Positions 1 through 64,000 of a stretch of DNA of 64,000 bases are shown here, piece after piece. The stretch spans positions 10,726,001 through 10,790,000 of the forward strand of contig NC_088858.1 in assembly GCF_963853765.1 (NCBI RefSeq). The letters are read 5' to 3'. Under the pieces are notes generated by a model that made no database searches, was not told the origin of the DNA, and saw only the letters and a list, made by a program, of their open reading frames with translations. The stretch's first letter is position 1. Each line of letters begins with the position of its first letter. This DNA comes from Magallana gigas (Eukaryota). The position numbers were made by a program, and so were the translations under genes.

Positions 1-3000
1 TTTCCTTTTCTTTCGTTAAAATGAACAATTTTTCCTCCAAGCCCCTGACCACCACTACAAATAAATGATTCATTAAGCTTCCATTTACATTTTTTCTGTC
101 AATATCTTGCAGAAAGCAAAATTAATGTATCAACATGTATTTGCATCTTTTCAAAATGAACTTTAATCATGTTGAGAATTCACATTTTAGTATAACATAG
201 AGTAGTGACTTTCTGCACCCTTACCTACAGGGTCTTGCTTCTTTGACTTTCTGCCTCCCTGCAAAATACCAGTAAAATGTAAAAAGATAATCTTGAAATC
301 ATTGTGCTACACTTTGAAGATGGTTTACCAATAAAATTGAACATACCCCACAAATAACACTAAAACATGTAGCAGCCATCAGTGTTGCTAAAGTAACCAT
401 GGTGACTAGAATTGTCATCTGAGGTGAGAGTCCAAGAGGTTCCTGTTCTAGCAAGGCTTGCAGTGAGGGAGGGAGCTGTCAAAACAAACCATGTCAAATC
501 AAACCTCTACAGCTATTTAATGTTAAGACTGCTAACCTTGTTCTCCACATTCAAAAACAACTGCTAGTTACTACATTCATCCTTTGCTTTTCTTTTCAGT
601 TTCTAACAAATTACATTTTGTGCAAAATATATAAGTGCAGGTACTTTTCATCCATTCCACTTGATCACAAAACTCACCTTTGAGATTACGCCCCTAAAGA
701 ACTGGTCTCCCTTCATCCATGATCTCTCAGCTTTGTAGGCCAGATCTTCCTTCTCTTCCAAATCTCCATCGTTGATCTTCCGTGACAAGAAATCCTCTTG
801 ATCATATGCACCAGTGGAGGCCTGCTCACCTTCTGGGGTTGATTCAGTTACACCTGCTTTCTCTCCTGTGGTTGGTTTTGAATCTTCCTTTTCGTCCTTT
901 GCTGCTACAAGTGGTTCCTCTGATGACTGACCTGTACTGGGCTGTGTAGTGGTCTCCTTTGATTCAGTGGGAGGTGGAGGAATTTCACCATCGTCGGAAC
1001 CTGACAAGGTTGTTGATTCAAGCGGAGATACTGTGACTGATTCAGATTTGGTTTCCCCAAATTTTGTTTCTGCTGTAGATTCTGTCTGAGTTGTCTCTGG
1101 AGAGGTCTGTGTGACTGTCTCTTTTCTTATTTCATCATCAACTTTTTCTTTTACCTCCAATTTTTCATTGAGGTTTTGAGATTGTGACGACTCTGTGTGA
1201 GGTTCATGGGACAGAGGCTTTCTTGACAAAAAATCGGCAGTGGCGTATGCATCCATGGTGGTGGGAAGTTCAAGTTTTAGGTTATCTGTTTCCACCACAG
1301 TCTGGGTAGCATTCTGATGTTCTCCAAGAATACCGGTATTCCTTGTGTCATCGATAATTGTTTTGGTTTCTACACTATAATCAATCTCCATGGAAGACAT
1401 GAGCTGTTCTGTGGGGGAGGTAGAAGGAACAGCTGATGCTGTCGTCTGCTCCTGGATTGGTTTCTCTGTCAATTCTTGGCTCAGCTGCTCCTGCTTTTTC
1501 TCTTTTTCTGTCTTTACTTCTTCACTTGGAATTTCCATTTCTTTCACATTTTCATCAGAAGATGGTACCTCAGAATTGCTTTCCTCGTCATCCAAAAACT
1601 TGAGCACTGACAGATTTGGTTTTTCAGCTTTTTCTTCACTTTCTTTTACATCAGTTTGCTTTTTATCTTCCTCTCTCTGTTCTGTTTGTTGACCGTTCTG
1701 TATATCTGATTCTTGTGATTTCTGTTGATTCTCATTTACTTTCTCCTCACTATTAGAAATATTTGTCAAGCTTTCCTTTTCTGGAGTGTCCACCTTTCCT
1801 TGGATTTGATCTTCAACCTTTGGATCTTCTTTAGTTTCTTTACTTTCCTCAGTCCTTTTAATTTCCTCTTTCTTGCTCTCTACACTTTTCTCCAAATCTG
1901 TATTGTCCAGTTGTTTTGTATCTTCAACTTGTTTTGACCCATCTTTTTTACTTCCACCAACCTCAGTCTCTACTTGAACTATGCTCTCCATACCGTCCTC
2001 CTTTTTAACTGCAGCTGATTTAGAATCTGTGTCAGTTTGTGTTGGTACAACATCTGCTGGGGATGATCCACTGCCAACCAACATGGACTCTGACAGAGTT
2101 TCAGTTAGTGAAGGCATAACAGAGCTTTGTTTTGGGATTTGTGACTGTAATGTAGACTCTGTTTCCTGCTTCTCAGTAGCTGGAGACTTGATTGTCTTAT
2201 CTGGCGAAACTGATGAAGAATCCACTTGAGACTGTGTTGAGGAGAATGTTCCTGGCTTTGTCTGCTCTACTACATTTTCTGTTTGTTCTACAACACTCTC
2301 TGTAGCAGTAGGATCCTCAAACATATCCAGAGGAAACGGTGTCCCATCAATGATAGTATAGCCAGCCATCTCTGTTTGCTGTGAGGCTTCTACCACTGTA
2401 GAAGATTCTGTCACTGAGGAGGGTACCTCTGTCAGTCCCGGGGTGTGTGAACTGCTGCTTGCCTTTACCTCTGATGAAGGAGTGGTGCTCATTTCCTCAG
2501 TAAAAGAGCTCTGTAGTGGTGTTTCTTCAACTTTTTCCTGTTTCACTGATGAAGGCTGGATCTCCTTCTTAGTTTGCTCCTGTTGACTTGGTGGAAGATC
2601 CTCCACATCACTTACAGGAATACCGCCTGGGTGTTTCCCAGCATCCCCTGGTGTTTCCTGTTTCTGTTCAGTGCCACTCTCCTCATTTTCAATCTCTGTT
2701 TCATCAGTGATTTCTGTGTCATCTTTCTCCAGTGATTTATCATCCTGTAGTGATTTTGAAGCATCTTCAGGAGTATCCTTCAATAGGTCTGACAGTCCGG
2801 GTAACTTGACATCTTCCTGTGACTTAGTATCTGGTGGGGCATCATCCGACTTTTCCTGATTTAATTCTGTTTTACCATCAACAGCTGGAGGAGGCTGACC
2901 GTCAGTTGTTTCTGGCTGCTGTTTAGCTGACCCTTCCTGTAGCATTTTGTTTAACTCTGGGGAAAAAAATAAATATCATCATATGGACAGAAAATTTAAA

Positions 3001-6000
3001 AGTAAAAGAATTTGGTACAAAATGCTTCATTGTATCATTTCACAAATATCCCCATTTAATAAATGAATTCCTCAAAAATAAAATGTAATGCATATTTTAT
3101 TTATTAAAACAACATTGTAAATGCACATTCAATAAATGCTCATTAAAAGCTGTTTCTTTGACTACATCCTACATGCATCTGTTTGTAAAGCATTTTACTA
3201 AAATCTAAGAATGGTTTTATATGGTAATCAATCTAATGATTAAATGCTATGCTACTGCTGTTTTAGCCAAGCTATAGGAACAAGCAAAAAATGTTCAAAC
3301 TAATTTTCATATTTATATTTCCTACATCTTTTTATTTTTATACAAAATCACAATGATATCCTGTACATTCTTAAAACTATCCAGTCATAGAGAACAGAAG
3401 TAATTAGTTGTTTGGAGATCAAACTGAAAATCTAATAAGGGCTGTATTCTTGCACATGTTATTTTTTAAGCAAGCATGTTAGCAAACACGTAAAAGTGAT
3501 ATAATTTCAGCCTGGAAATTAATCTTCTTAAAACTTAATAGAGGTCGCAACCATGCATGAAAACGCATTAGTGATATTAGTATGCGAGACAGTTAGTAGT
3601 TAATGAATTTGTTTTAGGTTCAATGTTTACCATTAACATCTAATTTGTCTTTATCATCAATATCATGGAGAGAGTAGAGAGACTCTCTCAGTTCATCCAG
3701 CAATTCCTTCACCCTATTCTCTTTATTAACATGAATTTGACTGCCTGAAAATGACAGATTCAAATGTCAAACCACCACCGTAATATGCATAAGATTCATT
3801 CAGCCTGGTTCAAATTTAAACATTGTCTTTCAAACTGCCTAAGCCTGACTAAGAAACATTTAACACTTACATGCAAACTAAACTTTGAGGTCAATGAATA
3901 TTTACGGTAATATCAATGATTGACATTTTATCAAAATTTTGAATCTTTGTCTAAAATCTGTGAACAGCAAAACATTGTGAAGTAAAATAACAGTTTCATG
4001 AGAGCTTAATACATCCTTTAAAACTAATTTTTTAAAAAATATAAATAAAAAACACTCACTTGAATCTTCAACAGTTTTCTTTTCAGTGCCTTCCTTTCCT
4101 TCCTTTGTCTCCCCTACTTCCGTGGGGTCTTTCTCATCACTGACAGCGGGCTCCTTGGACTCATCCTTTTCTTCAGCGACCACACCCTGTTTAATGTTAT
4201 CTGAACTCTGACTGTCAGTAACTTTTACATCCTCACTGTCTTTTCCCTCTGTTTGAGTGACCTTGACCTCTTCTACATTTTTGTCCTTTTCTTTTTCTTT
4301 TGAGGCACTTGAGGGTGGTGTGTCAGGTTTTTCTTGATCCTTCTTCAAATATAACATTAGGAATTTGGAAATAAACTATGCATAAAAGGTAAAATGAATT
4401 TGCAAATAATATTCTCTTTTTTCTTTATTCATTTACCTGTGTTGTTTTATCTGTAGCTTCTTTAACTATAAAATCAAAACATTAAAATTAGTGATTACAC
4501 ATTACTTTTTCAAAACATTTACCCTTAAATCAAGTTAAGCACTAATTAAAATATCATCCATCCAATATTTCCCATTTTCATTTGTAAACGATAACATTTA
4601 TGTATCTCTAATATTTGTATGATGCTATGAGATGTGAAGAGAATGAATCTAAAGAACAACTCAATCACTGACCTTCGTCTTCTTCCCACCAAACATCGTC
4701 ATCCTCATCCTCCACCTCGGTATCATCCTCATCCTCTGTATCATCCACCTCAGTCCCTTCCTCAGCCTTGTCTGGAACCTTAGCTGGTTTCTCCTCGATC
4801 ACCACATTCTTCCCCTCAGAAATCTATCATGATGGAATGTACAGTAATAAATGTACAGTTAAACAAATTCTACTTATATTTTTCTATAGAAGTGGATTGA
4901 AGTGAATGTCCAAAACCTGGATTTTCTGGTTTAGAGCATAACAATAACGTTTCTAACCTCTGTGGGCACAATAAACTGTGGCGAGGGGTTTTCGACTTTG
5001 TATTCTCTGACGAACGATCGTGGGAAATATCCTGTCTTTCCATTTAACTGTAATTCAAGATAAATTTAAACCTGATAAATATCATTTCTGATACAGACAA
5101 TAAACAACTCAATTAATAACACAATTAAGATGCATGCTTAAACTGCAATTACCCCTTGCAATGACTGAATGAAGGTAACCTAATAAACCAAAGCTTTATT
5201 CGGTCAATGCCCAAATGTAGCCTTATGCATTTATCTGACAAAAGATGTATGTATATTAACTTGGAAAATATCATAAATCATAAACAAATATCACATACTC
5301 TGCCACCCCATAGATCAGGCCTTTCTCCTGCTGATTTACTTGTTATTTCTAACATTTCATTTCTCTCAAAGTTCAGGAAAACTTGGTCATTCTGCACATG
5401 CTTTGCTAATGTACGTCCGTAAGATAATGTAGCTGAAAAGAGGAAAGATACATGTATTAGATTATTTAAACAAATATTTCATTCATTTTCAATACAGTTC
5501 TGTTTATTATCATTTTAACTGATTAAGCATACAGGAAGACAATAAAAAGAGCTAATGTTATTAAGCTCTACTATCTCTTAAAACCAAGAAATTCAAGTAA
5601 GATGAAAACAATTACTTGAATACTTCAAATTAGACCTCTTCGCTGAAAGTGCAAAACTGCTGTTTTTCAGGGGTGATACTAAAACAAGTCCCACGGAGAA
5701 AACAAGTCCCACGTAAGTCCCACATAAGTCCCACGGCAAATGCAGCTATATATCGATATAATTATGATTGATTATGATTAAATGTGATAAAATAATCATA
5801 ATTAACACAACAAAATATTTTTATAAGCTTTTATTACGGATTTACGACGAAAAATCAAAGATGTTGGTAAAGATAGATAACTCGTACGTAGAATTCATAC
5901 GGCAGCAGAAGAAATCTGTATACCCGCGCCGTTTATTGATGGATAATTCAAATTTTCTTTAACAAAATAAAATCTAATAGCAATAAAAAAAATGACTTTA

Positions 6001-6556
6001 TATTCATTAAATAACACAAACTAAGTAAAAGTTGGGTAAGTAGACAACTCCTACGCAGAATGCATTCGCCGCCGAGAAAAGAGCACACCTGCCGCTTACC
6101 TGATTGGCGATCTTATTGTTTTACTTTTATTTTCTAACTTACAAAATGATCATATTAATATTGATAAAAAAAATACCACATTTAATGATTAACACTCACT
6201 AAATAGTAAAAATAGAAAATGCATAGATAAAATTATTAATTTCTTTACGCAAATTTAGAAAAAAAAGCGCGAATGACTTAAAAATAAAGGGAAATCTCTA
6301 ACACAGAATTCTTACGACTGTGGATTTAAAATGTACGCCTGCCATTTATAGTTATGTCATTTTATTTGTAAATTATTTCAGATGGCTGTAAAGTTAACAT
6401 TTTGCCTTATGATCATGTTCAGAAGAGAAGTTTACTTATTGCTGTGATTAATTTATTGTATTCCATGAAGTTCGGTGATACGAGTTTTATATAGTCCGTA
6501 TATCACTCCTTTTAAGTTTGACCCAGTTCTGTTCTCTCTAAGAACTGTCATGTTGT

Positions 6557-6594
<38 letters not shown>

Positions 6595-8471
6595 TCCAAC
6601 ATGTGTAAATTTTTTATTTAAACCCACCCAGTAAATTCATGCGTACATACAGAGTATTTTTTGGGGGGAGGGGGGGGGGTATTCAGGTTTGTCGGGGGAG
6701 GGGGTCGAGGCATATTTTTGGTCACTTTACGATGAAAATTTACGAAATTTGATTTTTTTTCCGGGGGGGGGGGGGGGGGGGGGATTCCACCCTATCTTCC
6801 GAATCCAATCTAGATCAGCTCATGAAAAGTCTGTTAGTGGTAAATCTCTTCCTAAAAGTAAAAGAAAAAATCTTGCATCTACTCCAAAAAAAAAGAAAAA
6901 AGAATGATGACTGAAATAAATATTTGATGGAAGTTCATGAGTTATACTAACATATAGATGTATTGTTATTAAATTGTTATTGTCAGCAAGAACATGCATT
7001 CTAGTCTACGGCAGCTTACCGTTCACGAGACTGTTCCACGATCTTTGGGTCTTAAGACCAACTCTGTTTTAAATGTTTTTTCTACATAATGAATGAAAAA
7101 TCGTGTTTCAAAAATAGAAACCAGCAGAGATCGTCATATTTTTCGAAACCCTTATGATAAAAGAGAAGGCTTTGAAAACATGTATCAATATAAAGTTGTT
7201 TGCTTGTCAATTTTAAAGAAAGAATCAAGCTGTTTTCTCGAAATTTCCATTATATTCCCCCAATTTATTCGGAAACCTATGGAAATCTATACATATGTTA
7301 AAAGTAACTTTCTACTGAAATAAATGTTTTCGACTTCTTATTTTATCGAATTATTCATAATAACAGCTAGAATCACACAAGCGTATATGTATACAAGTAT
7401 GTACTTGTATATTTATAAACATGCATTTCTTTCTCTCTTTCTTTGTCTTCCCTCCTTCTTTCACTTCATCTCTTTCTCTGTCTTCTCCATCCATTCATCT
7501 CTCTCTCTTTCTTTCTTTCTCTCTTCATGAACGGAAAAACCATACAAACATCGAGAGAGAAAAATACTTGTATATATACATATATGTAGTTGAACCTGCG
7601 TTTAACTGTTCTAGTACATGTATATTTTCAATACAATTAAAGTACATGTATAAAGAAAACTATCAAGCAAACGGGATTGAATGTGAAGGAAAATAAATAA
7701 ATTGCTATAGGACATGCACAAAAAATATGTGCAAATATATAAATCATTTTCAAACTGATAGACATATTTTAATATTTTTGTAGCGAGTCGGTAAGAGTTC
7801 CACTGCAACATTCACATTCTAAATGTTCGAAAAGCAAAATGTCATTCCGACAATTTTAATGAATCACACTGAACAGAATGAATTGAAGGTCGAGAAATGT
7901 TTTACATTTGATAAAAACAGGGATCGATGTATATACGTCCCTGATAAAAAGAAAGTCAAGAATAATGCAAGAATAATGCATGGCTGCATTACCAAATATT
8001 ATTGATTTTTTAATGTATATACATTTATTTATTGACATGTGTATATGTTTTTCATACGACAAACAATTATCACTTCACTTTCCCTCAAACGGTTACACGC
8101 AGAGTTTTGTATAAAAAAAAAAAGAAAAAAAAAAGCGGGACCATTGTCACAATCTGAACACGAACACGTTGATTAATGTATTTTTTTTTATCTCTATAAA
8201 TCATTTACTAATTACAAAATAACTTGCTCATTATTTCCTTTACTACTTTACTATAATATTTGGGGCTAGTGGAAGGGGGAGGGGGGCTACATGTCCAAAG
8301 ATGATTGGTGATCGTTGGCTCTACCTATACACGTGTATATATACACGTGTTAGTTTCTTGTATATTCTGTGTGAATTGAACGGTTTTTTTATCGCTTAAG
8401 AAACAATAGACCTTTACCTACCTGTATATTGGGAGACGACCGTGAAGCACACCGTGTACACAACCCCCACC

Positions 8472-8532
<61 letters not shown>

Positions 8533-10413
8533 GTAGATCTACGAAACACAAAAAAGTTATGTTTCAAAATACTATGCAGTCCACTTTTATTATTCCCGTT
8601 GATAGAGCAAGGTCGCTACATGCAACAGAATTATCAGAGTTTCTGACACCCAATTAAAACTTATATGTAATCTTTATGTAATCTATATGAAATTGAAGAC
8701 GAATAACACTCAATCTTTATATATATCTCATGTACACTTACACTGAACACTTAATCAAAAAATATTATAAGCCAACAGTGTTTTAACTAGTCAAACTTAA
8801 GTATAATTTCTATAGTACATTCATAACCATAAACATTTAAACGTGTGTTACTATCTTCGAGAAGCTTATAAAATACAGAAAAACGAAATTGTTTTTGTAA
8901 AGGAAAGAATAATTCACTATTATTTACGAAACAGACCAGACATATATTAACCAAGAAGATTGCCATGTCATTGAGTTGAATCATTTTACAACGTTAAACA
9001 TTGAACCGGGTGCTTTTTTTTCCTCCATTGAAAATTAAAACCAAAATATACCCGGTTACATTCGTTACACTAATATCATGCAATGTAAAATTTTGCTACA
9101 GTCTTATGAATGACGTATGTAATATTTGTTTTTAGAAACGAAATCAGGACTTGAAGATTTACATATAGTTTGGTGAACTAGGCAGTGAAAGTCTTAGATC
9201 TAGAAATGAAAAAGAACAGGCTAACGTACTTATGTAAGCATTCCAGATTTTATAATTATTTGTTCTCCAAAATTCATAATTTTAGTAAATTTATATGGAG
9301 AAAGAATATACGTTTAAGGCAAAGTGCACGCACATTTTCGTATATACACAATCAGTTCTGTACAATGTTAGTAACTGTTTACATCTTGAAAAACTTGGAG
9401 AAGATGTAAGAATTTTTAAGTTAGAAAATATAAAACATTAAAATAAACCCATCAGGTAAGCGGCAAGAGTGCTCTTTTCTCGGCGGGCGAATGCATTCTG
9501 CGTATGAGTTGTATACTAACCTGATTTTTACTTAGTTTGTGTTAATTAATAAATATAAAGTCAACTTTTTACTGCTATTTAATTTTATTTCGTTGGAGAA
9601 AATTAAAATTATCCATCAATTAAACGGCGGGCAAATAGATTTCTTCTGCTACCGTATGAATTCTACGTACGAGTTATCTACCTTTACCAACATCTTTGAT
9701 TTTTCATCGATAAATCCGTAATAAAAGCTTATAATAATATTTTGTTGTGTGAATTATAATTATTCTTTCACATGTAATCATAATCACTCATAATTATATC
9801 GATATATAGCCGCATTTGCCGTGGGACGTACGTGGGACTTACGTGGGACTTGTTTTCCCCGTGGGACTTGTTTTAGTATCAGCGGTTTTTCAGGGCAAAT
9901 TGACATAGTTTGGTGAAATATGATGTAATGCCAATTGTTTATTCTACACCATTGAATTGTCTATTTGTGATTGGTCCTACAAGAGCATAGTATCGCACTT
10001 ATTATTATTCAGTATGGGGTTAAAGGAGACGGATTTTTTGAGTTAAAGACCATACTCCAAAATCATAATAACAGTAAAATGGTGATGTTTTACATTATTT
10101 TACAAAGCTTTAAAAGCCGGGTCGATCAAACACGTCCAAATCAATCTAAATTAATCTTTATATCCAACATTATGTCATCGATGTAATCGTTACAGAATAT
10201 AGAGCAATATAAAATAAAACAAAAGTTTCGAGGAAATTCGAGATAAGTTGGACCTCGATCTCTGGCAAATTTAATCAAATTTCACTTACTCTTGCATTCT
10301 TTGTCGCCGCATAGACGCAAATCTGATATTTTAGATGAAGAACATTCGTTTATAAAAGAACAGACGCATAATATCACGAAAAGTATGCCTGGGCTTTTCG
10401 GAGCGTCTGTCAT
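1..10413 (-). CDS. MIA3: TANGO1 / MIA3-like ER exit-site cargo receptor, 5' part (3' end lies outside the window)
   Basis: Exons on the minus strand with GT-AG junctions and consistent phase: 10413-10290 (signal peptide, then SDLRLCGDKECK), 5432-5299 and 5047-4958 (MIA-type SH3-like domain: FLNF..KSAGERPDLWGGRLNGKTGYFPRSFVREY), 4823-4673, 4465-4437, 4342-4060, a giant acidic exon 2956-678, 475-347 (hydrophobic segment LPPSLQALL..TILVTMVTLATLMAATCFSVIC), 258-225 and 54-<1 (start of coiled coil). This order matches TANGO1 architecture. Confidence 0.87.
6546..6638. mobile_element. Degraded copy of the short palindromic TGTCA-ended MITE, nested in the long-TIR element
   Basis: Near-identical to the left arm and part of the right arm of the 25889-26007 palindrome, with a central deletion and a truncated right end. 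Confidence 0.7.
8476..8527. repeat. (CT)n microsatellite
   Basis: Uninterrupted CT dinucleotide run. Confidence 0.95.
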
Positions 10414-10722
10414 CCCTTTGGGTTTCATGCTTTGTACACGTCAGCTGGCGCTGTAGTTTTTGTTTCCTGTTTGCACGAGGGACCGTTTCAAAATCTGATG
10501 TTAAACGGAGTTTCTGCTTGCAATATAACGATGGCACAAACATTAAAAAACAGTCTGAAAATTAAGTTAATTACATATTTTAAACTGTAAATATTAAAAT
10601 TATCATTTAGATATCCGAACAAGCTATGCACTTGCAATTTTGTTTGTATGGTTTTGATATTTTCAATAAAAAGGGAGGTCACTCGAAAAAATAATCAGAA
10701 ACATTTCCTGATTGATGGAAGG
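10414..10722. promoter_or_regulatory. Probable bidirectional promoter between TANGO1 and ARPIN
   Basis: Divergent start codons at 10413 (-) and 10723 (+), about 310 bp apart. Confidence 0.6.
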
Positions 10723-13672
10723 ATGAGTAGAATATATGACAACAAACCATTGCACAACTTGCCAGTGATAAATGTTGACATTCCCAGTATATGGGATCCT
10801 AATCAATATTCAAGGTAATATAAGGCTGTGTTTTTCATTTAAATTAAATCACAGGCCTCTGAATTTCTATCAGCTGATCAGGTATTATCTTTTGAGAAGT
10901 GGACAGGCATAGCCTACAGCCACATCCATGGATGTAGACTATGCCTGTCCACTTCTCAAAAGAGAATAAGTAAGCTAGCTGTTAAATGTTTAGGAAGAGA
11001 TATATATATTCCAGACATTTAACAGCTAACCGATAGAAGTTCATAGGCCTGTGTTTTAATGTTAATAAACTTTGTTAAGAACATGCACATGATATGCATT
11101 TAATGTAAACTCTCATCAAGAGCATGCATTTCATGATACCAGTAATTATTATTTGTCATGTTTTGCAAAGAAATTGTGCTAAACTTAATGAAAGATTTGA
11201 ATAAGGCTTTATTAAGCTGTAGAAAAAGAATTTGAATAGAGCATTATCTTACTATAAGATATGTACTGTAACAGCTTAATTAACTTACATAAAGCTAGAA
11301 TTTGTTCTACCCCATATCTAGATCAAGATATTGTGCACAGGTCTCAATAGTGATAAAAAGTTTTCGTTGGAATAATTAGTGTGCCTTTACGCGTATTCAA
11401 TGTCCTTACTTCAAGAAATTCAATTTTGACTTTATCTTATTCTGTTAATAGCTATTTATAGGGCCATATAAACTTTCTCTCATTACAAGTGAGCGAAATG
11501 GCCCATAGGCCTCTTTTTGAATGATCTCTCTCCTTCAAACATCACAAATTAATATCTTTTGATATTCGATATATTCCAAACATTTTCAGGTGTAATGTGC
11601 ACGTGGATCCGACAATGATCATAGGCATTGGGCAAGTATAAACCCAAAAGTCCCTGGTTCATTCCCTCCTGTGGTCACTTGATGTTGTGCCCTTAGACGA
11701 GGTGCTTTATCTATATTGTCTCAGTCCACCCAGCTGAAAGCTGGTACCGGTTAAGCTAGTGGGAGTTAACTTGGGAATTGTTAACTTTTATTCGCTTAGC
11801 ACCCCAGAAACCAGGGCACCGGCCATATATGCGTCTTAATCATGGCTCGGAGAAGGGTTTTATACTGTTTTAATTTAAGATTATTAGTATTTTATTTTAA
11901 AGTTTTATTTTATACTTTTAGTGGAGATGGAGTCATTCTTGAGGGAAATATTAAAGGAAGAAGTCGATTTAGTTTAACTGACAAATCACATTCAAAGGTA
12001 CCAAATGATTATTTTGTCAAATGTTTGCTGAATGTCAAATACATTGTATTATTATATAAATAGTGCCTGTTTGGGAGGGTAACAGTTGAAATTGACACCC
12101 CGAGAAAACCATTGTCAACCGACGCGAAGCGGAGGTTGACAATGGTTTTCGAGGGGTGTCAATTTCAACTGTTATCCTCCCAAACAGGCACTATTTATTT
12201 TGTTATACTGAATGTCTTAATTTTTAAGAAAATTTTACTGCTTTTATATAGGAATAACGTGAATTCTACAGCGAACCGTACGTGCATAATTTTCGCGCAT
12301 GTAACATTTTTTAATGTTACCCGTTGCTTAGTGCGTTACTAACGCTGAGGATAATAGAAAATATTATTAACTGCGTCTTAACCAATCAGATTTCAGTATT
12401 TGACATGAAAGTATAACAAAAAATTATACCTATAATAAAAGGAAACAATTGTTAAATTGTTAGGATACATATTTAACTAACAATTGAGTTAAAAACTTCT
12501 AAAAAAAAATTCATTTTACATTTATGGATGAAGCATTTTACATCATGTGTTTTTCTTGGGATACAGTTCCGCTATTACATACTGCATACAGAGGTACAGA
12601 GGGCCCACAGGAGAAAGTTTGAGAGTAATGGCCGTGAAATTGAACCCAACTTTAGTGAAACTCACAAAGTGAGGACAGGCTACCTCAATTCATCTTACAG
12701 TAAGTTGGCAATCATTTGAGGACAAAAATGTAAACATGTCTTGAACTGGCTTGTTTTAGCCAAAAACTGACCAAAACTGTTGTCAAAAGATTAAAAAAAC
12801 AATAAATATGAGGTTTTATATGTTAATTGTTTTGTATGCAAATTAACAAATTAAAGTACATGTATTTGACACAATAACGCAACATCAACACAATTTTCCA
12901 AAATCAATGCAACTTTACAAACTTTTTTTTTCTTTTCAGAGGTTGAACCAAAAGGTCAGACTGATAAACTAAGTTCAGATCAGGTCAAGGACATAGTATG
13001 TCATGATGACCTTACAAAGATTACATCACCCAGGTTACCAAAGGAATGTACAGGTTGTCTATCTCTATGGTTACAGGAAAATGAAATGGAAAAAATGGAA
13101 CTGGAAGAAGGAGAAATGATCAGAGTAAAAACATCAGGAAATGGGCCATTTATCTGTAAGTAATATCTGTCTGGAGTTGGAGTAAAAGCTCAAAATTTAG
13201 CAATTGTTTTTGCACTGAACAGAAGGTTGACATTCCATCTATACCTATAAAACATTACGGAAATATTCTGTCATCTTACATGTCTTTATCTTGTTACCGG
13301 TATCTACCAATATACAAAGACATAAGAAATCCTTTTTGTCACTATACCTTCAAAGGCAGCATAACAAAAATGGATGCTGAGGCCAAGACAAAAGGAAATT
13401 ATGCGGGGGGTGAAAATGTGGGAGGCTCATGGACTGATAAAATCATGGGCATGAAATCCTCACAGCCCGCCGACACAAGTCAGGCAGAAGGGGTGGATGA
13501 GGATGAGTGGGTATGTCAATTCAAACAATACTCACTCTGTTAAAAGCCAGTGAAGTTGTATTCTTCTCCTTTTCGAAAGAAAATATCAGCTTATGGTAAT
13601 TTGTACATGGAGTTACTTTCATTTATTTTGCATTATAAATATAATTTCTATTCTTTTTTCCAGGATGATTAG
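10723..13672 (+). CDS. ARPIN: Arpin, Arp2/3 complex inhibitor (226 aa)
   Basis: Exons 10723-10814, 11922-11997, 12567-12699, 12940-13155, 13356-13510 and 13664-13672 join in frame (681 nt). The product runs MSRIYDNK..WDP..GDGVILEG..RRKFESNGREIEPNFSETHKVRTGYLNSSYK..GGSWTDKIMGMK..EGVDEDEWDD*, matching the recalled human Arpin including its acidic-Trp tail. AATAAA at 13851. Confidence 0.95.
10844..11059. mobile_element. TTAA-bounded multi-hairpin MITE-like element in ARPIN intron 1
   Basis: Outer inverted repeats (10844-10871 / 11032-11059) ending in TTAA enclose two further hairpins (10885-10969 and 10976-11028). Confidence 0.6.
11630..11835 (+). mobile_element. Ancient SINE remnant with a conserved central (CORE/Deu-like) domain
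   Basis: Motif GTGCCCTTAGACGAGGTGCTTT..CTCAGTCCACCCAGCTG..GGTACC, shared with a second copy at ~62438-62650. The exact SINE domain family cannot be fixed without a search. Confidence 0.55.
12056..12420 (+). mobile_element. Long-hairpin non-autonomous element (possibly Crypton-like), copy 1
   Basis: About 65-bp-arm hairpin at 12056-12197 capped by CGCGAAGCG, followed by ~220 bp ending AACCAATCAGATTTCAG..GAAAGTATAACAA. A highly similar copy lies at 42845-43200. Confidence 0.8.
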
Positions 13673-14640
13673 CGAATGTCCAAACTTTCAGTTCTCCAAC
13701 TTTTGTGGTTGGTGGGAGTTCTGTAAGAACCACGCCAGCCTAACATATTTAACACTGCCATGACAAACCACCAAGACAAACAATATGTTATAAACAGGCT
13801 TTGTTAATCACTATTTATCCTTAACAATACCCAGATATTATTTATTGTGCAATAAAAAGTCAAAAGTTTTGAGTCATCTTTATTTCTTTTTGTTTTCATT
13901 TTTAAACTGATAATTCTTACATTGTACATACATGTACATTTCTCACTATATCAACAATCATGATAATTTTAATATACATATAAATTATAATTCCCGAATA
14001 CATACAATTTAGTGAATACCTATTTCCATTATAATACTATTAAATGAAATTCAACCCTATAACAACGATCATTTTCCATCAACATACTCGTCAACCTCTT
14101 TACTACATGGATTGATTTGGATCACACCGAACAATGCACTACATCCACCACACAAAGGACCAGCAGTGGGTGCTCTGTTCGTTTCATCACAGGACTTAAT
14201 TGACTGCGACACATCCACACTGGCGGTGCTGCAGAGACTAGATTCACAAAACATAAACAGGGAACACTTTGTATTTACACATTGCTGTATATGGTATACA
14301 ATTGTAGCTTTGGAAATATTGAAACATAAGTGTTGGATATTTTTCCCTACATCTGCTTTCCAGCCTTTATTGGACTTCTGAAATGGCTATCCAACGAAAT
14401 GAAAGTGTAAAAATTCAAATGTTGACATACTGGTCAACTCTTTTTTTGTTTACATTGTAAACAACAGCATTTGTTACCCCTTAAAAAAACAAGCAAGCCA
14501 CTGTGATTAAAATTGAATACTAGTACATGTAATATTATACGAGTCTGTTTATACACTCTATAACTTAATGGTGTCATGGAAGCTATGATATTCCATAAAT
14601 ACCCAATATTCTATCCAATCACTACTATAGGTTTAGTCCA

Positions 14641-14870
14641 TCAATTAAACAAAAGGTCTTCGTCTCTCTCCTCAGCTAGAAGACTAGCCGGTTCCTTAAA
14701 CTCATTACTAGCTTTGAAGGCAGCTAATCTGGCCTCGGTTACTTCTTTAATTTTCCTCTTTTTCTCCTGAATTTTCTTTAACCTGTAAGTGAGAAAGTTT
14801 GATAAAACCTTCTAAAAGATTTAATTTAATGATAAGGTATGATCTGTCATAAATAAAACCTTTAAAATAA

Positions 14871-14906
<36 letters not shown>

Positions 14907-16672
14907 GAACAATAGGTATGATAAAATCAGATTAATGGAGTCATAATACAAACTATCTGGACAATGTACAATAATACATGTAGATCCTGTATAAATAAAA
15001 TCCATTTTTCCCCTGGATATTCTTATGTTTATAATCATTAGTCCCTTTTCTAACAGGATGATTTTATAGTCATATCATATGTTGAGTATTGCAGTTCTCA
15101 AAAAGATCCTTAACAATTGTTTATATATGGGATATAAACGTACATCAAACTCTGAACCTTCTTGTGAGGCCAAAGAATTGTCCTGGGGCCAAAGTCTTAA
15201 CAATTATAAAGAATCATCTGGCTGATTAGTTTCTGAGAAGAAGATTTTTAAAGATTTACCATATATATACCTTTGTTAAACTTTGACCCCCCATTGTGGC
15301 CCCACCCTACCCCCGAGGATCATGATTTTCACAACTTTGAATTTACACTACCTGAGGACGCTTCCACATAAGTTTCAGCTTACCTGGCTGATTAGTTTCT
15401 GAGAAGAAGATTTTTAAAGATTTACTCTATATATTCCTATGTTAAACTTCGACACCCCATTGTGGCCCCACCCTACTCCTGGGGATCATGATTTTCACAA
15501 CTATGAATCTACACTACCTGAGGATGCTTCTACACAAGTTTCAGCTTTTCTGGCTGATTAGTTTCTGAGAAGAAGATTTTTAAAGATTTACTCTATATAT
15601 TCATATGTAAAACTTCGACCACCCATTGTGGCCCCACCCTAACCCCGGGGATCATGATTTTCACAACTTTGAATTTACACTACCAGAGATTGCTTCCACA
15701 CAAGTTTCAGCTTTCCTGGCTGATTAGTTTCTGAGAAAAAGATTTTTAAAGATTTACTCTATATATTCCTATGTAAAACTTCGATTTCCCATTGTGGCCC
15801 CACCCTACCCCCGGGGATCATGATTTTCACAACTTTGTATCTACACTACCTGAGGATGCTTTCACACAAGTTTCAGCTTTCCTGGCTGATTAGTTTCTGA
15901 GAAGAAGATTTTTAAAGATTTACTCTATATATTCCTATGTAAAACTTCGACCCCCCATTGTGGCCCCACCCTACCCCCGGGGGTCATGATTTTCACAACT
16001 TTGAATCTACACAACCTGAGGATGCTTCCAGTCAAGTTTCAGCTTTTCTGGCTAATTAGTTTCTGAGAAAAAGATTTTTAAAGATTTACTCTATATATTC
16101 CTATGTATAACTTCAACTAACCAATAAGGCCCCAGCCTACCCTCGGGGGTTATGATTTTCACAACTATGAATCTACACTACCTGAGGATGCTTCCACACA
16201 AGTTTCAGCTTTCCTGGTCTTATGGTTCACGAGAAGGAGATTTTTAAAGATTTACTCTATATATTCCCATGTTAAATTTCGACCCCCAATTGTGGCCCCA
16301 CCCTACCCCCGGGGATCATGATTTTCACAACAATGAATCTACACTACCTGAGGATGCTTCCACACAAGTTTCAGCTTTCCTGGTCTTATGGTTCATGAGA
16401 AGAAGATTTTTAAAGATTTACTCTGTATATTCCTATGTAAAACTTCGACCTTCCATTGTGGCCCCACCCTACCCCGGGGGTCATGAATTTCACAAATTAG
16501 AATCTACACTACCTGAGGATGCTTCCACACAAGTTTCAGCTTTCCTGGTCTTATGGTTCATGAGAAGAAGATTTTTGAAAATTTCTCAAAAATTTTCATA
16601 AATTCCTAATTATCTCCCTTTGCAAAAAGGCATGGTCCTTAATTTTCACAACTTTAAATCCCCTTAGGCTAG

Positions 16673-16719
<47 letters not shown>

Positions 16720-16798
16720 GAAGATGTTGAAAATGTGAAAAGTTTACAGACAGACGGACGGACAGACAGACGGACGACAGACAAAATGTGATCAGAAT

Positions 16799-16835
<37 letters not shown>

Positions 16836-19800
16836 TAAACATCATTTTGAAGGTGACCATCTCAAAGGGCCCCGCTTAAATAATGGAAAATAGTATGAAA
16901 AGCATTTCAGAGGACTTTGCTTTGACCTTAACCTCACAGATATTTTCCAGTTGGCATAGAACTTAAATTCAAGCTAATTACCCCTTACCAACAGGCATTC
17001 TGGGGTTTAATCTAAGCAAGATTTTAAAGAGATCTGCTATGATCTTCACATTTAACCTTTAAGCCACTGCAGTACATATGTCTCTTTACCTAAAAGCTTT
17101 GTTAATTTGATTTTGAAGAGCCAGATAGTGCTTAGAAAAGAGTATATATGCTCTGATAAAAGATTTTTGATTTGTTTGATACAACCGTGACTCTTGACCT
17201 AGAAACATCATTTAAGGTCACTCCACACCCTTTTACCAAAGGCACTATGTAGGTGAAATACATATATGAGCCAGATTGGACCAGGGAGAGAGAATATACA
17301 TGCATGATCTGGACAAGGATTTTAAAGATAATTCTGGTATGACCTAAACCGTAGTCCTAGAAACTTGGTTCAAGGTAACTGAACACCCTTTACCCAAAGG
17401 CACTCTGGGGGTGAAGTATGAGTCAGATTGTGCCAGGGGGATAGACGATATGCTCTGAACAAGTGATCTAAACTGGACAGACAGATGGGAGGGCATAATG
17501 ATCAATATAGGTCACCTGCAGAGCGGGGCCCTCATTATACCAATACCATAAATCATTGCTGTAAACTCATGGAGTCTTGTATACGCTTATTGACATTTGC
17601 CAACATGTTGAACTTTTTTTGTTTTTATAAACACATGTATTTATTATTCCAAGTTCATTGATGAGAAAGCAAAACTCTTTAAGTTTTTGAAGACATAAAA
17701 ACAAAAATAATGTGAAAACATGCCCTTGTTGATACATGCATGATTAAGCATATTGAACAAGATTGTTATATTTCCTCCATAAAAGTGTGAAATAGCTGAT
17801 CAGAAAAGCGCATGAATAATTCATGTGAAGAAGAAAAGTTCAATGATTTAATTCATGGTCTGTAAGTTTCAGCAAGGCTGACAGGGTTAAAGACGATGAC
17901 CGTAAATTGAGCATTAGAACATGTTTCAGAAAAGATCATAGATACCTATAGAATTCTTCTCTTTCTCTTTCATCAAGTTCTGAAGTAATATAGGCTAATG
18001 TTCTTTCAATACGTGGAATGATGACTGAAAATGAACAAAAAATGCTCAATAACTTTCTCACTTTCTTAAAAATGCCAATAAATAAAGATCTACATTTAGA
18101 TAAACTTTACTGGTCATCAATGTATCCCCAGTATACTGTGGTTTCATTAATATTCAAGGGTATCAATTTTCGTGGATAAAGTGAAAATCACAGTTTCAAG
18201 GATATGTAAATTCGTGGCCAATGACCCTATCAATACAAAATGTTAATAGATATTGCACTTCAATGAACATTAAATTTCGTGGATCAACTTAACAATGAAA
18301 TCCACGAAAATTGGTATTCAACGAATATTGATGAAACCACAGTAAATGAATATGTACTCATACATGAAATAGGTTTGATCCTATTCATCAAAAGCATGGA
18401 ATCCTTAATTTTCTTGTAAAATTTTCAATCATAATTCAGAAGAATACTTGCCATGTTCAATAGCATTGACTCTGCGGTTTGTTATCTTGATCACTTCGTC
18501 TAATGTAACAAATGCTGTCTGTAGAGAGGCCAGCTCCACCAGTAACTGAATGGCACGTGCATAGTTCTTCTTCAATCTGTCTATCTGCTGTCCTCCTCGG
18601 GAGAGACCCGTCAATTCGTAACCTGTAACAGCAAGCTACTGGTTAACTGTTCTAGACATTAGAACCTGGCATCAGGGTTTTTACTAAATATGTCGGTAAG
18701 TGTACACCAAATCAAGGACAATATTTCAATTTTATCTGCATAGGAAGCAACCAGTGTGTAGGTCATTCATTTTCATCTACACATATATTTTAAACTTCCA
18801 TTAGATCAAGACATCATCAGTCTCTTATATATTTACTCTTTATCCCATTTAATTGATTAGGAAATTCAAATTAATGCTTCAAACGTGTAAAGCACTTTTT
18901 ATTTTCAGTTTAAAAAATGTTTTAAAATTCATTCGTCTCTTTACTACTTTTCAACCACAATGATGAATACTTACTGTCAGATCCATCTTGATAACCCTCA
19001 AACACTGGTAACAACACACCTGTCATAAAAGAAAATATTTGGATGAATTTAACTCACTTCACATTAAATGAAAGGGTGTCCAATTAACAACTCTTCACCC
19101 AAAGTAAAACATTTCTATTATACCTGCTACATTGTCTTTCTTGGATCGCACTTTCAGCTGTGCTTTGTTGACATTCTGTAGAACCATATGATTAATGTCT
19201 CCTGAAGTGAATTTAGCTTCGGCTAGGGAAAACGAAGCCTCTTTCATCACATCTCCCATCAAAACTTTAGTCTAAAATACAACAGATGATTTGTTACAAT
19301 TTCTAGATTAAGCTGATTTCATGACCTATAAATTCCAATTTAACAAATCTTTGGTGGTAATACAAATGAATTATGTGTTAAAGAAAACTGACGTTTTACC
19401 CCAAAAAATCTTACCTCTATAATCTTTTTCAAAATAGCTCGAAACCTCATGGTGAGAGCATCAGCTTTTTTCTTCAGTAGACTATGGCCCTTTTGAGCTC
19501 CTTTTAGTCTTGCCTTCATAATGGCCATAGCCCTAATAATCAATCAAAATCATTCAAATTCTTAGCATGCTTACAATTTATTTTATGTTTCTAAATATAT
19601 CACAAAATAACTTATCTGCAAGATTTCCCCCAAAAAAACATGTACCGTATTACACACCCACTAGATTTAACTTAGTCTTGCATGTACTCATTGGATTAAA
19701 ACAAAATGGTCAGTATACAAAACCTGCCAGTGGTGGGAAAAGTTTCAAAAGAACAGTAACATTTTTCCCAAATATGAATTTCATCAATTTTTTCTGAACT

Positions 19801-20930
19801 TAAATTGTGAAGTTAATATAAAGTCAAAATCTTTTAGGTACAAATGAGATAAAGTAAAAATAACTCTGCTTACAACACAGAGCACAGCACACAGGCTTGT
19901 TTCTGTATTAAAGTTTAATGTAATGTAATATTACTTTGAATTCCGTTGAGTAACCCCCTTCTGTGAATTGCAATCAGTTTTGCCTTTCGATGAAGCCCAA
20001 TTAGAGACTTCTATATAGAGGTTTAAAATAACTTTTCTAGTTGGCAAGCAATGGCTGGATGCTGCTTATTCACACTGATAAAACTATCGGTAAATATATG
20101 GCACACCCAATTCACAAAAATGAGCTAAACATAGTTTCACAGTCGATAAACGTGGTTTATTAACAATAAACATCAAACATGTTAATTATATTTTTACACT
20201 TTTGAAACATAGATGATTGTGTTAACGTACTATGGTTTACAAATGTGAAACATAGATTAACGTCATTAACAACAGTTTTCTGTTCATAAACTACAGTTTA
20301 AAAATGGTAAACCTAGTTTACTGACTGTGTAGCTCAGTTTTGTGACTTTGGCGTGCCATATAAACAACGGCAAGTACCAGTATATATGCCTATGTGATTT
20401 TGAAGATAAATTATCATAGTAAAGAAATTGTCCGTTATTTTCCAGCTGGAAGCGAAAATGATTGCAATTAACGGAAAAGGCCTCACTTTGTAAAACAGAG
20501 TTAGTTACCTTGTGTTATTATTTTATTATGGGGTAAAATTTATTGCAAAACATTTAGTGTCTGTGACAGCCCATCGATCTGCATGTTTATGCACTGCGTA
20601 TTTGCTTGTACATAACGTTATATATCTAGATATATAGAAACAAGCTTAACCCTGTGTGTTAGAAAATCATCAAAATGAGGATAAATTTTATAACAGTATT
20701 ATAAAAGTACAAAATCTAAATAAAACTACATTGTATCATTGTTTATCATAAGTTTACAGATTAGTGTATGTAATATTATCATTACGCCAAATACATTTTT
20801 ACAAATGTACATTATTGTCACCTTCTTAAGTACTTTATAAATCGATAAAATAACATAATTATTTTAAGTTACGACTGTATTTTTACATTCGAGAAGGGAA
20901 AATGTTGATTCTATCACCAGCTCCCGACAT
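14641..20930 (-). CDS. ATP6V1D: V-type proton ATPase V1 subunit D (248 aa)
   Basis: Exons 20930-20887, 19532-19415, 19271-19124, 19019-18975, 18622-18452, 18024-17946 and 14782-14641 (747 nt). The product runs [102 protein letters not shown]. Confidence 0.98.
14872..16834 (-). mobile_element. Non-autonomous Helentron/HINE-like element carrying a satellite array
   Basis: On the minus strand it begins TTTTTAGCTCACCTGAGC..GCTCAAGTGAGCT (subterminal IR plus hairpin) followed by a (GTCT/GTCC)n microsatellite. It ends CAGGTGAGCGATGTGGCCCATGGGCCTCTTGTT. A central tandem array is present. Confidence 0.85.
15219..16580. repeat. ~166-bp tandem satellite (Cg170/HindIII-like), about 8 monomers
   Basis: The unit TTCTGAGAAGAAGATTTTTAAAGATTTACTCTATATATTCCTATG..CCCCACCCTACCCCCGGGG..CTACACTACCTGAGGATGCTTCCACACAAGTTTCAGC recurs every ~166 bp. 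Confidence 0.9.
16860..17535. mobile_element. Older degraded Helentron-like element with diverged internal repeats
   Basis: Inverted AGGGCCCCGC-like ends (~16865 and ~17525), a GACAGACAGA remnant, and a repeated GACCT..AGAAAC..AAGGTCAC..ACCCTTT..CCAAAGGCACT..GTGAA.TATGAG.CAGATTG block. Confidence 0.5.
18136..18342. mobile_element. Tc1/mariner-type MITE
   Basis: TIR CTGTGGTTTCATTAATATTC / GAATATTGATGAAACCACAG with TA on both sides. Confidence 0.8.
20095..20362. mobile_element. TA-flanked MITE in ATP6V1D intron 1
   Basis: About 40-bp TIR TATATGGCAC.CC.A.TCACAAAA.TGAGCTA.AC at both ends. Confidence 0.75.
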
Positions 20931-23465
20931 TTTTTCTGCTCCAAGTTTTCGATCACATGTCAATATCACGTGATTTGTACGGAAGTTGTATCGGGTTCGC
21001 TAAGCAAATGTAATTCCGGATTTTTAACTTCTTACATGTAGTTTTGAGTTTATTAATAAAAACTATTTTGAAATTAAAATAATGTTTGATTTTAAAAAAA
21101 AACCAAAAAAACTGAAAGATTGGCCATATCTTATCAAACCAGAAAAAGACATCTCTGTAAAAGACCCATCTTTTCTTCTTGATCAACAGTATTTAATGTG
21201 AGAAATTAATATAGGACACTTCTGATGAAAGATAATCACATTAAAAAAAATCACATACACATGTACCACGGTTTTTCATAACATGCACTTTTAAAACTTT
21301 CATCAAGTAAATATCACAACCATAACAGCATAAAGAATAATTAAAATATAAAATTATAAGATTGATAAAAGATTTAGAAATGTTGGTCCTGTATTGATTT
21401 GCATATAGAACGCTTCAGTAGGGGGTAGGTGCGTGCAATCACCACCTCCTTTGTCTAACATAGGTTTCTGATTTTTTTCCCTATGTCAGTCACTTTTCAG
21501 TTACCTGCAATTCATCTGCACTCACGGTGATATAAGTTAGTGGACGCCATTAGACCTAATAAATCTTCTAAAGAAGATAGAAGCAAGGCAATTTATATTT
21601 AGATATGTAAAAATAACAAAAATTATTTTTTATAAATTTATTTATTCATTAAAGCCATTATCACAGAGGGCCCACAACTCGATTTTAGGGGAATGAATGT
21701 GAAGAATTCCCCTGAAGAAAACTGGTACTCAAATTTGGAAACTGATAAATAAGCAATTAGTTTGATCGAGAGATTATTAGGTTAATAATTAGGTTCTTTA
21801 CAATTGTCTATATGTTTGTATTCTTGTAAATATGTTATGATAATCTCCTTTGGGAGGAAATAAAGAAAGAAAGAAAGAAAGAATGCAAAATAGTTAAAAT
21901 GTTTATTCTTTATATACATTAAAATATCATAAATGTGACATATATGTACACATTAAATATAACTGAATTATAAATGTTTCCAGTTTTATACCGATATAAT
22001 GATATGCAAACTTTAAACATTTGAAATGTTAATTTCGAAGAAAGGGGTGCCTCCAATAAATCGAGTTTTGAAGTTTTAATGTATAACACATGCGTGCATA
22101 TAGAAAATTTCATTGGCCCTAAATTCAAATGAACACTGGGTCATAAGTTCATAAATAGAGTCTCTCTACCCCCACCCCCCACACACACACGGAAAGATAA
22201 ACAAATCTACAAAGGAGTAATACTGGGTCTACGACGTGTGTTAATGACCTCATTATGACTTGCTACATTATCCCGTTAAAGCCAACAGCTGACCCGTAAA
22301 GACTAATGAGAGGCTGGTGGCTATAATTATGCTACAATCCCTCCAATCTGTACCTATCCAACAATGCAACAACAAATCTTGCACTGTACTTGCATAATAA
22401 TTGTATTGGGCACACACGTAGATGTATATTTATAAGAATAACATAATTCACACATACACTTATTTACAGTTACATTTTTATTTTTTTACGATGTAATTAA
22501 TCAACTTTTTATGATACGACAACTGTACCCCGCTGGTAAATGGCAACACTCTTTTCATCCTTGCGTTCCCCCTGTAAAGAGAGTTGACCATTTGCTGTTG
22601 CCGGCGGACTTTGGCGCTCTGACAAGTTGCCGTGAAGCGCCCGATGTCCCGGGACCTACTAATTATCCGACTCGGCCTCCAGAGAGACAGAGAGAGAAAT
22701 AGAGAGTAAACTCGCCTTTATAGTACACACACCATGTAATATCTCATCCGTAAGCGCGTCAATAATAGAGATGAAGGTTTATGTTGGAAATTAACATACT
22801 GAAATAAGCGAGACAGCTGGTGAAGGGCTTCACGGATTATTTCCCTCCAGTGAAAGGACGAACCCTTTTGATTTAGGATCCGAGATCGCATCACAAAAAA
22901 TAATGACCACTGCGTGTGTATTCCTCCCTGTGAACTGCATAACTCTTTTTACGGAATTTTCATAGAAATTCGCCGATTCTCCCTCCATGCTAATCGCTTT
23001 TATATGCACCGAGGAAGGAGACTAGTGTAATTTACTGCATTAATAGATCAGTAAAGCCTCTGAATCTGATCACGAACCCTGGAATGCTAATAGAAAATAT
23101 CTTTCACCGGAGATGCTGTCAGCATATCACTTTCATACGGAGGATGGGACGTTTCGAGCTTGGATCAGAAATGTGGAAGCAATCTGAGGTTCGGGAAACA
23201 CGGGAAATGAAATCTGCGGAGTTACCATGGAGATCATGAAAGTTATATAATTAATATTTTATCGCGAATTTTCTACTATAAGCTCTGAGAAAAGAATGCG
23301 ATTTTGTTCACCGCTGGTATTATCAGCGTAATCCTCACTCTCAGAGAAGTTTGCGCAATAGGATGCTCTCTTTTTGTGCTTGTTAGTGCGATCATGGAGA
23401 TTTGGTTTGAATTTTAAACAGTTGAACATTTTATTTGATTGAACTTGTTGTTGACCCTCATTCCG

Positions 23466-25899
23466 ATGGATTTAGGACCCTACGATAACGTGGAGTTTCC
23501 GGTCCAGCGACAAGGGGCGATAAATTCCTGGGAGGGCGCGTCCGGGTACTCGAGCCCTCAACCCAAACCTTACACCCAGGCTGTGATGCGGGACAAAGTG
23601 ACGTCATCTCTCGCCCCCGTGTTTGAGAATGACGATGGGTCCGAGAATTCGGAACTTCCTAAAGTCGAGGACCAGAGACAAAAGGTAGTTGTGACTCCAG
23701 CCCCAGAACCCATTCCCGTCGAAAAAAAGGTACGTGGACACCCACTGCTACCGTACTAGTCATTGATAGGGGGAGGGGGTAATATGAAACATTTCATTAA
23801 ATTTAAAAAAAAAATTGAAGAAACTTTGATTTTGACGGTTCTCTGTTACATTTTTCTCTTCAAAAGTTCTTATCTTCAATTAATAAACAGCATGTTCCCA
23901 ATTTTTTGTTTATGCTGGGCTTCATATGCACATTCTTTAGAGGAGAAATGAATTGCAGACTGTTTACTGTGAATTTAACCCACAGAATCATATGTCAGGA
24001 ATGTTCTATCGGGGATTACATCAACTCTCGCATTCAGATTAAAGAAAGAAGATGTATGTATTGAAATAATCAGAGCTGATCGCCGTCTCCATAAAAATTT
24101 ATGAATGAAGACGAATGATTAAAGCATACAAATGAACCTTATTTTACACACTGGTTAAGGATGCTTTGACGTGGGGAAGACATTCCTAGATTTATTACAA
24201 ACTGGAGAGAGATAGGGTAATTTTATGTCAAATTTCCCTGTCCCTCCCCCAACTTTGTCTCTCGTGGCTTCATGTGCTCATTAACGCAGTTAAAGAACTC
24301 TGTTTATCTGACCGCAGAGCAAATAAACAAGGATGAATTAACTTAACGAGGGACCGTTTGTTGCAGATTTTATTTCATTAACAAGTATTGGTGTTGAGCG
24401 ATTAAGAACTGTAGTACACATGTAAATGTCTTCTTAACAACTACTCAGATGAGGGGCTAATTATATTTTATACCGTGCTTGCGTTTTGCCGTATAACATC
24501 TGCCAAGGTAGACCGCATCCAGCAATGTCTTAGAGATCATTATGAACTCCAAGAAGACAGAGAGCAAATGTTTTCGCAGACAATAGAAGCAAGATATGAG
24601 TGAGATAGGACACGCAGCCAAAACAATAATGCGGAGGAGGGCTTAGTTTTCGATGCTAAATGGTGTTCACTTGGCACCAGAAACATGGAATCGATATAAC
24701 AATAAAACGCTTGTCAAAAATGAAGCACTGAGGGCACTTGTCTATATGCCGAAACGCTCTGTCGTTCGGTACAATGATTACATCTATATTGCGTTAGCTA
24801 GCAACGTATTCATGGCATGATATGAGTAACAAAATTGAATTTTGAAAATCGTTAATTACGAATTGAAAGGAATCTAACGTCAACTAAACGATGTATACTG
24901 GAGCCACTGGTGATTCTTTATTGGGACTTGTAGCCAGTTGCTTCTACATAAATACATTGCTCTGAATAGTATTATCAATGTAAACTAATGGTGGGGATAT
25001 ATGATATAATACAGCGGTACGACATGACATTAGACAGTCTTGGCAAAGAAACAAAGAGAACACAAAGAATTAGTGTCTGTCAGTACTCCTATGTTACAGT
25101 CACTCGTAAAGAATAAAAAAGTGCTGTACACGGAATGCTGCTAAAAAATTAAGGTGGGTCTGAAACTGCTGAGGCTTTTATCCACTTGGAGGTTTTTCTC
25201 ATCAACACGTGCAACTGTTGTATATCCTGCATGCATTACATTAAGCTATTGTAGGTCTCGCTTTAAACAAACTGCATTCCTTAAAAAATGAGACATAAAA
25301 AATAAGCTGCAGGTACATTAACCTTTATCTCTATCTCATTGCAGGAAACGGGAGTAAGTTACAACAAAGGGGTGTATGTTATCAACGAACCCAGCCAGAT
25401 GAACAACCACAAACCTCTACCCCTCGTACCCGCCACACCCAAACCATTACCATCACCCTCAGCCAACTCTAAGGTTAAGGACACAAAGACCGTCATCATT
25501 GAACAACCAAGATCCATAACAACGGCCTTGACCCGGGCCGATTTCAATCCAAGGTCACAACAGGTTCTTGACAAGGCCTACACAAGTCACAGACATTTCT
25601 ACAAGTTGAATGAGACCATTCTGGACCAAGCCAATGAGATGAAGGAGGATGTATGGGACTTGAAGGGACGGCCCGGAGAGATGCTGACCTATGAACAATT
25701 AATTCAAGGTAACAATGCATTGTGATGCTAGCAAGTTAAACCTCATCAATGTCAAGGTTGATTGTTACTTTCTTTATTGCTACGAAACAATTAACCTTGA
25801 CATTGTTAAGATGTTAGCCAATTCAAGTAAATCGTTGTGGCTACTTAAAGAAGAGAAGTTATTCGATTAATTTACATTTTGTAATAAGTGTCATGTTGT

Positions 25900-25937
<38 letters not shown>

Positions 25938-25958
25938 TACAACATGAGTCATGTTGTA

Positions 25959-25996
<38 letters not shown>

Positions 25997-28275
25997 ACAA
26001 CATGACATAAGGATTAAATCATCTTTAGTAATTGACAAACTTGAAGAAATCTTGTTTTTACAAAGATTTTCAAACCGAACATGTAAAAAGTTCTGTAATA
26101 CTAGAAGATAAAAAGGTATTATATAAATACAGTAAAGCTTGATGCGGGTTATGATGAATTCAAGTAAAATAAAATTTAAATTATACGAAACGATTATCAA
26201 ACATGCTATAAATAGAGTAAATGCATAACAGAAATTTCTGGGGTATTTCCAGCCACCTACACCTATGCTCCTAAAAAGATCGCTAAGCTATAGGTAAATC
26301 CGATCAGCAGATATACGATGTATACCTGCATGGCTGATGTTGATGGAATGTAAGAGCAGCTGTCGAGATTTTGTTTAAAAAACGTCTTCATCATATAAAT
26401 GAATGTGTAACATATTGCTGCCATATGTACTGAAAGCAAATGCTTTCATCTGAAATGGCATCTTCGCTGGTGAAGGATGACGAACTGCTATCTTCCTGTA
26501 GCTCTTATTGTTAAACTGTAGTTCCCATATAACAATACTGTTGAACTGGTTGGGTATCTAAGAATAAAAGACAATAAACTTAATGTATACAAGTAAAAAT
26601 AATCAAGTAAGTGAGGTCAAGTATGTGTTCATATCCTTTTATGGCTAGTAATTTCAATTACGAATTCGCTGTAAATATACAGTTTTTATTGTAAAATCAA
26701 AATTTTAAAATCCAACAGCTCCAGCAAGTTCGGTATAACCGACTTTAACTGTATTTAGTGGTTAGTTTTTAATTTCGCTAAAAATTTACGGCTTTCCATG
26801 CATGTTGGACCGAATAACTGAATGGTTGTTTTATCAGGCATGCTGGAGGAGGGGGAGATGTTAGTACTGGGGGGATCATGGCTGTACTACAATAACATCG
26901 ACTTTCTGGACGCAGAGGGGAAAGGTTCCATTAAGCCATCCATTGGGAAAGGTCGTCTATGCCTGACCAATCAACGACTGCTGATACTGTCTGCCGAAAG
27001 CGTGCTGGGTACGTCAAAAAAACACAGCATCGATTTCGTTGCATGCACTGGGCTAAGACTACGGCGAACGAGTGATAGCATTGTCCAAAAAATTTTCTTT
27101 GCTTCCACACCTCAGTGTACACGTATGACCAAAGAACCCATAAGCTCTTGAACTATTTAAAATTGTGCGTACCTCTGAATCAATGGTTCTTAGCTCTCTT
27201 TTGTAAATTTTAAAACAAATCTACATAGAGTTAGTTTATATAAGATATCGAGTTTAAAATATACACCTCTTTACGTTTGGATAATTACCGTCTAAAAGGC
27301 AAACATGTCGACTAATATAATTGATTATAAATTCATTATTTTGTTGGCAATAATTACAGACCATTCCATGTTCTGGACCAAATTATCAAGAATTAAGTAC
27401 GTTGGCTGTTGGTCATGCTGCTGAAGTATATGAACTGCATGTCATTCTGACCTTTGATTTGACCTTTGGTTTGACATTTGGGTTGTTTCAGATGCTGACC
27501 TGAGTGAGTACGGGGACCCCACGCGTACAGACGGGGGCTACAAGATCCAGATCGCCAAGTTTAACAGCGTCTACGTCCAGAACCTCCCGCTAGCCTGCTT
27601 ACAGGGCGTGGAACTCTCGGTCAGTGTCGGTACGGCCGAGGAGAGCCGAGTGTCCGTTAGAGACCCCGTATGTGACGGACTGTGCGCATGTTTCGGGGTA
27701 GGTTCACATCATGGTGTTCGAATGGACGTACATGTACATGTATTAGTTATAAAATAAGTGTTCCATATTAGTATAGCTAGTCATTTCTGATTCATTTCCG
27801 ATTAATTAAAATCAGTCACCCTCACCCATTCTAACAAAAAAAAAGATTTTTCAGCTTAGAATTCACTATCTTTTTTATGCTAATTTCCGCGAATCGATAT
27901 TACGGTATTTATTTTCCGATTCTCTTATTGAGAAGTGGACAGGCATATTGAAATTTAAAAGTACCCATTTTACGATCATAAAATATATGAATCTTATTCC
28001 AAACTAATTGAACTCCATAAATTTAGAAAGTTTCCTTTTTTTAACAGATTGGACGATGTGCCATCACCTGGAGGAGGTCTGATCCGCTCCCCATTCTCAT
28101 CAACCGGCGTGTCCTGACCCTTGGGGTGAAGATGCCACCGTGGCTGACCAAGACCTTGATCGTTGTTCACTTGAATCAAGAGATGCCATTGAACATGGCT
28201 AGAGACTTTGTCGCCAAACTTCACCACCACGCCCCTCTTTATAACGAGCGTGCGCAGGGCTACACCAGCGTGTGA
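23466..28275 (+). CDS. Uncharacterized ~410-aa protein with a Pro-rich N-terminus and a PH/GRAM-like C-terminal domain
   Basis: Five GC-elevated exons 23466-23729, 25345-25708, 26838-27008, 27492-27697 and 28048-28275, all GT-AG with matching phases (0,1,1,0) and no internal stops. Contains GKGRLCLTNQRLLILS and ends ..RDFVAKLHHHAPLYNERAQGYTSV*. Confidence 0.85.
25889..26007. mobile_element. Perfect 119-bp palindromic MITE with TGTCA termini and a 4-bp TSD (Ginger-like)
   Basis: Two 59-bp arms are exact reverse complements around one central base (G25948). TAAG lies directly on both sides (25885-25888 and 26008-26011). Confidence 0.8.
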
Positions 28276-29096
28276 CGGAGTCCCGTGTGTGTCTATAGGC
28301 AGTGTAGATTTGTAAATAAATTATCTAAATGCAGTGTTTTTTTGTTTTTTTTTTAGGGTTTAGGGAGTTTAGGATTTTTGAGACGCATTATTTTTATAAT
28401 ACATGCTTAGATCCAGAATTTTTTTTTATTTGGGTTTGCCGGGAGGGGGGGGGGGTCCAAAGCATATTTTCGGAAATTTTACTGTGTAAATTTAAAAAAA
28501 ATCTAGAACCGCAATTAATTAATTCCCTGAATTCAAAAGTTAGATTGAGTCAGAATGAATTTAGTACCATAATTATTTATTTTTTTTCGGAATGGTGTAA
28601 TGGTAATTTTTTCCCCAGTATAATTCTTTTCTAAAGAATAATTTTGTCTCTTTCACGACCTAGGCACTTGACTAAAAATTGTCTTGCATTGTTGGTTTGT
28701 TGTTTTACATCCTATTGAAGATTTTTACTCGTAAATGACATCGAAGGCACCGGGTATTCCATTCCCGACTCTATCAAATTTTAAAAATTTTCCCTTTAAC
28801 GTAAGAATATTGGTAGAAAAAAACCTTTGACATAACCGCTAAGTGTCGACACTTTTATTCTGATACGACAATGGTCTCTGTCCATCATTTAAATCGGATC
28901 CGAAAATGTAAGAGAATTTGGAGCTAGCTGGGGTATATAGACGAGGAATACTTTGTCCAATTTATTTAAAATATTTCGTTTACATTTTTTTAATATCTAA
29001 AGTTTGGAATGTTTGGGCGATTTACTCTTTAACACAGCTAAGAAGGTGTGTACAAGTTATTGCCGGAATTAATGATTATAAACTCCGAGAGAATTT

Positions 29097-29164
29097 TAAT
29101 ACCTACAGATGCAGGTGATGAAAGGTATTAATACCTACAGATGCAGGTGATGAAAGGTATTAAT
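29097..29164. repeat. Perfect 32-bp tandem duplication
   Basis: TAATACCTACAGATGCAGGTGATGAAAGGTAT twice, plus a partial third start. Confidence 0.9.
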
Positions 29165-29897
29165 GATATCCCGGAGATTCGTTTCTCTCTTTCAAGACGT
29201 ATTTTTAGGGACTGTAGATTCATTTCTTGCAACAACAAAAAAAATATGAAAATTAAAACTATCCTTTTTGCTGCATTGTTGTATTTATAATAATGGTATA
29301 CAGGGTTTATAATACAGATTATTTTCAACGCATTAAACTATGAATTTTATTCATCTTATGTGTGAATACTTAGTATTTGACTTTTAGCAAATTCTGTGTA
29401 GAGTTGATGTATGATTGCATCATTTCCCAGTTATCCAATACATTTCCGTTAATGAAATAAACTTGACTTCCTGCTTGTATCACAACGTGGCATACAGCTA
29501 TTAGCTGTTTTAATTACAAATGCAGAAAACAGTCTCTTTGTTTCTGAGTTCATAGATATCAAGAAACAGCTGTTGCAGGTGCTTACAGTAAAAAAAAAAT
29601 GCTCTTAAGCTTAATTGCTTTTAAGGTTTATCATAGTTTTATTATTGAGGTAAAGAAAACCCAGATCATAAATGTCAAATTTTTTATTCCTTTCAATGAA
29701 CACAGTTTTTACAAATGATGCAACAATTACAACGAATTGAACATCCAACGTCCAACAAAGATACATATCACAAACTAATACAGTACATGTAGTCATAACA
29801 AAAGGAGAAGGGAAAATTTCAAATAAAGTACAAATCGGTACAAAAAAATTTAATAAGAGTTGATGAAATTTGATGTTGACTTAGTCAACATCGAGAC

Positions 29898-32800
29898 TTA
29901 GTCAACATCGAGATCAAACATGATAGCATTGGAGAAGGAGAATGCACACTGGGTCTTGTGATCCATGGAGGTCAGGTCAGTGGTCCCGGGGGTCTGGGTC
30001 TCACCCCCAGGCACCGGATCCACCTTGGCCGTCTCCTCCCAGCTGAGGGAAGTCTTTACCCCCTCCTCTTGCTTCTCCGAGGAATCCCCTGGCCCTTCAA
30101 TCCCACTCTCCACTCCGGAATCTTCACCACTCTGCTTGGCAGATATTGTGGCCGACTTATCGAGCTGCTCCATGAAATTTGATTGCTTAGAATCACCAAG
30201 ATTTTTCGGTTTAGTCCGATAATCTAAAGATTTGTCTTTGATTATCACATGAACTTCCTTTTCCTTCTGATCACTCTCATCATCTTCTCCACCATCATCA
30301 TCACTATCATTGCCTTGCTCAGGCTCAGACATGGACAATTTCTCCTTGATGCTTTTTACAAGCTTGCTTTCAACACTCTCCGAGGCCACTTTACACGTCT
30401 CTATCACATTAGAGCTAATTTTATCTCCCTTTCCCATTTCTTTCATATCTTCTGCAACATCTTCCTTGATCTGATCTTGTGTGTTTTCGCTCTCTTTCAC
30501 ATCTTCCTCCTTATTTTCTCTGTCCTGATGGTCACCGTTTAATGCAATTTCGTCCTCCTCTAAAGCCTGTCTAGCCTCTAGTTCTTCTCCACTCGATGTT
30601 CCCTCTGAATACATAAACAGGCAAAAATTGAAACATCTTCTTAACCATTCTGAATTTCATATTAATTTTAATGCTAATTCAACAATAGCACACATCCATA
30701 CAGAAAACTTGTAAAGAACTTTTAAAGATATTTCTGAAATTCTATAATCAACAAAAACTAACCTGATCCTCCACTGTTGAGTCGCTGGCGGCCATTTTTC
30801 TTTTCCTCTCGCTTCCTGTTTCTGCGCCGTTTGCTCTTCAGGGCAGTTGTCATGGAGGTGACAGCAGCACCTGTGCGGAACGTTGTCTGATCTATGTGGT
30901 CATTGAACTTGACAGACTTCTTGAATCCAAACAGCTCATCTCTTGGACTGGTGGGACTACAGCTGCTATTAGAGCTAGCTAAGTCCTCGCTGGACTCTGA
31001 CACCGAACGCTGCTTCAAGATTCCATGTAGATTTGGAACTTCCAGATCGTGAACTACCTGCAACGGAATAGGACATATATGTGAAATAATCTAAAATATA
31101 ATATATCAAATATAATATATCAATGTTAAATTCATTTATAAGATTTATATTTATTAATTTTATACCTTCAATTTTCATAAACAACTTATGAACAAAAGAT
31201 GAAAAACAGTTCCTTTTAATAATCAATAATTGAAGAGCCTGATAATTATAATAATAAAGAATCCACTGAAAGAGCTGAACCCTCCGCACCTTGATGTCTG
31301 CAGATGGTGGACCTGGATCAACTGATGCTAGTTCTTCCTCCTCAGAATCGGTCAGTGGGGTAACAGTCCTACTGCTCGATGAAGACGATTGCGATGCTTT
31401 TACATTTTGCTGCTTATTTTTCTGAGAAAAAAAATCAATTTCAGATATATGCATTTCATTCAAATGTCTATAATATTGCATAATCTTGAATTTGTATCTA
31501 CTGTCAATTTTCATGCTGGCATCCTATAAATTTAAAGAAGATTTTCCATAGTTCCTATACAGTATAAACCAGTATATATTTGTAGGAGTTTAATACCTTG
31601 ATCTTTATTGACAACTTCTTTTTATTCATTTCAGTCACAACAACTGTGGGTGTATTTTCTGACTGTTCAGTCTCTTCCTCGGGCTCTGTGGTCAGTTGAC
31701 TGAGTTCTGTCTGAAGATTTTTCTCAGTAACGAACAAGTATTCCTACAAAACAAGGAAGTCAAATAGATAAAAACGAAAGTAAAATTCTTTGAAAAATGT
31801 TCATGGATATTTAAATCATAAAAATTATACTAATGCTTAATATGGAAAACATTTTATTTAATATGTGCTTTATTACTCTCGGCGAGATTCGTTGAGATTG
31901 AAAATTTTTGACCAATTTTTTTTATTCTCGACGCATCTTGCCGAGAGTAATGCTTTACATATTATATACATGTACTAGCTGCTTACAATGCTCACGTCAT
32001 CTTTTTTAAGCGGTTTATATGACACATTCCGTTATTGCAGAATTATACTCCCAACTTTCTTTAAAGACGAAGGGTTTAAAATGTATCGATTATTCATAAT
32101 CAAAGTAACCGTCATTATTTCAGACAAATTTAAGTAGGTCAATCAGCTGATTCACTTCCTTCGGTGAAATGATGCAACTGTCTTCCGTAACATTCAACAT
32201 TTCATTTTGTTCTCTATTAAATTTACATTTCTCATCTTGGTATGCTGTACAACTTTCTCATATATGCTATAAATTTATTAATGCTATGACCCATATAAAA
32301 TAGGAAGAGAGAAAGATCGCGTGCTTACCGTCAAGCTTCAACAATTCGAGGAATCTAAACCGTGTGTCAGCTAACAAATCGAGTCGTAAACGGTGATAAA
32401 TTATCGTGGAAATAAAATATAGTAAAATCCAAACGCCAGAGATTTGTGCAAGGTGTATATTTCAACGTCTTCTCAAGTCTAATTTCAGCCGACCAGAGTA
32501 ATTTGATGGAGTCCTTTGAGCATGCCTCGTACGATAAAAGTCAAGGTCAAGTCGGCTGCTTTGTAAACAATGAGCACCGTGACCACGTGGTGTGGACAGG
32601 TCAGCAATTGAAATCGATAGCTTTAAATGTGGCCTTTATATATATTGCGTATAGACAAGTTGATTTAAATTCGGATACGAAGACCATTGTACATTCTAAA
32701 TTTAAATTACGTGGAGTTTTCTTACTGGTCTCTTTAAATAGTAAACTCTTGCAGTTTCTAGATAATTCTATATGGATCTGATGAAATATTTATTGACCTA

Positions 32801-33015
32801 TATCTATGTTCAGTGTACTAATAAAGGACGACATGTGCGATATCCTTCATATTTTCTCACCGGCCTAAACATGTACTTGTATAATATATACCGACATTAA
32901 ATATGAATTCTGCAGAATCTGTGACAGTGTGTGTCAATATACATAAAAAAAAAACATGCACAAAAATTTATACAATGTACAATCAATATCTTTGGGAAGC
33001 CTAAGATCATCATGA

Positions 33016-33074
<59 letters not shown>

Positions 33075-34718
33075 ATATACCTGAAGTTGACCTTCACTGC
33101 TGCCTGCATAGAACTTATCCCAGTGTCTTCTTGCTTTCTTTTCCTTTAGGATAGTCAGTACAATATTAGCATCATTCACATCTGTAGAGCAATGCTCTGG
33201 TACAATGTCACAACCTTCCTCAAACTTGACAATGAACCTATAATATATGGGAAACCCCCCTGATCCCAATGATACAAACTGAACCTGACAACTGCAAGAA
33301 GATAAGTAAGTTACTGAAATAGAATCAGGGGAGACATTCCAAACATTTAAAACAAATGCAACTGCCTCTGTGTCTTGGCTAAATGTAAAGTCTGGAAAGC
33401 CATAAGCAATTTTGGGAACAGAAAGCGAAGTTGTTGTCTCTTCCTTTGGTTGCTCATTCTTGAGTGAAGAGGGAACTTCTGTTGCAGCATCAATTTCTTC
33501 TAAATCTGGTAAGTCATCATCTTGTGGAATTTCTTCAATCAATTTTGGTACATCTTCTCCCTGGTTTTGTAAAATCTGTTCCTCTTGGGGTTCTTCATTT
33601 TTGGTTCCAGAAAATGGCAACTCTAACTGCTCTTGTGGTAATACTGGTAAAGTTACAATCAAACAATGTTTATTTTTGTCAAATCTTGCAGACCCTTTCT
33701 CATCATCCACTGGGTATGGAAGATTGAGATCTAACTTGTATTCTGCTGGCTTTTCTGACGACAAAGTTAATCTTCTTTCAAAGACATCAAGCTCCACCTG
33801 TCTTGCAGAGTCTAGCAGCGGTAGTTCAATTTTGATTTCTAACTCATTTGGTCTTGTACTGGTCTTGGCATCTGGAGCATTACGATACTCCTGAAAGTCA
33901 ATATTTGACCTGTGGGTGATGGAGTACTTGGGTTCAGTTGGCCCCTCTCTTTTCTCTGGAATCTTAGATTTATTTCTTTGGGTTTCTATATTCTTCTTAT
34001 TTTTTACCTTTTCTCGCATTTCTTCACTTTTTTGGGCACTTGTTTTTTCATCATATGGATATGGTAAGTTCTTCAAAACACTGTCAATTTCTTCATTAGC
34101 AGTTTTTTCAGATGGTTTATCAGACTTTGATCGAATGACAGTTGCAACAGGCACGCCTTTGTACTTCATTTGCATTGATTTCAGATTTTTTCTATCAATT
34201 TTTACGCCAAATTGATTTTCAATCCCTTCTATAGCAGTGTCTTCAACAAGTTTCATGAATCTTGGATTCTCTCCCATTCTGTAGGTATCCGGATGAAATA
34301 CAACGTCGAAGACTTTGCATTTTCCACCAGATTTTACAATATCATCCCTCGGTGGGGAAAAGGAATGTGGTATTTGCCAATGTAAACCCCTGCGACCATC
34401 AGGACTCACCTGAGGTGTGGAAGTCGGAACATCTATTTTATCATTGGTACAGATGTTGATAAATGCCTTCGTATTACCGTCAACACTGGTTTTGATGCAA
34501 TGGCCAGGCTGGGGATGTACAAACTGGACATTCATCCCTCGTTCATTTTCCATTTGGGCGATCTCTTCCTCATATTTCTTTCTATTTTCAGGATCAGATA
34601 TTTCTTGCGCGTATTCAACAAATAGTTTTCTAAATTCTTCATTCTTCAGAGCCTCTCCAATACGCTTAACTTCGTCCGAAGAAAGATTCAGGTCATCTAG
34701 TCGGTCTTTGGACGCCAT
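29898..34718 (-). CDS. DNAAF2: Protein kintoun / dynein axonemal assembly factor 2 (PIH1 and CS domains, ~972 aa)
   Basis: Exons 34718-33081, 31743-31597, 31421-31290, 31057-30763 and 30604-29898 join in frame. The N-terminus MASKDRLDDLNLSSDEVKRIGEALKNEEFRKLFVEYAQEISDPENRKKYEEEI, the PIH core KAFINIC..WQIPHSFSPPR..FDVVFHP and the C-terminus FSFSNAIMFDLD match kintoun. Confidence 0.93.
31869..31951. repeat. Short hairpin / MITE remnant
   Basis: ATTACTCTCGGCGAGAT ... ATCTTGCCGAGAGTAAT inverted arms. Confidence 0.6.
33020..33069. repeat. (GA)n microsatellite just inside DNAAF2 intron 1
   Basis: GA dinucleotide run about 10 bp from the splice donor. Confidence 0.95.
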
Positions 34719-35124
34719 AGTTGTTTGAACATGCACCTTGGCGACTTAATCAGGATCGACTAAACGCTTTGAAACGTAATAATGTTCATCCGGATATTAC
34801 GGAAATTCAGCAGGTGCCCTTTAGTGATTTCGGCATTAAATTAAAGAATCATTGCACAGAATTCATCATAAATAAGACGTTTATTTCTAAGTTATCAATA
34901 ACAATAATAACATACATACTTAGCATTAAGATTCAAATATAGTACGTAGTGTCAATGACTTTTTGGAGCTGGAGTCGTTGCCTGTTTTGACCAATGAAAT
35001 GAACGCATGTGGAACTCATCGGTCCATAACTTACATTAAACATAATAAAACAAGAAAACCCCCGAAAACCTTGACACAGTATCTGGCACAATTCGGTTGC
35101 TGCTAGTTGGAAAAAAGAAGAAAA
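34719..35124. promoter_or_regulatory. Probable bidirectional promoter between DNAAF2 and ALDH6A1
   Basis: Divergent ATGs at 34718 (-) and 35125 (+), about 406 bp apart. Confidence 0.6.
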
Positions 35125-38100
35125 ATGGCAGGAGTTTTACTGAGACCAGGTTGTTTAAGGGTATGTGCAGCTTCAATTTTTATTATTTATGTAAATGAAA
35201 TGCAGTTTTATGTCTAGAAATTAGTAAAATTGGTCTCAGTGTGGCTGTCACCTGGACATTTGATGTGCACAGGATAATGCTGGAGGTCATTCCCATGGCC
35301 AAGTACTTAGCCAACTTGCAGCATAAATGATAATCGAACCACATGAGCCACATAATGCAAACATTAAACTTTCATGTTATTTTATCTAAAAATCATAGAC
35401 CTATGCAGGGACTTCAAAATTAACTGACATTTATAAAATTTATCAGAAACCTGTGAGGTAGGGGTTCAAACATTGTTGAATATATTGAAAATGTTCAACT
35501 TGCAATTAATGCAAGAAGAAAGTCATCTGTTTAAATGTATGCTATATAAATGCCTATGTATGCTGTCTTGCATAACAGTATGTTACTATGTTATGAAAGG
35601 AATGTCAGAAGAATGACTCAGTGAGGTCAAATTTTTAATTACACAAGAGAATAAATTTCATTTATGCAAATATATTTATTGACTACATTTTCTATGAAAT
35701 ATAAAAAGCTTGATTTACATTTCTTCTGGCTGTTTTTTCTTCCTTTAACCCTTTTTTCACAATCTTTTGCCATAGACCCTTGTCATCAGCTGAGGGTTAA
35801 AGTTTTTGGAGCACATGTTCCAAATTGATGTTATTAATTGTCATGTTGTTACCAAAATAGGATGGATGATACATCTGGTAGTACTTATGTACAATGACAT
35901 TACAGAGTTGGATGTTGAAATTGAGCCATAGGTCTCAGATGCTGGAGTAGGTTTTAGTGTTTAGGGCAGGTGCCCTGCGATGGCCAAATTTAAGTTATTA
36001 AAGGGCAAATCTTTTCCAAAGATAGATGACTGGTGCAATTATTTTCATTTTTATGCACTTTGCAGACTTGATTTCTCAATCTGAGCAGAAGGTTTTGGAT
36101 GCTGGTTAAGACTGTTAAAGCAGGTTCCCTGTGATGGCCAAATCTTGCATGGTTGTGACCCTTGTATATGTTTTTCTCATATACCTGGTAATACTATTAG
36201 ATATGGATAGATCTATACACTGATTTTTTTATGAGAGAAAGAAGGGTCAACTAGGTGCCTGTGGTTAATACTGGTTCTGTCCTCACCAAACATGGAAAGT
36301 GATGCACCGTCTTGTGATACCTTAAAGCTGAACATCGCTTGTAAATAGGCACTGTCCGCCATATTTCTCTCACACCACCATTATCCCTACAACCCCAATA
36401 TAAGCTGCAAACCTCTTAGCAGTTTAAAGTATTTTGCTGTAGAGGACTCGCCTGTGTGGACGTACATCTTGCCTGGGCGTGTTACCCGGTCACGATGAAA
36501 TTATCAAGTTTTATGCACTTTTTTCAAGCCAGGAGAATACTAACATCAAATAAACTGGTCAAAATAAAATATACAAATAGAATATGCACATAAAATAAGA
36601 ATTAAATGCATAAAATCCAAAGACCACGAAAGGAATACTACATGTCGGCCATGAGTTGTGCAATTGTGTGTAACGAAATAGAAGGGTTTATATACCATTT
36701 ACCTGTGTGACGGCGCCTATTTACGAGCAGTGTTCAGCTTTAAGAAATTGTTGAGGTAAACACTTGATGGTTGCCTTATACATGTGATGCCTCATCGAAA
36801 TTAGTGCTGTAATATTTGATAACTTCTGTTTTATATGGTATCATAAGCATTATTATTTAGTCATTTTTATGCTGTTTATTTGATGATTATTTTAAAATAA
36901 TTTGTTTGTTCTTTTTATTGTAAGGTTTCAGCTTTAAAGACTTTCAACAGATTTTACTCTGCAAGTGGAGCGGTAAGAATTTGACATTCTCATCCATAAA
37001 TGAAAACATAACTGGTTTGAATACAATAAAAACTCTAGCAGATATTATTTTTTTAACACAAAGGATATAATGTTTTATTTTAACAATGCAGTTGATTAAA
37101 TGATGGATTTATATGATGGAGAGTTTATTAATTTACAGTGTGATTCTTATTTCTGAATAATAAAACAGGAAAATGTATGTATAATAATGAACAATTATTG
37201 ATATAAAGATGTAAGTATTTTTATTTACCTTTAATTTCAGCCAACAACCAAGTTATTCATTGATGGAAAATTTGTGGAATCTAAGACAAACAAATGGATT
37301 GACGTTCATGATCCTGTAAGCCAAGTCATTTACTAAACTGAATCATATTTGTGGGAGCCATTTTGATAAATATTTGTTGGTTCAATAGGATGATGATATC
37401 CTTAAAGAAATCATTGAGTGTGATAGTATATTTGAGGACATCATGAGTAATCTGCTTATTCAGCAGTACTGTAAATTCCTAATTAACGCGAGGAATTAAT
37501 ATCCGCAAATATCTTGCAAATTCTAAAATATCGCTTTTAATTATGGGACACATGTAAACTACATGAAACTACGATAAAATTTTGGCATTTGGGATTTTAT
37601 GTTCTTGCGATTTGATGGTAAATCATTGAATCGTGGAATTAAACACTCGCGTAAAATAAGGAATCTACAGTATACATTGCATATCTGTATGAAAAATGGT
37701 TAAAAATGGTAAAAAAAAAAAATGGTTGAAACTTATAGTACCGGTAACATTAGATTTGATATTTGGTACATGCACATGTATGCTCAAATTTCTACCTATT
37801 TCACCAGTAAAACATTGGTATAATATTATGTTTAGATTTTATTTCACTTGGGATTTTAATATGTATGTCACTGTGTTTACTTTACAAATGATGACAGGCA
37901 ACAAATGAGGTGGTGACTCGGGTCCCAGAGTCAACACAGGATGAAATGGAGGCCGCGGTGGCGTCCTGTAAGAGGGCATTCGATGATTGGTCACAGACCA
38001 CCATTCTGACCCGCCAACAGTTGATGTTTAAGCTGCAGAATCTCGTCAGAGAAAACCTGGTAACTGCAATTAGTGTTATTCTTGGAAATATAGAATTGTC

Positions 38101-41100
38101 TATGAAATTTTTTAATTCCCTCGAAATTGTATTATATGTACCAGTAATAATGTTCCATTATGGGTATTTGAATGTTTTCAAAAATACTTCTCAAAGTTTT
38201 ATCAAACCATTGAACAACTCCAAATCTGTATATAGAGTCTACTGTTTGGTTATGGTAATAAAAAAAAGAGCTGTAGATCACCTGTTTGATTTAAACTACT
38301 TTTATGTAGCAATTTTTATATGTAGAAGTTTCCCCCAAGTGTTAGAAACACTGTACTACCACATGTATACCTATGTGTTTTCATATTTTGCATTCTCTAT
38401 TGTAGTCGGACATAGCCAAAAACATTACCAAAGAGCAAGGGAAGACCCTGGTGGATGCTGAAGGAGATGTGATGAGAGGGCTTCGTAAGTACACATAATC
38501 ATAAAGATAAAATGTGTTATTCTTTAGGTCAGTTTAAATTGTTTGAATCAGCATTTCCTCATATTTCTGATTATCAGAACTAGACAAGATGAAACAGAGT
38601 GCTTCAGAACAAGACAAGATGGAGCAAAGTGCAAGTAGATTATTTGATGAATAGTTGACAAATTAGGATTAATTCTTTACAGAGGTTGTGGAGCATTGTT
38701 GCAGTATTACCTCCCTTCAGCTCGGTGAGACCCTGCCTGGAATAGCCAAGGACATGGACACTATGACTTTCCGTGTTCCTCTCGGGGTCACTGCTGGAAT
38801 CACCCCATTCAACTTCCCTGCCATGATTCCTCTGTGGGTAAGGGATATATCAATCTCTCTATCTTGGTGGCATTACTTTGAATTGTGCTACAAATATGAT
38901 ACACAGCATGCAACTCTCAACCCAACGCTTGAGTTGAAATGAAAACCTTACAATATAAAATCCTTTGTGTTTTTATATGTTTGTCTATCTCAGTGTTGTC
39001 CCCGATTTTTTTAATGAACCATATAAATATGAGTTGAATTACAAACTTCTGTACATATTCCCTCTGCTGATGTATGACATTAAGATGTGACCATGCTGTG
39101 ATAGCGCTGTATACTGTGGATAGAGTAGATACATCAATATACATGTAATACTTGTAGATGTTCCCCATGGCCCTTGTCACAGGCAACACCAGTTTGATGA
39201 AGCCCTCCGAGCGTGACCCCGGGGCCTGTATGATGCTGATGGAGCTGGTCAAAGAGGCTGGATTCCCGGACGGAGTTGTCAATGTCATTCATGGCAGACA
39301 TGATTGTAAGACTGGAATCCGTTACAGAAAAAAAAATATGTTTCAAATGTATTTCAATCAGACATATCCAATGCAAGTGCATCTTTGAATGAAAAAATAA
39401 TTTAAAAGGGATTACAAAATCAAGAGGTAGAAATCATACAAGTACAGAATAAATATTTTGTGTTTCAGCTGTTAACTTTATTTGTGATCACCCTGAAATC
39501 AAGGCAATATCTTTCGTGGGATCTGACCAGGCGGTAAGTATAGTGTATTAACATATTATACATAGAGCATGTACCGGTAATACAAAAATGTTACTGATGA
39601 GATAACAAACTATTTACAATGTGCATCGAATATATATATTGATTACTATACATAACCTGGTATTGAAAAGTGTAGTTTAAAAAAAATCTGTCTATATCAC
39701 TTCTTTAAATATTTACTTTGTGTTGTAAATGTGGTTTGTATTTTGAATAATTTAATTCTGGTTGTAACACGCTTTCTGATTGGTTAAAAAATTTATTTTA
39801 TATCGTATAAAGAATGTTGCCTTTGTCGTAGTAAGACTAACGTCAAAAATGTATCAATCCGCCTGACGTTATGTTTGAATTTTGTACAATTTGATGTCAT
39901 TTTATAGATCAAATGACTGTTTTTATCAACAGTTGATAGCAAAAAAATGAAATATAAGGAATGAATTTAATATTTTTTAATTTTATACGATATAAAATGG
40001 TTTTGAACAGTTTACGCTGTTTTATAAACCGCTTCGCGGTTTATGAAGTGTAAACTGCCACAAACCATTTTATATCGTATAAAAGTAATAAATATTGAAT
40101 TCATTCCTTAATGGGATGGAAGAAATAATGACAGACCAGACTGCGATTTGAACCCGGGCCCCTCTGAATCTCTAGTCAGGTGCTCTACTAACTGAGCTGT
40201 CTGGCACCCGTATTCGAACATATGAGTGTAACAGTATTAAGAATTAGAAATGATATACAGTACTTTCTATGCTTGATTTCAGGGACAATACATCTACGAG
40301 AGAGGATCAAAGAATGGCAAGCGAGTGCAGTCCAACATGGTAAGATCAAGTACTGTTGTGGATAACCGAACGAATAATGGTGATACGTATAGATAGACAA
40401 TCTCATGTTTAACCTCTTTTATGTCACAGGGAGCCAAAAACCATGGTGTGATTATGCCAGATGCAAACAAAGAAAATTGTCTGAACCAGGTTAGATATGA
40501 AAAATTATTGCATTTACTAAGTTAGTGTGTGTAAAATGTACATGTATATTCTTAACTCAAGTGCTATAGTGAAGAAAATGCAAGATCTTTGTTATAAAAA
40601 AAATGGATTGAGAATGGATTCAATGTACTGTATAAACATGTATGTATATTATCTGGAGCAAATTTGTCATTATGAAAAGAGTGTAAGATCTTTGACTAGA
40701 CACGACACATGATGACCTAAATGCTATTGCATTTAGCTGATTTGCATACCTTTCCAACTACAAGTGCATCTTCAAGGTTTAAGTTTTTAGTCCAGCCGAT
40801 TGTATCTTTGTTAAATAAAATGTTATTTTTGATCTGTTTGGAGACTTACAGGTAGTAATCCTAAATAACAACATGATGTTTGATTCTTCGTCAGTTGGTG
40901 GGTGCCGCCTTTGGTGCAGCGGGTCAGAGATGCATGGCCCTGTCCACAGCTGTGTTTGTTGGGGAGGCCAGAAACTGGATCCCAGAACTGGTGGAGAAGG
41001 CCAAGAAACTGAAGGTCAATGCTGGTATGTGCAACACTCCATGCTGGGGGAGTAATTAAAGTAAATACTAAGTACAACACACATTCATGAACTTTGAAAA

Positions 41101-42490
41101 CTAAGAAACATCCAAAAACACCAAGTAAATGTAGTTTTGGGATAAATGAAGGATTTGAAAGCATTATCCGTATTCTCCATATACTGTAAGGCTGTTTATG
41201 GAATGCTGTAGGTCATGAGCCAGGAGCAGACTTGGGGCCTGTCATTTCCCCGGAGGCCAAGCAGAGGGTCTGTGACCTGGTGCAGTCTGGTATTGACCAG
41301 GGGGCCAAAATCCTGCTGGACGGAAGAGATGTCAAAGTGCCAGGGTACGAGAAGGGTAACTTTGTAGGACCAACCATTCTACACTACGTAAAGGTCAGTC
41401 ATAGTGTGGAAGACAGATACCAGGGTTTCATTTATATTTGTAGGCATTGATTTTCAAAGATTTGGAGAAAATAACAGTTTCAAGGATGTGTATATCAATG
41501 GCTCATGATCCTATTTATACAATATTATATAAGATACCGTATTTGCATTTCAATTAACATTTTATTTCATTGATGAACTCAACTAGAAATCCATGAAAAT
41601 TAGTTTTCAATGAATATTAACGAAACCAGAAAGTTTTCTGTTAGTAGAAATGAATGTTGAAAATGTATCCTATAAAATGAAATGAAATGAGCTATGACAA
41701 CATGTACATAAATTATTATGTTTATATTAGCCCGAGATGAAATGTTACACTGAGGAAATCTTTGGACCAGTTCTGGTGAGCATGGAGGTTGACACCCTGG
41801 ATGATGCCATTAAACTGATCAATGCTAATCCCTATGGCAACGGCACCGCCATCTTCACGACCAATGGCGCCACTGCTAGGAAATACACTATGGAGATCGA
41901 TGTGGGACAGGTTAGTATATCCAAGTTTGAGTATATCTATGTTTTGAGGACATCTAAGTTTGAGTACAAGTTTAAGTTTGAATACATGCGTCTCCAAGTT
42001 TTGAGTATATTCAAGTTGGACAATCATATGCCTTGTGAATTCCTGCTTTATCTGACATCTGGTCATTGTGTTTACAGGTCGGTGTCAATGTCCCTATCCC
42101 CGTGCCTTTACCAATGTTTTCCTTCACTGGATCCAGGGGGTCCTTCCGAGGGGACATGAACTTCTATGGAAAAGCTGTAAGTTATTAAGTTATAAACCTC
42201 ACATCATTACCCCTTTGTAAAAGCAAAAGGTAATAAGACCCTATTTCTTTTGGAAGATTCTTAAAAGACCATAATGCATTATAATAGAAAATACACACAT
42301 TCTTCAAGCGTTATATATGATTACCTGGTCTTTAATTTCCCAGTTACCAAATAGCATGTGTGAAATAATCTCTTTTTGATATGTACAGGGTGTCCAGTTT
42401 TACACACAACTGAAGACAGTGACCCAGATGTGGAGGTCGGACGATGCTACATTGTCTGGCTCTCAGACGGCCATGCCAGTCATGAGATAG
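35125..42490 (+). CDS. ALDH6A1: Methylmalonate-semialdehyde dehydrogenase (acylating), mitochondrial (525 aa)
   Basis: 15 exons (35125-35160, 36925-36972, 37241-37315, 37898-38059, 38406-38484, 38683-38837, 39158-39305, 39469-39533, 40283-40339, 40430-40489, 40895-41024, 41212-41393, 41731-41910, 42078-42176, 42389-42490; 1578 nt). Motifs: [42 protein letters not shown] (catalytic Cys), [31 protein letters not shown]. Confidence 0.98.
36326..36739. mobile_element. Kolobok-like MITE in ALDH6A1 intron 1
   Basis: About 30-bp TIR AGCTGAACA..GCT.GTAAATAGGC.C.GTC, AG...CT termini, and TTAA on both sides (36322-36325 and 36740-36743). Confidence 0.75.
37469..37670. mobile_element. Tc1/mariner-type MITE
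   Basis: TIR CTGTAAATTCCT..ACGCGAG / CTCGCGT..AGGAATCTACAG with TA flanks. Confidence 0.75.
39765..40110 (-). mobile_element. Second family of long-hairpin element
   Basis: Hairpin at 39955-40110 with apical CCGCTTCGCGG (GCGAAGC on the minus strand) and TTCTGATTGGTT (CCAATCAG on the minus strand) near 39775. Confidence 0.65.
40135..40205 (-). mobile_element. tRNA-derived repeat head (SINE-like or pseudo-tRNA)
   Basis: The minus strand reads GCCAGACAGCTCAGTTAGTAGAGC (A box) ... GGGTTCAAATC (B box) ... GTCTGGT with acceptor-stem pairing but an irregular anticodon arm. More degraded relatives occur near 53590, 54120 and 55200. Confidence 0.6.
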
Positions 42491-42844
42491 ACTTAAGGGC
42501 AGCAGATGTTTCCACTGGATTACTGATCAAATGATTCATTGTTATATATATTCACCATATTTTGTTGTGCTAAAGACTTAAAAGTGCTTATTTTACGAGA
42601 TTTCCCTTCACCGCTGTCATAATACACACACAATCATGTTTCACAGTTGTTATGTGGACATTCTAATCTTTTGATATTTGAGCGACTTATTGTGCATTTT
42701 TTTCTCAGAAAGCATTGAATGTTCCTTTTACATATGTTAAATGAAATATACATGTATATACATATACAGTGTATTTATGTAGAAATAAACATGATTTAAG
42801 TAGAGAATGGTTGTTTGATTGCTTTCACCTGCATGCAATAATAT

Positions 42845-43200
42845 ATAAATAGTGCCTGTTTGGGAGGGTAACAGTTGAAATTGACACCCCGAGAAAACCA
42901 TTGTCAACCGACGCGAAGCGGAGGTTGACAATGGTTTTCGAGGGGTGTCAATTTCAACTGTTATCCTCCCAAACAGGCACTATTTATTTTGTTATACTGA
43001 ATGTCTTTTTTAAAATTTTTAAGAAAATTTTACTGCTTTTATATAGGAATAACGTGAATTCTACAGCGAACCGTACGCGCATAAAACATTTTTTAATGTT
43101 ACCCGTTGCCAAGTGCGTTGCTAACGCTGAGGGTAATAGTAAATATTATTAACTGCGTCTTAACCAATCAGATTTCAGTATTTAACATGAAAGTATAACA
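42845..43200 (+). mobile_element. Long-hairpin non-autonomous element, copy 2
   Basis: Nearly identical to 12056-12420, including the hairpin, the GCGAAGC cap and the CCAATCAG end. Confidence 0.8.
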
Positions 43201-45336
43201 ATGTAATTTATTAGTGCAATTTATTTTTTTACCCATTAAATTGCACTCTTACCATATTGCATGTAGGTAACAACGGAATTTTGGCAAAATTGATTTTTCA
43301 ACAAGTTAGCCTAAATCTGATTCTATGCATTTTTACTACATACATGTACATGTACATGATAAGCCCAGCATTTGGAAATGTACGGTACTCAATTTGGTGG
43401 AAGCAACGGTCCATCATACAGTTCTGAATCATGGGGTATTTAATTATCCCCATTATAACATTTTAGATTCTAACAAATCGGAAATTTTAATATATCAATG
43501 GATGAATCAAACAGATAAGATTGCTCATATCTCTGAATGATAAAACTTATTTGGATTGCAGTGAACTCAAAAAGTTAAGTTGGTTACCGCACAAAGTTAA
43601 AACAATCCCTTGAAAATTTTAACTGTTGTTAAAAATGAGTTTATTTCTTAATTGAGGGTATCTTGACTCAATTATTCAACTAATGCAAAGCACAAAGGTA
43701 TAATGATGCAAATATTATCTGTACTTACTGCTTTATTTACCGGTAGATGTAAATACAACAGACATTAACTTGGCTACTTTTTTTATGAAATGTAGCAGTT
43801 ATAGTCCTTCTAATTTTTTTCTAGACACACAAAACACCACTGATGTAAATATTTACACCAAATTTTTCTTTCATATGTATGCATGCAACTGATGATTAAG
43901 GACAATGATTGACAAAAACATATGATGTACAAATGTACAAAATTACTATGTATTCAAAGATCAAGATATTGCTGAGAATAAATCAGTTGAGATAAAAACT
44001 TTCAATATCAATTCAATTCTAAATTCAGGGAGTGTAGCACATCCTGGGCACAGTGCCAACAACAAACCTATGATTCTTAATACATTATAAACTTTATCCA
44101 GTTTGCGTAGATACGAAAGTAGTCAGAGTAAAATTTTGAAAGAGATCAATAAATTTTATCAAAGTGGACAAATGCAGGAGAAAAACGAAAACAAAATCAA
44201 TCGTACATGTCTCCGACATAAAACATTCACTACATGAAAACTAAAACATCAAGCATTTATTGTATAATAAATCGCTGGAATACTAAACATATAGACCAAA
44301 ACAATAAGACTGCATTTGATTATATGTACATGTAAACAACCTCCCTGTAATCCTACAGGTACAAAGGGCAGTACGGAAAGTCCTGAACCTGCAGACTAAA
44401 AGGTTTAGATTTTTCCAACTCAAATATTTTACATAATCCTTGTGAAGTGATAAAAATGTACATAACTCATTCCTGGATTCAGTTCAGACATTCCCATGCA
44501 CACTGGAGGAATAAAATGAACACATTTGAAACGTGGTAGAGAAGATGTTGACAACGAAGATGATGATGATTACCAAAAATCAAAATGAAGAAGGTTTTGT
44601 AACCTTTCATGAAAATTGGGGAAGAAACATCATAGATAATGGCTTAAAATACATGAATAGTAAAAATATCGACTGCAAAAATGATAAAAACGTGAATGTA
44701 AAAAAACCAAACAAAATCCCAACGATTTTTCGTTATAGTTAACATTCACTAAATGTAAAATGATTCGATAATAAGTACTTATGCGATTGCAGTAAAATTT
44801 TCAGGATGATGTTTTTTTTTAACATAGATTTCCATAATATCAAAAACTGACTGGCTTTTGCAGGTATTCTTTAAAGGAATGACTTACTGATATTATTAGG
44901 TCTACCCTAACCCATTAACTTTACTTAGATTTATGAATGTAATTTGACTGACCATCACATCAGCTTAGGGAAAGTTTAGTAGAGATACCAGAAATTTAAA
45001 TATTATTATTATATCAAATTATTTTAAACCAAGAACTCTTGCAGATAACACTTTCAGAGGACATTTCCTATTTTTTGTTTTTGAGTGATTAGTCTTGCAA
45101 GTATGTTTTATGTTAAATTTCAAATAATACATTTTTTTCTGGATGACAGAGGAACAAAAAATGCTTTGAAAAATATTTAAACAAAAAAAACCTAGAAAAT
45201 AAGTATATGTATAACAATATAAATGATTACTGTTTTTGATGATAAAAGAAATGTGTATGTTTTTTTTTAACATTGACAAAACTAAATAAAAAAAAAAGTC
45301 TTCATGGCCATATTTCGACAGTCCATTTGATGGACA

Positions 45337-48300
45337 TTATAGTTTCTGCTGCATTTTCTTATTCTTCATAAACTTTCCCGCCTCTTTTCTGAGATCTCTC
45401 AGGTCTTGGGAATCCTCCGGAACATAGTCAGAGTCTTCCCCCTCGGGGTCTGCGTTCGAGGAGTTGGAATCAACGTCATCGTCGATAAAACTGTCATTGT
45501 AGTCGTATGTGTTTGGTAGTCCATCATCATCATCTCCAGTAGAAACCTTGCTAGCTGAAAAACCAATATTAAGAAGTGATCTATTAGCCTATTTACGATT
45601 GATGCACTACTATTATGGACGTGAAAAAAGTACAGCTGTAAAAAAAACTATACTGAAATTGCCTAAAATTGCAAAGAATATTATTGAAAATTTTTATGCA
45701 TATGAAATCTTTTATACTTTATAGTTTGAATTCTTTTATTCAGCATATAAATTCTATGGTAATACATTAGGTTTTTGAAAAGTATTTTTCAATCTAAAAG
45801 TCTGCTAAATTATTCAACATGTAGCAATGTGGGTTTTTTTCAGGTGTTTTTTTACCTAAAAAACTCTCAAGAATGACAAAAGTAAATGTATCAAGCAATT
45901 CATCACTGATTTATAGAAAACTTGTTAATTATGGATATCTGTTTGTAAGTACTAAATATGAAATACAAAAGTCTCAGAGCTTCACGGGGGCTCTACAACA
46001 AACCGTGGCTAAAAACATTCAAACTTTTATAACATATTAAATTGTTTGTCAATCAAGTCAGTAAAAATATGATTATATGAAATATAGTACATGTAAATGT
46101 TTATGAGTTTTCTACATTTACTAGGAGACACAACATTGTTTCTTTTTTAAAAGAAATTTGTGTAAAGAGGCTACAGACAAATATTGAATCTGTAGAGTAC
46201 TAGTAATTGGAGGTAATGCATACACTCTGTCCAAGGTTCCTGGGGTTTTGTCACTTTTTTGTGATTTCCATAATAATTTTACAGTTTTATTGGCTAACAA
46301 ATGTTGATACAGTAAAACTTAGTTACAGAAACCTTGGACAATATGATATGCACACAAAGCTATAGAGTTGACTAAGGCCATCATTACTTAATATTAGCTC
46401 TAGTACTAGTAAGTGTTTGGGAGGCTGTGCCAGCATACAACAGCTGACTGACCTACTGACCTTTCTTTGCTGATTGTGAGGACAGTTTCATTGCATGTGA
46501 AAACAGGCTTCCATGGCCAGGACTTATCCTAAAATTTCAGCAAATAATGCTCTTATTTTTATACTTAATGATTTCCTGACAAAATAATTGACATCAAATT
46601 AAAATATTAAATGAAATTTTATCTACCAGTTCATCAATATCAGCAAAGAGTCATTTCATTCTTTTAGGCATATCTAAACACAAAAAGAGACAAAGAAAAG
46701 CCTTTGCCTTTCTTTCCAAAATACTGTGGCTTCATCAGTTTTTGTTACAATCAATTTTTTGTGGCTTTTGTTGCAAAGCTGAACCAAGAAATCAAATGTT
46801 CATTGCATTAAGAAGAAGAAATGTTATTGGTAATGCTATAACTTGCAATTGTCCACAAATTTATGAATCAATAAATCCTTGAAAATGGCTGCCCTTGAAA
46901 ATTGGGCATGAATATAAAACCACAGTACATGAACCTACTTGACATCTTACAAAAGGTTTTTATACATATGAACAGAGACACGATAAACCTAGTAATCATG
47001 TATATGAAAACTGCACATCAATTTATGGAGTACATATAACTTTTGAGTTGTATATAGATACATGATGTACCACATATATCCTTATAGGATCGATTTAAAG
47101 GCAGCCATAAATCAAACCAACAAATTTTCCTTTTTTACATTGCTGTATTGCTTTTATGCATACTGTGTTGACCCAATAACCTGCACCAGAACTCACCTGT
47201 AGCTGTCGGAACCATATTGGTTGCTACCTTTATCCTCATCACTGGCTTCATAGCTCTCATCACCTGGATGGCAGTAGTCTTTAAAATGCACAGGATTTTT
47301 CCTAAAATATAATTTTTTGCTCTAATTTACTAGATCTGTTGAGGAATAATTTCAAAGCTACTGGCTTTATTAGAAGATTTGTTGCACACTTTTTTTTCAG
47401 TGTAAAATTCATGTCAATTACCTTGAGTTAATTTCCAAAAGTTATACTTCAAAAATTCATTTTCAAGTCAATTATCCTTGAAAACAAGTATGCAAATTTC
47501 CCCTATTTTTACCTGTAGCATTTTTTCCCAAACTGACAAGGACGGCGTCTCTTTTTCCCAGCAGGCTTAGCATCTTTTTTCTCCTTGCTGGAGGTTTCCT
47601 CTTCACTTTCACTCTCTGCCTTTGCTTTCTTCTTCTTTGGCTTTTCTTCCTCAGATTCCTCCTCTTCTTCCTCAGAACTCTGTTTCTTTTTCTTTGACTT
47701 TTTCTTCACCTCCTCTTCTGATTCTTCCTCCTCCTCTTCACTTTCCTCCTCCTCTGACTCCGATACATTCCTCCGCCTTCTTCCTTTTGCTGGTGTCCCT
47801 GTAAATTGTTTGTCATGAGTAAATAACCCGCCTTAAACCAACAAAACAACTTTCTACCTCCTGTTTGTTTCAAACTTACCTCGACCACGGCCTTTCTTTG
47901 GTGATTTCTTGGAAGGTTTCTCATCCTCTGAATCTTCTTCACTGTCGTCATCACGTTTGTAGGATTTGAATTTTTTGTTGGCAGACATGCTAGCCCTCCT
48001 CTTGGTGGGGCGAGGTACATATTCCTCATCATCCTCATCTGAGAAGTCTGATGTGTACCTCTTCTTTCTCCCGTGACGGGCGGATTTTCTTGTACCTTGT
48101 CTGGTTGGTTTCTGTTTCTATATGTGGAAATATTTGCATGTTATTTATAAATTTATTTTAATATCATATCTATTTTTTGTATTAAAATTAATTTAATATC
48201 CTCTGCATAAACTATTTACCATATATCCGTAATTTTCAACATGATCTAATTTTTGCTTTTTTCGCGATATTTTTTAAATCGCAAATTATTGAATACGCAG

Positions 48301-51300
48301 AAATTATATTCTGTATTATTTTCTATAAGAACCTTTTTTAAAATCATAAAAATGACAACTGCAAATTAAAAATGCCTCACAATTTTCTCATTTTCACAAA
48401 TTTTGTGACACGCAAAAAAAAAGGGGATATACTGTAATTTATAATTTTCGGGTTGAGTTGCTTGCTTTCCACATCTCCAACTGTTTCTCTCATCACAAAC
48501 CATGGTCAATATGTAAAATATCTCATAACTTTTTACAACATTTGTCAAACCCAGTAAAGCATAGTCATAGTGACCTTTAATACAACCTTTGATAACCAAA
48601 TTGCAATTAATATAAAATATCATAATTCTGGCTAATACAGTAACAGTGCATGGTTTATTAAGTTAAACAAATACTTTAGGTGCTTAGGCAGCACTGGAAA
48701 GTAGAGACTTGGCTTGACACGATGAACTCTTACCTTTGACCTTTGGGACATTTCCCAGTCACTCCCAGATTCCTCCAGGCCGCTGATCTGGAAGTCGCTG
48801 TCCTGGTTCTTGTCCGAGTCATCTTCTTCCTCTTCCTCTGGCTCAGACATGTCATCTGGGGCCACAAAGTCATCCACTGCAAAAACATACATGTACACAC
48901 CATATTCAAAGAGAGTAAACACATCATGTTCATAGAGATTAAACACATCACGTTCATAGAGAGTAAAAGTCTTCATAGAGAGTAAATGTTTTATGTTCAT
49001 AGAGAGTAAACATCATATTCAAAGAGAGTATAGACATCATGTTCGTTGAGAGTAAACACGTCATGTTCATAGAGAGTAAACACATCATGTTCATAGAGAG
49101 TAAACACATCATGTTCATAGAGAGTAAACACATCATGTTCATAGAGAGTAAACACTTCATGTCCATAGAGAGTAAACACATCATGTTCATAGAGAGTAAA
49201 CACATCATGTTTATATTGAGTAAACATTTTATGTTTATAGAGAGTAAACACATCATGTTCAAAGAGAGTAAACACATCATATTCAAAGAGAGTAAACACG
49301 TCATGTTCATAGAGTAAATACTTAACAATAAAAGTGTGTTAAGAAGTGGGGAGGAAACATAGTTTCAAAGGATTAGTTTAGTTTCTGTATGAACTTATTG
49401 AGAATTTTGCTTTAGTAATGTTTTTACTGTATGAATATATAATGAATTTTTCTTGTACTATTAACTTAATATAACCATAAGTATGCATAGTGAGATTTAG
49501 AGATACAATCAACGATGTTGATTGTGTGTCTTTGATAATGGATGACTTTCCTCTTTCCTGAGGTCTATTTCAAACTTACCATAGCTCCCACGTTTACAGG
49601 CAGCGGACCGCGAGGGACGCCCACTCTTATTAGAGCCCTGATCATTCCTCCTCCCTCTGCCCTTCTTTGGCTTGACTTCTTCTTCCTCCTCCTCCTCAGA
49701 TTCCTCGCTTTGCTCCTCTTCTCCACTGGATTCTGCATACTTGGACTTCTTTGCTTCTCTAAAAATCAATATACATATTCTTTTATTTTTAGATGTCAGT
49801 TGCTTTGGAAAATCGTACTACATATCTTTATACCAACTTTGTAAATCTAAAGATGATAGTTTTAAAAATGCATCTCAAACTAATTTATCCTTTGTTAAAC
49901 AACAATATGCAACATAACAGGGAAAAAAACATGTAAAATGGAACATTTTGTTGTATTTTGATGATTTTTTAAAAATAAATACACATCTAGAAAACATATT
50001 GTATTCATAACTGTTACAAATGTAAAAACAAAACATCAATTTATATAAACATGTTCACACACATGTTGTCAGTGTTGATATACTGAATTTGTTCTCACCT
50101 TTTAGGTTTTTCTATTTTGGTAGGTCGCCCTCGACTTTTGCTTTTTGGCTTGACCTCTTCCTCAGATTCTTCCTCATCCCAGTCATTGTCTGATTCCACT
50201 TTCTTCTTTTTGGGTGGAGCTGTAAAGTTTGTGACATTACAGAAAACTGATTTGCTGTTGAATACATAGCTTGTTCAAGGTGTAAAGGATAAAGGATATG
50301 TCACTTGCATAAATTCATTTATGGCTGAATGATTTTGTGTTTATTAATGTCCTATTTATAAATTTTCACCAGTATCTGAGAAAAGTTTCAAATTGGCACC
50401 ACCAATATAGGCAGCTGAACACTGAAGAATCTTTTGTATTCGGAACCTCATTGTTTAAGGTTTTCACTTAAAAACAATCAATTTATGGGTGCTTCAGAAG
50501 GGTAGATACATGTTCTTTGTCAATTAAGTTTATTATGGATTTAAATGGATACATTTGTCTCCTTCAACACATGAAAAGAGCTGAGACAATATGATCAATT
50601 TGTGATGATAATTCTGGCAACTCAATTCCTTTTTTATGAAAAAAAAGTAATCTCTATCTGTTAAATTTGATATAAGACAGTATGCAGAACTGTTTGTTTT
50701 CTAATTGGAGAGCATGGCTATCTTTTTGCCTTGTTTAATAATTACCAAAAATAAGTACATGTAATTTGTTCATGCATTATAAGTGTCAAAATTCAAACAT
50801 ATGAACAAACTGGGTTTTTTTGTCTCTAAGGGAAGGGGGAAGTATACCTGCAGGTTTAGAGGGGGTTTTACTGCTGGCTTTAGGGGCTTTGGAGGCTTTG
50901 GTGGCTGAAGATCCAGCCATTTCTACCATCCAGTTTGGAAGTACCCTCTTCTTTTTTGCTGGTGAACTTAAAATGTCTTTTTCCTCCTCTTTAACATCTA
51001 ATGTTTCCTTCGGCTAAAAAATTATTCAATATCAACAAAACCACATGAAAAACACCTAAAGATTATTTTGACAATTTGCATTTGTGTAGGAATGTAAGTT
51101 TTAAATTTTGTGTACCTTCTTTGATTTCTCTTCACCTGAAATAAACATTATCAAAAAATGAATTAAGAATTCAATACAACAAAACATCATGAAAACTGAG
51201 ATCACAACCTTCATGTAAAAATATTTTATTCGGAGGTCCCTGAAACGTTACAACATTTTTCTTTAGGAGGAGGAATAAAGGGAAAATTTTAAATGCAGTG

Positions 51301-54300
51301 TATTCAGTTAACTGTACCAGTAGCTTAAATTACAAGACTACCAGATGAAGTGAGGCTAGAATCAAGAAGAACTTTTGTAATTTAATAAATTATTTGAGTA
51401 TACCCGGTACACTTAAGAAATAAACAACGTTATTTAGTGAACATGGCGTTATGAAAGGCAATTGCTCTGTTGGCATATTCCATGATGCGCACTAGCGCAT
51501 CATGGAAAATATGCCAGCAGAGCAGTTGCTATTCATTACGCCATGTTCACTAAATAATCGTTGTTTATTACTTATATTTGCATTTTACCACTCACAAATA
51601 CCTTGTATTAGCCTAGACCTTGACATACAGGTATTGCATCAAAAATAAACATTCAGACTGTAATGTATCTTTTTAATTCACACAGATTTGTTAACAGAAT
51701 CAATGACATGTTGTCTCAGTAATTCCTTTAAAATGTTATTATAAGACATGTTTTAATTAAATACATCAATTATATGGAGTTGGAAAAAAACACATGATAT
51801 ATCCTATGGTAGTGGTTTAAATCTATAACGTCATGGAAAAGTATATGACGTCACACCTTTATGACGTCATAGTATACAGACAGAGCAATTGCGATTATAG
51901 AAAAATAATTGCAGTTCCTCAGTATGGACTTACAGTGGGAAAGAACAATGGATACGCAAATATAAATATTTGCATATAGCTTATGCAAATATAATTTCAT
52001 ATGCAAATGTACTTGCTTGTTTTCATATAATTAAAAGTAACAAATGATCACTTACCATTATGTTCTGATGGCTCCTCAACATCAGACATTTCTTTTTCTT
52101 CACTAAAGTTTTCAAATATATTTAAAACATATTATCAAACAAATCTATACAAAAAATACCAGAGAAGGATTTTACTACTGTCTTATTAAATGTTTACGAT
52201 TCAGTGTACTCTAATAGTTGCAAGAGAGAAATATTGTAAACTTTACAAAATTTCTTAAGCATAACACATGAATAATAAAATATGCATGTATATAAGCCCA
52301 GGGGTCAGTTAACAATGAAAGAGTAGGGTACATGCAGTTTCTACCCTTCTCTGGAAGTTTACAAAAATCCATCTATTCAACATATCATGGGAAATATCAG
52401 ACAAATGAAATTTCACTGCAACATTATTTTTTTATCTAAGTTTTTGTTTTTTCTGACAAATAAAGGAATGAAGTACAAAAGTTTAGGGCTCTAAGATTTT
52501 TATAATTATTGAATACTGGTACTCAACAATTCACAATGGTTTGAATGAATGGTCAAACATCTGTTTAAAATGAAGGAGTTCTTGCTATAAAGAATGGGAT
52601 GCAGTTTTTAAATTTTTCTGTACAAAATCAATAGGCCACTAAGCTCACTTTGCACAGCACCGACAAGAGGCACTCACTACTAATATGAACATTTTGTAAT
52701 AACTTCTACTTTATAATAAATATTCATGTTATTTAGATATTAAGTTTACCATTAATGCAATGCAAAACCCAGTGATAGGACATGAGCCCTTGGCAATACT
52801 TGAGTAATATTGCATCTAAAATGATTTGTAAATACATGTACTAAGTATACCAATAATATACCTGTACAGCATTAATCAAAAAAAGCATTTGTAAAATGTT
52901 GTTGAAAACAACAATTCAAAACAAAATTTTTTTAAAAAATGACCTTTTTGTAGTTCCATTAGGTACATCGTACATGACTTTGAAAAACAGTCGATCCCTA
53001 AGTAAGCCAAATGTCTCATCATTTTCCATCAACTTTTTCTGATCTTTTATCATGGGCACTATTCCTCCATCCTTACGCAGAAAGCAGGGATTACTGTGTG
53101 TCTGTATTTGCCAAAAAAGAAGAGATATTGAGTATTGTTTACTTAAAATACTCTTAAAGTTGAACAGTTAAAAATTGAAAAAGGATATTAATATGAAGTT
53201 TTTTTTTACTATTAACTTAAATCTTATATATAAATTTCAGATGGGCCTATTCATTATTTTCATCACCTATCAACAAACAAAGGGTTCGCAAATTTTTTCA
53301 CTAATACTTTTCTTACTTACAGGTGTCAAATATAATTTCCCGTCTTCCAATTCCAAAATGCCATGATTCCGAGACACTCTTTTATCTACAACCTGAAAGA
53401 AACATTCAATCTTATTAAAATTGTTTTCAACTAATGCATCATCAGTGGAAAATCAGAAAATGTCTATAAAACAAATATATTCTATTTTTCAATTGCTTAA
53501 ATACATAAAATTTTACTTTAGCAACGAATATTTTGCTTTGGAATGGTTTTCAGATGTAAGAGAATGAAAAAAATAATGATAAATCAGCCAGAATGCTAAC
53601 CCAGGCCCCCTGATTTCTCTAGTCAAATGCTTTACTATACTGTGTCCCGAGTTTTTGCTTCCACCACTTTTCGCTTGATATTTCGATAATCATAAACACC
53701 TTTGTGCTCAAACTACATTCATTCACTAATATGAAAAATGTCCAGATTCTCTATTTTGAAACACCCCCTTTACCACTGCAGGTTCCAATACACAACCCAA
53801 ATTAGAAAGTCTACAGGGATTTTGCATTGCATCAGCCATAATGAAGCCCAGATGATAATATTGAAAAACTGTGCAAGGTATTCCGAGTGAGTTACAAATG
53901 GTTAAAAGATGTAAAAATTTCCCATTATAAATCTCCATAAGTAATTTGATTTCGTTCCTGTGAACTTTTATGACTGAAAAATGATATTATGTCAATGAAG
54001 ATATTTTGGACATTTTTCCTTTTATCGTTTTCATATGCATTTCTTTCACAGGTATGAGTGTTTTTATCTAAAATCATCAAAAAGCGATGGAACCAATAAC
54101 TTGGGACGGACTATCACTGAACTAAGCTATCCGGCCCTGGTGATCGAACTATGTGGCCGTACCTCACACAAACATGTTACTGTAGAGAATGGCATAATCA
54201 GAGCCAAGGCATCAACTGACAGACTATAGGAAGACAACCCAGAGGACACACTTAAGAATACCCATTATTGTTTACATTGAGAATAACTTATGAACTGAGG

Positions 54301-54703
54301 TTCCTATATGACATATGTGTACACTAGATTGAGACAAAACGGTTAGAATTTCATGTTACCAAACTACTACATATATATTTGCTGTGATTTTTGGCATGAG
54401 AACAATCAATGTAATAAAAATAATTATGCATTAAAAAAAACCAACATTTTGTTAGGGTACACATCTTTTTACCATGCAGGTTACTATATAAAGTACCTGG
54501 CTAAAATCTGCCCAATACTTATACAAAGAAGATTCTATATCTATTTACTGTAAATACTAATGCAAAAATAATGATCAAGCATGCATTAGTGTCAGAAAAT
54601 TCCTACAACATACATTAAGGAATGCACCACGGCCAATGACCGTCTTTCCGACAGGAACTTCTATCAGGTCCCCTTCGTCTGGCTTCAGCTTTATCGACGT
54701 CAT
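45337..54703 (-). CDS. APLF: Aprataxin and PNK-like factor (FHA, Ku-binding motif, PBZ, acidic histone-chaperone tail; ~636 aa)
   Basis: 14 exons (54703-54614, 53392-53321, 53101-52944, 52102-52056, 51135-51116, 51013-50848, 50219-50099, 49758-49580, 48876-48734, 48117-47880, 47798-47513, 47301-47197, 46528-46461, 45554-45337; 1911 nt, in frame). FHA: TVIGRGAFLNVVDKRVSRNHGIL..HSNPCF. KBM: KKRVLPNWM. PBZ: CQFGKKCYRKNPVHFKDYCHP. Tail: PNTYDYNDSFIDD..DLRKEAGKFMKNK. Confidence 0.92.
46724..46924. mobile_element. Degraded Tc1/mariner-type MITE
   Basis: TA|CTGTGG ... CCACAG|TA ends with an internal layout like the 18136-18342 MITE. Confidence 0.55.
48900..49318. repeat. 24-bp minisatellite (~17 copies) in an APLF intron
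   Basis: The unit ATAGAGAGTAAACACATCATGTTC is repeated head to tail without spacers. Confidence 0.92.
51414..51574. repeat. Long imperfect hairpin (~75-bp arms) in an APLF intron
   Basis: TAAGAAATAAACAACG..CATGATGCGC-ACTA-GCGCATCATG..CGTTGTTTATTACTTA. Confidence 0.8.
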
Positions 54704-56512
54704 TACGACCGTTGCGATGTTTGCAGGCTTTAACGAATCAGAGAAGTGGAAGGATAAAGATGACAAATACGATTTATCACCTATCAAATATTCATTTGTA
54801 TTTTTATGAACAAATAGTATCAATGTGCTTAACTACAATGCATTTTGTGCATTATATGCACAAATATTAAAACTGTTCCATGACGCTATTTTTCTTCAAA
54901 TTGCTTTCGATACCAAGTTGACCTTTAATTGCAAAAGAGTTCTTATTTCATTTTACCCGATCCCGATTCATTTTTTTCTAAAGACATTTCTAAATGCCCT
55001 CTTTTTATAATGTGGTTTGGGGCATCTGTCGATATTAGTGTAGATTTAAGTACATACTAATAAAAATACTTTCACCGGTTTAGAGTTTCCAAATTTTACA
55101 GCATTATACTAAAGATACATTTAAAATATTTTGGGAAAAATAAAATAATTTTTTTTTTTATAAAATCCTCAGAGGGATTCGAAATCATGACTATCAGTTT
55201 TGTAGTGAACCATCTATCCCACTGCGCTACGCTGTTAGACAACTGTTTATGGAAAGACACTATATATATAAAATAACACCTAGTTTTATTGTTTATTTCG
55301 TTAAATAACATAAATAATACGCCACAACATGGAGGTATCTCATACCACCTTAATTCGAGTCATTAATTTAAATTAATCTAACCCGTATAGTTTTCTTTTT
55401 AACTAGAATAAATTAAAATGATATAAAGATTTGTATTTGAAAATGTTTTAAAACTTGAAAAATCATAATGTAAATCATGCTCCCTAACTTCACGTGTATA
55501 TAGTTACCGATCGTCAGTTACAGTTTATATTTGTCAAATATATGCATGGTTTAAGAATATAAATGACAGTCAGTCATGGTTGACCGAAATCTAACATTTA
55601 ATGAAACTAAGATTTACCATTCTTAAATGTTGTTCCTCATGTAAATCAAAGTTTACAGGTGTTAAAGTATACCAGCATACTTTATTGTGAACTTTTCCTC
55701 CGAACCAATAGCTATGACGTACATATATACAGAAGCATTTTATCCATAAATTACATACAGTAGGTTGATTCTAAAGAAATGTCACAGGTTCAATGAATGC
55801 AGTGGCGTCGAAAGCAAATTGAAAGGGGGGGGGGGGGGGGGCTAGAATTATAAAATATTTTGACAAGCCAAAAAAAAGGTCTAAAGGTCTTTGGTTATGG
55901 CTAACCCCCCCCCCCCCCCCGGTTCCGAGGTCTATATGATGTATTTGTGACTTTTGGATCAACCATCGTACTCTGAACATGGATCGAACAGCAGGCAAAA
56001 AAAATAGTCTATATTCGTTTTCTCTATAAGACTTCATTTAAGTTAGTCAGTATACTGTAATAAAAACGGCTAAATATAGTTTTAGATGGAGTTAGTTGCT
56101 CATTTTAGTGAATAAATGAAAATGGATAAAAATATCTTATAGCACATATGTTGCATGCAAATGAATTCAATAAATTGCTAATAGTATGTACTAGTATGCA
56201 GTTAAAGTATAGAAATGTAACATGTATGTAGGCAATAGGTAATGGTTTCTGGATCAGGTTCAATTTGTAATCAGTAATCGTAATCACTTTTAAATATACA
56301 ATAGAACCATTTTAACAAGACCTTGGACTGTTAGTAGGACGTAGCTATCTATTCCTTGCGTCAAAACAAGTTAAGAATGACGCGGTTTCAAGCGAAATAT
56401 GCAGCGATTGCGTAGTCTTAACTCAAAAGCCAGACAAATCTGGTTGATTTCAGAGAGCCTTGGCCGAGCTCTATCAAAATCATGTTTCATAAAAGTCCTG
56501 TTATCGTCATTA

Positions 56513-57772
56513 AACCCCTGTCACACCAAAGCTACGTCCCCACGGCGATGCCGCTGCGTCCTTAAATAATGTAAAACGCCAAGGTTAACGCAGTAGAGTC
56601 TCCTACAGCGCCGTAACAACGCAACGGCATCTTCGTTCGTCGCAGTGGGATCGCCTAGAACATTTTAGAACGCCATGCGACGGTGCGCACTTTGAACATG
56701 CACAAAGTACGCGCCGTGGCTCTGCGTTCTGATATACACGTCATAGAAACGGAGTGAGGTCGCCGTGACAGCGCCGTAAGGTCTCCAACAGCGCCACGAA
56801 AGCTCCGTTGGCACGCTCAATGAACGCAGCTAATCGCAGTGTTAAGTCAATTGCGCTTGCACGGAGACCTCTCGGAATCCTTTGGGATCTCACTGCGTCT
56901 CTATCGCGCTCTCACAGCGTATCCACAGCGTTTGAACAAGTTGTTTTTCATTTGGCTGCGTTCACACAGCGACCCCAAAGAGTTGTTGCTGCGTTCATCG
57001 CGCTCTCTTGAAGTTTCTTCTGCGTTTATTAGCGTTTGTACCGCGCTCCCACGACGTCTCTAGTGCGTTGTCATCCAGACCACGAAAACTATAACAATGG
57101 ATGTTGTACAATAGCAAGCGATGTAGTAATTATCAAACTGGACGTGGGTGACTATGTAAAAAGTAGCATTTGGTAATATTACAGGACCTATCAAAGGAAT
57201 TCATGCCATTTGGTTTTTCTGATGTTTTCACATCTTTTCTGTATTTTCTAACAACTAAATGTAATAACGGGACATTTTTGTAGACCTGGCTACAAAGAGT
57301 ATTGTTCTAGTCCTTCACAATTATTTAGAAGTAGTTACTTTTCATTACAATGTACCTATTCATCAAAACAAAACACCTTTTTATCGTTTATTTACTAGTT
57401 GTAAATTCTTGTTTGTTTCCCGTACAATTGTACAAATTAACATTAACCTACCAAGAAGTAAAGAACGTCTTGTGAACGCTGTCAGCGCGCGGCGCACGCC
57501 GTGGACGCGCGGTAAAAACTCCTAGCACGTCATGAGCGCTCGGCGAATACTCGGTGAGAGCGCAGTCAAGTAGAACTGTGGAAACGCAGTTACACGCCGT
57601 GGGAGCTCCGTAAGAACGTCCCAGTCGCAGTCAGGACGCCGTGACATCTCCACTTGTAAAATTTTCAAATAAAATTGTACATTTTTTCTGAATTTTCCTT
57701 GCGATCCTACGGCGATGCCATGAATTTTAAAACGCCGCGAACACGCCGTGGGAACTTGGTGTGACAGGGCCT
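56513..57772. mobile_element. Non-autonomous PIF/Harbinger-like element
   Basis: TIRs A(A/G)(C/G)CCCTGTCACACC..CCCACGGCG at both ends. TTA direct repeat at 56510-56512 and 57773-57775. GC-rich subterminal arms surround an AT-rich core. Confidence 0.82.
57078..57240 (+). pseudogene. Putative frameshifted C1q-domain gene fragment inside the Harbinger-like element
   Basis: Translates DHENYNNGCCTIASDVVIIKLDVGDYVK, then after an apparent 1-nt frameshift VAFGNITGPIKGIH, and in another frame GFS. This resembles the last strands of globular C1q domains (S..V.L.L..GD.V.V...G...GFSG). Confidence 0.45.
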
Positions 57773-58253
57773 TTACATTTCAATGTTTTAGCTAGAAAAT
57801 GTACCTGTTTACACAGTTTGACTTCACAAATAATACTTAGTAAGCAAATTGATTTTGTCACAGGTAATTAATCCAATTTAGTTGTCTTCTTTATTCATTT
57901 TGAAAAATAGATATATAAAATAATTTCTATTCTGGAACTGTCCATGAAAGGAGCCTGATGTTTGGAACATATATTGAACAACATATTGAGGTTCTTGAAT
58001 ACCAGTACATGAACTTGATTTTTGTATATAGCAGTTTTGTCAGAAGTACACACAGGTAAAAGTTAATTAAACATTGTGTAAACATTTTTATTAACAACTG
58101 AATATAGAGAATGATATAGGGAATGCACAGATAGTATATAAAATTGCTGATATGTGTACTGAAAATTTGATAATATACCCATATAAATTGTAAAATTGTT
58201 ATTCAGTTTTTTCATTCACACGTGAATTGACAAATAGTGTACAAAGCATGTTT

Positions 58254-59729
58254 CTAATAAACTGAGACCCCATTGGGATATTTAGGATTGTCAATTGCAC
58301 CTTGTCCAAATTTTAATTCTAAGAATTCTTGTACATGGTTTGGGGCCGACACATTTTTCCCAATGAATGCTATGGTGGACAGTGGTTTAAGGAAATGCTC
58401 AGGAAATTCAACATCCTGTTTATGACTTTTAAACCAAAAATCTTTTGTCATAATGCCATTTTTGGAATAAAATGGAAATATCTGGATATAATTTCTATTT
58501 GTTACACTGTAAAACACACGATAAAATTCTCCCTCTTCTGCTTTTTCCCATAAGAACCCCTTTTTATCAACGAACTCATAATTGCCTGTTTTCACCAATT
58601 GCTGACATTTTTGAATGTCTTCCATATAAATTCCAATGTCTACACTGATATCCCATGGAATAATGTCCCCTGAGCGAGCAGCACCAAGAAGGCTTCCTCC
58701 TTCCAGCCAATATCTCATACTGTAATTGCTAAATATATCAAATACATACTCTGCTGTTTCACGCAGAGCTTTTAAACAGCAGGGAGGGGTCCACTTTCCT
58801 CTGTGTAGAAAGTCTGGAATGTCATTGATCAAACTATAACATTGCTCAGAATCTCTGTTGCACCCGTAATAAAACTTCTTTTCATGGTCAGCATCAGTTT
58901 TATACACAACTTCTTTAATTTTGAATTTCCTGAGTAAACTGTCCTCCCTTTTCTTCTTTTCATGTTGGAATTTCTTCATGCTGCTTGGATTTTTGAACCC
59001 TTTTCTGGGTACAAACACCACAGGGGTATACACAAAAGATTTCCATCTTCTAACAACAAATTGCATATATATGGACCATGTTAATGGCACTGACCATGGA
59101 CTTGGAAGCATTGACAATGTTTCTGTGCGAATTAGAATTGCTTGATCCCCTTCTATGTAATCACAATGCCCTTCTGATCCATCAAATGTTGTAATTTTCA
59201 TTCGCCATCTTTGTAAATTGATATGCATTCCTGTGCATCTCAGATTGTCATTGCCTGTTTTCACTGCAAATGCCTGAGAAAATTTGGAATGGAAGAAGTC
59301 TTCAATAAGTCGTTCAAATACACTTTTGTTGTGTATTCTTGTTCCATCTTGTAGAAAAATAACTAAATCGGATGAGATGGCATTCAGAATTTCAGTATCT
59401 GTTGAGATTTTACCATCCATTTCAAAGTCCAAAATAAATATAGATTGAACATCACTGTTTGAGAAATTCATCCTTGGATATGTAAGTTTGTCAGCAACAA
59501 TAAATATCGGCACATCATTCCCAAGCACTGTATGAATGTGACGAACAGTCTGTGGTACATCGTGATCAAATTCTTCAAACTCTCGAATCACCACAGTATA
59601 TGTGATTTTCTTCCTAACGTTGTCTGTGATTACCTTTTCTGTTTGAAGAAAACAGTAAAGAATAATCACAAATATGATGTTACATATTAACAGACATAAA
59701 ACAACTTTTTTCTTTCTAAAACACTTCAT
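58254..59729 (-). CDS. FKRP: Fukutin-related protein-like (LicD-family nucleotidyltransferase fold), type II membrane protein, 491 aa, single coding exon
   Basis: N-terminal TM segment, TYTVVIREFEEFDHDV stem, Zn-loop GCNRDSEQC..WTPPCCLKALRETA, RYWLEGGSLLGAAR.GDIIPWD, and QDVEFPEHFLKPL..FLELKFG.GAIDNPKYPN all match the recalled human FKRP. Confidence 0.9.
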   Translation of the reverse strand: MKCFRKKKVVLCLLICNIIFVIILYCFLQTEKVITDNVRKKITYTVVIREFEEFDHDVPQTVRHIHTVLGNDVPIFIVADKLTYPRMNFSNSDVQSIFILDFEMDGKISTDTEILNAISSDLVIFLQDGTRIHNKSVFERLIEDFFHSKFSQAFAVKTGNDNLRCTGMHINLQRWRMKITTFDGSEGHCDYIEGDQAILIRTETLSMLPSPWSVPLTWSIYMQFVVRRWKSFVYTPVVFVPRKGFKNPSSMKKFQHEKKKREDSLLRKFKIKEVVYKTDADHEKKFYYGCNRDSEQCYSLINDIPDFLHRGKWTPPCCLKALRETAEYVFDIFSNYSMRYWLEGGSLLGAARSGDIIPWDISVDIGIYMEDIQKCQQLVKTGNYEFVDKKGFLWEKAEEGEFYRVFYSVTNRNYIQIFPFYSKNGIMTKDFWFKSHKQDVEFPEHFLKPLSTIAFIGKNVSAPNHVQEFLELKFGQGAIDNPKYPNGVSVY

Positions 59730-60032
59730 GCTGAAAACTAAAGAGAAAGTAACTTATTGATAATGAAAGTTGAAAATGAAAGTAGAGGTAATTTTATTCA
59801 TGTGTGTTAATTTGAGTATGCACCTAAATACATTGTATATATGTGTATAAACACGCTTTCATTTCAACTATAATTCGAAAATTAAAAGAAAACAAAAAAC
59901 TTTAGTGAATTATAAGTTCGGGATCGACAGTTCAAAAATTCTGGAATCAGATGGACGCGGGAATTCAAAATAAAAAAATAAACGACTAAACTTTAACGAG
60001 ACAGATCTGATTTTATTTACACTTGTAGCGTC
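59730..60032. promoter_or_regulatory. Probable bidirectional promoter between the FKRP-like gene and PMF1
   Basis: Divergent ATGs at 59729 (-) and 60033 (+), about 303 bp apart. Confidence 0.55.
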
Positions 60033-63000
60033 ATGAGTATGGAAAACTGTGAAGATCCAATTGAGGCCAAAGAGTCAGCAGATCAAATTTTGGGGGATGT
60101 AAATGAATCGCAGGTTGTTGATGGAAAGGTCATGCAGCAATTCAAACAGTGCCTTGACATCAGCTTGTCCAATTTTTATTCCTCTATCAGGTACAAGTTG
60201 AACTTTACTTTGCACAAAATCCTGGTATCTGAATTAATGCATTTAGTGTTCTTAAATGAAATTAGGCTAATTCTTTCATAGGTATGGAAAAACATAATAT
60301 GCACTCTTATACTTAAATTATATAAACAGTCAAACTGTTCATATTATATATCATGTATTATTGTATATGACCAGAAATTAGTCCTGACTTTTAGCTTTTT
60401 CTATTTGTAACCAATAACATTGGTAACATTGGTTACAATGCTTGATTGTAAATTATATACAAACTTATCACAGGTTGCCGCGCAGTGGTTACTGGTAACA
60501 TTGGTTACAAAGTTTAGGTTTGTGTTTAGGGTTAGAGTGAGGGTAAGGTTAGGGTCTGATTAGCCATTTAGGGTTAGTTTAGGTTAGGGATACGGTGAGC
60601 GTTAGGTTAGGGCCTGAGTAGGGTTAGGATAAGGGTTTAGGGCTAGAGTAACAATTGTAAACAATGTTACCAATGTAACCAAATAAAATAAGCCCCCCCC
60701 CCTCCCCCCAGTAAAAATGAAAGACTGTCACCTCTATTACCCTATGTCACTAAGAGCATATAGTTGTAATTATTGTAACCAAATAAACTAAGACAAAGAC
60801 TGCTAAAGAGGTCTGTTTAGTTACCCTTTGTTATCAGGAAAATATAGCTGTAACCATTGTTACTGGATGAATATAAACCATCTAACAGAAAGAAAATACA
60901 ATGTAAACAGTTATGTCATATATGTTGTCATGGTTACTTCTGTCACCAGAAAACAGTGCCTTGTAACTGGTTACAAATGAAATGGGGTAAAAGGAATTTC
61001 TGGCCATATCTCAAACTGTGAAATATGCATTTATTTCATTTTTTGGGAAATTATCCTGTTTGAATTATTTTTCCATAAATGTACCTAACTTTATCTGGAG
61101 CACAGTCATACATGTACAAATGTAATAAAAAATAATAGTGAAGGCCTCTTGTGGCTGCTTTAAACTAAAACAATGTTTTAATCAAACACATTCTAATATA
61201 ATCCCACTCTGATTACCAGTCCTCTTTTTTTCCTTCAGATTTTCATTGTTCAAGGAACATTTGCATCCTCTGAGAAAGCGACACCCACAAGATTTGAAAA
61301 AGATGCATGCACAATTCCTGGCACAGCTAAATGCTAACATTGCAGTAAGCTGATTTGATTTAACTATTAAAGACAGTGACTACATGCTGTATAAGATATA
61401 TCAACATTAAATACTCTTTGTATCTTCTTAGTTAATGTCGGCTGGAAGTAAAAGAAAAACAATAACATTTGCAGCAATATACTGTAAACGTATTATATTT
61501 TGCGTGTATGATATTTGGTGGATATTATTTTTGAACAAGTTGGCGTGGATTTCAATTGGCGTATTCCTGAATGTGACTATTCTAATACATATATGTATGA
61601 CATTTGGAGATGTACTTGATTTAGCGGTTGCCTCATTCCGCCAAAAGCGCTAAAAAGAAAACACAGCCGAATGTAGTATACGTTTACAGTATCTGATATG
61701 TATATGTAAATCTACATAACTTATTTTGAGTAAACAGACATGTATATTTAGGAGGAAATAGATTGGATGCTGAAAGAAGAGAACATTGGAAAGTTACTGA
61801 ATGGCTTGAATGATTTGATTGATGAAAACCCGCACAAAGGGAAGAAAGTTTGGTAATGTTTATTTGATTTTTTTTGTGTGTTTATGTACATGTACTAACT
61901 TTACATACAGTTATTAAAGGTTGTTCCTTTGTAAATCTTTAACATCTTTAATTTTCCCCAAATTTTATAAATAGAAAACACAGCTTTCTTAAAATGTTTT
62001 TTAATGATTATCAAAGAATTATGGTAATGAAATTTAACTTTAGGTTGATTAGATTAACCAATATTTTTACTCTTGTTCATCCTCATATAGCAGGTGACTT
62101 TGAAGCCTCTTCAACTGTTTAGTTTATTTTAAACAGATGGATATTTGAAGGGTTTTATTCTACTATTTTTCTTTCCTAGGAGACCCTCTGGCAATGCCAA
62201 ACAGGATCTATTGGCTCACACAGCCCCTTACAAACTGAAAGAGAAAGAACGTTTGCAAGGAATCCTATCTGATCTCCAATCTCAGAACAAACTTCTTAAA
62301 GACGCTGCTCGAGCGAGACAGTCCAAACTTGAACATACACAGCAGAAAATTGAACAGAAGGCACAGCAATGGAAAGAGGTTTGTCTTACTATGTGAAATA
62401 AGCTTCAATGTTTATTTTTATTTATTTCAAATTATTTGTGGTCACTTGATGTGTGTTGAGTCCTTAGACAAGACACTATATCATTAACTACATTGTCTCA
62501 GTCCACCCAGCTGGAATGGGTACCAGTTTATGCTGGGAGTTAACCTGCATTGGACTGGTGTTCCATCTGGGGAGGGTCAATGACTCATCTGCTTAGCACC
62601 ACAGAAACTTGGTTAAGCTCCAGCCCTATACTCCTCATGGCATGGAGATGGATTTAATTAATGTTTTTCTGTATCTACATTGTATGGTGTCTGTTAAATG
62701 TTTGACAGTCTCTTTTCCAAAAGATTTTCAAATCAAATGCCACATCTCATTCTAAGTTTAAAATAGAAAACAAACAGTTAAGAAAAAATACTGCATTATT
62801 TATACAGTCCCTAGGATAATGTCACAAATCTTTAAACTTGATAAGGATTTTATTGAATCAATTTAAAACTGCTAATATCTTATGTTGACAGTTGAAATAC
62901 CCGCAGTATGTACTGAAATTTAACATTGTGGTAAATAATATTCAATACAAGTGTAACAGTCTAAATCCATGCAGTTCTATGACAAAGCTTTTAAGACAGT

Positions 63001-63322
63001 GTACACAATCCCATCATAAGGCTATTAAAATGTCTAATATGATCTTGAACCCCAGGGCCTTTCTTCATTTCATTGTCAATATTTTTTAAATATCATTTTT
63101 AATGTCATTATTTTATTAGCACAAGCATTGGTTTTACAGTTTATTTACTAGCTAATAATTTTCTTGTTTTTATTTCTATAGAAAAAAATTATTCCCAGCT
63201 TTTAAATTAAAAAATATTACAATAATGTATAGTACAAAGAACTGATAGTTTTGTTTTCATTTTGTTTTATTAATAACCTCCTGCAGGCAGCATGCTTAAT
63301 TTTAATGCATATATCAAATTAG
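60033..63322 (+). CDS. PMF1: Polyamine-modulated factor 1 / Nnf1 (MIS12 kinetochore complex subunit)
   Basis: Exons 60033-60190, 61239-61344, 61752-61852 and 62180-62378 join in frame and give EEIDWMLKEENIGKLLNGLNDLI..KVWRPSGNAKQDL..APYKLKEKERLQGILSDLQSQNKLL (WRPSG is the Nnf1 hallmark). The last exon (63287-63322, or the acceptor 4 nt further on) is uncertain. Confidence 0.8.
60487..60680. repeat. Degenerate TTAGGG-like tract bracketed by inverted repeats
   Basis: Many TTAGGG/TTAGG/GTAGGG variants at 60515-60650, between GGTTACTGGTAACATTGGTTACA and TGTAAACAATGTTACCAATGTAACC. Confidence 0.75.
61482..61689. mobile_element. Tc1/mariner-type MITE in a PMF1 intron
   Basis: TA|CTGTAAACGTAT..ATACGTTTACAG|TA. 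Confidence 0.75.
62438..62650 (+). mobile_element. Ancient SINE remnant, second copy
   Basis: Shares TGTGGTCACTTGATG..CCTTAGAC.AG..ACT..CTCAGTCCACCCAGCTG..GGTACC..GGGAGTTAAC..GCTTAGCACC.CAGAAAC with 11630-11835. Confidence 0.55.
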
Positions 63323-64000
63323 AAAATGTTTAACGGACTTTTAAATCATAATGCCTTAATAAATGTATAATCTTAATTGAGACCTGTAAAAGAAATAAAG
63401 TGAGAGAATTGTTATAAAACCTACTGTCATGATGAATTTGGAGTGTTTCACAAGGATTTAAGTGGAGCCAAAAAAAAATATGAAGCGATTGTCCATTTTG
63501 GTAGAGTCATCAGCACATCAGTCATCAACACATGGTTGCTGTGACAAGTTTTATGAGATGATAACCATATGTGCTTATGATTATGGCAACATTATGTCTT
63601 CACATTGCTGCACAGTGGTTGACTTATGACACATAAAATCTTTTCCAATAGCCTTGTATAAGATGTATATAGTATCGTGGGTGGCTGATTTTATAATGAA
63701 CTTAATTACAGATTGATCAGATCGTGGACAGCTTTGATATGGAAGCGACCAAGAAGTTTCTCCTGAAATATTCCAGTCATTCCAGTATAAGATGATTTCT
63801 GCCAGCAAATTATCTACAACAAAAACCTTTAGTGTGTATTAGTGCGAGACTTAAATAATGGACACAGAACTGTTTATATTGACTGTCAGAAAATATTGGA
63901 CTGTTGCTGTTCACTCAGTGGAAGAGTTCTGCTCTTACATGTATGTCCCAAATGTGCATTATATCCATTATTTTCCTCTGTAAGTGAGGTTCCTTATGTC

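What the first reader, a model, noticed from the sequence alone, without database searches (positions are those of the whole stretch)
58254..59729. FKRP-like gene has lost two catalytic aspartates: candidate pseudoenzyme or altered-chemistry glycosyltransferase
Seen in sequence: the ORF is intact (491 aa) and keeps the TM anchor, the four Zn-loop cysteines and the EGGSLLGAAR motif. However, it reads PWDISVD (Ser codon AGT at 58646-58644, residue 362) and NYIQIFPF (Gln codon CAG at 58484-58482, residue 416). Established knowledge: human FKRP has PWDYDVD and HVDLWPF, where D362, D364 and D416 are the acidic nucleotidyltransferase residues needed for metal binding and ribitol-phosphate transfer. 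The residue numbers coincide exactly, which supports the alignment. Inference: two multi-nucleotide active-site changes in an otherwise well-conserved protein suggest a catalytically dead scaffold or regulator (FKRP works as an oligomer in a multi-enzyme complex), or a new donor specificity in mollusc O-mannose glycan synthesis.
Basis: partly seen in the sequence, partly recalled or inferred. Interest (0 to 1): 0.78.

Follow-up and report, generated by a model that had tools for sequence, protein, structure and literature searches.

The report
Oyster FKRP with remodelled active site
Oysters keep a single, expressed and strongly conserved copy of the muscular-dystrophy enzyme FKRP. It has lost two of the three acidic residues the human enzyme needs for catalysis, so FKRP probably has a job that does not need its known chemistry.

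Summary
The ORF at 58254-59729 (-) is an intact, intron-less 491-aa FKRP with a stem domain and an NTase-fold catalytic domain. It matches human FKRP at E 9e-101, and the model superposes on it at TM 0.91. It reads Ser362 and Gln416 where human Asp362 and Asp416 are essential.

- **Fixed across oysters.** The same changes occur in Crassostrea/Magallana, C. virginica, Saccostrea and Ostrea, together with Y361I/T, H414Y, T431F/Y and L333F. All 34 other aligned metazoan FKRPs keep the canonical residues. The window's lineage also lost Arg295.
- **The true orthologue.** It is single-copy, sits head-to-head with the same Nnf1-domain neighbour as canonical scallop FKRP, and nests inside the pteriomorph FKRP clade.
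- **Transcribed and constrained.** RNA comes from the minus strand. Omega is about 0.11 overall and 0.076 in the catalytic domain.
- **Rest of the pathway present.** CRPPA, FKTN (triad intact), RXYLT1, two Glyco_transf_49 (B4GAT1/LARGE-type) genes and DAG1 are all found.

My best reading is a non-catalytic, ligand-binding or scaffold FKRP. An altered-chemistry enzyme is the main rival. A similar loss was seen in representatives of three holometabolous insect orders. I found no literature on this.

The parts
58254..59729 (-). Complete single-exon CDS of the oyster FKRP orthologue (491 aa plus stop)
   Evidence: Pfam gives FKRP_N at 2.8e-44 and LicD at 1e-11. PDB 6kaj (human FKRP) matches at E 8.9e-101.
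59646..59705 (-). N-terminal hydrophobic signal-anchor (residues 9-28), as expected for a type II Golgi protein
   Evidence: Seen directly in the sequence. It lies within the AF2 helix spanning residues 2-38.
58902..59600 (-). FKRP_N stem domain (residues 44-276). The equivalent of human Trp255, nearly invariant elsewhere, is K/Q/E in oysters, and the equivalent of human His252 is S/N/K.
58776..58865 (-). Zinc-finger loop (residues 289-318). All four Cys are kept (C290, C297, C317, C318), and there is a 1-aa deletion in this lineage.
   Evidence: Loop definition from PMC6965139.
58842..58844 (-). Gln296 codon (CAA) at the position of human Arg295, the acceptor RboP-phosphate ligand whose R295A mutant is inactive. 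Arg is kept in Saccostrea, Ostrea and the C. virginica representative.
58311..58769 (-). NTase-fold catalytic core (residues 321-473). This is the most conserved part of the protein within oysters.
   Evidence: Block-mean pLDDT here is 85-97, mostly above 90. Foldseek TM is 0.91 to human FKRP. 71% of core columns are invariant among four oyster genera. Omega for the catalytic domain (residues 288-491) is 0.076.
58692..58700 (-). hG[GS] nucleotide-binding motif Gly344-Gly345-Ser346, retained
58638..58652 (-). Former DxDxD metal motif, now D360-I-S362-V-D364. Asp360 and Asp364 are kept, Asp362 is replaced by Ser (AGT) and Tyr361 by Ile.
58482..58490 (-). Former HVD strand, now Y414-I-Q416. The third NTase carboxylate Asp416 is replaced by Gln (CAG) and His414 by Tyr.
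58416..58433 (-). Ribitol-interacting loop (residues 433-438). The equivalents of human His435 and Gln437 (H436, Q438) are invariant and retained.
58083..59759 (-). Extent of the RNA-library contig that covers the gene. Stranded polyA reads show transcription from the minus strand with no splice joints inside the CDS.
   Evidence: tables 2, 5 and 8.

Best explanation
This is the single, positional orthologue of FKRP (ribitol-5-phosphate transferase) in an oyster genome. On the stem lineage of oysters its two-metal NTase active site was remodelled. Asp362 became Ser, Asp416 became Gln, His414 became Tyr, Tyr361 became Ile/Thr and Thr431 became Phe/Tyr. This removes the carboxylates that hold metal site II and activate the acceptor.

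The protein kept its membrane anchor, stem domain, zinc-finger loop, the hG[GS] nucleotide motif, Asp360 and Asp364 (metal site I), and the ribitol-contacting loop. The remodelled pocket has stayed under strong purifying selection ever since.

I infer that it no longer performs the canonical transfer of the second ribitol-phosphate. It most likely persists as a non-catalytic Golgi protein that still binds a nucleotide or ribitol-phosphate ligand. It would then act as a partner, scaffold or regulator for the still-canonical enzymes FKTN and RXYLT1. Matriglycan priming in oysters might then run from a single FKTN-added ribitol-phosphate.

What is shown: identity, orthology, fixation of the changes, expression, constraint and the intact rest of the pathway. 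What is inferred: loss of activity, ligand binding and the scaffold role.
For: **Identity and fold.** Pfam finds FKRP_N plus LicD. Human FKRP matches at E 9e-101. The AF2 model has pLDDT 87.9 and Foldseek gives TM 0.91 and rmsd about 2.6 A to 6l7s/6kan/6kal.

**Catalytic residues.** Human D360A, D362A, D364A and D416A have no detectable activity. D362 coordinates Mg at site II, and D364 and D416 hold its water shell (PMC6965139). The window has S362 and Q416.

**Fixation.** The same state occurs in Saccostrea echinata, Ostrea edulis and C. virginica, and in all cluster members read (S, or N in three Ostrea-cluster members; Q always). There is synonymous variation at the new Gln and Tyr codons.

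**Concentration in the pocket.** Only six amino-acid replacements are oyster-diagnostic at columns at least 90% conserved elsewhere (plus a short oyster-specific insertion at 277-280). Four of them are positions 361, 362, 414 and 416, and a fifth (431) abuts the ribitol loop.

**Orthology.**
- There is one FKRP_N hit and one FKRP-like hit in the 564-Mb genome.
- The gene is head-to-head with an Nnf1-domain gene in oysters and in canonical scallops.
- Oysters form a clade inside the pteriomorph FKRP clade, with SH-aLRT 100 for both.

**Constraint.** NG86 omega within oysters is 0.08-0.12, and 0.17 for the closest pair. ML omega is 0.111 overall, with 0.076 for the catalytic domain against 0.127 for the stem.

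**Expression.** Stranded polyA reads and RNA-library contigs cover the gene.

**Pathway.**
- CRPPA exons are present.
- FKTN keeps the D362, D364 and D416 equivalents.
- RXYLT1, two Glyco_transf_49 genes and DAG1 are present.
- TMEM5/RXYLT1 accepts any phosphodiester-linked ribitol, shown with CDP-ribitol as acceptor (PMC4924997).

**Parallel.** Beetle, moth and fly FKRP homologues also lack these residues.
Against: No activity or binding was measured. Ser and Gln were not the substitutions tested in the human enzyme, which were Ala.

Asp360 and Asp364 remain, so metal site I could still form and support some chemistry. The strong conservation of the pocket is what an enzyme would show too.

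Downstream enzymes that in mammals need FKRP's product are retained. This would be most simply explained if oyster FKRP still worked.

The homodimer prediction gave no verdict. dS among oyster genera is saturated (1.0-2.5), so omega values are approximate.
Confidence: 0.55

Rival explanations
1. It is an altered-chemistry enzyme. The remodelled pocket (D360 and D364 kept; S362, Y414, Q416 and F431 new) still catalyses a transfer or hydrolysis. It might use a one-metal mechanism or a different donor or acceptor, for example another CDP-alditol or a different glycan.
For: The pocket region is the most conserved part of the protein within oysters: 81% of columns are invariant around the hGGS to DxSxD region and 76% around Q416 and the ribitol loop, with omega 0.076. 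The replacements are polar and roughly isosteric (Ser, Gln, Tyr) rather than random, and they are themselves conserved with synonymous codon variation. Metal site I ligands D360 and D364, the hG[GS] motif and the ribitol-loop His and Gln are retained. The acceptor-side residues changed as well (W255, and R295 in this lineage), as expected for a new acceptor.
Against: In the NTase fold the three carboxylates are the defining catalytic feature, and single Ala replacements of D362 or D416 abolish human FKRP activity. No compensating acidic residue was identified at or next to the site. NTase-fold proteins that lack these residues are typically binding modules (established knowledge: MiD51, NF45/NF90).
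Confidence: 0.27
2. It is still a normal ribitol-phosphate transferase. Ser362 and Gln416 coordinate the metals or their waters through oxygen atoms, and the tandem RboP is made as in other animals.
For: The whole downstream pathway is retained. In the substrate-free structure D416 contacts the site II metal only through water, which a Gln carbonyl could also do. Purifying selection is of the same order as in mussels.
Against: D362 directly coordinates Mg at site II, and D416 is proposed to be the catalytic base equivalent. Both Ala mutants are inactive. 34 of 34 other aligned metazoan FKRPs never vary at these positions. That would be odd if Ser and Gln were functionally equivalent. R295, which is essential in human FKRP, is also lost in this lineage.
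Confidence: 0.1
3. It is not a functional gene: a decaying pseudogene, an assembly or sequencing error, or a divergent paralogue whose canonical twin was missed.
For: None found. The genome search warns that only the best candidates are scored, so its counts are lower bounds.
Against: The ORF is intact in five oyster sequences from four genera. Omega is about 0.1. The gene is transcribed. The same residues appear in all cluster members read, from a 324-member cluster drawn from many independent runs. Synteny matches canonical scallop FKRP. Neither the Pfam FKRP_N search nor the Mytilus FKRP query finds a second locus.
Confidence: 0.02

Closest known systems
Human FKRP (ribitol-5-phosphate transferase; PDB 6KAJ-6KAN, 6L7S-U)
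   Same: It has the same two-domain architecture of FKRP_N stem plus NTase/LicD catalytic domain, with a type II anchor. It shares the four-Cys zinc-finger loop, the hG[GS] motif, Asp360, Asp364 and the ribitol-loop His and Gln. Identity is 37% and TM is 0.91.
   Different: It lacks two of the three NTase carboxylates (D362S, D416Q). It also differs at Y361, H414, T431 and L333, at the stem Trp255 equivalent, and in this lineage at Arg295.
Canonical bivalve FKRP (Mytilus edulis, Pecten maximus, Ylistrum balloti)
   Same: These are orthologues at 44-49% identity and are single-exon genes. In scallops the gene is head-to-head with the same Nnf1-domain neighbour. All fall in the same pteriomorph clade.
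   Different: They keep DYDVD and HVD. The oyster stem branch is longer (0.60 against 0.37 for the mytilid stem).
Fukutin (FKTN), the paralogous first RboP transferase
   Same: It has a LicD/NTase catalytic domain and works in the same pathway. The oyster genome encodes it.
   Different: Oyster FKTN keeps the equivalents of D362, D364 and D416. It lacks the FKRP stem domain and, according to PMC6965139, the zinc-finger loop.
FKRP homologues of holometabolous insects (Cryptolaemus, Bombyx, Eumeta, Aedes-group mosquitoes, Teleopsis, Drosophila innubila), found here
   Same: They show independent loss of the same carboxylates. The beetle has D362N, H414F and D416N, closely mirroring the oyster's S, Y and Q.
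   Different: Moth and fly forms are far more degenerate: D360 is also lost and the hG[GS] motif is altered. They fall on the insect side of the tree. Whether those insects retain the rest of the pathway was not tested here.
Known pseudoenzymes of related types: Cosmc (a glycosyltransferase-derived chaperone without a DxD motif), and MiD51 and NF45/NF90 (NTase-fold proteins without catalytic carboxylates). This comparison rests on established knowledge and was not tested here.
   Same: The enzyme fold is retained and under selection after catalytic residues were lost. They function by binding a partner or a nucleotide.
   Different: They belong to different families. No partner or ligand has been shown for the oyster protein.

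Membership tests
FKRP (ribitol-5-phosphate transferase FKRP) | N-terminal FKRP stem domain (Pfam PF22921) | tested here: met
   E 2.8e-44, residues 44-276, covering profile positions 14-244 of 245.
FKRP (ribitol-5-phosphate transferase FKRP) | C-terminal LicD/NTase-fold catalytic domain superposable on human FKRP | tested here: met
   LicD at 1e-11. The phmmer alignment covers residues 44-487 at E 9e-101. Foldseek gives TM 0.91.
FKRP (ribitol-5-phosphate transferase FKRP) | Zinc-finger loop with four cysteines | tested here: met
   C290, C297, C317 and C318 are invariant across all 39 aligned sequences.
FKRP (ribitol-5-phosphate transferase FKRP) | hG[GS] nucleotide-binding motif | tested here: met
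   G344, G345 and S346.
FKRP (ribitol-5-phosphate transferase FKRP) | Three NTase catalytic carboxylates (human Asp362, Asp364, Asp416) | tested here: not met
   Ser362, Asp364 and Gln416, so only one of the three is kept.
FKRP (ribitol-5-phosphate transferase FKRP) | Acceptor phosphate ligands (human Arg295; stem His252 and Lys256) | tested here: not met
   Gln296 stands in place of Arg295, and Ser249 in place of His252. The Lys256 equivalent is kept (K253).
FKRP (ribitol-5-phosphate transferase FKRP) | Orthology by descent (single copy, synteny, phylogenetic position) | tested here: met
FKRP (ribitol-5-phosphate transferase FKRP) | Transfer of RboP from CDP-ribitol to RboP-(phospho-)core M3 | not testable with these tools
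   This needs an enzyme assay.
Pseudoenzyme (catalytically inactive homologue kept by selection) | Loss of residues shown to be essential in an active homologue | tested here: met
   D362 and D416 (and R295) are replaced. The human Ala mutants are inactive.
Pseudoenzyme (catalytically inactive homologue kept by selection) | Purifying selection and expression after the loss | tested here: met
   Omega is 0.08-0.12 across four genera. Stranded polyA RNA reads cover the gene.
Pseudoenzyme (catalytically inactive homologue kept by selection) | Demonstrated absence of catalytic activity | not testable with these tools
   This needs an enzyme assay.

The most novel reading that the evidence does not exclude
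FKRP has an ancient function that does not need catalysis. It would act as a ribitol-phosphate- or CDP-ribitol-binding subunit that organises or licenses FKTN and RXYLT1. That function alone would be enough to keep the gene under strong selection. Oysters then build their dystroglycan-type matriglycan linker on a single FKTN-added ribitol-phosphate. At least two animal lineages, oysters and holometabolous insects, would have converted the enzyme into this pseudoenzyme independently, through the same pair of Asp losses.
Probability: 0.35. Interest if true: 0.8.

Novelty: new variant of a known kind. Interest (0 to 1): 0.66.

Why it matters
FKRP mutations cause common limb-girdle and congenital muscular dystrophies, and the protein is treated purely as the second ribitol-phosphate transferase. 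Here a natural, clade-wide variant lacks the catalytic carboxylates yet is conserved as tightly as the active enzyme, in animals that keep every other pathway gene examined. This points to one of two things: a catalysis-independent role of FKRP, or an unrecognised way of running NTase-fold chemistry.

Both possibilities are directly testable with existing assays, using mussel or scallop FKRP as matched active controls. The finding also predicts a different linker structure (one RboP instead of two) on oyster alpha-dystroglycan. It also flags that automated annotation as "ribitol 5-phosphate transferase FKRP" is probably wrong for oysters and for many insects.

Tried and rejected
- **Homodimer prediction** (residues 44-491, two copies). 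The score was 0.29 against a mark of 0.32, so there is no verdict and I do not use it as evidence either way.
- **YN00 dN/dS.** It failed (nan) for most pairs because dS is saturated. I used NG86 and the IQ-TREE GY+F3X4 model instead.
- **The careful treekit tree.** It did not finish in 300 s, so only the quick tree with SH-aLRT support is reported.
- **Pfam on single FKTN catalytic exons.** This gave no LicD hit because the pieces are too short. I used BLASTP against Mytilus FKRP instead.
- **Pfam on the 82-aa neighbour ORF.** No hit. Its identity as the first exon of the Nnf1-domain gene rests on tblastn to the Ostrea and Saccostrea loci.
- **A compensating acidic residue.** Only E385 and E398 are oyster-specific gains in the core. 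I could not measure their distance to the site because model coordinates are not exposed.
- **The neighbouring 311-aa LicD gene as an oyster-specific replacement enzyme.** Rejected as oyster-specific, because Pecten has a homologue at the same place.
- **Literature.** Searches for FKRP plus oyster, FKRP plus pseudoenzyme, and FKRP in insects found nothing relevant. The 2021 pathway-conservation survey (PMC8478517) does not mention catalytic-residue loss.
- **Species of the unnamed sequences.** The unnamed pteriomorph sequences (P0005, P0006, P0015) could not be identified, so the change cannot be dated more finely than after the split from the sampled canonical pteriomorphs (mussels, scallops, unnamed) and before the oyster crown.
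Full report
**Observation.** The minus-strand ORF at 58254-59729 is intact and encodes 491 aa. Codon 362 is AGT (Ser, 58646-58644) and codon 416 is CAG (Gln, 58484-58482). Pfam finds the FKRP stem domain (PF22921, 2.8e-44) and a LicD domain (1e-11). The only solved relative is human FKRP (6kaj and seven further entries, E 8.9e-101, aligned over residues 44-487). In that alignment DISVD lies under DYDVD and YIQ under HVD. The numbering coincides with the human protein in this region: G344, G345 and S346 are the hG[GS] motif named in the structure paper.

The structure paper (PMC6965139) gives the roles of these residues. Asp362, Asp364 and Asp416 are the three conserved NTase carboxylates. Asp362 coordinates Mg at site II, while Asp364 and Asp416 hold its water shell. 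In the CMP complex site I uses Asp362 and Asp364, and site II uses Asp362, Asp364 and Asp416. D360A, D362A, D364A and D416A all have no detectable activity.

**How widespread the change is.** A search of 5.8 billion proteins returned 594 hits. In an alignment of 39 of them (A1) only five sequences carry the change. They are the window protein, a 98% relative, Saccostrea echinata (73%), the Ostrea edulis cluster (71%) and the Crassostrea virginica cluster (73%); the names come. All 34 others have Asp at 362 and 416, Tyr at 361 and His at 414. These include mussels, scallops, unionids, clams, gastropods, octopus, annelid, brachiopod, hemichordates, amphioxus and fishes.

Among the cluster members read, position 362 is Ser, or Asn in three Ostrea-cluster members. 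Position 416 is always Gln. The codons show AGT at 362 in all five oyster DNAs. There is synonymous variation at the new residues (Gln CAG/CAA, Tyr TAT/TAC), and the outgroups have GAT or GAC.

A scan looked for columns at least 90% conserved elsewhere at which every oyster differs. It gave only six amino-acid replacements: L333F, Y361I/T, D362S, H414Y, D416Q and T431F/Y, plus a short insertion at 277-280. Four of the six are in the metal site, and the fifth abuts the ribitol-contacting loop. The change is therefore a focused remodelling of the pocket, not general drift.

In the stem domain the nearly invariant Trp (human W255), next to the phospho-mannose ligands, is K/Q/E in oysters. In the window's own lineage Arg295 is Gln, with a one-residue deletion in the zinc loop. 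Arg295 is the acceptor phosphate ligand, and R295A is inactive.

Several features are retained: the four zinc cysteines, hG[GS], Asp360, Asp364, the ribitol-loop His and Gln, and Tyr483/Pro484.

**Orthologue, not paralogue.**
- The 564-Mb genome gives one FKRP_N hit.
- With Mytilus FKRP as query it gives one strong hit, which is this gene. The only other hit is a weak one to a small LicD gene 21 kb away.
- In Saccostrea and Ostrea the gene lies head-to-head with an Nnf1-domain gene. So does the canonical FKRP of Pecten maximus and Ylistrum balloti.
- The window has the matching first exon at 60033-60188 on the plus strand.
- In a quick ML tree the oysters form a clade (SH-aLRT 100) inside a pteriomorph clade (100) with canonical mussel and scallop sequences. 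The oyster stem branch is 0.60, against 0.37 for the mytilid stem.

**The gene is functional.**
- The ORF is intact in five oyster sequences from four genera.
- NG86 dN/dS within oysters is 0.08-0.12. It is 0.17 for the 98% pair, compared with 0.12 for Mytilus against a second mytilid-like sequence and 0.065 for Pecten against Ylistrum.
- ML omega (GY+F3X4) is 0.111 for oysters and 0.052 for the four canonical sequences.
- By domain, oysters give 0.127 for the stem and 0.076 for the catalytic domain. The canonical sequences give 0.066 and 0.035.
- dS is saturated between genera, so these numbers are rough. Even so, dN is far below dS, and the "dead" domain is still the more constrained one.
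- Among four oyster genera 71% of NTase-core columns are invariant, and 76-81% around the former catalytic motifs are invariant.
- Stranded polyA RNA-seq reads cover 58206-59813 only in the orientation expected for a minus-strand RNA. RNA-library contigs span 58083-59759. No joints fall inside the CDS, and no variant is listed at either codon.
- An AF2 model has mean pLDDT 87.9, with block means of 85-97 (mostly above 90) through the core. It superposes on human FKRP with TM 0.91 and rmsd about 2.6 A.

**Pathway context in the same genome.**
- CRPPA/ISPD exons with good IspD-like sequence lie on contig 5.
- FKTN lies on contig 7 (FKTN_N hit). Its catalytic exons align to canonical FKRP so that the equivalents of Asp362, Asp364 and Asp416 are all Asp.
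- RXYLT1 is present (PF24785, 3.9e-57).
- Two Glyco_transf_49 genes of B4GAT1/LARGE type are present.
- DAG1 is present (3.3e-50).

So oysters keep donor synthesis, the first RboP transferase, the downstream enzymes and the substrate protein. Only FKRP is altered. TMEM5/RXYLT1 xylosylates CDP-ribitol, that is, any phosphodiester-linked ribitol (PMC4924997). A linker with a single RboP is therefore chemically conceivable, but this is inference.

**Parallels.** A full HMMER scan of 1.84 billion cluster representatives was aligned to an FKRP profile and realigned (A2). It showed other FKRP homologues without the carboxylates (names):
- the ladybird Cryptolaemus has PWDHNVD and FINLF (D362N, H414F, D416N);
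- an unnamed transcript, P0207, has D362N, H414Y and D416N;
- Bombyx and Eumeta are more degenerate;
- mosquitoes, Teleopsis and Drosophila innubila are more degenerate.

All named canonical insect sequences in the hit list are hemimetabolous. In the tree the degenerate forms lie on the insect side, far from oysters. The paired loss of Asp362 and Asp416, with His414 turning aromatic, therefore arose at least twice. I found no paper describing any of this.

**Interpretation.** The following are shown:
- a single-copy, syntenic, expressed and strongly constrained FKRP orthologue;
- a metal site II that has been dismantled in all sampled oysters;
- an otherwise intact pathway.

The following are inferred:
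- loss of canonical RboP transfer, from the human Ala mutants and the NTase mechanism;
- continued ligand binding in the pocket, from its conservation, the retention of hG[GS], D360, D364 and the ribitol loop, and the polar, near-isosteric replacements;
- a scaffold or regulatory role with FKTN and RXYLT1.

The main rival is that the remodelled pocket performs a different or one-metal reaction. The same conservation data fit that reading, and only biochemistry can separate the two. A still-normal enzyme is unlikely, and an artefact or pseudogene is essentially excluded.

**Comparison and novelty.** By descent and architecture this is FKRP. By the defining catalytic triad it fails the test for an active ribitol-phosphate transferase. 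It behaves like known enzyme-derived pseudoenzymes such as Cosmc among glycosyltransferases and MiD51 or NF45/NF90 among NTase folds (established knowledge, not tested here). I class it as a new variant of a known kind. It is of fairly high interest because it bears on the function of a human disease gene and can be tested with existing assays.

Noticed in passing
G000:C6:10806644-10806838 (-), locus L002 ORF 1081..2016 (-), about 21 kb beyond the window end: A 311-aa type II LicD-family protein has an intact WDDDVD motif and an FIDVF strand (Pfam LicD 5e-18). It lies on the Nnf1 side of FKRP. Pecten maximus has a homologue (35% identity over 184 aa) about 6 kb from its own FKRP, so FKRP, Nnf1 and LicD form a conserved microsynteny block. 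Its function is unknown. It is an active-looking NTase-fold transferase next to the remodelled one.
   Followed up: partly
Proteins P0190, P0207, P0208, P0223, P0220, P0225, P0234 (alignment A2): FKRP homologues of Coleoptera, Lepidoptera and Diptera lack the catalytic carboxylates. The beetle form has D362N, H414F and D416N, and the moth and fly forms are more degenerate. All named canonical insect FKRPs in the hit list are hemimetabolous. This suggests a Holometabola-wide pseudo-FKRP that NCBI annotates as 'ribitol 5-phosphate transferase FKRP'.
   Followed up: partly
L012:7589-7807 (+) (G000:C7, about 5 kb downstream of the FKTN exon at L012:2314-2457): There is a second, slightly diverged copy of the FKTN exon that encodes the third-Asp strand (…GEVKLDTFFYEEGN…). 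It lies downstream of the real exon, which points to partial duplication at the 3' end of fukutin. Earlier scan notes on this genome mention a fukutin 3'-end duplication cassette.
   Followed up: no
window 59948-60190 (+): This is the first exon of the divergently transcribed neighbour, which is an Nnf1-domain gene in the other oysters. It is expressed from the plus strand and spliced at 60190. Its start lies only about 300 bp from the FKRP start codon, so the two genes probably share a bidirectional promoter.
   Followed up: partly
window 57402-57803: RNA reads from both strands pile up here with many mismatches and loose ends. This behaviour is typical of a repeated element. It lies in the stretch that another first-stage note calls a PIF/Harbinger element, and it is separate from the FKRP transcript, which ends near 58083.
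   Followed up: no
Cluster of the window protein (P0121-P0134): Two protein haplotype groups differ at about 10 positions (Q127P, D263N, S264N, A280G, Q373P, V387I, K389E, K437R and others). Neither group touches residues 362 or 416. One member has V363A inside the motif.
   Followed up: no
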